This document shows positions 1 to 5,151 of a stretch of DNA of 5,151 bases, one piece after another. How positions within the stretch are numbered: position 1 is the first letter of the stretch; every line of letters starts with the position of its first letter. Source of the DNA: Dictyostelium discoideum (lineage: Eukaryota); assembly GCA_000004695.1 (NCBI GenBank), contig CH709168.1, forward strand, positions 1-5,151, given 5' to 3'. The notes beneath the pieces are model-generated. The model was not told where the DNA came from. It searched no databases and saw only the letters and a list, made by a program, of their open reading frames with translations. The position numbers and the translations under genes are program-made.

Positions 1-2
1 TA

Positions 3-461
3 ATGAATTTCCACTTGTTTTTATATTATCCAATTTATATAAAAAATTGGGGTGCACCAAAATACACTTCAGCTGAAACTTTTGAAGCACAATTATCAAG
101 AATTAAAAATTATTTAAATAATAATACAAATAATAGGGATGAACAATTTGAAAGGGTTACCAAATTAAACATGGTGAAATTTTTTAATTCAGTAGATAAA
201 TTAAAAAGTATTGAACCTGAAAGTACAGCATTAATTATTGGTAACAAAATAAAAAATCCAGATAATTTAGATAACATAAAAATTAAATTAGATTCATTAT
301 TTCAAAATTATAAAAATTTAACTTTTAACTCATCAATTAAAAATAATAAAGAAATATACAATGTTGGTGATGCCGTTGAAGTTGCATCATATAATGAACT
401 TTCAGGTAGATGGTCAGGTATTATCAATTCAATATCAATGATTGAAATGGATGATAACTAG
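3..461 (+). CDS. Hypothetical N/K-rich protein, 152 aa from the first ATG. It may be 5'-truncated, because the frame could be open upstream of the window start.
   Basis: Longest ORF in an AT-rich segment with yeast-like codon use. No recognisable motif and no similarity to the FLP N-terminal domain. The poly-N tract (NNNTNNRDEQ) is typical of AT-rich eukaryotic or plasmid proteins. Confidence 0.3.
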   Translation: MNFHLFLYYPIYIKNWGAPKYTSAETFEAQLSRIKNYLNNNTNNRDEQFERVTKLNMVKFFNSVDKLKSIEPESTALIIGNKIKNPDNLDNIKIKLDSLFQNYKNLTFNSSIKNNKEIYNVGDAVEVASYNELSGRWSGIINSISMIEMDDN

Positions 462-706
462 TAAAACATGAAATATTATTAAATTATTTTGACAAATATG
501 TTGGTGACCAATACCATTTTCTTTCAAATAAATTATTTTACATATGATAGTATTCTAAATATAGTTATACCAATTCAAATTGATGATACCAATTACCTTA
601 TAATTTACAAATACCATGATATATAATTATGACTGGTATTCACAAGTTGCTCCCTTCATCTGCAAAGTATAAAGAGATATAGGATGCAAATCAAGTATTC
701 AAGCAC

Positions 707-1307
707 TTGTCTACTATCAAAGTTATCCCCAAGTACATATACACTGCGCTATTAAACAAGACACTTGTACTCTTGAAAATGTTTGGTTTATCAAGATCAT
801 CAGACTTAGTGAAGTGGTCGTTCAAAGGTCTCATTATTACTACTGACTCAATCAAAGGTCCAGTTATCAATGCTAAAGAACAAAGAAGTGGTGTTGTTTC
901 AATCTTAGAATTAACATCGTTAGATGATACTAACTCTCAAGTATGTCCTGTTCGACCTTGCAACATACCTTAGAGCCTCTAAAGGAAGAAGAAAGCCCCA
1001 TTGGGGTGACTCTGTCTTTATTAAGAATGAGGGTGAACCGCTCCAAGTTAATGATATAAATTCAATTGTATTATCAACACTCTCAAGCTCCGGTATTGAT
1101 ACTAGAAAGTTCAAATCTCACTCTATCCGTTCCGCTATGGCTTCTCTGCTGTTGTTCAATAACGTTCCGTTCCATGTTGTCAAGAAGATGGGTCGCTGGA
1201 AATCAAACGATACTGTAGATACCTTCTACGATAAAAGAATCATTGGTGAAAAATCTGGTGGTATTTTCATTGATACTGTCGTTCAAATAAATAAATGTTA
1301 TTCATAA
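707..1307 (+). pseudogene. Tyrosine recombinase catalytic domain, FLP- or Crypton-like, interrupted by a +1 frameshift near 950-960 and lacking a proper ATG start.
   Basis: Translation gives GLSRSSDLVKWSFKG (box I Arg, compare FLP GRFSDIKNVDPKSFK), then SQVCPVR, and after the frame change LATYLRASKGRRKP...KSHSIRSAMASLLL (H-x-x-R), GRWKS (the G-x-W) and the nucleophile Tyr in DTFYDKR. The R...H..R...W...Y spacing of ~150 aa matches FLP R191-Y343. Frame 2 (707-973) and frame 0 (924-1307) overlap, so one base is missing or added near 950-960. The only possible starts are TTG at 707 or an ATG at 779, just before the catalytic Arg. Confidence 0.6.
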
Positions 1308-1321
1308 TATATATATATATT
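1308..1321. repeat. (TA)n dinucleotide microsatellite immediately after the recombinase stop codon.
   Basis: A tatatatatatat run read directly from the sequence. Confidence 0.8.
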
Positions 1322-1357
1322 TAATATAAAATATAATTTAATAAATTAAATTTTTAA

Positions 1358-1680
1358 TTCTCATTTAATACCAATTCACGTAGCCAACCTTCTCATAATG
1401 ACTCTGACACTGAGAATGAACAAAGTGATGATGAATCAAGTAACAATGTCGATGTTCCAACCGATTATCAATTATCCGATACCTTACTTGGTCAGTACAA
1501 ACATATGGTAAACAATCAAGGTTTACTCGTCAAAGAAGAATGTATCCTCAAGAAAGATGAGATATCCGAATTGAATAAAATATTCAATTTTCCATCTAAC
1601 ATCCAAGTGAATGTCGCTCCATTCGGTACACCTGAAGGTATTACTGTATCATTCAACGTCAAGAACAATGATACTGACTA
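1358..1680 (+). CDS. Acidic S/D/E-rich ORF fragment of 107 codons, open from the preceding stop, with no in-frame ATG until codon ~50. It is a possible C-terminal exon or a pseudogene.
   Basis: Open frame reading ...HNDSDTENEQSDDESSNNVDVPTDYQLSDTLLGQYKHMVNNQGLLVKEECILKKDEISELNKIFNFPSNIQVNVAPFGTPEGITVSFNVKNNDTD*. Codon use is coherent and yeast-like (TTA, GGT, CCA, GTC). A 37-codon ATG-initiated ORF lies in another frame at 1397-1510. Confidence 0.3.
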
Positions 1681-1735
1681 GTTATTAGTCAATGACAAGT
1701 GGTTGGTGAAAGGTTTACAGGTGGAGTTGTATTGA

Positions 1736-1777
1736 CCACCATGACCTTAGTCAAGTAGCGCATTGTGTCACGTAATT
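1736..1777. repeat. Left arm of a 42-bp inverted repeat. The inner 30 bp (1748-1777) are perfect.
   Basis: tagtcaagtagcgcattgtgtcacgtaatt is the exact reverse complement of 1979-2008. The match extends to 40/42 identity over 1736-1777 versus 1979-2020. Confidence 0.9.
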
Positions 1778-1978
1778 GGGATAAGATCAACAGCATTAAC
1801 AGGCTGGCCTGCCTTTGATGAGGCGTTAGGTAACGAGTACACATTTTCAGAAGTGATGGTCAGGTTCATACTACGCTCCGTTCGCGTTTGAACTTCAGGC
1901 TTAACGCAGAAGGTATATATAACGATTCTATTCATTTGAACTACGGTATTGTTGATCTTAATCGTGGGCGTGTATCCG

Positions 1979-2020
1979 AATTACGTGACACAATGCGCTA
2001 CTTGACTAGGGTCATGTTGG
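1979..2020. repeat. Right arm of the 42-bp inverted repeat. It encloses a 201-bp core (1778-1978).
   Basis: aattacgtgacacaatgcgctacttgacta is the reverse complement of the left arm. The whole element spans 1736-2020 (285 bp). Confidence 0.9.
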
Positions 2021-2030
2021 CTTAATTGAA

Positions 2031-2059
2031 AGAGGGGATGTACTACATCCTCTTTTTTT
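2031..2059 (+). terminator. Rho-independent terminator-like hairpin followed by a T7 run.
   Basis: agaggggatg tacta catcctct followed by ttttttt. The stem is ~10 bp with one G bulge or G-U pair. No A-tract precedes it, so it is unidirectional on the + strand. Confidence 0.5.
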
Positions 2060-2095
2060 GATCTATTGATATGTAAAGTTTTACACAGTACCGGA

Positions 2096-2101
2096 TATAA
2101 T
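2096..2101 (+). promoter_or_regulatory. Perfect sigma70 -10 hexamer TATAAT. The -35 is weak: GTAAAG at 17 bp, or TTTACA at only 10 bp spacing.
   Basis: Hexamer read from the sequence. No convincing -35 is present, so this is speculative. Confidence 0.2.
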
Positions 2102-2136
2102 GTGTAGGGATAACCTCTCTGCATGCAAGTACTCCA

Positions 2137-2559
2137 AAAGATTAAAATTATTATGACGAAGATTAACACCCTCATTAAGGGTATGGCTTGACCAGAACAC
2201 ATGTTATCCCCTTATTTTTCTTTTAAGTCAATGGAGGAATGTCATGCCATGTAAATCTTTTGATTTTGGTAACTGTACAAAACGCACTGCAGCGGCCGAT
2301 AAAGCCAAGCGAGATGCTAATCCAATTCTTCGTACTCAGTTACTGAAGAAGATTCGTTAATGACTGATCGGCAAGCCAGCATCTCCAGAATGGTAGAACT
2401 GGATCTCTTGGTAGATCAGCATTAAAAGCCAAAAGACACAACTTAACCCAGAACATATTGCCATGATAATCGAACTGCTTGGTGAGGGTAATTGCAGAAA
2501 TGCTTAATATCGATAGATCAAAAATATTCCGTTATCGTAAAGAGAACGGTATCGTATAG
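2137..2559 (+). pseudogene. Decayed serine recombinase of the DNA invertase / resolvase family (Hin/Gin/Cin-like). It carries several frameshifts and stops, and the N-terminal catalytic Ser region is missing.
   Basis: Frame 0, 2157-2360: TRLTPSLRVWLDQNTCYPLIFLLSQWRNVMPCKSFDFGNCTKRTAAADKAKRD..., compare Gin [36 protein letters not shown]. Frame 1: NGRTGSLGRSALKAKRHNLTQ, compare NKGRIGGRPPKLTKAE. Frames 2 and 1: IIELLGEGNC / RVIAEMLNIDRSKIFRYRKENGIV*, the typical C-terminal HTH ending ...IA..L.IsRSTiYRY. The VW motif at 2181 to the C-terminal stop at 2559 is 378 nt; the equivalent distance in Gin is ~375 nt. The only intact piece is a 38-codon ORF at 2244-2360 with a GGAGG Shine-Dalgarno site at 2233-2237. 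Confidence 0.5.
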
Positions 2560-2562
2560 CTC

Positions 2563-2595
2563 AAAAAGACCAGCCAATAACACTGGTCTTTTTTG
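2563..2595 (+). terminator. Intrinsic terminator immediately after the invertase-remnant stop codon.
   Basis: aaaAGACCAG ccaataaca CTGGTCTttttt. A 7-9 bp stem, 9-nt loop and T5 tail, preceded by an A-run, so it could act on both strands. Confidence 0.6.
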
Positions 2596-2754
2596 TAATC
2601 ACCAAACAATGATATCCGTTGCAGTTTTCCTGGTAGGAACTCTAAGACAACCTAAGTTCAATCAGTAGGGGTTAACCAGACCTTTTGGTGAAGTGTTAGT
2701 ATTGACTGTAATAGCTATAGAGCTACGTGAAATTCGAATGGGTGTCACCCAATT

Positions 2755-2844
2755 GGAGAATTGTCCGAGTGGTTCAAGGTAACGGTCTTGAAAACCGTCG
2801 GGCGGGAAACCGCTCCTAGAGTTCGAATCTCTAATTCTCTGCCA
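2755..2844 (+). tRNA. tRNA-Ser, anticodon UGA, type II with a long variable arm and genomically encoded CCA.
   Basis: Acceptor GGAGAAT/ATTCTCT, then G and CCA. Anticodon stem ACGGT/ACCGT with loop CTTGAAA. Perfect T-arm TAGAG-TTCGAAT-CTCTA. GGTCTTGAAAACCG and GAGTTCGAATCTCT are near-identical to E. coli serT. Positions 1-72 form a G-U pair and 10-25 a U-U pair, both slightly unusual. Confidence 0.85.
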
Positions 2845-2975
2845 ATTAAGATCTAAAGAAATCGCTATACGGTCACGAACGGGGATCGATAAAAGCCTAA
2901 GAGTGAAAGCCTCTACCGTTCTCTCAAACAGGGTTCAGCACTCTGTCTATAACGTATAAAGGAAAAGGAAAGATA

Positions 2976-3263
2976 ATGGCTACTAAGATTTCAATTACCC
3001 GTGCATTGGCCACAGTTAAATCCATGTCCAACGGTCTGATGCTTATTTCACTAACTCGCGGTACTGATGAGTTCGCCCAAGAAGCTGGTTTCAATGATTC
3101 CGTTGGGGCGGTTTCTGATGCGATCAAAGAAAACTACCAGGGTTTACAAGATATCATTCGTGTGCATGAAGATATCCTTGCTAAAGTGATCTTGTCCAAC
3201 GATACTACGCTTATTACCGTAGCTGGCAAAGAATACTGTGTGGTGTATTCTTTGCCACGATAG
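2976..3263 (+). CDS. Hypothetical protein, 95 aa.
   Basis: ATG preceded by AAGGAAAAGGAAAG (Shine-Dalgarno-like). E. coli-like codon usage (CGT, GGT, CTG, AAA, GAA). No recognisable motif. Confidence 0.5.
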   Translation: MATKISITRALATVKSMSNGLMLISLTRGTDEFAQEAGFNDSVGAVSDAIKENYQGLQDIIRVHEDILAKVILSNDTTLITVAGKEYCVVYSLPR

Positions 3264-3270
3264 GGAATCG

Positions 3271-3543
3271 CTAATCTGGGAATTCATCACGACGCATTAC
3301 ATCAGAAGAGACGTTCTGAACAAACACGGTAATCTGTGCAATTAAGTAATTGCTTACAACAGCGAGTTCGTCTTTGGCAGCTTTCAGACCAAAGATAACC
3401 GACTCACCCGTAATACATTCTGCATCAGCAAAAGTCAATGCGGTAGCAATTATTTGTACGGCAGATGCACCATTATACTCCTCAAGTGACGAAACCACAG
3501 AGGCAGGGTTAACTTCAAGTTGGCCAATTTCAATAGCTGCCAT
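3271..3543 (-). CDS. Hypothetical protein, 90 aa, convergent with the previous ORF across a 7-bp gap.
   Basis: Coherent codon usage. The overlapping + strand ORF (3350-3631) is S/A/T-rich and low-complexity, so the minus frame is preferred. The ribosome binding site is weak. Confidence 0.4.
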   Translation of the reverse strand: MAAIEIGQLEVNPASVVSSLEEYNGASAVQIIATALTFADAECITGESVIFGLKAAKDELAVVSNYLIAQITVFVQNVSSDVMRRDEFPD

Positions 3544-3656
3544 AACTCTAGCCTATAACTCTTGTGCTTTTGTTTCGTTCATGGATGTACGCACAAAAAG
3601 CAAATTTAAATTTAATTTAAAGCGAATTTAAAGTCCTGTACAAAAGCAATTTTTAA

Positions 3657-3734
3657 GGTAATTTTAAAGGTAATTTTTAAGGTTACTTTAAAACCACCTT
3701 ATAAATTACCTTTATAATTACCTTAGAAATTAAC
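3657..3734. repeat. Array of a 12-bp motif, three direct copies followed by three inverted copies. Together with flanking AAAGCAATT half-sites it forms a ~110-bp imperfect palindrome (~3640-3752).
   Basis: Direct copies: GGTAATTTTAAA, GGTAATTTTTAA, GGTTACTTTAAA. Centre: aCCACC. Inverted copies: TTATAAATTACC, TTTATAATTACC, TTAGAAATTAAC. The latter are reverse complements of the same motif. Confidence 0.75.
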
Positions 3735-3828
3735 TTTTTAATTGCTTTAAAAGCGAGGTCCTGAGTTCGAAGCCGTTATTTAACGGATAAATTTTATAAA
3801 AATTTTTTTTGAATTTTTTGAAAATTTA

Positions 3829-3870
3829 CCAAAAGGGTAGTCTCATCAATCAAAGGGTAGTCTCATCAAC
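3829..3870. repeat. Two tandem 20-21 bp direct repeats (iteron-like).
   Basis: caAAAGGGTAGTCTCATCAAt immediately followed by cAAAGGGTAGTCTCATCAAc. A 7-bp inverted repeat TCATCAA...TTGATGA follows at 3864-3897. Confidence 0.8.
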
Positions 3871-3998
3871 CATTACACCATTTGATTGCTTTGATGATAA
3901 TTTAAAAATGATAGAATATTTTATCCCCATTTTTTTGATCTAAAATTAGATGTTTTTTATTAAAAACCTTAAATTTATATTTAAAGGAAATTTTAATT

Positions 3999-4042
3999 CA
4001 CTTTAAATCTACTTTAAATCAACTTTAAATCCTCTTTAAAAT
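3999..4042. repeat. Four tandem 10-12 bp units with a CTTTAAAT core, phased at the helical repeat.
   Basis: cactttaaat, ctactttaaat, caactttaaat, cctctttaaaat. Similar TATCTTAAAA(A)T units occur at 4075-4097. Confidence 0.7.
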
Positions 4043-4056
4043 TATTTTAAAATAAT
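4041..4056. repeat. 16-bp perfect palindrome ATTATTTTAAAATAAT.
   Basis: The sequence equals its own reverse complement. Confidence 0.85.
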
Positions 4057-4162
4057 TTTTAAAGGCATTTTTAAATATCTTAAAATTATCTTAAAAATTA
4101 CCTTGAAAATGAATTTTTTAAACCCGGCTTTAAATTCAATTTAATTCCAATTTAAATCAACT

Positions 4163-4184
4163 TTGCTTTAAATTTGCTTTAAAT
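4163..4184. repeat. Tandem duplication of the 11-mer TTGCTTTAAAT.
   Basis: ttgctttaaat followed directly by ttgctttaaat. Confidence 0.8.
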
Positions 4185-4249
4185 GTGGATTTTTCTGTGC
4201 TGCACATGCACATAATGCATTAGGCGAGAAACGCGATATTGTCAAAGCT

Positions 4250-4453
4250 TTGAAAGCCAACTACGAATCGATATCTCGTCACAACGGTAACTCCAATTTT
4301 GACCAGCGTGAAAATACCGCGCGCACCGAAGCATTCAACGGTACTAAGAAAGCCGATGAAGCTTCCATTGCTGTGTTCGTTAATCCAGTTATCGAACGTT
4401 ATCAGCCAGGCGTGCTGTATCCGCTGGAGATCAGCAAAGTAATCAAGCAGTAG
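4250..4453 (+). CDS. Hypothetical protein, TTG start per the ORF track. The frame is open from 4172 and resumes after the TAG at 4451 for 29 more codons, to 4543.
   Basis: E. coli-like codon usage (CTG, CGT, CCG, GGT). No ATG anywhere in frame from 4172. The TAG at 4451-4453 is followed in frame by EKEILDFEANIDYALTESTKIEIVDGVVV*. Confidence 0.4.
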   Translation: MKANYESISRHNGNSNFDQRENTARTEAFNGTKKADEASIAVFVNPVIERYQPGVLYPLEISKVIKQ

Positions 4454-4776
4454 GAAAAAGAGATTCTGGATTTCGAAGCCAACATTGATTACGCGTTAAC
4501 TGAATCTACCAAAATCGAAATTGTAGATGGTGTGGTAGTTTAATTAAATTAAAAAGCTTGTCTTCGTTTGACGAATAGTCGAACACCGCCCTTGGGAGGT
4601 TAAACCACCAGCTCACTATATACACGCTGTGGGTCGATGGTTCGAGTCATTTCTGTGGAAACACAGTAGCTCGGTCGGTTATAGCAATAGTCAAAACATT
4701 AAATAAATAACACCTAGCATGATCCAAATTACAGAATGTGGTATTCGATATCACCACGTCCGTAAGATTAGTATAT

Positions 4777-4807
4777 AGGATGGTTTTACCCCTCCTGGTT
4801 TTATTTT
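4777..4807 (+). terminator. Weak terminator-like hairpin followed by a T-rich tail.
   Basis: AGGATGG ttttacc CCTCCT ggttttatttt. The stem is imperfect and not associated with any upstream ORF. Confidence 0.2.
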
Positions 4808-5057
4808 GAGATGAATGTCCGTCATTAGGCACCCTTAATAGCGGAAGGCGGTGAATTGGAGACTTGGGACGTGGCTGAAAGTATGCCAGCAAATAACCGA
4901 CGCTTACACTTTGGTGTAAGTAAACCACAATCAACCGCGTAGCATCTAAAAATAAAAGAACAATGACAGAAGCACTTCCGATATTACGTGGTTGGGTGTT
5001 GTAGAAGTCTGACGGTCAACCCCGCCATCGGTCACCTATTAAGAGGATTAGTTTACC

Positions 5058-5151
5058 ATGGAAATTCCAAAAAGCTATGTGGCAACTGATTTTAAATATG
5101 TTAACAACCAACCTTATGTGCGTGGTCAGCGTGTATTAATAATAATGCCTA
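5058..5151 (+). CDS. 5' part of an ORF running off the window (MEIPKSYVATDFKYVNNQPYVRGQRVLIIMP...).
   Basis: ATG preceded by AAGAGGA ~11 nt upstream. The frame is open to the window end. Confidence 0.4.
   Translation, partial: MEIPKSYVATDFKYVNNQPYVRGQRVLIIMP

Follow-up and report, generated by a model that had tools for sequence, protein, structure and literature searches.

Fragments of Wolbachia and of phage WO occur in insect and nematode chromosomes. These inserts are prokaryote-type DNA in a nucleus, mostly non-functional, and they keep the composition of their donor while decaying as pseudogenes, as does the DNA described here. Among phages, those of the Agricanvirus type (Chimalliviridae) carry a virion gene (phrog_1491), a small ORF and a P-loop gene (phrog_2586) in like order and strand. 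In Dictyostelium discoideum itself, DIRS-1 clusters at chromosome ends consist of nested, truncated copies, 91-96% identical to the full-length element and mixed with other transposons. These clusters are regarded as centromeres (PMC2665215, PMC3950715).

The present locus resembles such a cluster: it occupies one end of a chromosome-scale contig and is close to the first genes of AX4 chromosome 1. DIRS-1 density, the contig-end location and the low gene numbers on chromosome 1 suggest a centromeric position. The window, the whole 5,151-bp stretch analysed, is an unplaced contig of D. discoideum AX4 (2005 shotgun, Sanger) with two gene models: DDB_G0294310, an exact spliced reading of the window in which one exon is 1358-1683, and DDB_G0294314, which covers the phage virion gene. 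The window recurs in L001, which is the terminal part of a 4.88-Mb contig in assembly GCA_054883475.1, and related sequence is found in L002, L004 (a Logan contig) and L006. The window contains, in order:

1-624, plus strand: unnamed Dictyostelium repeat fragment (94% to L002 14978-15616; 93.6% to L006 16386-17020)
625-1352, plus strand: DIRS-1 fragment, 3' part of the tyrosine recombinase ORF (Pfam Phage_integrase, E 6e-9)
1358-1683, plus strand: second DIRS-1 fragment, 5' ORF region (96% to L001 1392-1717)
1684-3263, plus strand: phage-derived block, part 1 (GC 41%, CGN arginine codons, colinear L006 paralog at 95.5-96.6%)
1736-1783/1973-2020: long inverted repeat (hairpin analysis)
2028-2058: terminator hairpin with T-run (-15.9 kcal/mol, z -5.5)
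2244-2360, plus strand: small ORF with a GGAGG site, read from the sequence
about 2440-2560, plus strand: frameshifted putative helix-turn-helix relic (weak match, HTH_29, E 0.003)
2563-2593: terminator hairpin with T-run (-13.3 kcal/mol, z -4.3)
2755-2844, plus strand: tRNA-Ser(TGA) of bacterial/phage type with long variable arm and encoded CCA (ARAGORN; Rfam tRNA, 48.6 bits)
2976-3263, plus strand: N-terminal half of the virion gene (phrog_1491 positions 1-95 of 211, E 4e-16)
3225-3256, unstranded: 32-nt palindrome (sequence reading; L006/L002 junction comparison)
3264-3596, minus strand: 333-bp filler of phage-like composition (GC 43%), missing from L006 and L002
3597-4202, unstranded: 606-bp AT-rich non-autonomous Dictyostelium element with terminal inverted repeats (TIRs), recognised by its repeats and other copies
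4203-4540, plus strand: C-terminal half of the virion gene (phrog_1491 positions 102-207 of 211, E 3e-16)
4541-5151, plus strand: phage-derived block, part 3, intergenic and then the start of a 55-aa ORF at 5058 (L001 12083-12330, L006 11738-12425)

The first-pass annotation had described a sharp mosaic of composition and codon usage, and block-wise counts bear this out. GC content is 22.3% in 1-624, 34.2% in 625-1352, 35.3% in 1358-1683, 41.2% in 1684-3263, 42.6% in 3264-3596, 21.9% in 3597-4202 and 41.9% in 4203-5151. In GC content the DIRS-1 fragments (34-35%) differ only modestly from the phage-like block (41-43%), and codon usage separates the left block from the phage-like block more strongly. 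On the left, 11 of 15 arginine codons are AGA or AGG; in the phage-like frames, 17 of 18 are CGN. Glutamine CAA:CAG is 12:1 versus 6:8, and GC3 is 0.27 versus 0.37. The observed/expected CpG ratio in 1684-3263, where the arginine codons are CGN, is 0.91. The transitions had been called abrupt, and are so to the single base, since homology breaks at 1683/1684, 3596/3597 and 4202/4203. Enterobacterial-style codons are present as claimed, whereas the codons read as yeast-style on the left are those of Dictyostelium transposons. Also found as described were the AT-rich spacer with (TA)n (at 1307-1328), the A/T repeat DNA, and the Shine-Dalgarno sites, terminators and CCA-encoding tRNA of the phage-like block. 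The mosaic is the signature of un-ameliorated foreign DNA (41-43% GC) between AT-rich host repeats (22-35% GC).

The left block, 1-1683, is three nested fragments and not one unit. A 195-aa ORF in L001 6899-7486 has its C-terminal part represented by ORF 3-461 of the repeat fragment, and a Pfam search of 1-624 matched no family. The recombinase fragment is 91% identical in DNA to the full-length DIRS-1 at L001 4421-5139 and 92% identical in amino acids to D. discoideum DIRS-1 proteins. Its ORF is broken by a TGG to TAG change at 680-682 (KEIWDAN in those proteins, KEI*DAN in the window) and a frameshift near 958-963, and the fragment runs out in the AT-rich region at the 3' side of DIRS-1. The counterpart of the second fragment falls within the full-length DIRS-1 at L001 793-5518. 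That fragment is cut at an internal DIRS-1 position exactly where phage-like DNA starts, and DIRS-1 termini adjoin phage-like DNA in L002, L004 and L006 as well.

Part 1 of the phage-like block has no homology to Dictyostelium transposons, and much of the block matched no family or phage in Pfam-type and phrog searches. Shine-Dalgarno-like motifs, identified by eye, precede the ATGs at 2244, 2976 and 5058; a simple consensus terminator scan missed both terminator hairpins. Large phages have tRNA-Ser genes that are 76-84% identical to the one in the window. Phrog_1491, which both halves of the virion gene match, is annotated as 'tail fiber protein'. Joined, the halves are 44% identical to gp199 of Erwinia phage Ea35-70 over 97% of the length, and the search matched 605 phage records. 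Ea35-70, like the Dictyostelium copy, has a tRNA gene upstream of the virion gene. In L001 and L006, a relic of a P-loop gene (phrog_2586, E 1.3e-10) comes after the 55-aa ORF, just beyond the window. Virion gene, small ORF and P-loop gene follow one another in this order, on one strand, in Erwinia phage AH06 too (genes 217-219), as they do in the related phages pEa_SNUABM_37 and Salmonella phage SA002, and L004 holds a baseplate or virion protein relic matching these Agricanvirus-type phages. However, protein identity between such phages and the Dictyostelium copy is only 42-51%, and the copy is fragmentary, interrupted and pseudogenised. The tRNA excepted, the block has no nucleotide-level phage match, and its best protein match is 44%.

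The virion gene is interrupted in the window by sequences of two kinds. Paralog homology of its N-terminal half stops at 3236, and the palindrome GGCAAAGAATACTGTGTGGTGTATTCTTTGCC, probably a fold-back repair scar, sits where the window copy diverges from its paralogs. The filler behind it, a piece distinct from the remaining phage block, contains the relic of an ORF on the minus strand (3271-3590), interrupted by an in-frame TAG, and had no phage or protein-family match. At its position in L006, 10261 joins 10290; pieces of the filler are 95-98% identical, in scrambled order, to L004 1065-1465. The 606-bp element consists of 11-12-bp periodic repeats, with a 20-bp direct repeat (3832-3871), a B-box-like motif GAGTTCGAAGCC at 3763-3774 and, in the window copy, a deletion of ~19 bp at the left end. 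Other copies lie at L006 8669-9383 and, split by a full-length DIRS-1, at L001 653-795 plus 5579-6042. The canonical ends, CACAG...CTGTG, are flanked by a 2-bp TT target duplication, as seen by comparing the filled L006 site with the empty window site at 2409. With its TIRs, multiple copies, short target duplication and no ORF, the element resembles non-autonomous, MITE-like transposons; a linked transposase did not turn up. Elements of the CACTA/EnSpm type likewise have termini starting CAC and duplicate 2-3 bp of their target, and assignment to that superfamily is by resemblance only.

The L006 paralog is colinear with the window, and both have the 1683/1684 junction, the TIR-element insertion and, in the virion gene, the in-frame TAG at 4451-4453. 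A copy of the L006 type is annotated on AX4 chromosome 1 as DDB_G0267286. L002 retains a relic of the virion gene that lacks the TIR-element insertion and reads TTG at the site of the TAG. Substitution divergence between copies is 2-2.7%, with indels in addition, and reaches ~8% for the L002 relic; the copies also carry separate transposon insertions. In the coding relics pN is 0.027 and pS 0.040, and L006 has new stops.

So, what is this locus? We assign a probability of about 0.85 to the following explanation as a whole: it is genuine D. discoideum nuclear DNA in a DIRS-1-rich, centromere-type repeat region, a graveyard into which a contiguous piece of a jumbo-phage genome, at least ~3.5 kb long, was horizontally transferred long ago and died. 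The donor was a jumbo phage of the Enterobacterales-infecting type, closest to Agricanvirus, whose own lineage is unsampled. With its split gene, stops and frameshifts the relic is non-functional, and it drifts roughly neutrally. Transfer into a mobile-element graveyard, one of the origins first proposed, is supported by phage-type genes amid Dictyostelium transposons, with the amendments that the host is Dictyostelium and not yeast and that the source of the enterobacterial-style part was a phage of enterobacteria and not a bacterial chromosome.

The other two origins first proposed were chimeras. A short, unplaced 2005 contig combining repeats with foreign-looking DNA could arise if DIRS-1 reads were joined to contaminating phage or bacterial DNA in the AX4 Sanger assembly or cloning, and eukaryote-type beside enterobacteria-type sequence could betray a shuttle-vector-like construct or transformation debris in the axenic lineage. 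Both are effectively ruled out, because the entire window with all its junctions is colinear with L001 at 99.77% identity. GCA_054883475.1 was assembled de novo from Nanopore and Illumina reads (PMC12745789). Its strain appears to be AX2-214. AX2 and AX4 both descend from one isolate, NC4, so the confirmation comes from a separate DNA preparation, technology and decade, though not from a separate wild isolate, and in protein searches the phage-like gene models occurred in this strain lineage only. All blocks thus form one locus of one organism at the assembly level, which refutes the chimeras and leaves mosaic and transfer untouched. Both chimeric readings are further opposed because diverged paralogs have the same DIRS/phage junction and the same virion-gene insertion. 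The assembly chimera, to which we give very little credence, also leaves unexplained how Dictyostelium transposons came to be inserted within phage genes with target duplication, and neither plasmids, E. coli genomes nor sequenced phages match at the DNA level (tRNA excepted). The shared parent of the two strains, both laboratory strains, would suit a construct, but 1684-5151 gave no megablast match in 72,556 plasmids and all complete E. coli genomes, contains no replication origin or marker gene, and instead holds virion and hypothetical genes of jumbo-phage type, whose identity to any known phage is only 44%. The divergence of the copies and their separate insertions far exceed decades of change, which makes an engineered origin next to inconceivable.

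An unlikely but more serious alternative is transfer from a bacterial chromosome, or from a prophage or phage remnant in an endosymbiont, rather than directly from phage DNA. Amoebae carry bacterial symbionts, Chlamydiae among them in wild Dictyostelium, and although only phage-type genes were recognised, much of the block matches nothing. Against this, all genes that can be recognised belong to jumbo phages and are arranged as in jumbo phages, bacterial housekeeping genes are absent, and a search of 5.8 billion proteins found no bacterial homologue that came closer. The closest relatives, Chimalliviridae, are to our knowledge virulent and not known to lysogenise. We also doubt strongly that the segment was domesticated, whether through tRNA-Ser and B-box-like motifs recruiting TFIIIC, a centromere or boundary role, or expressed ORFs. 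The tRNA-Ser is intact in the window, several copies of the block are retained and two annotations call gene models on it; however, the TGA anticodon has become TAA in the L006 paralog, the ORFs carry stops, frameshifts and near-neutral differences between copies, the models are spliced artefacts reading through antisense filler, and segmental duplication of the surrounding repeats accounts for the copy number.

Under direct transfer from a phage, the bacterivorous amoeba may have taken in the phage DNA with a virion or an infected bacterium that it ate, and this DNA may then have reached the nucleus and been ligated into a chromosome. Host transposons have since acted on it: a DIRS-1 fragment adjoins it on the left, and the 606-bp element moved into the virion gene. 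In the window copy, a further rearrangement added the filler behind the palindrome, the probable scar. Segmental duplication of the whole mosaic followed.

We found no published account of phage-derived DNA at such a locus; the text of the DIRS-1 centromere paper contains neither 'phage' nor 'horizontal', and foreign DNA as part of DIRS-1 clusters appears not to have been described previously. In contrast to the Wolbachia cases, where the donor is an endosymbiont or its prophage and the route germline co-residence, the donor here would be a virulent-type jumbo phage of free-living Enterobacterales, the likely route feeding and the recipient an amoeba retrotransposon cluster. Phage DNA can lodge in the genome of a bacteria-eating eukaryote.

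GC content changes block by block along the window, between 21.9% and 42.6%, and the homology breakpoints at 1683/1684, 3596/3597 and 4202/4203 are sharp to the single base. The compositional mosaic and the abrupt transitions described in the first-pass annotation, which was made from the sequence alone, are both real. The mosaic is no artefact and no engineered construct; it consists of nested transposons and one horizontally acquired segment. The locus recurs in assembly GCA_054883475.1 as L001 (the final 12.3 kb of a 4.88-Mb contig), and related DNA occurs at two other loci: L006 (a 40-kb contig with a diverged paralog) and L002 (a third locus).

Blocks of the window and adjoining features, with GC content
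1-624: unnamed Dictyostelium repeat, copies in L001, L002 and L006; GC 22.3%
625-1352: 3' end of the DIRS-1 recombinase ORF, TGG changed to TAG at 680-682, frameshift near 960; GC 34.2%
1358-1683: DIRS-1 5' ORF fragment, 96% identical to L001 1392-1717; GC 35.3%
1684-3263: phage-derived DNA; GC 41.2%
3264-3596: filler; GC 42.6%
3597-4202: AT-rich element with terminal inverted repeats (TIRs); GC 21.9%
4203-5151: phage-derived DNA; GC 41.9%
Start at 5058: 55-aa ORF, downstream of the virion gene
Beyond the window, in L001 and L006: relic of a P-loop gene (PHROG 2586, E 1.3e-10)

The proposed codon contrast is also upheld: arginine codons are AGA or AGG in the left-hand frames (11 of 15) and CGN in the right-hand frames (17 of 18), and the Gln CAA:CAG ratio is 12:1 versus 6:8. 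The (TA)n tract is present at 1307-1328, and the A/T repeat DNA, at 3597-4202, has an 11-12-bp period. The bacterial-type signals reported in the right-hand DNA could be located as well: GGAGG-type Shine-Dalgarno motifs upstream of ATGs at 2244, 2976 and 5058, a tRNA-Ser(TGA) at 2755-2844 with CCA encoded at its end, and intrinsic terminators, seen as hairpins followed by T-runs at 2028-2058 (z -5.5) and 2563-2593 (z -4.3), which a simple consensus scan overlooked and direct folding detected.

The left-hand 1,683 nt are three nested transposon fragments. The broken tyrosine recombinase at 625-1307 is of the DIRS type (Pfam Phage_integrase, E 6e-9) and shares 92% amino acid identity with D. discoideum DIRS-1 proteins; at the DNA level, the 625-1352 fragment is 91% identical to full-length DIRS-1. 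No complete DIRS-1, with inverted terminal repeats and an RT/RNase H ORF, occurs in the window, which holds only the two truncated fragments (625-1352 and 1358-1683). A complete copy with 315-nt inverted terminal repeats lies at L001 793-5518, just upstream of the part that matches the window. DIRS-1 clusters occur at chromosome ends and are regarded as centromeres (PMC2665215, PMC3950715, PMC12745789). The repeat at window 1-624 (L001 6280-7486) has several copies in DIRS-1-rich loci and contains ORFs of 120, 110 and 195 aa. Pfam gave no family for it, and it may derive from a DNA transposon.

The phage origin of the GC-rich blocks shows in a virion gene. Its N-terminal half (2976-3263) matches positions 1-95 of the 211 of PHROG 1491 ('tail fiber protein', E 4e-16) and its C-terminal half (4202-4540) positions 102-207 (E 3e-16); the two are a single gene split by about 940 bp. 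The best match of the joined gene is gp199 of Erwinia phage Ea35-70, with 44% identity over 97% of the length, and tblastn matched it to 605 phage records, most of them from large phages that infect Salmonella, Escherichia, Klebsiella and Erwinia. Gene order is conserved too. Erwinia phage AH06 encodes the homologues as genes 217 and 219, with the small ORF 218 between them, all on one strand like the relic; in pEa_SNUABM_37 and Salmonella phage SA002 the virion gene is likewise followed, on its own strand, by a small ORF and the P-loop gene. A tRNA gene precedes the virion-gene homologue of Ea35-70 by about 0.7 kb; in the window the distance is 130 bp. The window tRNA, a 90-nt ARAGORN prediction ending in GCCA, forms a cloverleaf with a long variable arm and an encoded 3' CCA, scores 48.6 bits in Rfam (gathering score 29) and is 76-84% identical to phage tRNA-Ser genes.

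The phage block ends at about position 12425 of L006, where a DIRS-1 terminus starts, which gives the contiguous phage piece a length of about 3.5 kb. Another 1.8 kb of phage-like DNA (GC 41-48%, with a DIRS-1 terminus at its end) makes up positions 1-1845 of L004, a Logan contig from SRR26869268. A virion or baseplate protein (phrog_3248) survives in it as a frameshifted relic, 44-51% identical to the same Agricanvirus-type phages, in whose genomes the homologue is about 75 kb away. A shorter contig from SRR26869267, L005, is reported in seven samples. Agricanvirus is a member of the Chimalliviridae, and the relic may putatively be assigned to that family from best hits only; none of the family hallmarks (chimallin, multisubunit RNA polymerases, major capsid) occurs within the 3.5 kb piece or L004.

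At the nucleotide level, sequenced phages yielded no match apart from the tRNA. Megablast of the phage-like blocks against phages found no match, distant blastn against phages recovered only the tRNA from 1690-3300 and nothing from L004, and exact-pattern and peptide-pattern scans of viral contigs found no match. Exact-protein look-ups returned no record for the window ORFs, nor for P0035 (model DDB_G0294310) or P0143. The minus-strand ORF at 3271-3590 and the 55-aa ORF had no tblastn match in phages, and the phage-like ORFs had none in Pfam. The phage-derived block also includes a 48-nt inverted repeat (1736-1783/1973-2020, 94% complementary, enclosing 189 nt), predicted to fold into a hairpin of about 290 nt (1730-2026; -143.8 kcal/mol, z -10.8) that is conserved in the L006 paralog and directly followed by the terminator hairpin at 2028-2058.

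The interruption in the virion gene has two components. The first is a discrete 606-bp element (3597-4202) with inverted repeats at 3595-3629 and 4159-4193 and three or more copies, including an L001 copy split by a full-length DIRS-1 and another at L006 8669-9383. Set against window 2409, where the site is empty, the filled L006 site defines the ends of the element as CACAG...CTGTG and reveals a 2-bp TT target duplication. It contains no ORF with a family match. TIRs, a target-site duplication, multiple copies and no coding capacity mark it as MITE-like: a non-autonomous DNA transposon of the host that inserted itself into the phage gene. Within it are a tRNA B-box-like motif at 3763-3774 (GAGTTCGAAGCC) and a 20-bp tandem duplication at 3832-3871 (AAAGGGTAGTCTCATCAAYC), where the L006 copy has an additional GGGATTCGATCCCCC-type motif. 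Matches to mir-548-like Rfam families at 3652-3727 were rejected, as they fall far under the gathering score and reflect AT-rich inverted repeats.

The second component, the filler at 3264-3596, resembles phage DNA in composition, carries the relic of a minus-strand ORF, is missing from L006 and L002, and is related to L004 1065-1465 in scrambled order. Directly before it is a perfect 32-nt palindrome (3225-3256, GGCAAAGAATACTGTGTGGTGTATTCTTTGCC), with 12+12 nt around TGTGTGGT. The palindrome marks the exact point at which the window copy departs from its paralogs and lies next to the TIR element, at the left end where that element is damaged. The filler may have been captured in fold-back repair, with the palindrome as the hairpin or fold-back scar.

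Is the locus genuine? An assembly chimera and a shuttle vector or other engineered chimera were both offered as explanations for the juxtaposition of yeast-style and enterobacterial-style sequence. The window belongs to the AX4 reference genome as an unplaced contig: gene model DDB_G0294310 is an exact spliced reading of its sequence, and another AX4 model on the contig, DDB_G0294314, spans the phage-like gene. The whole window is colinear with L001 7026-12185 at 99.77% identity, with three substitutions and one 9-bp indel, in an assembly made de novo from Nanopore and Illumina reads (PMC12745789). The strain of that assembly is probably AX2-214. The diverged paralog L006 matches window 1287-2409 at 96.6%, 2408-3236 at 95.5% and 3597-5151 at 96.0%, lacks 3237-3596 and carries an additional copy of the AT-rich element at the site equivalent to window 2409; the AX4 annotation lists the L006 form of the gene on chromosome 1, as DDB_G0267286. 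L002 has a shorter phage-gene relic without any insertion. On the engineering side, megablast of 1684-5151 found no match in 72,556 plasmids or complete E. coli genomes, and no vector replication origin or selectable-marker family was found in the window. Among 5.8 billion proteins, the joined phage-like protein matches only Dictyostelium gene models. The independent assembly, the paralogs and the lack of a plasmid or E. coli match therefore exclude both explanations at the level of assembled sequence.

Everything points to neutral decay of the phage relic. Between the window and L006, the coding relics differ at 14 non-synonymous and 6 synonymous sites (pN 0.027, pS 0.040), and L006 has additional stops and indels. 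The TAG at 4451 in the virion gene is shared with L006 and is TTG in L002, and the helix-turn-helix relic is frameshifted. In the L006 paralog of the tRNA (9780-9869) the anticodon is TAA rather than TGA and ARAGORN calls tRNA-Leu, a sign of neutral drift. Recoding of TAG, as in alternative-code phages, was considered for the codons at 680, at 4451 and in the minus-strand ORF. It was rejected because intact DIRS-1 has TGG at the first site, L002 has TTG at the second, frameshifts and TAA or TGA stops occur too, and the L006 paralog has additional stops. Published gene models splice together the DIRS-1 fragments, or join both phage-pseudogene halves through the antisense strand of the 333-bp filler. 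DDB_G0294310, DDB_G0294314 and the model at L001 10001-11478 (ACTFIT_003263) are artefacts. The annotation artefacts that lie on phage pseudogenes are, in AX4, the genes DDB_G0294314 and DDB_G0267286 together with the phage portion of models nearby; ACTFIT_003263, ACTFIT_001916 and ACTFIT_001947 are AX2-type models of the same kind.

The remaining explanation, horizontal transfer into a mobile-element graveyard, is the one that fits: the segment is foreign in origin, lies in the host genome, received later transposon insertions and was duplicated. DNA from an Agricanvirus-like phage of an unsampled lineage would have entered through bacterivory and may then have been joined into repeat DNA. 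Divergence between the paralogs is 2-2.7% substitutions plus indels, and the L002 relic is about 8% diverged, which points to an event that long predates laboratory history. NC4 is the wild parent common to AX2 and AX4, and the phage-like gene models found in protein searches come from NC4-derived strains only.

The L002 copy implies that the foreign DNA was rearranged differently there. Adjoining its insertion-free relic is other GC-rich DNA (10505-11010) with an ORF that begins MDVKFSTLPAAQTLTGQEIV and has no match in phages (tblastn) or PHROGs. We give roughly one chance in four to the idea that a far larger integration, perhaps comprising much of a Chimalliviridae-like, nucleus-forming phage genome of roughly 270 kb, took place in the centromeric DIRS-1 array of an ancestor of D. 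discoideum, and that the 3.5-kb block with its extension, the 1.8-kb L004 and the GC-rich DNA beside the L002 relic are its dispersed remnants.

Publication of the AX4 genome made the sequence public. Neither a literature search that covered few subscription journals nor a term search of the centromere paper turned up an account of phage DNA in the repeat clusters of Dictyostelium. Decaying prokaryotic or phage DNA in a eukaryotic nucleus is a known kind of observation; here the donor is unusual and the evolutionary record tidy. The locus is a junction-resolved case of virulent-type enterobacterial jumbo-phage DNA in the nuclear genome of a bacterivorous amoeba, with internal controls in its paralogs, its empty and filled transposon sites and its neutral decay. 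The relic samples an otherwise unsampled phage lineage and provides a convenient neutral marker with which the dynamics of DIRS-1 clusters can be dated. The case favours the view that bacterial feeding exposes eukaryotic nuclei to phage DNA; it also suggests that such DNA is tolerated in repeat-rich regions of centromere type and persists there. Should the remains derive from a larger integration, they would represent direct transfer from a virulent phage to a eukaryote through bacterivory, with phage DNA kept and amplified within a functional centromere and datable across Dictyostelium isolates.

Follow-up and report, generated by a model that had tools for sequence, protein, structure and literature searches.

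The window is an unplaced Dictyostelium discoideum AX4 contig of 5151 bp. At positions 625-1361 it carries a dead fragment of the retrotransposon DIRS-1, a reading to which we assign a probability of about 95%. The fragment consists of the last ~212 codons of the tyrosine recombinase (YR) ORF, which encode the catalytic domain, followed by ~55 bp that probably belong to the element's internal complementary region (ICR). Known since 1985, DIRS-1 fills the Dictyostelium centromeres with hundreds of broken copies. A known element is here found where it would be expected, and the fossil itself is not novel. Its left neighbour is the decayed end of a different repeated ORF and its right neighbour a fragment of DIRS-1 ORF1 (Table 1), a nested and fragmented arrangement that is typical of DIRS-rich centromeric DNA.

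Table 1 Features of the 5151-bp window and the basis of each assignment.
Feature	Position	Strand	Basis
Decayed C-terminal section of a repeated Dictyostelium ORF of ~813 aa	1..624	+	Match to DDB_G0294308 and to the tail of P0130
5'-truncated DIRS-1 YR ORF remnant, ~codons 143-354 of the intact 354-aa YR	625..1307	+	DNA identity; PF00589
AT-rich DIRS-1 ICR-like sequence, directly after the YR stop	1308..1361	+	53/58 matches
DIRS-1 ORF1 (gag-like) fragment, ~codons 51-158	1358..1683	+	92-96% DNA identity to an internal part of DIRS-1 ORF1; same strand as the YR
Phage-derived island, 41-42% G+C, with inserted Dictyostelium repeats	1684..5151	+	tRNA, PHROG 1491, terminators
Annotated gene model DDB_G0294310 (P0018), join(779..892, 924..1280, 1415..1681)	779..1681	+	P0018 mapped onto the window

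Positions 625-1352 are 88.4-91.6% identical over ~730 bp to at least eight DIRS-1 copies in the loci L001 and L003-L005. Both this stretch and the ORF1 piece surpass the usual criterion for membership of a transposable-element family (nucleotide identity of 80% or more along 80 bp or more). In the coordinates of the element, the window joins ~3735-4455 (the C-terminal two-thirds of the YR and what is probably the start of the ICR) to 633-958 (ORF1). Homology to the YR starts abruptly at 625 in alignments to two DIRS-1 copies of another D. discoideum assembly. A first-pass annotation made from the letters of the window had placed a recombinase at 462-1307; the YR part is real, but positions 462-624 belong to another element. 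The name DIRS-1 derives from the architecture, abundance, species and literature description of the element rather than from a named database match, the homologues themselves all being annotated 'hypothetical protein'.

Protein searches gave the same picture. The frameshift-corrected translation of 686-1307 contains a tyrosine-recombinase domain (Pfam PF00589, Phage_integrase) with an E value of 4.8e-9 and a score of 36.7 bits, above the Pfam gathering cut-off of 27.1. When 5.8 billion proteins were searched with this translation, 130 matches were obtained, all from Dictyostelium, with amino acid identities of up to 92% and E values reaching 1e-114; several of these homologues are fused to reverse transcriptase (RT) or RNase H domains. 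All six catalytic codons are kept (R 794-796, K 875-877, H 1119-1121, R 1128-1130, W 1197-1199 and Y 1227-1229) and the ORF ends with TAA at 1305-1307. As in DIRS-1, the enzyme is a YR with R-K-H-R-(H/W)-Y residues instead of a DDE integrase. The motifs picked out in the first-pass annotation (LSRSSDLVKWSFK, KSHSIRS, GRWKS and TFYDKR) are all present in the window translation, and its view of the ORF as a eukaryotic-type tyrosine recombinase pseudogene was borne out. DIRS, one of the families it had listed for comparison, is the answer.

Beyond the YR stop codon, the AT-rich stretch 1308-1361 matches at 53 of 58 positions both the inverted terminal repeat, at its outer end, and the reverse complement of the ICR; as these two are near-identical by design, the stretch fits either. 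The reference for this comparison was an apparently full-length DIRS-1 (L004 2708-7570) of 4863 bp, which has 346-nt inverted terminal repeats of 94% complementarity and a 60-nt internal region that is 100% complementary to the repeat end. Its ORF1 encodes a gag-like protein of 335 aa and its second ORF a protein of 632 aa that contains RVT_1, RNase H (RT_RNaseH) and Dam methyltransferase domains. In the overlapping third ORF the last ~350 residues comprise a SAM-like core-binding domain plus PF00589. The gag-like ORF1 and the RT/RNase H/methyltransferase ORF that mark DIRS-1 are thus both found in this full-length relative. In the window no terminal repeats and no RT were found, and its DIRS-1 content consists of fragments, not of an element.

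The full-length copy sits, within a block paralogous to the window, at the equivalent of window positions ~1287-1348, in the ICR-like tail of an older DIRS-1 fragment. Its insertion illustrates how one DIRS element enters another. In intact DIRS-1 the YR is translated from a full-length mRNA driven by the left terminal repeat, cDNA is made by reverse transcription with the ICR restoring the missing repeat ends, and the YR recombines the intermediate into the genome, preferably into existing DIRS-1 copies, a preference that leads to the clusters that serve as centromeres (PMC7192593, PMC5633606). Nested fragments such as those of the window arise because the YR prefers other DIRS-1 copies as targets. 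The present-day role of the fragment would probably be limited to that of bulk centromeric repeat DNA and, possibly, of a template or target of DIRS-1 small RNAs.

To the right of the DIRS-1 pieces the character of the DNA changes. The first-pass annotation remarked that the recombinase fossil lies ~0.4 kb from bacterial-type features, and this is true, as phage-type DNA starts at 1684. Such a junction could be the product of a chimeric clone, misassembly or contamination, a suspicion fed by the contig being short, unplaced and repeat-rich and by the bacterial signals on its right-hand side (a tRNA with an encoded CCA, intrinsic terminators and Shine-Dalgarno-like sites). We consider an artefact very unlikely. 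The whole window is collinear, with 99.77% identity, to L003 7026-12185 at the end of a 4.89-Mb contig of the independent assembly GCA_054883475.1, from which it differs by three substitutions and one 9-bp indel. The L004 block is a paralogue of 94-96% identity that has the junctions at 625, 1358 and 1683 in common with the window, and beyond these it contains the full-length DIRS-1 and one more copy of an AT-rich element described below. A third, differently decayed copy is present in L005, and AX4 has an annotated homologue, DDB_G0267286, on a contig of 4.92 Mb that agrees in length with chromosome 1. Given these copies in L003, L004 and L005 together with DDB_G0267286, the junction of DIRS-1 and phage-type DNA is real genome structure and not contamination.

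The same comparisons date the lesions of the YR. Two disabling mutations are present. The first, overlooked by the first-pass annotation, is a nonsense codon, TAG, at 680-682 on the plus strand, where intact DIRS-1 copies have TGG (Trp). The second is a 2-bp deletion after 954 (953..956, plus strand), where the window reads GTTCG--ACC and intact copies read GTTCGCCACC; this deletion moves the YR reading frame from 2 to 0, and the frameshift reported at ~950-960 is therefore real. As the identical TAG and the identical deletion recur in the independent assembly (L003), neither is a sequencing error. As the L004 paralogue lacks both, having TGG at the nonsense site and the intact-copy sequence at the deletion site, the two arose after duplication of the block. 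Stops remain in the YR frame when alternative genetic codes are used. It had also been stated that no ATG precedes the catalytic Arg. There are ATG codons at 629 and 779, the latter five codons ahead of that Arg, although the true start of the ORF is indeed missing. The copy is inert as a gene: it lacks a start codon, the N-terminal SAM-like core-binding domain, the RT/RNase H/methyltransferase ORF, the terminal repeats and a promoter of its own. In the L004 paralogue the frame is open from an ATG at the junction (P0004, 210 aa), and given this open frame, fragments related to the window YR might be translated.

The annotated gene model DDB_G0294310 is a prediction artefact. Its three exons include a 31-nt 'intron' that bypasses the frameshift, and the model fuses two YR frames to the ORF1 fragment. 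It deserves a pseudogene or transposon-fragment flag.

A rather different origin had been proposed for the ORF, namely that it descends from an FLP-type (2-micron-plasmid-like) gene, or from a Crypton, and has its own TATA and CCAAT promoter. The promoter part of this proposal did not survive inspection of the motifs. TATAAAG does occur at 668-674 on the plus strand, but it lies within the YR codons Tyr-Lys-Glu; most intact YR copies read TATCAAG (Tyr-Gln-Glu) at this site, and P0004 and P0048 also have KYKEIW. Instead of the five ACCAAT copies claimed for ~505-620, the plus strand has three, at 507, 569 and 588, and the motif is not enriched, the whole window containing 6 versus 4.3 expected, a number reached by 53 of 200 shuffles. 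In the decayed tail of the upstream ORF the three copies read as the codons D-Q-Y, I-P-I and D-T-N. They belong to ...VGDQYHF... and ...VIPIQIDDTNY..., stretches that are conserved in the intact ~813-aa protein. The 11-mer ATACCAATTCA is found twice as stated, at 567 and at 1368, but the repeat is unremarkable: the second occurrence consists of the codons N-T-N-S of the ORF1 fragment, and positions 1-1700 contain five repeated 11-mers, where shuffles have 2.2 on average and as many as 10. Since shuffled sequences yield such repeats, one shared 11-mer is without weight.

The supposed eukaryote-style upstream elements are hence pieces of coding remnants. Core-promoter motifs should be upstream, non-coding and enriched, and the TATAAAG and ACCAAT sequences do not have these properties. 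Neither they nor the shared 11-mer are promoter evidence. In intact DIRS-1, transcription proceeds from the terminal repeats (PMC5633606, PMC4482531). The lesson is that in an AT-rich genome, a promoter called from motifs can turn out to be leftover codons.

The upstream ORF is likewise foreign to the recombinase. The first-pass annotation had suggested comparing ORF 3-461 with recombinase N-terminal domains; it is instead the C-terminal part of the repeated ~813-aa ORF. It is identical, letter for letter, to DDB_G0294308 of AX4 and clusters with proteins of 737-852 aa, such as DDB_G0267352, and the tail of P0130 (...DKYVGDQFNKYHFLSNEL...VIPIQIDDTNYLIIYKCHD) aligns to frames 2 and 0 of the window at 465-622. 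Searches of Pfam and PHROG gave no match to the ~813-aa family. It is probably a DNA-transposon ORF of the amoeba; the transposases of Dictyostelium DNA transposons reportedly resemble nothing known (PMC5633606).

The recombinase itself has some resemblance to FLP. Like FLP and Cre, this eukaryotic YR has Trp at the His-II position, and its box I, R-S-S-D-L, loosely recalls the FLP sequence R-F-S-D-I. The R-x-S-D/E-L box, however, is general to tyrosine recombinases and not specific to FLP. The yeast-like codon usage noted in the first-pass annotation was looked at through G+C content, which is 36.5% in the YR fragment. No FLP chain was matched at E values up to 10 when all PDB chains, FLP included, were searched with phmmer and with the family profile, and the best PDB match was a weak one to a bacterial integrase (3NKH, E 0.09-0.4). 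PDB sequence searches being too weak for classification, we turned to structure prediction and to fold searches. The AlphaFold2 model of an intact copy (P0003) had a mean pLDDT of 72 and a pTM of 0.65, with most of the catalytic domain at 80-94. By this predicted model the fold of the intact YR is closest to those of Xer/Cre recombinases, and FLP ranked 16th. An exhaustive HMMER search with P0003 returned 2527 relatives, the distant ones of which include RT-RNaseH-YR and Dam-YR polyproteins, the DIRS architecture. Across the distant DIRS-type YRs, five catalytic residues (R, K, H, W and Y) do not vary at all, and the second R is almost invariant.

These data argue that the enzyme would work like a simple Xer/Cre-type recombinase and yet is a member of the YRs of DIRS retrotransposons, not of the FLP family. 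The first-pass annotation had named best hits to bacterial XerC/D or phage integrases as the outcome that would speak against its FLP/Crypton assignment; this outcome was obtained only at the level of fold, and the close relatives are all eukaryotic. The YR lies in chromosomal transposon debris, and no inverted, FRT-bearing repeats of the kind found in an FLP plasmid flank its ORF. The literature treats the YRs of Cryptons and of DIRS elements as relatives. However, the fragment is 88-91% identical to copies residing in a complete, RT-bearing element with inverted repeats, features that Cryptons do not have, and the Crypton assignment fails because the parent element carries an RT. With the TATAAAG and ACCAAT sequences in coding remnants and unenriched, we regard an FLP-type or Crypton origin as extremely unlikely and retain the assignment to DIRS-1.

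Although the YR fossil is of little interest in itself, the adjacent phage-derived island is of more, and merits a separate look. The tRNA-Ser(UGA) gene at 2755-2844 is 90 nt long with an encoded CCA and is of bacterial/phage type, its nearest matches being phage tRNA-Ser genes. Intrinsic terminators, each a hairpin plus a U-tract, are found at 2028-2059 and 2563-2594 (z-scores of -4.2 and -4.3). One island gene gives a full-length match to PHROG 1491 (E 1.3e-35) and has 45% identity to gp199 of the Erwinia jumbo phage Ea35-70. Its two parts, at 2976-3254 and 4211-4543, are in different frames; an insert of ~956 bp (3255-4210), which includes an AT-rich element at 3597-4202, interrupts the gene between residue 100 and residue 103. 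The gene also has an in-frame TAG at 4451-4453; the L005 copy has Leu at this codon and is without the insertion. The AX4 model DDB_G0294314 and ACTFIT_003263 'splice' over the insertion. DDB_G0294310 and DDB_G0294314 are both prediction artefacts that splice over lesions and insertions.

The island is not confined to the window. It is found, within DIRS-rich DNA, at L003 8709-12330, L004 ~7880-12450 and L005 ~9950-10900, with at least three diverged copies in one assembly. In addition, there is DDB_G0267286 on the 4.92-Mb AX4 contig, a homologue whose neighbours are YR and transposon ORFs. In L004 it extends ~600 bp beyond the end of the window, with a P-loop ORF (phrog_2586 match) followed by another DIRS-1. 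Direct searches for a phage source gave little: megablast of the whole window against phage records found no match, distant blastn of 1685-3600 matched only tRNA-Ser genes, and scans of IMG/VR found neither a close relative of the phage-like protein nor an exact 26-mer.

Several further structures were observed within the island. The AT-rich element is ~600 bp long with 22% G+C and has imperfect inverted repeats at its termini (3595-3629 and 4159-4193). It also contains TTTAAA-type repeats with a period of 11-12 bp and, at 3832-3871, a tandem 20-mer. Further copies occur in L003, L004 and L005, one of them reversed at the equivalent of window position 2408/2409. It looks like a non-autonomous DNA transposon. 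Weak, sub-threshold mir-548-like Rfam matches to it are owing to its palindromic nature. The segment 3255-3596 of the insert has 42% G+C and a 90-aa minus-strand ORF (3271-3543) that gave no Pfam, PHROG or phage tblastn match; the L004 paralogue has 28 nt in place of this segment. Just inside the island, an inverted repeat at 1736-1783 and 1973-2020, with 48-nt arms that are 94% complementary and 189 nt apart, is followed by the terminator hairpin at 2028-2059.

With phage-derived DNA beginning only ~0.4 kb away, the YR could be thought to be the integrase of the island, that is, a bacterial or phage enzyme, and its family fold, closest to Xer/Cre/lambda-type recombinases, as well as the weak match to the bacterial integrase 3NKH, would fit. 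However, the DIRS-1 ORF1 fragment stands between the two, and the G+C content is 36.5% for the YR fragment versus 41-42% for the island (and 22% for 1-624). Moreover, the close relatives of the YR are all Dictyostelium DIRS-1, its distant relatives are eukaryotic YRs linked to RT, and its sequence recurs many times without neighbouring phage DNA. We give an island integrase virtually no chance and keep the YR with DIRS-1.

As to the island, we lean toward a real transfer of tailed-phage DNA to the nuclear genome of this bacterivorous amoeba, which would have been captured in the DIRS-1 centromeric arrays, multiplied with them and later invaded by transposons. The tailed-phage DNA in this reading, which extends to the paralogues of 1684-5151, is represented by the tRNA-Ser with its encoded CCA, the PHROG 1491 virion-type gene, the P-loop gene and the terminators. 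A study of the Dictyostelium centromeres described unexplained tRNA genes, mostly pseudogenes, and 'non-transposon multiplied regions', and mentions no phage origin (PMC2665215). The island may explain both these odd tRNA genes and the multiplied regions, and the tRNA-Ser(UGA) gene may correspond to the centromeric tRNA genes of Glockner and Heidel 2009. In the literature searched, we found no description of the island as phage-derived. Should it prove to be unreported, the island would give a clear example of phage DNA that has become fixed and has been amplified within a centromere of a eukaryote, and it could act as a dated marker for the duplication of DIRS repeat arrays.

Set beside known systems, the YR shares superfamily and chemistry with FLP of the yeast 2-micron plasmid, which has Trp at the equivalent position (W330). 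Cryptons are, like DIRS-1, eukaryotic mobile elements that encode a YR, but they are without the RT, RNase H, methyltransferase, gag-like ORF and inverted LTR/ICR system, all of which the parent element of the fragment has. Simple recombinases of the Cre/XerA/XerH/XerD type (PF00589 plus an N-terminal SAM-like core-binding domain) have 12-17% sequence identity to the YR; they are bacterial, archaeal or phage enzymes that act at defined sites. The DIRS-1 YR, by contrast, comes from a retroelement of eukaryotes for which no target sequence is defined. Compared to intact DIRS-1, the window copy retains ~720 of ~4860 bp plus a separate 326-bp ORF1 piece, and it has lost the RT/RNase H/methyltransferase ORF, the terminal repeats and the N-terminal YR domain and gained a nonsense codon and a 2-bp deletion. 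What it retains is found in the same species and is the same YR ORF with R-K-H-R-W-Y and an AT-rich ICR-like sequence after the stop, beside an ORF1 fragment. Further DIRS-1 pieces surround it, in agreement with published descriptions of the centromeric clusters.

What the first reader, a model, noticed from the sequence alone, without database searches (positions are those of the whole stretch)
2137..2559. Serine recombinase pseudogene whose N-terminus is replaced by a terminator hairpin
Three reading frames together reproduce the invertase domain order: the [10 protein letters not shown]-like VWLDQNT, then LIxL....R...SxxD, then the GRxGxxGR linker, then the C-terminal HTH ending IAEMLNIDRSKIFRYRKENGIV. 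The frames are separated by stops and shifts, which indicates old decay. The catalytic Ser region (Y.RVS..Q) should lie ~180 nt upstream of 2181. That position is now the right inverted-repeat arm and the 2031-2059 hairpin, which suggests an insertion, deletion or replacement. A 38-codon ORF with a strong GGAGG site survives at 2244-2360 and might still be expressed as a micro-protein.
Basis: partly seen in the sequence, partly recalled or inferred. Interest (0 to 1): 0.55.

Follow-up and report, generated by a model that had tools for sequence, protein, structure and literature searches.

The report
Decayed phage DNA-binding gene in Dictyostelium
The flagged stretch is the dead remnant of a small bacteriophage helix-turn-helix gene, inside a block of phage DNA stranded among DIRS-1 retrotransposons in the amoeba Dictyostelium discoideum; a recombinase catalytic domain cannot be shown.

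Summary
The peptides, stops, frameshifts, GGAGG-led 38-codon ORF and upstream hairpin are all at the stated coordinates. Only the C-terminal part is more than chance. A 96%-identical paralogous copy shows that two of the frame breaks are small deletions specific to this window. Undoing them gives a near-continuous ~70-codon frame: GRTGSLGRSALSKSQKTQLNPEHIAMIIELLGEGNSD*VIAEMLNIDRSKIFRYRKENGIV.

This reconstruction gives weak, sub-threshold but consistent helix-turn-helix matches. They include the C-terminal DNA-binding region of serine invertases (PHROG 125, NCBIfam Mpi, Pfam HTH_7). HTH_29, HTH_23 and a 109-aa phage "transposase" family match equally well.

No catalytic resolvase domain is detectable. 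Pfam PF00239 is absent even on the most favourable stitched peptide. A frameshift-tolerant profile alignment of the catalytic part scores within the range of unrelated phage DNA.

The hairpin is an ordinary intrinsic terminator of the preceding unit, so nothing shows that it replaced an N-terminus.

The window is the whole 5151-bp unplaced contig of D. discoideum AX4. It holds a phage-derived block (tRNA-Ser, T5.085-like gene, terminators) embedded in and interrupted by DIRS-1 sequence. A Shine-Dalgarno-driven micro-protein is therefore implausible. The finding itself is ordinary; the context is the more interesting part.

The parts
2028..2058 (+). Intrinsic-terminator-like hairpin (stem 2028-2041 / 2045-2058, followed by a T-run). 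It ends the preceding phage-derived unit.
   Evidence: -15.9 kcal/mol, z -4.4, 0 of 200 shuffles fold as well. Conserved in paralogue L004.
2233..2237 (+). GGAGG Shine-Dalgarno-like motif, 6 nt upstream of the ATG at 2244.
   Evidence: Read directly from the sequence. It is GGAGGG in L004.
2244..2360 (+). 38-codon ORF MPCKSFDFGNCTKRTAAADKAKRDANPILRTQLLKKIR. The 2244 ATG is the first start codon in a 67-codon open frame. It is either a small phage ORF or the N-terminus of an ancestral ~110-codon gene. Its TAA stop overlaps the next ATG (TAATG at 2358-2362).
   Evidence: Identical in L004. No family match (phrog_7233 E 0.07).
2360..2422 (+). Frame reading MTDRQASISRMVELDLLVDQH. This is the candidate start of the HTH gene (translational coupling), or alternatively an internal segment.
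   Evidence: Adding this segment raises the phrog_9366 score from 19.6 to 26.4 bits.
2368..2424 (+). Frame reading SASQHLQNGRTGSLGRSAL, the 'GR-x-G-x-x-GR' stretch. In L004 this frame runs on without a break into the HTH.
   Evidence: The PHROG 125 DNA-invertase match starts here (profile position 149).
2422..2426 (+). Site of a window-specific 4-nt deletion. L004 has GCAT-TAAG-TAAAAG here. The deletion causes one of the frame breaks.
2424..2489 (+). KSQKTQLNPEHIAMIIELLGEG, the first helix region of the HTH domain.
2487..2493 (+). Site of a window-specific 14-nt deletion between GTAAT direct repeats. The inferred ancestor is GAGGGTAAT-AGCGATTAAGTAAT-TGCAG; L004 has instead lost one G. The restored reading is ...LLGEGNSD*VIAEML..., with one TAA that both copies share.
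2488..2559 (+). VIAEMLNIDRSKIFRYRKENGIV plus TAG: the turn and recognition helix, and the end of the gene.
   Evidence: own serine-recombinase HMM positions 145-181 map to 2434-2544.
2563..2593 (+). Second intrinsic-terminator-like hairpin (stem 2563-2573 / 2583-2593, followed by a T-run). It closes the ~500-bp unit.
   Evidence: -13.3 kcal/mol, z -4.5.
2055..2072 (.). Left arm of an 18-nt inverted repeat (1 mismatch). The right arm, at 2507-2524, lies inside the HTH coding part. Its function is unknown.
   Evidence: I21. 0 of 60 dinucleotide shuffles contain such a pair. Both arms are identical in L004.

Best explanation
Positions 2244-2559 are a non-functional relic of a short bacteriophage transcription unit bounded by two intrinsic terminators. 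The unit encoded a small helix-turn-helix DNA-binding protein. The protein was either about 72 aa starting at the ATG at 2360, which overlaps the stop of a 38-codon leader ORF, or about 110 aa starting at the Shine-Dalgarno-led ATG at 2244.

Its HTH belongs to the homeodomain-like / resolvase-type class, as found in the C-terminal domains of serine invertases and in small IS-type 'transposase' HTH proteins. No recombinase catalytic domain is attached in what survives.

The unit is part of a block of at least 3.5 kb of phage DNA (window 1684-5151) that also holds a tRNA-Ser and a T5.085-like gene. This block entered the Dictyostelium discoideum nuclear genome, became embedded in DIRS-1 retrotransposon sequence, was duplicated, and is decaying neutrally.

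Shown: the pseudogene state, the HTH, the terminators, the phage origin of the block, and the Dictyostelium/DIRS-1 setting.
Inferred: the original gene boundaries, the stand-alone nature of the protein, and the absence of any present function.
For: Source and setting:
- The window is 99.8% identical to the end of a 4.9-Mb D. discoideum contig.
- It equals the 5151-bp unplaced AX4 contig that carries DDB_G0294314.
- Window 625-1683 and 3597-4200 match DIRS-1.

Phage origin of the block:
- The split gene at 2976-3254 plus 4211-4540 matches PHROG 1491 at 1.3e-35.
- The same gene shows 41% identity to Erwinia jumbo-phage and PVP-SE1/T5.085 proteins that sit in tRNA regions.
- tRNA-Ser at 2755-2844.
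- Terminator hairpins.

Pseudogene and reconstruction:
- Paralogue L004 (about 96% identical) lacks the 4-nt and 14-nt deletions, which gives a continuous frame.

HTH matches on the reconstruction:
- Pfam HTH_29 3.5e-5, HTH_23 5e-4, HTH_7 2-3e-3.
- phrog_9366 (109-aa 'transposase') 1.1e-5 and PHROG 125 DNA invertase 5.4e-5.
- NCBIfam Mpi invertase C-terminus about 1e-3.

No catalytic domain:
- No PF00239.
- My own 8-sequence serine-recombinase HMM hits only the HTH.
- The catalytic alignment score lies inside the real-DNA null distribution.

Gene start:
- The first start codon of the 67-codon open frame has a perfect GGAGG 6 nt upstream.
- A TAATG stop/start overlap follows the 38-codon ORF.

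Low decay in the neighbours:
- The tRNA is intact (48.6 bits).
- The T5.085-like gene has one nonsense codon, which is Leu in copy L005.
- A recombinase domain that decayed in place should therefore still be visible. In the simulation, real recombinases score 148-249 bits intact and a mean of 77 bits once their HTH has decayed to 15-22 bits.
Against: - All family matches are below the curated thresholds, and no homologue was found by BLAST or by the word-indexed protein search. The family assignment therefore rests on weak profile signals.
- Three libraries independently rank a serine invertase C-terminus first or near first. The GRTGSLGR stretch just upstream is typical of the recombinase arm region.
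- The full-length frameshift-tolerant alignment to a serine-recombinase profile reaches 31.5 bits (0 of 300 shuffles, 1 of 100 real windows).
- Extension of that alignment upstream of the HTH is marginally better than expected (1 of 300 shuffles, 10 of 272 real phage segments).
- At least one further shared frameshift and one shared TAA must be assumed for any reconstruction.
- The frames used for the reconstruction were chosen by me.
Confidence: 0.55

Rival explanations
1. One reading: a small serine recombinase (invertase/resolvase) gene. Its C-terminal arm and HTH survive, its central catalytic part is heavily decayed in place at 2137-2390, and its Ser-containing N-terminus was lost to a rearrangement.
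For: - PHROG 125 DNA invertase E 5.4e-5, starting at the arm region.
- NCBIfam Mpi invertase is the top hit for every reconstruction.
- Pfam HTH_7 at 2-3e-3.
- tblastn of the reconstruction hits the HTH of an Enterococcus phage serine recombinase at E 0.004 in a small database.
- The frameshift-tolerant alignment spans profile positions 33-181 over nt 2109-2544 at 31.5 bits, pairing SLRVW-LDQNT with [12 protein letters not shown] and TE-EDSLMTDR with aEfERelileR.
- The upstream extension is marginal, p about 0.004-0.04.
- An 18-nt inverted repeat brackets the unit.
Against: - PF00239 is absent at E<=10, even on the stitched path optimised for it.
- PHROG 125 and Mpi scores do not rise when the upstream peptides are added.
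- The catalytic score of 23.6 bits is reached by 6 of 100 unrelated phage windows. An unrelated tyrosine-recombinase stretch of this same window scores 36 bits.
- Neighbouring phage features are barely decayed. The catalytic domain is the best-conserved part of the family, at 148-249 bits intact.
- A perfect SD plus first ATG, a TAATG overlap and a terminator occupy the space where the catalytic domain should be.
Confidence: 0.2
2. The HTH is the C-terminal DNA-binding module of some other larger phage protein that was truncated when the fragment was captured or rearranged. Candidates are an HNH or GIY-YIG homing endonuclease, common in T5-like tRNA regions, or a terminase small subunit.
For: - Weak hits to phage regions annotated as HNH endonuclease (E 0.1-0.4).
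- phrog_826 HNH endonuclease at E 0.2 and terminase small subunit PHROGs at E 0.05-0.2.
- An HNH endonuclease is annotated in the PVP-SE1 stretch that holds the T5.085-like gene and the tRNA genes.
Against: - None of these hits is significant, and they score lower than the invertase and transposase-type HTH families.
- No nuclease motif turned up in any frame.
- The unit is neatly framed by two terminators with an SD-led start.
Confidence: 0.1
3. There was never a gene here. The HTH-like peptide is a chance product of stitching three frames together.
For: All database matches are below the curated cut-offs. The frames were chosen after the fact. No homologue was found by BLAST.
Against: - The paralogue independently joins the frames.
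- The C-terminal score is beaten by none of 300 shuffles and none of 100 real windows.
- Three libraries give concordant HTH hits.
- The stretch ends 4 nt before a terminator stem.
Confidence: 0.07
4. The 38-codon ORF, or the region as RNA, is still used by Dictyostelium, as a micro-protein or a regulatory transcript.
For: The ORF is intact and identical in the two copies. From outside knowledge, DIRS-1 clusters are transcribed; PMC4482531, seen only as a search hit, reports promoter activity in both DIRS-1 terminal repeats.
Against: - Zero differences in 117 nt is not unusual, given 4 differences in the surrounding 270 nt.
- A Shine-Dalgarno motif is irrelevant in a eukaryotic nucleus.
- The flanking genes are broken and interrupted by DIRS-derived insertions.
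- There is no family match.
Confidence: 0.03

Closest known systems
C-terminal DNA-binding domain of small serine recombinases (Hin/Gin/Cin invertases, gamma-delta/Tn3 resolvase, Bacteroides Mpi; Pfam HTH_7 PF02796)
   Same: A Gly/Arg-rich stretch (GRTGSLGR) is followed about 25 residues later by a helix-turn-helix ending ...IAEMLNIDRSKIFRYRKE. This is the top or near-top hit in PHROG, NCBIfam and Pfam.
   Different: All scores are below the curated cut-offs (18 bits against 23.8 for HTH_7; 18.5 against 272 for Mpi). No PF00239 catalytic domain is present. An SD-led start codon and a terminator lie where that domain would be.
Small stand-alone homeodomain-like HTH proteins of phages and insertion sequences (Pfam HTH_29/HTH_23; PHROG 9366, 109-aa 'transposase')
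   Same: These give the best-scoring matches overall (HTH_29 3.5e-5, phrog_9366 1.1e-5 to 7.8e-6). The distance from the ATG at 2244 to the stop is about 110 codons after reconstruction, which matches the 109-position profile.
   Different: The matches are also below threshold. The N-terminal 38 residues add nothing to the score (26.9 against 26.4 bits). Two frameshifts have to be assumed for a single 110-aa gene.
Small-ORF and tRNA regions of large lytic phages (T5, rV5/PVP-SE1, Erwinia Ea35-70-like jumbo phages)
   Same: The T5.085-like gene sits next to tRNA genes, with short SD-led ORFs and intrinsic terminators, all on one strand.
   Different: Identity to any known phage is at most 41-47% at protein level, with no DNA match apart from the tRNA. 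None of the 19 IMG/VR relatives has an HTH homologue nearby. Here the DNA sits in a eukaryotic chromosome.
DIRS-1 clusters of Dictyostelium discoideum
   Same: The block is flanked and interrupted by DIRS-1 coding and terminal-repeat sequence. Neighbouring genes carry RT, RNase H and tyrosine-recombinase domains.
   Different: The 40-43% GC phage-like block is not DIRS-1 sequence and has bacterial-type signals.

Membership tests
Serine recombinase (resolvase/invertase) | N-terminal catalytic domain (Pfam Resolvase PF00239) with the nucleophile-Ser motif Y-x-R-V-S-x-x-Q | tested here: not met
   - No PF00239 hit at E<=10 on the three frames, the stitched peptides or the alignment-optimised path.
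- My own 8-sequence HMM against six frames hits only the HTH.
Serine recombinase (resolvase/invertase) | Central conserved motifs (DRLGR region, E-helix AEfER..ER) collinear with and upstream of the HTH | tested here: inconclusive
   - The frameshift-tolerant alignment does place VW-LDQNT and TE-EDSLMTDR on these motifs.
- The catalytic part scores 23.6 bits, which 2 of 300 shuffles and 6 of 100 real phage windows reach.
- The conditional extension test gives 1 of 300 shuffles and 10 of 272 real segments.
- The decay simulation favours neither model strongly.
Serine recombinase (resolvase/invertase) | C-terminal HTH_7-type DNA-binding domain preceded by a Gly/Arg arm | tested here: inconclusive
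   - HTH_7 at E 2-3e-3, 18 bits against a cut-off of 23.8.
- PHROG 125 at 5.4e-5.
- NCBIfam Mpi at 1e-3, 18.5 bits against a cut-off of 272.
- HTH_29 and HTH_23 score higher.
Serine recombinase (resolvase/invertase) | Cognate recombination sites (inverted crossover sites or res) next to the gene | tested here: inconclusive
   An 18-nt inverted repeat at 2055-2072 / 2507-2524 is non-random. One arm lies inside the HTH coding sequence. By eye, and from my memory of hix/gix sites, neither arm forms the 26-bp two-half-site palindrome. No formal comparison was run.
Small stand-alone HTH protein (HTH_29/HTH_23; PHROG 9366) | Helix-turn-helix match above the family threshold | tested here: inconclusive
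   HTH_29 scores 24.3 bits against a cut-off of 28.1, and HTH_23 scores 20.2 against 24.6. phrog_9366 gives E 1.1e-5 with profile positions 47-105 of 109.
Small stand-alone HTH protein (HTH_29/HTH_23; PHROG 9366) | Short gene with its own start signal and terminator | tested here: met
   - GGAGG plus the first ATG at 2244.
- A TAATG-coupled ATG at 2360.
- The stop at 2557-2559 lies 4 nt before the terminator stem at 2563-2593.
- The intact reading frame itself is inferred, not observed.
Intrinsic (rho-independent) terminator | Stable G+C-containing hairpin followed by a T-run | tested here: met
   one search confirms both hairpins, with z of -4.4 and -4.5. The simple consensus scan missed them because of its loop and stem rules.
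Bacteriophage-derived DNA | Significant homology to phage-specific gene families, in phage-like arrangement | tested here: met
   - PHROG 1491 at 1.3e-35.
- tblastn at 3e-29 to Erwinia phage Ea35-70 gp199, with the same position next to tRNA genes.
- The tRNA-Ser is 76-84% identical to phage tRNA-Ser genes.
Dictyostelium DIRS-1 context | Flanking sequence homologous to an RT / RNase H / tyrosine-recombinase element of D. discoideum | tested here: met

The most novel reading that the evidence does not exclude
The window preserves a multi-feature fragment of a large lytic bacteriophage: the region around its tRNA genes, with a tRNA-Ser, a T5.085-like gene, small SD-led ORFs including this HTH gene, and intrinsic terminators. 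This fragment was horizontally transferred into the nuclear genome of the bacterivorous amoeba D. discoideum. It was captured in DIRS-1 arrays, amplified to at least three diverged copies, and later hit by DIRS-derived insertions. My limited literature searches found no description of this. Its genes are annotated only as 'hypothetical protein' (DDB_G0294314, DDB_G0267286).
Probability: 0.55. Interest if true: 0.55.

Novelty: new member of a known kind. Interest (0 to 1): 0.25.

Why it matters
The flagged element matters little on its own. It is one more dead helix-turn-helix gene, and the recombinase story cannot be established.

The setting may matter more. A bacteriophage fragment survives with its bacterial signals still legible. 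It is fixed and duplicated among the DIRS-1 retrotransposons of a bacterivorous amoeba. That makes it a concrete fossil of prey-derived ('you are what you eat') DNA uptake by a eukaryote. It could also serve as a neutral marker for dating and tracing rearrangements in DIRS-1 arrays.

Tried and rejected
- Near and distant DNA searches against phages found only the tRNA.
- Exact-pattern scans of viral, genome and metagenome collections with a 26-29-nt piece of the HTH found nothing.
- An exact-protein look-up of window ORFs found nothing. The look-up of the AX4 chromosome-1 copy also failed.
- The word-indexed protein search with the stitched 107-aa peptide found nothing.
- tblastn of the stitched and the reconstructed peptide against phages gave a best E of 0.1.
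- A PDB sequence search returned only noise.
- 19 IMG/VR loci carrying T5.085-like genes hold no HTH homologue.
- Stop-codon recoding was considered because of in-frame TAGs. I rejected it because the TAG at 4451 is a Leu codon in copy L005, and the finding's own frame also has a TAA TGA pair.
- A group I intron or another structured RNA was considered for the split gene and for the inverted repeats. Rfam gave nothing, and the insert is DIRS terminal-repeat-like sequence.
- The mir-548-type Rfam hits at 3652-3727 are AT-rich palindromic repeats, not microRNAs.
- No convincing sigma-70 promoter was found by eye between 2059 and 2240, and the scan listed none there.
- Three literature searches found no report of phage DNA in Dictyostelium DIRS clusters.

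Full report
**1. Observation**

- VWLDQNT at 2181-2201.
- GGAGG at 2233-2237, 6 nt before the ATG at 2244.
- A 38-codon ORF at 2244-2360.
- GRTGSLGRSAL at 2392-2424, in another frame.
- LNPEHIAMIIELLGEG at 2442-2489, back in the ORF's frame.
- VIAEMLNIDRSKIFRYRKENGIV-TAG at 2488-2559.

The upstream hairpin is real. Its stem is 2028-2041 / 2045-2058, at -15.9 kcal/mol and z -4.4. A second terminator-like hairpin follows the stop codon, with stem 2563-2573 / 2583-2593 at -13.3 kcal/mol and z -4.5. The finding therefore sits in a roughly 500-bp unit framed by two intrinsic-terminator-like structures.

**2. Where the window comes from**

A T5.085-like gene lies downstream. Its two halves are at 2976-3254 and 4211-4540. 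Stitched together, they match PHROG 1491 at 1.3e-35. They are 41% identical (3e-29) to proteins of Erwinia jumbo phages, and 32% identical to PVP-SE1 gp83. In those phages the gene sits among tRNA genes.

The protein search returned only Dictyostelium discoideum gene models. The window is 99.8% identical to the first 12 kb of a 4.9-Mb D. discoideum contig, locus L003. It is itself the whole 5151-bp unplaced AX4 contig that carries DDB_G0294314. Another copy lies on AX4 chromosome 1, as DDB_G0267286.

The window divides as follows:
- 625-1352 and 1358-1683 are DIRS-1 pieces. A frameshifted tyrosine recombinase there matches Pfam at 2e-9.
- 3597-4200 is DIRS-1 terminal-repeat-like sequence inserted into the phage gene.
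- The 40-43% GC block from 1684 to the end of the window is phage-derived. It holds the tRNA-Ser(UGA) at 2755-2844 with an encoded CCA, the terminators and SD-led ORFs.

A paralogous copy, L004, is about 96% identical and is flanked by DIRS-1 on both sides. A third copy, L005, has the T5.085-like gene without the DIRS-like insert. It also has Leu where the window has an in-frame TAG. This is old phage DNA decaying in a eukaryotic retrotransposon cluster.

**3. The paralogue resolves two of the frame breaks**

Aligning the window with L004 shows two small deletions specific to the window:
- A 4-nt deletion near 2422-2426.
- A 14-nt deletion between GTAAT direct repeats near 2487-2493.

L004 has instead lost one G. 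Undoing these lesions gives the frame SASKHRQNGRTGSLGRSALSKSQKTQLNPEHIAMIIELLGEGNSD*VIAEMLNIDRSKIFRYRKENGIV, with a single TAA that both copies share.

**4. What family is it**

On the raw window frames and a simple stitch, Pfam gives neither Resolvase nor HTH_7, only HTH_29 at E 0.003.

On the reconstruction the matches are:

| Library | Family | E-value |
|---|---|---|
| Pfam | HTH_29 | 3.5e-5 |
| Pfam | HTH_23 | 5e-4 |
| Pfam | HTH_7 | 2-3e-3 |
| PHROG | 9366 (109-aa 'transposase') | 1.1e-5 |
| PHROG | 125 (DNA invertase, profile 149-204 of 254) | 5.4e-5 |
| NCBIfam | Mpi serine invertase C-terminus (134-197 of 203) | about 1e-3 |

All the Pfam and NCBIfam matches are below the curated cut-offs. 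BLAST-level searches find nothing.

The domain is a homeodomain-like / resolvase-type HTH. Its affinity to invertase C-termini is consistent across libraries but weak. It is matched equally well by small stand-alone HTH families.

**5. Is there a catalytic domain**

I took eight phage serine recombinases from annotated records and built an HMM from them.

- A six-frame search of the window hits only 2434-2544, on the HTH positions, at E 0.22.
- I wrote a frameshift-tolerant local profile-to-DNA alignment. Over 1900-2620 it aligns profile positions 33-181 to nt 2109-2544 at 31.5 bits.

Splitting that score by part gives:

| Part | Score (bits) | Dinucleotide shuffles reaching it | Real phage-DNA windows reaching it |
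|---|---|---|---|
| C-terminal | 18.6 | 0 of 300 | 0 of 100 |
| Catalytic | 23.6 | 2 of 300 | 6 of 100 |

The unrelated tyrosine-recombinase stretch of this same window scores 36 bits.

I then kept the HTH fixed and replaced the upstream 486 nt. The observed total is reached by 1 of 300 shuffles and by 10 of 272 real phage segments.

The alignment-optimised stitched peptide still gives no PF00239 at E<=10. It also does not raise the invertase scores in PHROG or NCBIfam.

In a leave-one-out decay simulation, real recombinases score 148-249 bits for the catalytic part and 16-44 bits for the C-terminal part. When the C-terminal score has decayed to 15-22 bits, the catalytic part still averages 77 bits, and only 11% of runs fall to 23.6 bits or below.

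The neighbouring phage features are barely damaged. A catalytic domain decayed in place is therefore unlikely. At most, the catalytic part was never there or was lost entirely.

**6. Gene anatomy favours a short gene**

- The ATG at 2244 is the first start codon in a 67-codon open frame (2157-2357). It has a perfect GGAGG 6 nt upstream.
- Its TAA overlaps an ATG (TAATG at 2358-2362), which opens MTDRQASISRMVELD...
- The open stretches of the three frames overlap pairwise, at 2312-2357 and 2368-2422.

Two reconstructions fit:
- Two coupled ORFs of 38 aa and about 72 aa, needing one shared frameshift plus the TAA.
- One gene of about 110 aa, needing two frameshifts plus the TAA.

Adding MTDRQ... 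raises the phrog_9366 score from 19.6 to 26.4 bits. Using the GRTGS... frame instead raises PHROG 125 from 20.2 to 23.9 bits. Neither gain is decisive. The recombinase reading needs more lesions, and it needs the SD, start and terminator to have arisen inside a former catalytic domain.

**7. Verdict**

The finding is a genuine pseudogene relic of a phage helix-turn-helix protein. Calling it a serine recombinase is not justified, although its DNA-binding domain may be of that lineage. I put a former recombinase at about 0.2.

The hairpin is the terminator of the preceding unit, not a replacement of an N-terminus.

The 38-codon ORF is intact in both copies, but that is unremarkable at this divergence: there are 4 differences in the surrounding 270 nt. 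It lies in eukaryotic nuclear DNA, so a Shine-Dalgarno-driven micro-protein is not expected.

The element is ordinary. The noteworthy point is its setting, a legible phage fragment fixed and amplified in Dictyostelium DIRS-1 clusters. I found no description of this in three literature searches.

**8. Limits**

- The reconstruction uses only two copies, and I chose the frames.
- My alignment scoring parameters were fixed before use but are ad hoc.
- The HMM has eight sequences.
- The exhaustive protein search could not be run on the reconstructed sequence.
- The 18-nt inverted repeat that brackets the unit (2055-2072 / 2507-2524; 0 of 60 shuffles) remains unexplained. So does the 48-nt-arm inverted repeat at 1736-2020 (z -10.5).

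Noticed in passing
window 1-5151 (= L003 7026-12185; paralogues L004 7533-11831 and L005 9957-10505): The window is the whole 5151-bp unplaced contig of Dictyostelium discoideum AX4 (DDB_G0294314). A bacteriophage-derived block of at least 3.5 kb (1684-5151, GC 40-43%) is embedded in DIRS-1 retrotransposon sequence. It is present in at least three diverged copies in a long-read assembly and on AX4 chromosome 1 (DDB_G0267286).
   Followed up: partly
window 2976-3254 and 4211-4540: A T5.085 / PVP-SE1 gp83 / Ea35-70 gp199-like phage gene (PHROG 1491, 1.3e-35) is split after residue ~100 by a ~955-bp insert. It also carries an in-frame TAG at 4451-4453 that is Leu in copy L005. The copy in L005 lacks the insert, so it shows the empty site.
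   Followed up: yes
window 3597-4200; L004 8666-9415: AT-rich inserts built of 11-12-nt tandem repeats are homologous to DIRS-1 terminal repeats. In L004 a ~750-bp copy with terminal inverted repeats CACAGC..GCTGTG and a TT duplication sits exactly at window 2407/2408, inside the finding; the window is the empty site. The Rfam mir-548-type hits at 3652-3727 are these palindromic repeats, not microRNAs.
   Followed up: partly
window 3237-3596: This 360-bp segment (GC 42%) has a 90-codon ORF on the minus strand (3271-3543). It is absent from the L004 copy and has no Pfam or PHROG match. The AX4 and ACTFIT gene models read its plus-strand frame through as an 'exon'.
   Followed up: partly
window 1736-1783 / 1973-2020: An inverted repeat with 48-nt arms (94% complementary, 189 nt apart) folds at -127.6 kcal/mol (z -10.5). 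It lies at the left edge of the phage-like block and is conserved in L004. It has no Rfam match and no phage DNA match. Its function is unknown.
   Followed up: partly
window 2055-2072 / 2507-2524: An 18-nt inverted repeat (1 mismatch; TTTTTGATCTAT[T/C]GATAT) brackets the whole unit. One arm follows the first terminator and the other lies inside the HTH recognition-helix codons. None of 60 shuffles produced such a pair. It is identical in L004 and unexplained.
   Followed up: partly
window 2755-2844: An intact tRNA-Ser(UGA) with an encoded CCA end scores 48.6 bits against the Rfam tRNA model. It is 76-84% identical to tRNA-Ser genes of large phages, so it looks bacterial or phage-type, not like a Dictyostelium nuclear tRNA.
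   Followed up: partly
window 707-1307 and 1358-1681: A frameshifted DIRS-1 tyrosine-recombinase C-terminus (Pfam Phage_integrase 2e-9) is followed by a fragment of the DIRS-1 5' ORF. The DIRS-1 homology breaks at 1683/1684, and L004 has the same junction. The composite was therefore duplicated as a unit.
   Followed up: partly
window 4545-5151; L004 11700-12410: More phage-like sequence follows: about 500 bp with no long ORF and no Rfam hit; an SD-led ORF starting at 5058 (MEIPKSYVATDFKYVNNQPYVRGQ...); and, in L004, decayed frames including a P-loop-like GFSGSRQTGKT stretch. None was identified.
   Followed up: no

Follow-up and report, generated by a model that had tools for sequence, protein, structure and literature searches.

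The window analysed here, a stretch of 5,151 nucleotides that forms one unplaced contig of the Dictyostelium discoideum AX4 assembly and bears the gene model DDB_G0294314, is nuclear D. discoideum DNA from a DIRS-1-rich chromosome end, and positions 1684-5151, together with DNA beyond, very probably represent a horizontally acquired, multi-copy and decaying fragment of an unsampled jumbo bacteriophage genome lying among host retrotransposons. The GC content is 41-42% in the phage-like DNA versus 22% in the flanks. The window also occurs in an independently generated chromosome-scale assembly (GCA_054883475.1), in which positions 146-5305 of the 4.886-Mb contig JBTAPE010000033.1 match it at 99.77% identity, with three substitutions and one 9-bp indel, and all window junctions are common to both assemblies. 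There the locus (L003) lies at a contig end and adjoins a full DIRS-1 retrotransposon; the contig stops 145 bp past the window, and the far junction of the phage fragment lies beyond that point. Judged from the literature, the locus is centromeric, probably on chromosome 1. To our knowledge, tailed-phage DNA fossils in eukaryotic chromosomes are rarely documented, and no published account of this one was found. The piece is unusual as a collinear, several-kilobase segment of jumbo-phage DNA in a eukaryote, combining protein genes, a tRNA gene and non-coding sequence conserved in phages, that is fixed, duplicated and decaying in a centromeric retrotransposon cluster of a bacteria-eating model organism.

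Phage gene order in the window

A tRNA-Ser(UGA) gene of the class II bacterial or phage type, with an encoded CCA, lies at 2755-2844 on the forward strand. It is called by ARAGORN and scores 48.6 bits against Rfam RF00005 (gathering score 29), and it has a 7-bp acceptor stem, a long variable arm, a UGA anticodon, a TTCGAAT T-loop, G73 as discriminator and a 3' end reading ...TTCTCTGCCA at 2835-2844. Gene-encoded CCA is common in bacteria and phages, unlike in eukaryotic nuclear genes. Five phage tRNA-Ser genes score somewhat higher (53-63 bits), and identity to the tRNA-Ser of Pseudomonas phage AUS531phi is 82-84%. Aligned with tRNA-Ser genes of phages and with a serT sequence, the window gene shows T10, T25 and T72 against a prevailing G10, C25 and C72, and these bases produce two non-canonical pairs, G1-U72 and U10-U25, the second of which Rfam flags as non-standard. 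The original prediction had noted both pairs and suggested a phage-encoded or slightly degenerate copy; the pairs are confirmed, and both descriptions are supported. The three T bases are presumably changes in the fossil copy, a direction and timing that we infer.

The next gene on the same strand is a homologue of phrog_1491 (annotated as 'tail fiber protein'), which is present in two halves. The N-terminal half, a pseudogene at 2976-3236, matches profile positions 1-95 (E=3.9e-16) and is 46% identical to residues 1-100 of gp199 of Erwinia phage Ea35-70; the C-terminal half, at 4206-4540, matches profile positions 102-182 (E=6.9e-7) and 184-208 (E=0.018) and is 45% identical to gp199 residues 103-211. 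Together the halves span positions 1-208 of the 211 in the profile, and in 665 phage records the protein joined from them aligns with single, uninterrupted genes at 97% coverage, the closest being those of Agricanvirus phages (44%), with a best value of 47% in IMG/VR. Because the open reading frame (ORF) that follows the tRNA is the N-terminal half of a phage gene, the sequence directly 3' of the tRNA is ancestral, collinear phage DNA. The gene is not intact: a 969-bp insertion and a frame change separate the halves, the N-terminal half lacks, at 3020/3021, 21 bp that are present in a second D. discoideum copy (paralogue L004), and an in-frame TAG interrupts the C-terminal half at 4451-4453. 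Several ORFs end in TAG, and reassignment of this codon was considered; it is ruled out by the paralogue, which has TTG (Leu) at this site, and by the phages, which have Leu or Met, and the TAG is thus a point mutation. Exact-protein look-ups of the window ORFs gave no match, because the gene models in the source annotation are spliced.

Two non-coding stretches downstream of the gene are also conserved with phages. The first (4548-4697, forward strand) shares 71% nucleotide identity with the DNA that directly follows the gene in Ea35-70 (L002, 5660-5811) and contains a T-arm-like string, GGTTCGAGTC, and a D-arm-like string, GTAGCTCGGTCGGTTATAGC, possibly left over from an array of tRNA genes; ARAGORN and Rfam detect no tRNA there. 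The second (4803-4956, forward strand) is 76-85% identical to positions 6778-6909 of the Salmonella jumbo phage SA002 region (L001), 5' of MGA_206, and in its consensus fold 3 of 32 pairs are changed on both sides, in a comparison of two sequences only. Past the window end, the next ORF in L003 starts with MTSTIDYDAIVQELEKS, resembling the start of SA002 MGA_206, MAAINYDAIAQELKRG.

Same-strand tRNA genes occur within 3 kb of the phrog_1491 homologue in 8 of 11 IMG/VR loci, seven of these eight having multi-tRNA clusters that include tRNA-Ser(UGA), and a tRNA adjoins the gene in Ea35-70 and SA002 too, so the tRNA and the gene are read together as a conserved phage gene order. Order and strand are identical in the regions of Ea35-70 gp199, SA002 MGA_205 and the IMG/VR loci (L013-L023), namely tRNA or tRNAs, a gene of ~210 amino acids and conserved non-coding DNA, and the bacterial-type tRNA with its encoded CCA is likewise as in large phages. 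The block differs from its phage counterparts in lying in a eukaryotic chromosome, in its split gene with a stop codon and deletions, in retaining one tRNA and in its distance from them, the nearest phage protein being only 44-48% identical to the window phrog_1491 protein. No closer donor was found in phage records, IMG/VR, GTDB genomes or JGI metagenomes (best, 47-48% amino-acid identity), and the exact window DNA has no match in IMG/VR.

Between the tRNA gene and the host DNA upstream lies prokaryote-like DNA of 40% GC (1684-2754, forward strand), which does not match the Dictyostelium repeats in L003 and L004. It contains a 48-nt inverted repeat (1736-1783 and 1973-2020), two intrinsic-terminator hairpins, each followed by a T run (2028-2058 and 2563-2596; z = -5.1 and -4.7), which a terminator scan missed and folding confirmed, and a frameshifted helix-turn-helix-like remnant at about 2415-2560, read from translation alone and without a PHROG match. 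About half of the 41-42%-GC DNA, namely this stretch and 3237-3596, has no recognisable phage homologues; its presumed phage origin is based on contiguity, composition and the terminator hairpins.

Host mobile DNA around and inside the block

The upstream flank consists of Dictyostelium DNA. An AT-rich (22% GC), Dictyostelium-specific repeat at 1-624 (forward strand) is 94% identical to L004 15616-14978 and carries a 152-aa ORF (3-461) whose homologues are Dictyostelium hypothetical proteins only, including DDB_G0267298 on AX4 chromosome 1. It is followed on the same strand by the 3' part of DIRS-1 (625-1357; 91% identity to DIRS-1 in L003 and L004), composed of a tyrosine-recombinase pseudogene (629-1292) and outer-end terminal-repeat sequence, and by a 5' internal DIRS-1 fragment from the ORF1 region (1358-1683; 96% identity to L003 1392-1717 and L004 1849-2174). 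DIRS-1 homology ends at 1683, which places the host/foreign junction at 1683/1684. The recombinase remains match Pfam PF00589 (E=2e-9), correspond to the DIRS-1 C-terminal region, are 96% identical in amino-acid sequence to D. discoideum DIRS-1 recombinase models and contain an in-frame stop near 680 and a frameshift near 955. The recombinase debris predicted upstream of the tRNA is real, and the two fossils predicted there are a single DIRS-1 gene with a stop and a frameshift. DIRS-1 is represented in the window by fragments only (625-1683), 91-96% identical to the L003 and L004 copies, and L003 has a complete element 1.5 kb upstream of the window, with 302-nt inverted arms (805-1106 and 5204-5505) that are 99% complementary.

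DIRS-1 is described as clustering only at centromeres, where it is fragmented by nested insertions (PMC7192593, PMC2665215). The present locus differs in that the tRNA gene and the phage-like DNA are external to DIRS-1, as cargo caught between DIRS-1 fragments. Glockner and Heidel (2009) reported multiplied regions other than transposons and centromeric tRNA genes (PMC2665215), and the block fits both descriptions and may be one of these regions. It differs in that the multiplied regions are described there as devoid of coding capacity and as similar in G/C content to the DNA around them, and the passages on them suggest no phage origin.

The insertion that splits the phage gene (3237-4205, 969 bp) is missing from paralogue L004 and from all phage homologues, in which 3236 joins 4206. 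The empty site in L004 reads GAATAC/ACCATCGTGGCTGCGCTGG/ATGCAC and translates to GKEYTIVAALDARN, matching phage GKEYTIVEALDFRN. Its first part, 3237-3596 (360 bp, 43% GC, reverse strand), is missing from L004 and the phage orthologues and contains a 90-aa reverse ORF (3271-3543), which has no Pfam, PHROG or phage match; an all-against-library HMMER search returned three low-complexity matches plus a single genuine relative, P0069, likewise without a phage match. At the left junction the sequence folds back as a palindrome, GGCAAAGAATAC-TGTGTG-GTATTCTTTGCC (3225-3254). An origin of the reverse ORF as an inverted duplicate of phage-gene sequence was rejected, the junction showing a palindrome of ~14 nt only. 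The one real relative of this part at the nucleotide level is a 95-98% identical patchwork in two Logan contigs (L010 and L011) that end in DIRS-1. Weak phrog_3248 matches of L010 ORFs (E=3e-5 and 2e-3) had no phage tblastn match and were not relied on.

The second part, 3597-4205 (609 bp, no strand assigned), is an AT-rich (22% GC) host repeat, termed X, with nucleotide matches in L003 and L004. It is built of TTTAAA-type units with an 11-12-bp periodicity, has imperfect terminal inverted repeats and, within the window, comprises repeat families D1-D5 and the inverted pairs I4 and I12. Identity is 81% to L003 6042-5579 and 94% to L003 795-653, these being the two flanks of an X copy split by DIRS-1, and further copies are present in L004. 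X is probably a non-autonomous DNA transposon. It is not a DIRS-1 terminal repeat, since the DIRS-1 arms map elsewhere in L003 and X flanks DIRS-1 on both sides. A self-splicing intron was likewise discarded as the nature of the 969-bp interruption, Rfam giving no group I or group II match at E<=1 across the whole window.

The T-arm match downstream of the tRNA gene

The original prediction cast the tRNA-Ser gene as an integrase attachment (att) site and TCCTGAGTTCGAA near 3760 as a degenerate att copy terminating a 0.95-kb element that carries both small ORFs. The ingredients are present, as in known attL/attR pairs at tRNA genes: a tRNA-Ser gene, a tyrosine-recombinase remnant less than 2 kb away and a short T-arm-region match downstream (13/14). 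We nevertheless regard this model as next to untenable. The recombinase is retrotransposon-encoded, 1.07 kb of unrelated DNA lies between it and the tRNA, and DIRS-1 integrates into other DIRS copies and does not use tRNA att sites, unlike a tRNA-targeting integrative element. The two convergent ORFs (2976-3263, forward, and 3271-3543, reverse) exist; they do not lie within one insert, as the first is the N-terminal half of the phage gene that resumes at 4206. Given the phage gene halves at 2976-3236 and 4206-4540, the real insert is 3237-4205 and not 2845-3775, and the empty-site comparison with L004 and the phage orthologues gives 3236/4206 in place of 2844/3775, a result that already refutes the model.

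The match itself, between 2814-2827 and 3759-3771 (forward strand), holds at 13 of 14 positions with one indel, at coordinates one base off those first given, and what had been called a 12-mer repeat is really TCCT plus nine exact bases, GAGTTCGAA, parted by the indel. It is internal sequence of repeat X and is kept in another X copy far from any tRNA (L003 5901-5918), which has GGTCCGGAGTTCGAAGCC (also given as TCCGGAGTTCGAA) at the corresponding place. The level of similarity is that of chance, contrary to the earlier expectation for 5 kb: in 12.5% of 200 composition-preserving shuffles, one or more 14-mers of the tRNA find a counterpart elsewhere in the window with no more than one error, and the window contains 252 exact same-strand 9-mer pairs. 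No att duplication exists, and the T-arm match is a chance match in a host repeat; as neither an att site nor a tRNA-targeted island is present, the finding as first written has no importance.

Copies, arrival and fate of the block

Related copies of the block are found elsewhere in the amoeba genome. Paralogue L004 has ~90% nucleotide identity to the window block, the AX4 chromosome 1 gene DDB_G0267286 has 95% amino-acid identity to it, and related Logan contigs in at least seven samples join such DNA to DIRS-1 sequence. The paralogues bear different lesions. From their close numbering, DDB_G0267286, DDB_G0267296 (recombinase) and DDB_G0267298 (the 152-aa ORF homologue) would be neighbours. 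Eukaryotic protein matches come from D. discoideum only, a result that depends on gene models, and copy number, AX4 chromosome assignment and occurrence in other Dictyostelium species were judged via annotated proteins alone.

The donor of the block is very probably an unsampled jumbo bacteriophage, kin to Agricanvirus (Erwinia phage Ea35-70) and Salmonella phage SA002, whose DNA presumably reached the amoeba genome through non-homologous capture, brought in with phage-infected prey bacteria. The fragment has retained the order tRNA-Ser(UGA), phrog_1491 gene, conserved non-coding stretches and MGA_206-like gene. Filler DNA and the AT-rich host repeat with inverted ends split the phrog_1491 gene at 3237-4205, the gene has an in-frame stop and small deletions, and the block has been copied at least three times inside the repeat cluster. 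The comparisons directly show what each part is, where the empty site lies, that the gene order is that of phages and that the locus occurs in independent assemblies. If confirmed, this would be a concrete and datable transfer of prey-virus-derived DNA into the germline of a phagotroph, would suggest that repeat-rich centromeres tolerate captures such as this, and would make the AX4 models DDB_G0294314 and DDB_G0267286 annotation artefacts on phage pseudogenes. Viral and bacterial fossils in eukaryotes, such as the giant-virus fragments in amoeba genomes named in the title of PMC5203793, are likewise integrated, duplicated and decaying with no evident function. The present case differs from such endogenous viral elements in its donor, a tailed bacteriophage unable to infect the amoeba, in its content, which extends to a tRNA gene and to phage non-coding sequence, and in its setting within a centromeric repeat cluster.

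An artefactual origin, in which a phage infecting the food bacterium supplied reads that were misjoined to Dictyostelium repeats and the phage DNA lies outside the amoeba genome, is very improbable. The window is an unplaced 5-kb contig, its counterpart in the second assembly sits at an extreme contig end, and Dictyostelium is commonly grown on enterobacteria, all of which would favour such a chimera; against it, the junctions recur in the independent assembly, host repeat X is inserted within the phage gene, at least three copies are 5-10% diverged, differently broken and flanked by DIRS-1, and further junctions between phage-like DNA and DIRS-1 appear in contigs from at least seven read sets. 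The genes are, moreover, pseudogenes, unexpected for a live contaminating phage. Linkage to host DNA in independent assemblies, host mobile DNA inside a foreign gene and decay after transfer point to horizontal acquisition of the block. There is a somewhat better, still small, chance that it arrived not from a free phage and instead through an intermediate, either another mobile element into which the block had been taken up earlier or the genome of a bacterium or symbiont with phage remnants. Half of the 41-42%-GC DNA is without phage homologues, as an intermediate would allow, and 3237-3596 and Logan contig L010 show shuffling of such DNA among loci. However, those genes and non-coding stretches that can be recognised run collinear with lytic jumbo phages for more than 2 kb, and among the 185,579 species genomes of bacteria and archaea that were scanned, only distant homologues turned up (<=32% over full length), all in metagenome-assembled genomes.

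The tRNA-Ser gene is still well formed at 48.6 bits and is presumably no longer used. Were it to recruit RNA polymerase III and TFIIIC still, yielding a usable tRNA or a chromatin boundary in the chromosome 1 centromeric repeat cluster, a bacteriophage tRNA gene would have been taken over by a eukaryote, a prospect we rate as slim. No TTTT occurs 3' of the gene until 3568, 724 nt away, which leaves the gene without the customary polymerase III terminator; no tRNA-targeted retroelement adjoins the gene; U10-U25 weakens the D stem, where the minimum-energy fold is not a cloverleaf; and with only three substitutions and one 9-bp indel between the two assemblies over 5 kb, a 90-nt gene may stay intact by chance. 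Compatible with continued use are the far better preservation of the tRNA than of the adjoining protein gene, its identical sequence in the two assemblies and the report of two tRNA genes, one apparently functional, in the chromosome 1 centromere by Glockner and Heidel (2009; PMC2665215), of which the present gene may or may not be one. The internal promoter elements also resemble eukaryotic consensus sequences, and the likeness is one of resemblance only: the A box, TGTCCGAGTGG, agrees at 10 of 11 positions and the B box, AGTTCGAATCT, at 9 of 11.

A tRNA gene within a collinear phage fragment

The tRNA-Ser(UGA) gene at 2755-2844 is called by ARAGORN and scores 48.6 bits in Rfam (gathering score 29), slightly below phage tRNA-Ser genes (53-63 bits). 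It encodes G73 and CCA, and both non-canonical pairs of the original prediction are present: G1-U72 in the aligned acceptor stem (GGAGAAU/AUUCUCU) and U10-U25 in the D stem (UCCG/AGGU), the latter flagged by Rfam. At positions 10, 25 and 72 the window gene carries T, against a consensus of G, C and C in a comparison with tRNA-Ser genes of five phages and with E. coli serT; T10 and T72 also occur in one of the phage genes (Pm5461). The tRNA sequence is unchanged in a second assembly (GCA_054883475.1), in which positions 146-5305 of contig JBTAPE010000033.1 (4.886 Mb) are 99.77% identical to the window, with three substitutions and one 9-bp indel.

Downstream of the tRNA lies a split phage gene. 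An ORF at 2976-3260 covers positions 1-95 of PHROG profile phrog_1491, and the C-terminal half follows at 4202-4450 (profile positions 102-182) and, as a final stretch, at 4454-4540 (184-208). Joined, the halves align over 97% of single unbroken ~211-aa genes in 665 phage records, with best matches in Erwinia Agricanvirus jumbo phages (Ea35-70 gp199, 44%) and 36% identity to Salmonella phage SA002. The genome of Ea35-70 includes genes for PhuZ tubulin and a nuclear shell protein, which places these relatives among the nucleus-forming jumbo phages. Similarity continues past the gene: 4548-4686 has 71% nucleotide identity to Ea35-70 DNA directly 3' of gp199, 4803-4956 matches SA002 DNA upstream of MGA_206 (positions 6778-6909 of the SA002 region), and an ORF starting past the window end in the second assembly resembles the MGA_206 N-terminus. 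Ea35-70 and SA002 each have a tRNA gene beside the phrog_1491 gene, and same-strand tRNA genes occur within 3 kb in 8 of 11 IMG/VR viral loci encoding a homologue, seven of these being multi-tRNA clusters that include tRNA-Ser(UGA). The tRNA-plus-gene arrangement is itself characteristic of phages, and we conclude that the tRNA-Ser gene is part of the phage fragment and not an integrase-targeted host gene. Searches of phage records, IMG/VR, GTDB genomes and JGI metagenomes found no donor nearer than the known relatives.

The tRNA thus lies on collinear phage DNA set among host repeats. A composition scan gave 40-43% GC for 1684-3596 and 4206-5151, 34-35% for 625-1683, and 22% for 1-624 and 3597-4205. 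The tyrosine recombinase ORF at 924-1304 is 96% identical to D. discoideum proteins with reverse-transcriptase, RNase H and integrase domains, identifying it as DIRS-1, and a complete DIRS-1 lies ~1.5 kb from the window locus in JBTAPE010000033.1. According to the literature, D. discoideum DIRS-1 clusters are confined to centromeres and heavily fragmented by nested insertions (PMC2665215, PMC7192593).

The insertion at 3237-4205 and the proposed att site

A paralogue on JBTAPE010000037.1 (61.8 kb; 9953-10505 of the extracted region L004), ~90% identical to the window gene in nucleotide sequence, connects window position 3236 to 4206 via 19 nt (GAATAC-ACCATCGTGGCTGCGCTGG-ATGCAC, translated GKEYTIVAALDARN; phages have GKEYTIVEALDFRN). 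Since this copy and the phages are continuous across 3236/4206, 3237-4205 is a 969-bp insertion in place of the original 19 bp; at its left junction the sequence folds back as a short palindrome. The first part, 3237-3596 (43% GC), contains a 90-aa reverse ORF and had no homologue in Pfam, PHROG or phage searches. The one real relative is in two short Logan contigs from other read sets, L010 (SRR26869268, 1,845 bp) and L011, where segments with 95-98% identity to window 3302-3495 form a patchwork in altered order. These contigs carry 44%-GC prokaryote-like DNA that gives weak phrog_3248 hits and ends in DIRS-1 terminal sequence. The first part probably represents a further piece of such foreign DNA, and L010 and L011 suggest that Dictyostelium repeat clusters hold more of it than the window displays.

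The remainder, 3597-4205, is an AT-rich host repeat of ~610-640 bp, here termed repeat X, with TTTAAA-type 11-12-bp units in palindromically arranged arrays, imperfect inverted ends (CAGCRAAGAAAAA..CACCTTTAAARCAAATTTAAA) and a B-box-like GAGTTCGAAGCC. A copy in the second assembly is split by DIRS-1 (flanks at 653-795 and 5579-6042 of the region holding the window locus), and further copies occur in L004. Unlike the other copy, the one in the window contains a 20-bp tandem duplication (3832-3871). Rfam microRNA-precursor matches on the repeat X hairpin were spurious, far below gathering scores, and mapping of the true DIRS-1 inverted arms ruled out repeat X as a DIRS-1 terminal repeat.

The original prediction proposed that the tRNA-Ser gene could be an integrase attachment site, with a T-arm copy near 3760 as the far att and an insert at 2845-3775 carrying both small ORFs. 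The T-arm-like match exists, one base from its predicted position (2814-2827 and 3759-3771), and consists of TCCT and a 9-mer with an indel between them; the window holds 252 exact 9-mer pairs, and an equally good tRNA match arises in 12.5% of composition-preserving shuffles. The string sits within repeat X, whose other copy has GGTCCGGAGTTCGAAGCC at the same place, making it ordinary repeat sequence. The insertion actually present splits the first of the two ORFs, and the paralogue's empty site does not correspond to the bounds of 2845-3775. The supposed two recombinase fossils are a single gene, the C-terminal region of the DIRS-1 recombinase (629-1292), which is broken by a single stop codon and a single frameshift. 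Given the phage gene order around the tRNA and the insertion at 3237-4205 with its empty site, the attachment-site model is refuted and there is no att structure at this locus; as first stated, the finding is ordinary and its interpretation mostly wrong.

Decay, duplication and origin of the fragment

The phage fragment is pseudogenised and multi-copy. The window copy carries a TAG codon at 4451; the corresponding codon is TTG in the paralogue and specifies Leu or Met in phages. A 21-bp deletion at 3020/3021 also affects the window copy, and window positions 3048-3142 are missing from the L004 paralogue. The N-terminal half occurs a third time on AX4 chromosome 1 as DDB_G0267286 (95% amino-acid identity), which is numbered near the recombinase model DDB_G0267296 and near DDB_G0267298, a homologue of the 152-aa ORF at 3-458; this suggests that the entire block was duplicated. 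Exons of DDB_G0294314 coincide with window ORFs, and this spliced model and ACTFIT_003263 (window 2976-4453) link both gene halves through frame +2 of 3350-3631, on the strand opposite the reverse ORF. Both are annotation artefacts on pseudogenes.

Jumbo-phage DNA, most likely from infected prey bacteria, was probably captured by non-homologous joining into a repeat-rich chromosome end, then broken by the host repeat and copied together with its surroundings; T10, T25 and T72 would reflect decay after transfer. An assembly chimera is very unlikely, since independent assemblies share the same junctions, the phage gene contains a host repeat and there are several diverged paralogues. Transfer via an intermediate has a low probability, as does co-option of the tRNA by the host: its A and B boxes are near the consensus, but no TTTT terminator occurs within 724 nt 3' of the gene.

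The sections of Glockner and Heidel 2009 consulted (PMC2665215) report that the chromosome 1 centromere contains two tRNA genes, and describe multiplied, centromere-only non-transposon regions; they do not propose a foreign origin. Our literature search yielded no publication on phage DNA in the Dictyostelium genome and none naming these gene identifiers. The fragment is of the same kind as known foreign-DNA fossils in eukaryotic genomes; new here are the tailed jumbo-phage donor and a still well-formed tRNA gene.

Other features of the phage-like DNA

Prokaryote-like DNA 5' of the tRNA contains a 48-nt inverted repeat (1736-1783/1973-2020; 94% complementary, 189-nt spacer), retained in the second assembly, and folding gave two intrinsic-terminator-type hairpins upstream of the tRNA, each followed by a T run. 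At 2415-2560, two frames jointly give a helix-turn-helix-like peptide (LNPEHIAMIIELLGEGN/VIAEMLNIDRSKIFRYRKENGIV), which had no match in a PHROG search; its sequence suggests a frameshifted small DNA-binding gene.

Non-coding DNA 3' of the phage gene holds a T-arm-like GGTTCGAGTC and then a D-arm-like GTAGCTCGGTCGGTTATAGC (4641-4697), kept in Ea35-70 as GGTTCGATTCC ... GTAGCTCAGTCGGTTAGAGC (about 5760-5820 of its region). Neither ARAGORN nor Rfam calls a tRNA there, and the strings may be left over from a tRNA array or belong to a tRNA-like element common to these phages. The stretch 4803-4956 retains 76-85% nucleotide identity to SA002, yet neighbouring proteins share only about 36-41%. Its consensus fold, from two sequences only, has a long closing stem, and in 3 of the 32 pairs of the fold both bases have changed; an Rfam search gave no match, and this predicted fold could represent a structured RNA or a leader 5' of the MGA_206-like gene. 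We note that in diverse large phages the phrog_1491 gene lies within or beside tRNA arrays of up to 20 genes (IMG/VR loci L014, L016-L018 and L021-L023). Such a setting is unusual for a tail fibre gene, and phrog_1491 may be mislabelled as 'tail fiber protein'.

Follow-up and report, generated by a model that had tools for sequence, protein, structure and literature searches.

The palindromic array of 12-mers in the window, by which we mean the whole 5,151-nt stretch of Dictyostelium discoideum DNA analysed here, is real and non-random, far beyond chance, and it belongs to a short, MITE-like, non-autonomous class II DNA transposon. We consider it likely that the array is the subterminal repeat block of this transposon and that its units serve as protein-binding sites. 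The window copy is inert; the phage-derived gene in which it lies has decayed, and the region around it is rich in DIRS-1 and of centromere type. As a repeat block of what is very probably an already catalogued transposon family in a model organism, found here in a dead copy, the array itself matters little. Two side results are worth more: the possible tie of the DDT transposases to the CACTA/Mirage/Chapaev superfamily, with subterminal units that may differ between protein subfamilies, and the remains of jumbo-phage-like DNA within a Dictyostelium region of centromere type.

The 12-mer array and the short element that carries it

The array is built from 12-nt units of the form GGTAATTTTwAA, of which three are direct and three to four inverted, set between mirrored AAAGCAATT motifs over a span of 3643-3748 (Table 1). 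A sequence-only reading had described three direct and three inverted units with mirrored flanks in an order unlike chance, and repeat searches, TRF, shuffling and folding all agree with that description. The repeat search gave a direct repeat family with 12-nt spacing and inverted arms at 3639-3683 and 3696-3740 (45 nt, 84% complementarity), while TRF placed period-12 arrays at 3648-3683 and 3699-3741. At no more than two mismatches GGTAATTTTTAA has 10 matches in the window, seven of which fall within 3645-3734; dinucleotide shuffles contain 2.15 +/- 1.46, and none of 200 such shuffles reached a count of 10. The segment 3636-3756 folds into a 44-bp hairpin; for DNA its energy is -28.1 kcal/mol (z = -7.8) and for RNA -40.6 kcal/mol (z = -8.6), and this fold energy was matched by none of 200 shuffles of the segment.

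The array forms one part of an AT-rich block of about 610 nt (about 3592-4204; 14-24% GC). In blastn comparisons the block is 81-90% identical over about 545 nt to the loci L003, L005, L007 and L008, and it is 100% identical to L003 10585-11240. Alignment with other copies shows that the window copy lacks about 20-27 nt at its left end, some 110 nt of units in the right arm, and the B-box segment that resembles a tRNA; its last two bases deviate from the family consensus, and its right arm carries uncompensated changes. The duplication at 3832-3871 stands in place of the tRNA-like GGGATTCGATCCCCCGACCC segment of other copies, and the repeat array at 3958-4175 is larger than the one at 3640-3752. 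As the left terminus and the target-site duplication are missing, transposition of the window copy into this spot cannot be demonstrated.

Table 1. Features of the window, with positions numbered from its first letter. TIR, terminal inverted repeat.
Feature	Position	Strand	Remarks
Pseudogenised C-terminal third of family transposase	1..624	+	DIRS-1 fragment cuts it off at 625
N-terminal half of jumbo-phage-like gene phrog_1491, residues 1-100	2976..3254	+	DNA homology to paralogue stops at 3236
Extra segment, 355 nt, 42% GC, scrambled phage-like DNA	3237..3591	-	Absent from L004 paralogue
Truncated copy (~612 nt) of ~760-nt non-autonomous TIR element, MITE-like, DDT-S-like	3592..4204	+	13-copy alignment
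Left TIR, inner remnant AAAGCAAATTTAAATTTAATTTAAAGCGAATTTAAAGTC	3597..3635	+	Inverted repeat with 4116-4164; outermost CACAGCGAAGAAAAAACCACCTTT gone
AAAGCAATT motif, left	3643-3651		
Left boundary module AAAGCAATTTTTAA, itself a degenerate unit	3643..3656	+	Also before 12-mer array of 3.9-kb element L004 13384-17255
Three direct 12-nt units	3657..3692	+	Kept in all family copies
Direct unit GGTAATTTTAAA	3657-3668		
Direct unit GGTAATTTTTAA	3669-3680		
Direct unit GGTTACTTTAAA	3681-3692		
Inverted units TTTAAAACCACC, TTATAAATTACC, TTTATAATTACC, TTAGAAATTAAC	3687..3734	-	Four, including the degenerate one
Fourth, degenerate inverted unit TTTAAAACCACC	3687-3698		Overlaps centre; judged by family consensus
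Array centre ..ACCACC..	about 3693-3698		
Inverted unit TTATAAATTACC	3699-3710		
Inverted unit TTTATAATTACC	3711-3722		
Inverted unit TTAGAAATTAAC	3723-3734		
Mirrored boundary module TTTTTAATTGCTTT	3735..3748	-	Inverted-repeat search and copy alignment
AATTGCTTT motif, right	3740-3748		
Conserved core directly after palindrome, T-runs following	3763..3786	.	Invariant among aligned copies
B-box-like GAGTTCGAAGCC	3763-3774		Part of conserved core
Small hairpin CCGTTATTTAACGG	3773-3786		Part of conserved core
2 x 20-nt direct duplication AAAGGGTAGTCTCATCAAyC	3832..3871	+	Only in window copy
Right subterminal region, arrays of 11-12-nt units CTTTAAAT.., TTACCTTAAAAA, both orientations	3958..4175	+	
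Right TIR GCTTTAAATGTGGATTTTTCTGTGCTGCA	4176..4204	+	Consensus GCTTTAAAGGTGCATTTTTCTTTGCTGTG; only complete TIR of window copy
C-terminal half of phrog_1491-like gene, residues ~98-211	4195..4543	+	In-frame TAG at 4451-4453

The other copies were taken from L003 and four further D. discoideum loci, fetched by way of a neighbouring protein family. At least 12 further copies of the element, about 760 bp long, are present at other sites in about 120 kb of loci (L003, L005, L007, L008); a second copy in L003 has the opposite orientation and is split by DIRS-1 (651-795 plus 5546-6066). At least 10 copies are full, with lengths of 732-761 nt, and all of these start with CACAGCGAAGAAAAAACCACCTTTAAA and finish with TTTAAAGGTGCATTTTTCTTTGCTGTG (CACAG...CTGTG), so that terminal inverted repeats are seen in 10 full copies. 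Identical 2-bp flanks occur in nine of 10 full copies, with a chance expectation of about 0.1 per copy. A filled site at L008 6851-7609 (...TTACAT[element]ATTAAAAATG..) has a paralogous empty counterpart at L004 17100-17150, which reads uninterrupted as ..TTACATTAAAAATG.., and this pair shows a 2-bp target-site duplication. These are the features of a class II TIR transposon, and the element is MITE-like in being short, non-coding and multi-copy and in having its termini in common with a larger coding element. No ORF was found in it, no tRNA was returned by ARAGORN or Rfam, and no Rfam match lay above threshold.

All 13 aligned copies carry the palindromic array, with the consensus order AAAGCAATTTTAAA, GGTAATTTTAAA, GGTAATTTTTAA, GGTTAC, TTTAAAATCACC, TTAAAAATTACC, TTTAAAATTACC, TTTAAAATTACC, TTTTTAATCGCTTT. 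The copies vary chiefly by indels of 12, 14 or 36 nt, which are whole units, and no compensatory changes between the hairpin arms were seen in the window copy or in L008 12519-13277. Little about selection on the array can be read from this conservation, the copies being young and almost identical. A B-box-like GGGATTCGATCCCC is present in other copies of the short element, and L011 contains several tRNA-like segments.

Genomic setting and the split phage-like gene

The window is 99.77% identical to the end (first 12 kb) of the 4.9-Mb D. discoideum contig JBTAPE010000033.1, which is rich in DIRS-1. A complete DIRS-1 retrotransposon lies upstream, and window positions 625-1690 consist of DIRS-1 fragments; clusters of DIRS-1 mark the centromeric chromosome ends in D. 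discoideum (PMC2665215). The identity to this contig and the DIRS-1 context together show that the window is eukaryotic nuclear DNA from a repeat region of centromere type.

The gene that now surrounds the element matches phrog_1491 in two pieces, with 2976-3263 corresponding to positions 1-95 of the family and 4202-4540 to positions 102-207. The joined halves can be aligned colinearly, over 97% of their length and at 44% identity, with a 217-aa protein of the Erwinia jumbo phage Ea35-70, and they also align with proteins from other phages, mostly jumbo; viral contigs yielded no close relative of the split gene. A decayed paralogue at L004 9957-10505, which is 90-92% identical, runs uninterrupted across the junction, with the window up to 3236 matching L004 up to 10137 and the window from 4195 matching L004 from 10148. 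From the uninterrupted state of this paralogue we infer that about 958 nt were inserted into the window gene.

The insert has two parts, namely the element at 3592-4204 and a 355-nt segment outside it. Pieces of the latter recur in the Logan contig L009 at 95-98% identity, with their order and orientation reversed, and L009 ends in a DIRS-1 LTR. The scrambled state of the 355-nt segment implies at least one additional rearrangement, and the split of the gene is a compound event of transposon insertion and rearrangement. Searches of PHROG and Pfam and by tblastn assigned no family to the 355-nt segment or to the other ORFs of the phage-like DNA. A group I or group II intron, or another structured RNA, was also considered for the insert and set aside, as there was no Rfam match at threshold.

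A homology search with the joined protein returned the D. discoideum hypothetical protein ACTFIT_003263. This NCBI gene model joins both gene halves with part of the 355-nt segment and treats the transposon as an intron; this intron is an annotation artefact. Frameshifts and transposon insertions, together with deletions seen in the paralogue, point to pseudogenes. Recoding of TAG, or a ciliate code, was weighed as an explanation of the in-frame stops and rejected, as the homologues stop where TAA lies and the signs are those of a pseudogene. We found no report of jumbo-phage-like DNA in a Dictyostelium centromere-type region.

Larger elements, their protein and the family name

Three larger elements have the same termini as the short element: L004 13384-17255 (3.9 kb), L005 9218-14251 (5.0 kb) and L006 8979-14558 (5.6 kb). 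The 12-mer unit, with the core ATTACCTTTAAA, is common to the larger elements and the short element, and the TIR itself includes it (..ACCACCTTTAAA). When the core ACCTTTAAA was counted at no more than one mismatch, 20 of 22 matches in the L004 element and 24 of 27 in the L005 element lay near an end, defined as within 500 nt; the 5.6-kb element of L006 had only 10 of its 19 matches there. At one end of the 3.9- and 5.0-kb elements there are units that run one way (13 in L004 and 11 in L005), whereas in the short element they form a palindrome. The orientation pattern varies while the sequence of the unit is kept, which points to the unit, and not the hairpin, as the functional entity.

The larger elements code for a protein of about 750-830 aa that is seen only in Dictyostelium and falls into two subfamilies with about 50% identity between them; a second, intron-containing ORF is also present. 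The transposase remnant at the start of the window (1-624) is 94% identical to L004 15616-14978, and its ORF aligns with residues ~605-831 of the family protein P0004. At a locus of the second protein subfamily a similar CACAG terminus is followed by a 13-nt subterminal unit, GTATACTTAATAA. Tentatively, as the right end of the second-subfamily element was not found, the subterminal unit appears to differ between the two protein subfamilies, and a subfamily-specific unit would be expected if a binding protein and its sites evolve together. Subterminal units of 12-13 nt that are specific to subfamilies would provide a concrete, testable model of element recognition.

A Pfam search of the Dictyostelium element proteins gave no match, a PDB sequence search with the transposase returned nothing, and the AlphaFold model of the transposase has a mean pLDDT of 37. 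Distant relatives did emerge from a profile search among 1.84 billion representatives, and three of them carry PF02992 Transposase_21 above threshold while others have weaker matches to DUF4218 or DUF1258. Transposase_21 is the 'tnp2' family of CACTA elements. A profile of 17 Dictyostelium proteins aligned with the profile of the distant relatives over 415 columns with an hhalign probability of 99.4% (E = 4.9e-21), a score that is inflated somewhat because the comparison profile, A2, was picked from matches to A1. The protein contains the motifs C(2)C (CHTC), LH (DILH) and HxxxH...FE (NFHLLLHY...SAETFE). The termini are CACAG...CTGTG and are accompanied by a 2-bp duplication; Mirage elements also make 2-bp duplications. 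The hallmarks of the Chapaev-Mirage-CACTA (CMC) superfamily are C(2)C, LH and H(4)H motifs, CAC...GTG termini and a duplication of 2-4 bp (PMC4079192), and the HxxxH motif NFHLLLHY is placed where that description has H(4)H. These observations are consistent with a distant relationship between the element protein and the CMC (CACTA/Mirage/Chapaev) transposases.

The family to which these elements belong can be approached through published descriptions. Glockner and colleagues reportedly catalogued the DDT elements of Dictyostelium in 2001 as DDT-A, DDT-B and a short DDT-S. The length of DDT-S is about 0.8 kb. Three putative DNA transposon families, Tdd, DDT and thug, are described in D. discoideum, and the same review sees no resemblance between the DDT transposases and any known family (PMC5633606). 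As putative DNA transposons, the DDT elements account for about 20% of the centromeres of Dictyostelium (PMC2665215); for DDT-B the consensus has a length of 5471 bp, and its A/B-box motif attracts TRE5-A, a retrotransposon that targets tRNA genes (PMC9012585). The elements described here come from the same organism and from DIRS-1-rich centromeric regions (all of the element loci are DIRS-rich), they comprise two protein subfamilies and a short non-coding form, they carry B-box-like motifs, and at 5.0-5.6 kb the full-size elements are close to the length of the DDT-B consensus. Because location, size, the two subfamilies with a short form and the B-box-like motifs all fit, we regard the block as very probably a DDT-family element, and probably the short form DDT-S, an assignment made from published descriptions. 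The DDT transposases were held to be like no known family (PMC5633606), whereas the protein described here appears to have a distant CMC link, by which the DDT transposases might be tied to that superfamily. The thug-S element was also considered as the family, for its miRNAs, and was not adopted; thug-S is described as having a gene with an intron, and no sequence link to it was seen.

Proposed function of the repeat units and comparison with known systems

We propose that the short element is a deletion derivative of the 3.9-5.6-kb elements with which it has its termini in common. By analogy with other transposons, the 12-mer units are most likely candidate binding sites for an element-encoded protein, which may be the transposase, acting through its N-terminal zinc-finger region, or the product of the second ORF. 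Bound at these multiple sites, the protein would cover the subterminal regions and bring the element's two ends together for cut-and-paste transposition. The head-to-head layout most likely came from inverted duplication of a module of 'AAAGCAATT + units', which is also present ahead of the one-way array in L004, and the number of units would change by whole units through slippage. The sequence-only reading had seen in the array a site for protein binding that might extrude a cruciform. In its general form this is plausible, as a multimeric protein probably reads the units and a hairpin or cruciform is possible; the specific proposals that came with it do not hold.

The array could instead be functionless, having arisen by slippage and inverted duplication in very AT-rich transposon DNA and having been carried along by amplification. 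The whole-unit indels among the copies are typical of slippage, the similarity of the copies may merely reflect recent amplification, and the surrounding DNA, at 14-24% GC, is rich in periodic repeats of 11-12 nt. We think this unlikely, however, in view of the distribution of the unit, which in the two elements of 3.9 and 5.0 kb is restricted to subterminal stretches of a few hundred bases at either end, occurs within the TIR, and is kept across the subfamilies of the short element and the elements of autonomous size. In the sister subfamily, moreover, a different unit of its own appears to occupy this position.

A role for the palindrome as a hairpin, either as about 44 bp of dsRNA feeding RNAi or miRNA silencing or as a DNA foldback aiding transposition or replication, seems to us slightly less probable again. 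Human Made1 is a MITE and the source of mir-548. The short element resembles MITEs of the Made1 type in its short length, lack of coding sequence, many copies, TIRs and long hairpin fold, and in a weak resemblance to mir-548; it differs in that the hairpin comes from an internal subterminal array and not from pairing of the TIRs, and in scores that are far below threshold. The fold is very stable (z about -8), the palindromic layout is kept in all short copies, and thug-S, another Dictyostelium DNA transposon, yields multi-copy miRNAs (PMC4894637, PMC6161686). The Rfam matches to transposon-derived miRNA precursors (mir-548, mir-3938 and others), however, are all below the family thresholds; the best of them score 37.8 bits for the window, where the gathering score is 90, and 42.4 bits against 94 for the L007 copy. 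The changes in the arms of the window copy and of L008 12519-13277 are uncompensated, and the larger family members have long one-directional arrays with no hairpin.

Two further readings carry little weight with us. As the centromeres of Dictyostelium are built from transposons, with DDT accounting for about a fifth, the phased 12-mers and adjacent B-box-like motifs might conceivably have been recruited as cis-acting elements of chromatin, centromeres or origins, read by a host protein in place of the element's own protein or in addition to it, but we consider this very unlikely. Least probable of all is that the array is itself an iteron, partition or origin-type site or, in a eukaryote, a centromere or origin element. 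The likeness to iteron and parS arrays is one of phased short repeats, direct and inverted, in an AT-rich block and plausibly read by a multimeric protein, and the setting is a centromere-type region of a genome in whose centromeres DDT makes up about 20% (PMC2665215); nothing but appearance, however, speaks for a centromere or origin role. The DNA is eukaryotic and nuclear, neither a plasmid nor a phage replicon; no initiator is present among the ORFs of the window and no Rep, parA or parB gene lies nearby, and the window copy of the element is truncated. The search of phage and plasmid collections that the sequence-only reading had proposed gave no support: against 50,697 phage records (megablast, blastn) the window and the insert yielded matches only to a tRNA and one short segment, the plasmid collection gave no match, and exact-pattern scans of viral contigs returned nothing. 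That reading had also named occurrence of the array as an anonymous satellite outside any genic context as evidence against an origin or partition site, and its recurrence here as a dispersed repeat comes essentially to this, as the array belongs to a mobile element with at least 12 other copies, TIRs and 2-bp duplications.

The reading that we prefer, in which the 12-mers are binding sites for an element-encoded protein, has a known parallel among the CACTA elements. In maize En/Spm the subterminal regions carry 12-bp motifs in both orientations that are bound by TNPA. Work by Gierl and Trentmann is said to have dealt with this binding of TNPA to the subterminal motif. More generally, CACTA elements encode a transposase and a second protein, from ORF2, that supports transposition (PMC4158355). 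The Dictyostelium elements differ from En/Spm in that they start with CACAG and not CACTA, make a duplication of 2 bp and not 3 bp, and have a unit of unrelated sequence; Transposase_21 has no direct match in the Dictyostelium element proteins, and a TNPA homologue was not identified here. The likenesses are nevertheless several. As in En/Spm and the CMC superfamily, the elements start with CAC and finish with GTG, make short target-site duplications and have two ORFs (PMC4158355); their protein appears to be distantly homologous to Transposase_21-bearing proteins; and, as in En/Spm, their subterminal regions are packed with a motif of about 12 bp in direct and inverted orientation.

Jumbo-phage-like DNA among centromere-type repeats

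Around 3 kb of the window resembles DNA of jumbo phages, with a GC content of 42-46%, and lies inside AT-rich centromere-type repeats of Dictyostelium. The phrog_1491 gene in this DNA is 44% identical to YP_009004993 of Erwinia phage Ea35-70, and positions 4803-4901 share 76% identity with intergenic DNA of the Salmonella jumbo phage SA002, at a site 1.1 kb downstream of the SA002 counterpart of the phrog_1491 gene. Diverged paralogues of the phage-like DNA are found on another contig (L004, 9957-10505) and in independent Logan assemblies (contig L009), which argues against contamination. Full-text literature searches found no earlier report of this DNA in a Dictyostelium centromere-type region.

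The phage-like DNA is broken up by DIRS-1 and by a DDT-type element. Two DIRS-1 fragments stand side by side at 625-1690, and the Pfam Phage_integrase match falls in the first of these. A public eukaryote-style gene model, ACTFIT_003263 (P0001; 2976-4453), fuses both halves of a split phage gene with a frame from the 355-nt extra segment and counts the transposon as an intron; this gene structure is an annotation artefact.

Features of the window and of the short DDT-type element
Feature	Position	Strand	Remarks
DIRS-1 tyrosine-recombinase end and LTR start	window 625-1354		91.6% to full copy
DIRS-1 5' ORF1 region	window 1358-1690		95.5%
Jumbo-phage-like DNA	window 1690-3236, 3237-3591, 4195-5151		reaches contig end (12330 of L003, the contig matching the window)
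Inverted repeat, 48 nt	window 1736-1783 / 1973-2020		94% identity; left edge of phage-like DNA
Terminator-like hairpins	window 2028-2058, 2566-2596		within phage-like DNA
HTH-like ORF, frameshifted	window ~2420-2560		within phage-like DNA
tRNA-Ser(UGA), bacterial/phage type	window 2755-2844	+	3' CCA encoded; Rfam 48.6 bits
In-frame TAG	window 4451		within phage-like DNA
tRNA-like piece of short element	L007 (D. discoideum locus) 6581-7341; likewise in further full-length copies	minus strand of element core

tRNA gene and inverted repeat

The tRNA-Ser(UGA) gene shows 76-84% identity to tRNA-Ser genes in many phages. Unexplained 'centromeric tRNA genes' have been mentioned for Dictyostelium (PMC2665215), and the gene described here may be one of them. 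The arms of the 48-nt inverted repeat enclose around 190 nt; Rfam gave no match in this region, and the repeat may represent a structured RNA or a small mobile element, or it may be the scar of a recombination event.

DDT-type elements and their transposase

Degenerate tRNA-like pieces occur inside the DDT-type elements. The short element carries an anticodon-arm-like ACCCT-TTGATAG-AGGGT followed by a B box, GGATCGAATCCC, a part that is missing from the window copy. In the second transposase subfamily, several segments resemble tRNA and include motifs similar to A and B boxes (locus L011, 3750-4180). ARAGORN made no tRNA call for the pieces in these elements. The tRNA-like pieces probably correspond to the 'A/B-box motif of DDT-B', the target of TRE5-A (PMC9012585).

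The second subfamily also has a CACAG terminus similar to that of the 12-mer elements, and a 13-nt subterminal unit, GTATACTTAATAA, in direct and inverted orientation, replaces the 12-mer (L011, 3465-3750). One short-element copy (locus L008, 20737-21496) has inserted into an array of the 13-nt-unit type.

According to a review, the DDT-type transposase of Dictyostelium resembles none of the transposases known so far (PMC5633606). Compared with a profile of distant relatives picked from matches to our transposase alignment A1, the DDT-type transposase (window 1-624; P0004-P0040 in A1) gave an hhalign probability of 99.4% (E = 4.9e-21), and Pfam Transposase_21 (CACTA/tnp2) scored above threshold in three of these relatives. 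Motifs of the C(2)C, LH and HxxxH...FE types occur both in the DDT-type transposase and in these relatives, and the element family has CAC...GTG termini and 2-bp duplications. The profile match, shared motifs, termini and duplications would, as judged from sequence, put the DDT-type family within the CMC superfamily or close to it.

Follow-up and report, generated by a model that had tools for sequence, protein, structure and literature searches.

The stretch of DNA that was analysed in the current study (termed the window, 5,151 nucleotides) represents positions 1 to 5,151 of the forward strand of contig CH709168.1 of the Dictyostelium discoideum assembly GCA_000004695.1, referred to below as the AX4 contig. 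Fragments of the retrotransposon DIRS-1 occupy positions 625–1683 on the forward strand and form the left border of a block of phage-derived DNA (1684–5151), which was delineated by its GC content of 37–46% and by synteny with phage genomes, and which is interrupted at 3597–4202 by an AT-rich host repeat. Based on protein and DNA identity to DIRS-1, the border consists of the 3′ part of the tyrosine recombinase together with the end of the right inverted terminal repeat (ITR) at 625–1357, followed by a fragment of the 5′ ORF at 1358–1683. The recombinase is frameshifted and, once repaired, matches only Dictyostelium DIRS-1 proteins (85–92% identity), and the three exons of DDB_G0294310 (P0012) of AX4 map exactly to 779–892, 924–1280 and 1415–1678. 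Look-ups of the exact products of two intact small ORFs and of P0012 returned nothing.

Concerning the placement of this DNA in the host genome, the whole window was recovered from a second D. discoideum assembly (GCA_054883475.1), where it corresponds to positions 7026–12185 of L004, the end of a 4.88-Mb contig, with 99.77% identity over 5160 aligned positions (three mismatches and one 9-nt indel). In L004 it is preceded by a complete DIRS-1 element with 315-bp ITRs, and immediately beyond the right end of the window the two assemblies break off at most 145 bp apart. The DIRS-1 fragments of the window share 91–96% DNA identity with the DIRS-1 copies in L004 and in L005, which is another contig (61.8 kb) of that assembly. 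Arrays of DIRS-1 form the centromeres of Dictyostelium, for which DIRS, DDT, Tdd and Skipper elements have been described along with four tRNA genes (three being pseudogenes) and a handful of small repeats of unexplained nature, with no mention of phage DNA (PMC2665215). No account of phage DNA at these centromeres was retrieved by an incomplete search of the literature.

The preliminary description of this DNA had singled out a reading frame at 4172–4543 that is split by one in-frame TAG, and translation confirmed that account: the frame, which is directly preceded by a TAA at 4169–4171, comprises 93 sense codons, the TAG at 4451–4453, a further 29 codons and a TAA at 4541–4543, and holds no in-frame ATG. 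The TTG at 4250 had been named as the sole candidate start, which requires amendment as GTG codons are also in frame at 4373, 4412 and 4532; the last of these lies in the part downstream of the TAG, which had been described as devoid of ATG, GTG and TTG, yet merely three codons before the stop. The 5′ end of the frame is contained in an 11-nt tandem repeat, TTTGCTTTAAA, at 4162–4184 (2.1 copies), and its first ten or so codons (4172–4202) fall within a terminal inverted repeat belonging to an AT-rich insertion, termed X below, the gene-derived part of the frame being confined to 4203–4543. Stop-free runs of 90 codons or more occur 11 times in the window, several being plainly antisense or spurious, and the length of the frame alone is not above chance; it is its homology that identifies it as a true coding remnant.

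When positions 4181–4480 were compared with the PHROGs database, using as query the frame from ALGEK… onwards with the TAG read as Q, positions 106–207 of the 211 of phrog_1491 were matched (E = 6.7e-16), and the intact-looking ORF at 2976–3263 matched positions 1–95 of the same profile (E = 3.9e-16). These profile matches, together with alignments to phage proteins (by tblastn for the second half) and to a paralogue, define the N-terminal half (2976–3245) and the C-terminal half (4203–4543) of one forward-strand pseudogene of the phrog_1491 family. The N-terminal half begins at the ATG at 2976 and its homology fades between 3245 and 3262, with an incidental TAG at 3261. A working member of this family would have a single uninterrupted frame of about 211–217 codons; in the window the halves lie approximately 950 bp apart and in different frames. 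Once joined, they matched 557 phage records by tblastn, and in 556 of these 80% or more of the query is covered at a single location. Among the relatives, the best are Erwinia jumbo phages of the genus Agricanvirus (Ea35-70 gp199, YP_009004993.1; 43% identity), followed by Salmonella phage SA002 and the rV5-like Vequintavirinae, while the C-terminal half by itself is 45% identical to its Ea35-70 counterpart (tblastn). All homologues found outside Dictyostelium are of phage or metagenomic origin, and within D. discoideum the joined protein retrieved two gene models, both from one annotated genome. No closer donor phage was identified by a pattern scan of IMG/VR, in which an exact 32-mer also had no match, the JGI metagenomes yielded just one relative (29% identity), and none of 50,697 phage records was matched when the complete window was searched by megablast.

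Alignment with Ea35-70 gp199 and gp269 of Escherichia phage 4MG revealed that the homologues are unbroken over both the junction of the halves and the TAG column, and since they run through both positions, the frame under discussion represents the C-terminal half of a gene, the N-terminal half being situated some 950 bp upstream. Such a comparison had been proposed as the means of judging the TAG, and the homologues do not end at that position. At the TAG column, leucine is present in Ea35-70, 4MG and P0123, and the alignment ends where the phage homologues end, which marks the TAA at 4541–4543 as the original stop of the phage gene. The window copy is a pseudogene derived from the phrog_1491 family and not a working member of it.

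The family is labelled as a tail fiber protein (RefSeq, PHROGs) or as hypothetical, and in phages its gene is located among tRNAs, outside any tail module. Searches of Pfam, NCBIfam and PDB gave no relative that would support the former label.

A second copy of the gene is found in L005, where it lies between DIRS-1 elements and is 89–92% identical to the window; for the C-terminal half, 4203–4543 aligns with L005 10204–10505 at 92% identity. At L005 10362–10364 this paralogue reads TTG where the window reads TAG, the 40-nt context being otherwise identical, which establishes the TAG (4451–4453, forward strand) as a T-to-A change of a leucine codon. The TAG is also present in L004 (11476–11478). 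The suggestion in the preliminary description that the frame is a nonsense pseudogene was borne out by the TTG of the paralogue, by the leucine in all phage homologues and by the conservation of the 29 codons that follow the TAG. The proposal that an AT-rich island had displaced the N-terminus likewise held, as the N-terminal half was located at 2976–3245 and the paralogue shows no interruption at the break: it reads …KEYTIVAALDARNGLSEKREIVKA… at the split site, matching …KEYTIVEALDFRNSLVEKKDTVEC… of Ea35-70. It follows from this continuity that the approximately 950 bp separating the halves were inserted only in the copy present in the window.

Further lesions distinguish the copies. An in-frame deletion of 21 nt follows position 3017 in the window copy, where L005 retains those nucleotides, and a deletion of 9 nt after 4504 is specific to the AX4 contig, L004 having kept the 9 nt in question; at both indels the longer form corresponds to the phage length. 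L005 possesses lesions of its own, namely two internal deletions (one of 40 nt), 7 nt missing close to the 3′ end and the absence of its stop codon, and its deletions shift the reading frame. Differences between the window and L005 fall on codon positions 1, 2 and 3 in the numbers 11, 11 and 8 (113 alignable codons), and the single changes comprise 19 nonsynonymous and 4 synonymous ones (pN 0.072, pS 0.053), which gives a pN/pS of about 1.4, an estimate drawn from just these 113 codons. The two gene copies drift as neutral, unconstrained DNA. The other small ORFs of the block are also broken by frameshifts and by mixed stop codons.

The insertion that parts the two halves is composite, and its left boundary is ambiguous between 3245 and 3262. 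Its right-hand portion, element X (3597–4202), has a GC content of 14–24%, tandem repeats of 11–12 nt, internal palindromes and terminal inverted repeats; the right end is complete, terminating with …TTTTTCTGTGCTG at 4202, and the left end is truncated. A second X copy is present in L004 (653–795 and 5519–6042), 81–94% identical and colinear, with both ends in the form CAGC…GCTG, and is cut in two by a full-length DIRS-1 (ITRs at 793–1106 and 5204–5518). Because this other copy is interrupted by a complete DIRS-1, X is identified as a Dictyostelium host repeat. The left-hand portion, fragment B (3246–3596, reverse strand), is foreign DNA with 42% GC and carries a reverse ORF of 90 aa (3271–3543) for which no match was obtained in Pfam, in PHROGs or by tblastn against phages. 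An exhaustive HMMER search with this ORF returned low-complexity repeat proteins and one meaningful relative, P0126, encoded on two short SRA-derived contigs of Dictyostelium reads (L006 and L007, the latter carried by seven samples), both of which end in DIRS-1 terminal sequence.

Three blocks of fragment B align with L006 1065–1465 at approximately 95% identity and are separated by a 243-bp deletion and a 26-bp insertion. On its minus strand, L006 shows colinearity with the C-terminus of gene 307 and with gene 306 of Erwinia phage AH06, the latter encoding a baseplate wedge protein of which residues 6–82 and 249–382 are matched, and these AH06-like genes are decayed by frameshifts, in-frame stops and an internal deletion. 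This colinearity marks fragment B as a scrap of foreign DNA of that same class which has been displaced; an identification of fragment B itself with AH06 gene 305, 307, 308 or 309 was rejected since it matches none of them. On the evidence of these alignments, Dictyostelium also harbours, in fossilised form, a second Agricanvirus-like region, which in the phage lies at a distance of about 70 kb from the other. Other origins considered for the insert were discarded: Rfam offered no group I or group II intron, even at E values up to 1; an intein or homing endonuclease is contradicted by the lack of any Pfam or PHROG match for the reverse ORF and by the make-up of the insert as a host repeat plus a foreign fragment; and mir-548-like matches at 3652–3727 are far below threshold and reflect merely an AT-rich palindrome.

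The remainder of the block retains the order of the tRNA regions of jumbo and rV5-like phages, in which a tRNA is followed by the phrog_1491 gene and then by conserved non-coding DNA. A tRNA-Ser(TGA) of bacterial or phage type at 2755–2844 on the forward strand (ARAGORN; Rfam tRNA, 48.6 bits) displays 76–84% identity to tRNA-Ser genes of many phages and ends 130 nt upstream of the N-terminal half; the homologues in Ea35-70, 4MG and SA002 likewise reside among tRNA genes. Conserved phage non-coding DNA was recognised at 4548–4700 (forward strand) by its identity to Ea35-70, as 4548–4686 is 71% identical to non-coding DNA of that phage (L001 4660–4811), with about 45 nt nearly identical, and 4803–4956 is 76–85% identical to non-coding DNA of SA002. 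Within the former, 4628–4689 (forward strand) constitutes a decayed remnant of the Y-RNA-like tRNA mimic YrlA, detected by Rfam. Its score of 14 bits, compared with 44.5 bits for the Ea35-70 counterpart (E = 9.5e-9), is a further sign of decay. The downstream non-coding DNA is much better conserved than the phrog_1491 protein. Elsewhere in the block, a helix-turn-helix remnant occurs at 2447–2560, the reading of which needs a frameshift, and terminator-like hairpins are located at 2029–2058 and 2563–2596. The ORF from 5058 onward was assessed as the downstream gene of SA002 or Ea35-70 and rejected for want of a match. In L005, an ORF at 10588–10773 resembles the N-terminus of a phage tail fibre, for which tblastn gave no match.

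Based on these findings, we consider it highly probable that phage DNA was acquired by the amoeba, that it resided and was duplicated within DIRS-1 arrays and decayed neutrally, and that the TAG is one lesion among several. A stretch of a jumbo myovirus related to the Erwinia Agricanvirus phages, carrying a tRNA-Ser, a gene of the phrog_1491 family, a Y-RNA-like element and the next gene, would have entered the nuclear genome of D. discoideum, the direction of transfer presumably being from phage to amoeba. As the amoeba is a bacterivore, phage-infected bacterial prey is the likely source of the DNA. The stretch would then have lodged in a DIRS-1 retrotransposon array, where it would have been duplicated and have drifted without selection. 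In the window copy the gene has suffered, in an order that we can only infer, the 21-nt deletion after 3017, an insertion of approximately 950 bp (a phage-derived scrap plus the AT-rich host element with its inverted repeats) that parts codons 1–90 from the rest, the TTG-to-TAG substitution at 4451, the 9-nt deletion after 4504 in AX4 and many amino acid-changing substitutions. The TAG would accordingly not be read through, and the gene would yield no protein.

A more far-reaching version, according to which a large part of an Agricanvirus-like jumbo-phage genome was taken up and then captured and amplified by DIRS-1, with the tyrosine recombinase or a circular intermediate as the vehicle by which phage DNA became fixed and spread through the centromeric arrays, appears rather unlikely. 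The phage-like fragments of the window, of L005 and of L006/L007 are all adjacent to one and the same DIRS-1 terminal sequence, which this DNA abuts directly in L005 and L006/L007; a DIRS-1 ORF fragment of 326 bp intervenes in the window.

The possibility that the phage-like DNA is a contaminant, derived from a phage of food or cloning bacteria and joined to DIRS-1 through a chimera or misassembly, in which case a real phage genome would carry the TAG as an amber or natural variant, is prompted by the nature of the window as a small unplaced contig of 5151 bp, by the bacterial features of the block (tRNA-Ser, terminator-like hairpins and GC content) and by the fact that both assemblies end just beyond it. 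We nevertheless judge it very unlikely. The block is linked to host sequence in a second assembly, where the same 5.1 kb lies inside the 4.88-Mb contig, the host repeat inserted in the gene is one that serves as a DIRS-1 target elsewhere, and the paralogue, 8–10% diverged and bearing different lesions, sits between DIRS-1 copies on another contig. Other phage-like scraps are joined to DIRS-1 termini in contigs from separate sequencing runs (L006 and L007), and a split, frameshifted and neutrally drifting copy of a conserved gene is not expected in a living phage. It was also considered whether the locus represents a domesticated spliced gene, as in the annotated model ACTFIT_003263, with the insertion removed as introns and the TAG serving as a working stop. 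The automatic model P0121 (230 aa) indeed joins 2976–3236, part of 3350–3575 and 4226–4450 and ends at the TAG, but its middle 'exon' is an antisense frame of fragment B for which no homologue was found, and it omits conserved residues on both sides of the break together with the conserved C-terminal 29 codons. The model of the paralogue (P0122) is entirely different and is also riddled with lesions, the pN/pS ratio given above does not favour a functional protein, and the GC content and codon style are unlike those of Dictyostelium genes, leaving this reading with hardly any credibility.

The least probable of the readings is that the TAG is decoded and the gene functional, whether through programmed readthrough, a suppressor tRNA or a TAG-recoded code. 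Conservation relative to the homologues persists over the 29 codons beyond the TAG, and the donor lineage, the jumbo phages, is rich in tRNA genes. Programmed readthrough and a suppressor-dependent gene as in phage amber alleles had been raised in the preliminary description. Neither proposal withstood comparison with the homologues and the paralogue, as the stop is not conserved, being TTG in the paralogue and leucine in every homologue examined, and as the gene is in two frames, parted by approximately 950 bp of unrelated DNA without an Rfam intron, carries further deletions and accumulates substitutions in a neutral manner. A supE-type suppressor tRNA, for which a search of the host had been advised, has no counterpart in the window, where no tRNA with the anticodon CTA was detected and the only tRNA is Ser(TGA). 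The many in-frame TAGs of a TAG-recoded phage code were not found either, one being present in the gene and absent from the paralogue. Dictyostelium is a eukaryote that uses the standard genetic code, and phage genetics is not applicable to the present state of this DNA because its host is Dictyostelium discoideum.

With decay of acquired phage DNA as the favoured reading, the locus may be compared with several known systems. It shares with the phages that encode phrog_1491 proteins (Ea35-70 gp199, 4MG gp269 and SA002 MGA_205) the same family over its whole length and the same tRNA-region neighbourhood, with a tRNA upstream and conserved non-coding DNA with a Y-RNA-like element downstream, while differing in that the copy is split, truncated by a stop, affected by deletions and housed in a eukaryotic genome. 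Phage amber alleles, supE-dependent genes and TAG-recoded phages are well known, and in these, too, a phage-type gene contains one TAG in frame, beyond which the sequence remains conserved; in contrast, the TAG of the window is a recent, unselected change in one of two dead copies, and a suppressor tRNA, further recoded codons and an intact gene are all lacking. Prokaryotic DNA is also known to persist as fossils in nuclear genomes, in the form of Wolbachia-to-host inserts, NUMTs and NUPTs, which are similarly integrated, duplicated, transposon-invaded and neutrally decaying; what differs here is that the donor is a lytic-type jumbo bacteriophage, the recipient a bacterivorous amoeba and the site a DIRS-1 array.

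A nonsense codon in a pseudogene is ordinary, and nuclear fossils of foreign DNA are of a known kind. The TAG itself is a random lesion like several others in this dead DNA, and calls for neither resequencing nor a suppressor search. What deserves attention is the integration, duplication and decay of jumbo-phage DNA in the DIRS-1 arrays that form the centromeres of Dictyostelium, as this represents a concrete and datable example of a phagotrophic eukaryote having received DNA from a virus of its prey ('you are what you eat'). For annotation, it follows that the gene models ACTFIT_003263 and ACTFIT_001947 are artefacts that should be flagged as pseudogenes, that the AX4 contig should not be discarded as contamination and that at least one tRNA-like gene within the DIRS-1 array is of phage origin.

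Regarding the Y-RNA-like element, the Ea35-70 counterpart of 4640–4700, located at 166,668–166,731 of that phage (L001 4753–4816), matches the tRNA-like core of YrlA (Rfam RF02553), in which the T-arm, the acceptor-like stem and the D-arm are permuted; this match covers positions 23–87 of the model and, in Ea35-70 as in the lower-scoring window, remains below the gathering score of 69 bits. Our analysis points to a candidate Y-RNA-like tRNA mimic, so far unannotated, that living jumbo phages have conserved on the downstream side of their phrog_1491 gene.

The non-coding DNA of the phage-derived block, in the segments 4548-4592 and 4803-4956, is conserved with phages far above the level of the adjacent protein. 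The first segment, approximately 45 nt in length (ATTAAAAAGCTTGTCTTCGTTTGACGAATAGTCGAACACCGCC), is nearly identical to its counterpart in the Erwinia jumbo phage Ea35-70, and Salmonella phage SA002 matches the second at 76-85% identity in two blocks (4803-4901 and 4924-4956). Both conserved stretches may represent jumbo-phage regulatory or RNA elements. In SA002, the counterpart of 4803-4956 is located immediately 5′ of the next gene.

An unannotated element at positions 166,668-166,731 of Ea35-70 (4753-4816 of L001, the Ea35-70 region retrieved) was found to match the tRNA-like core of YrlA, a Y-RNA-like family, with 44.5 bits (E = 9.5e-9), which does not reach the gathering score of 69. The jumbo-phage element has a permuted order, consisting of the T-arm, an acceptor-like hairpin and the D-arm. 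Its Dictyostelium counterpart is the remnant at 4628-4689, where decay has reduced the score to 14 bits. In living jumbo phages the YrlA-like element is placed downstream of the phrog_1491 gene.

A second Agricanvirus-like phage fossil is present in the Logan contigs L006 and L007 (from SRR26869268 and SRR26869267); L006 1-800 (minus strand) and L007 are colinear with genes 307 and 306 (baseplate wedge) of Erwinia phage AH06. The lesions of this fossil comprise frameshifts, stops and a deletion of approximately 165 codons, and the contig that carries it ends in DIRS-1 terminal sequence.

The D. discoideum gene models ACTFIT_003263 (10001-11478 of L004, the end of a 4.88-Mb contig) and ACTFIT_001947 (10001-10484 of L005, a 61.8-kb contig), each annotated as a ‘hypothetical protein’, are gene-finder artefacts in which pieces of the phage pseudogene have been stitched together; the former model also includes the antisense frame of the foreign fragment at 3246-3596. 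The remnant of a small helix-turn-helix gene lies at 2447-2560 (…PEHIAMIIELLGEG / VIAEMLNIDRSKIFRYRKENGIV-stop); its reading requires a frameshift and its match to Pfam HTH_29 is weak (E = 0.0019). A terminator-like hairpin follows at 2563-2596.

A 48-nt inverted repeat (1736-1783 and 1973-2020), with arms 94% complementary and separated by 189 nt, lies at the left margin of the phage-like block, where GC content is approximately 46%. Phage records contain no match to this repeat, which may form a hairpin or mark the two ends of a small mobile element.

The AT-rich segment 1-624, with a 152-aa N-rich ORF at 3-461, is, like the element at 3597-4202, an unclassified Dictyostelium repeat. It is 94% identical to L005 15616-14978 (opposite strand), within a 509-aa gene model for which Pfam returned no match. 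The DIRS-1 tyrosine recombinase is disrupted by a frameshift at 955-965 (…SQVCPVR followed by LATYLRASKGRRK…, where intact copies have CPVRHLATYLRASK), which an intron masks in the AX4 gene model DDB_G0294310.

The AT-rich element at 3597-4202 (~630 bp; also L004 653-795 and 5519-6042) is a repeat dispersed in Dictyostelium. It is bounded by CAGC…GCTG terminal inverted repeats and contains internal tandem repeats of 11-12 nt; in L004, a full-length DIRS-1 has inserted into one copy. Within the AT-rich element, GCGAGGTCCTGAGTTCGAAGCC (3753-3785) is similar to a tRNA T-arm: over 18 nt it shares 78% identity with that of the tRNA-Ser (2819-2836), a likeness that may reflect chance or a tRNA-derived fragment.
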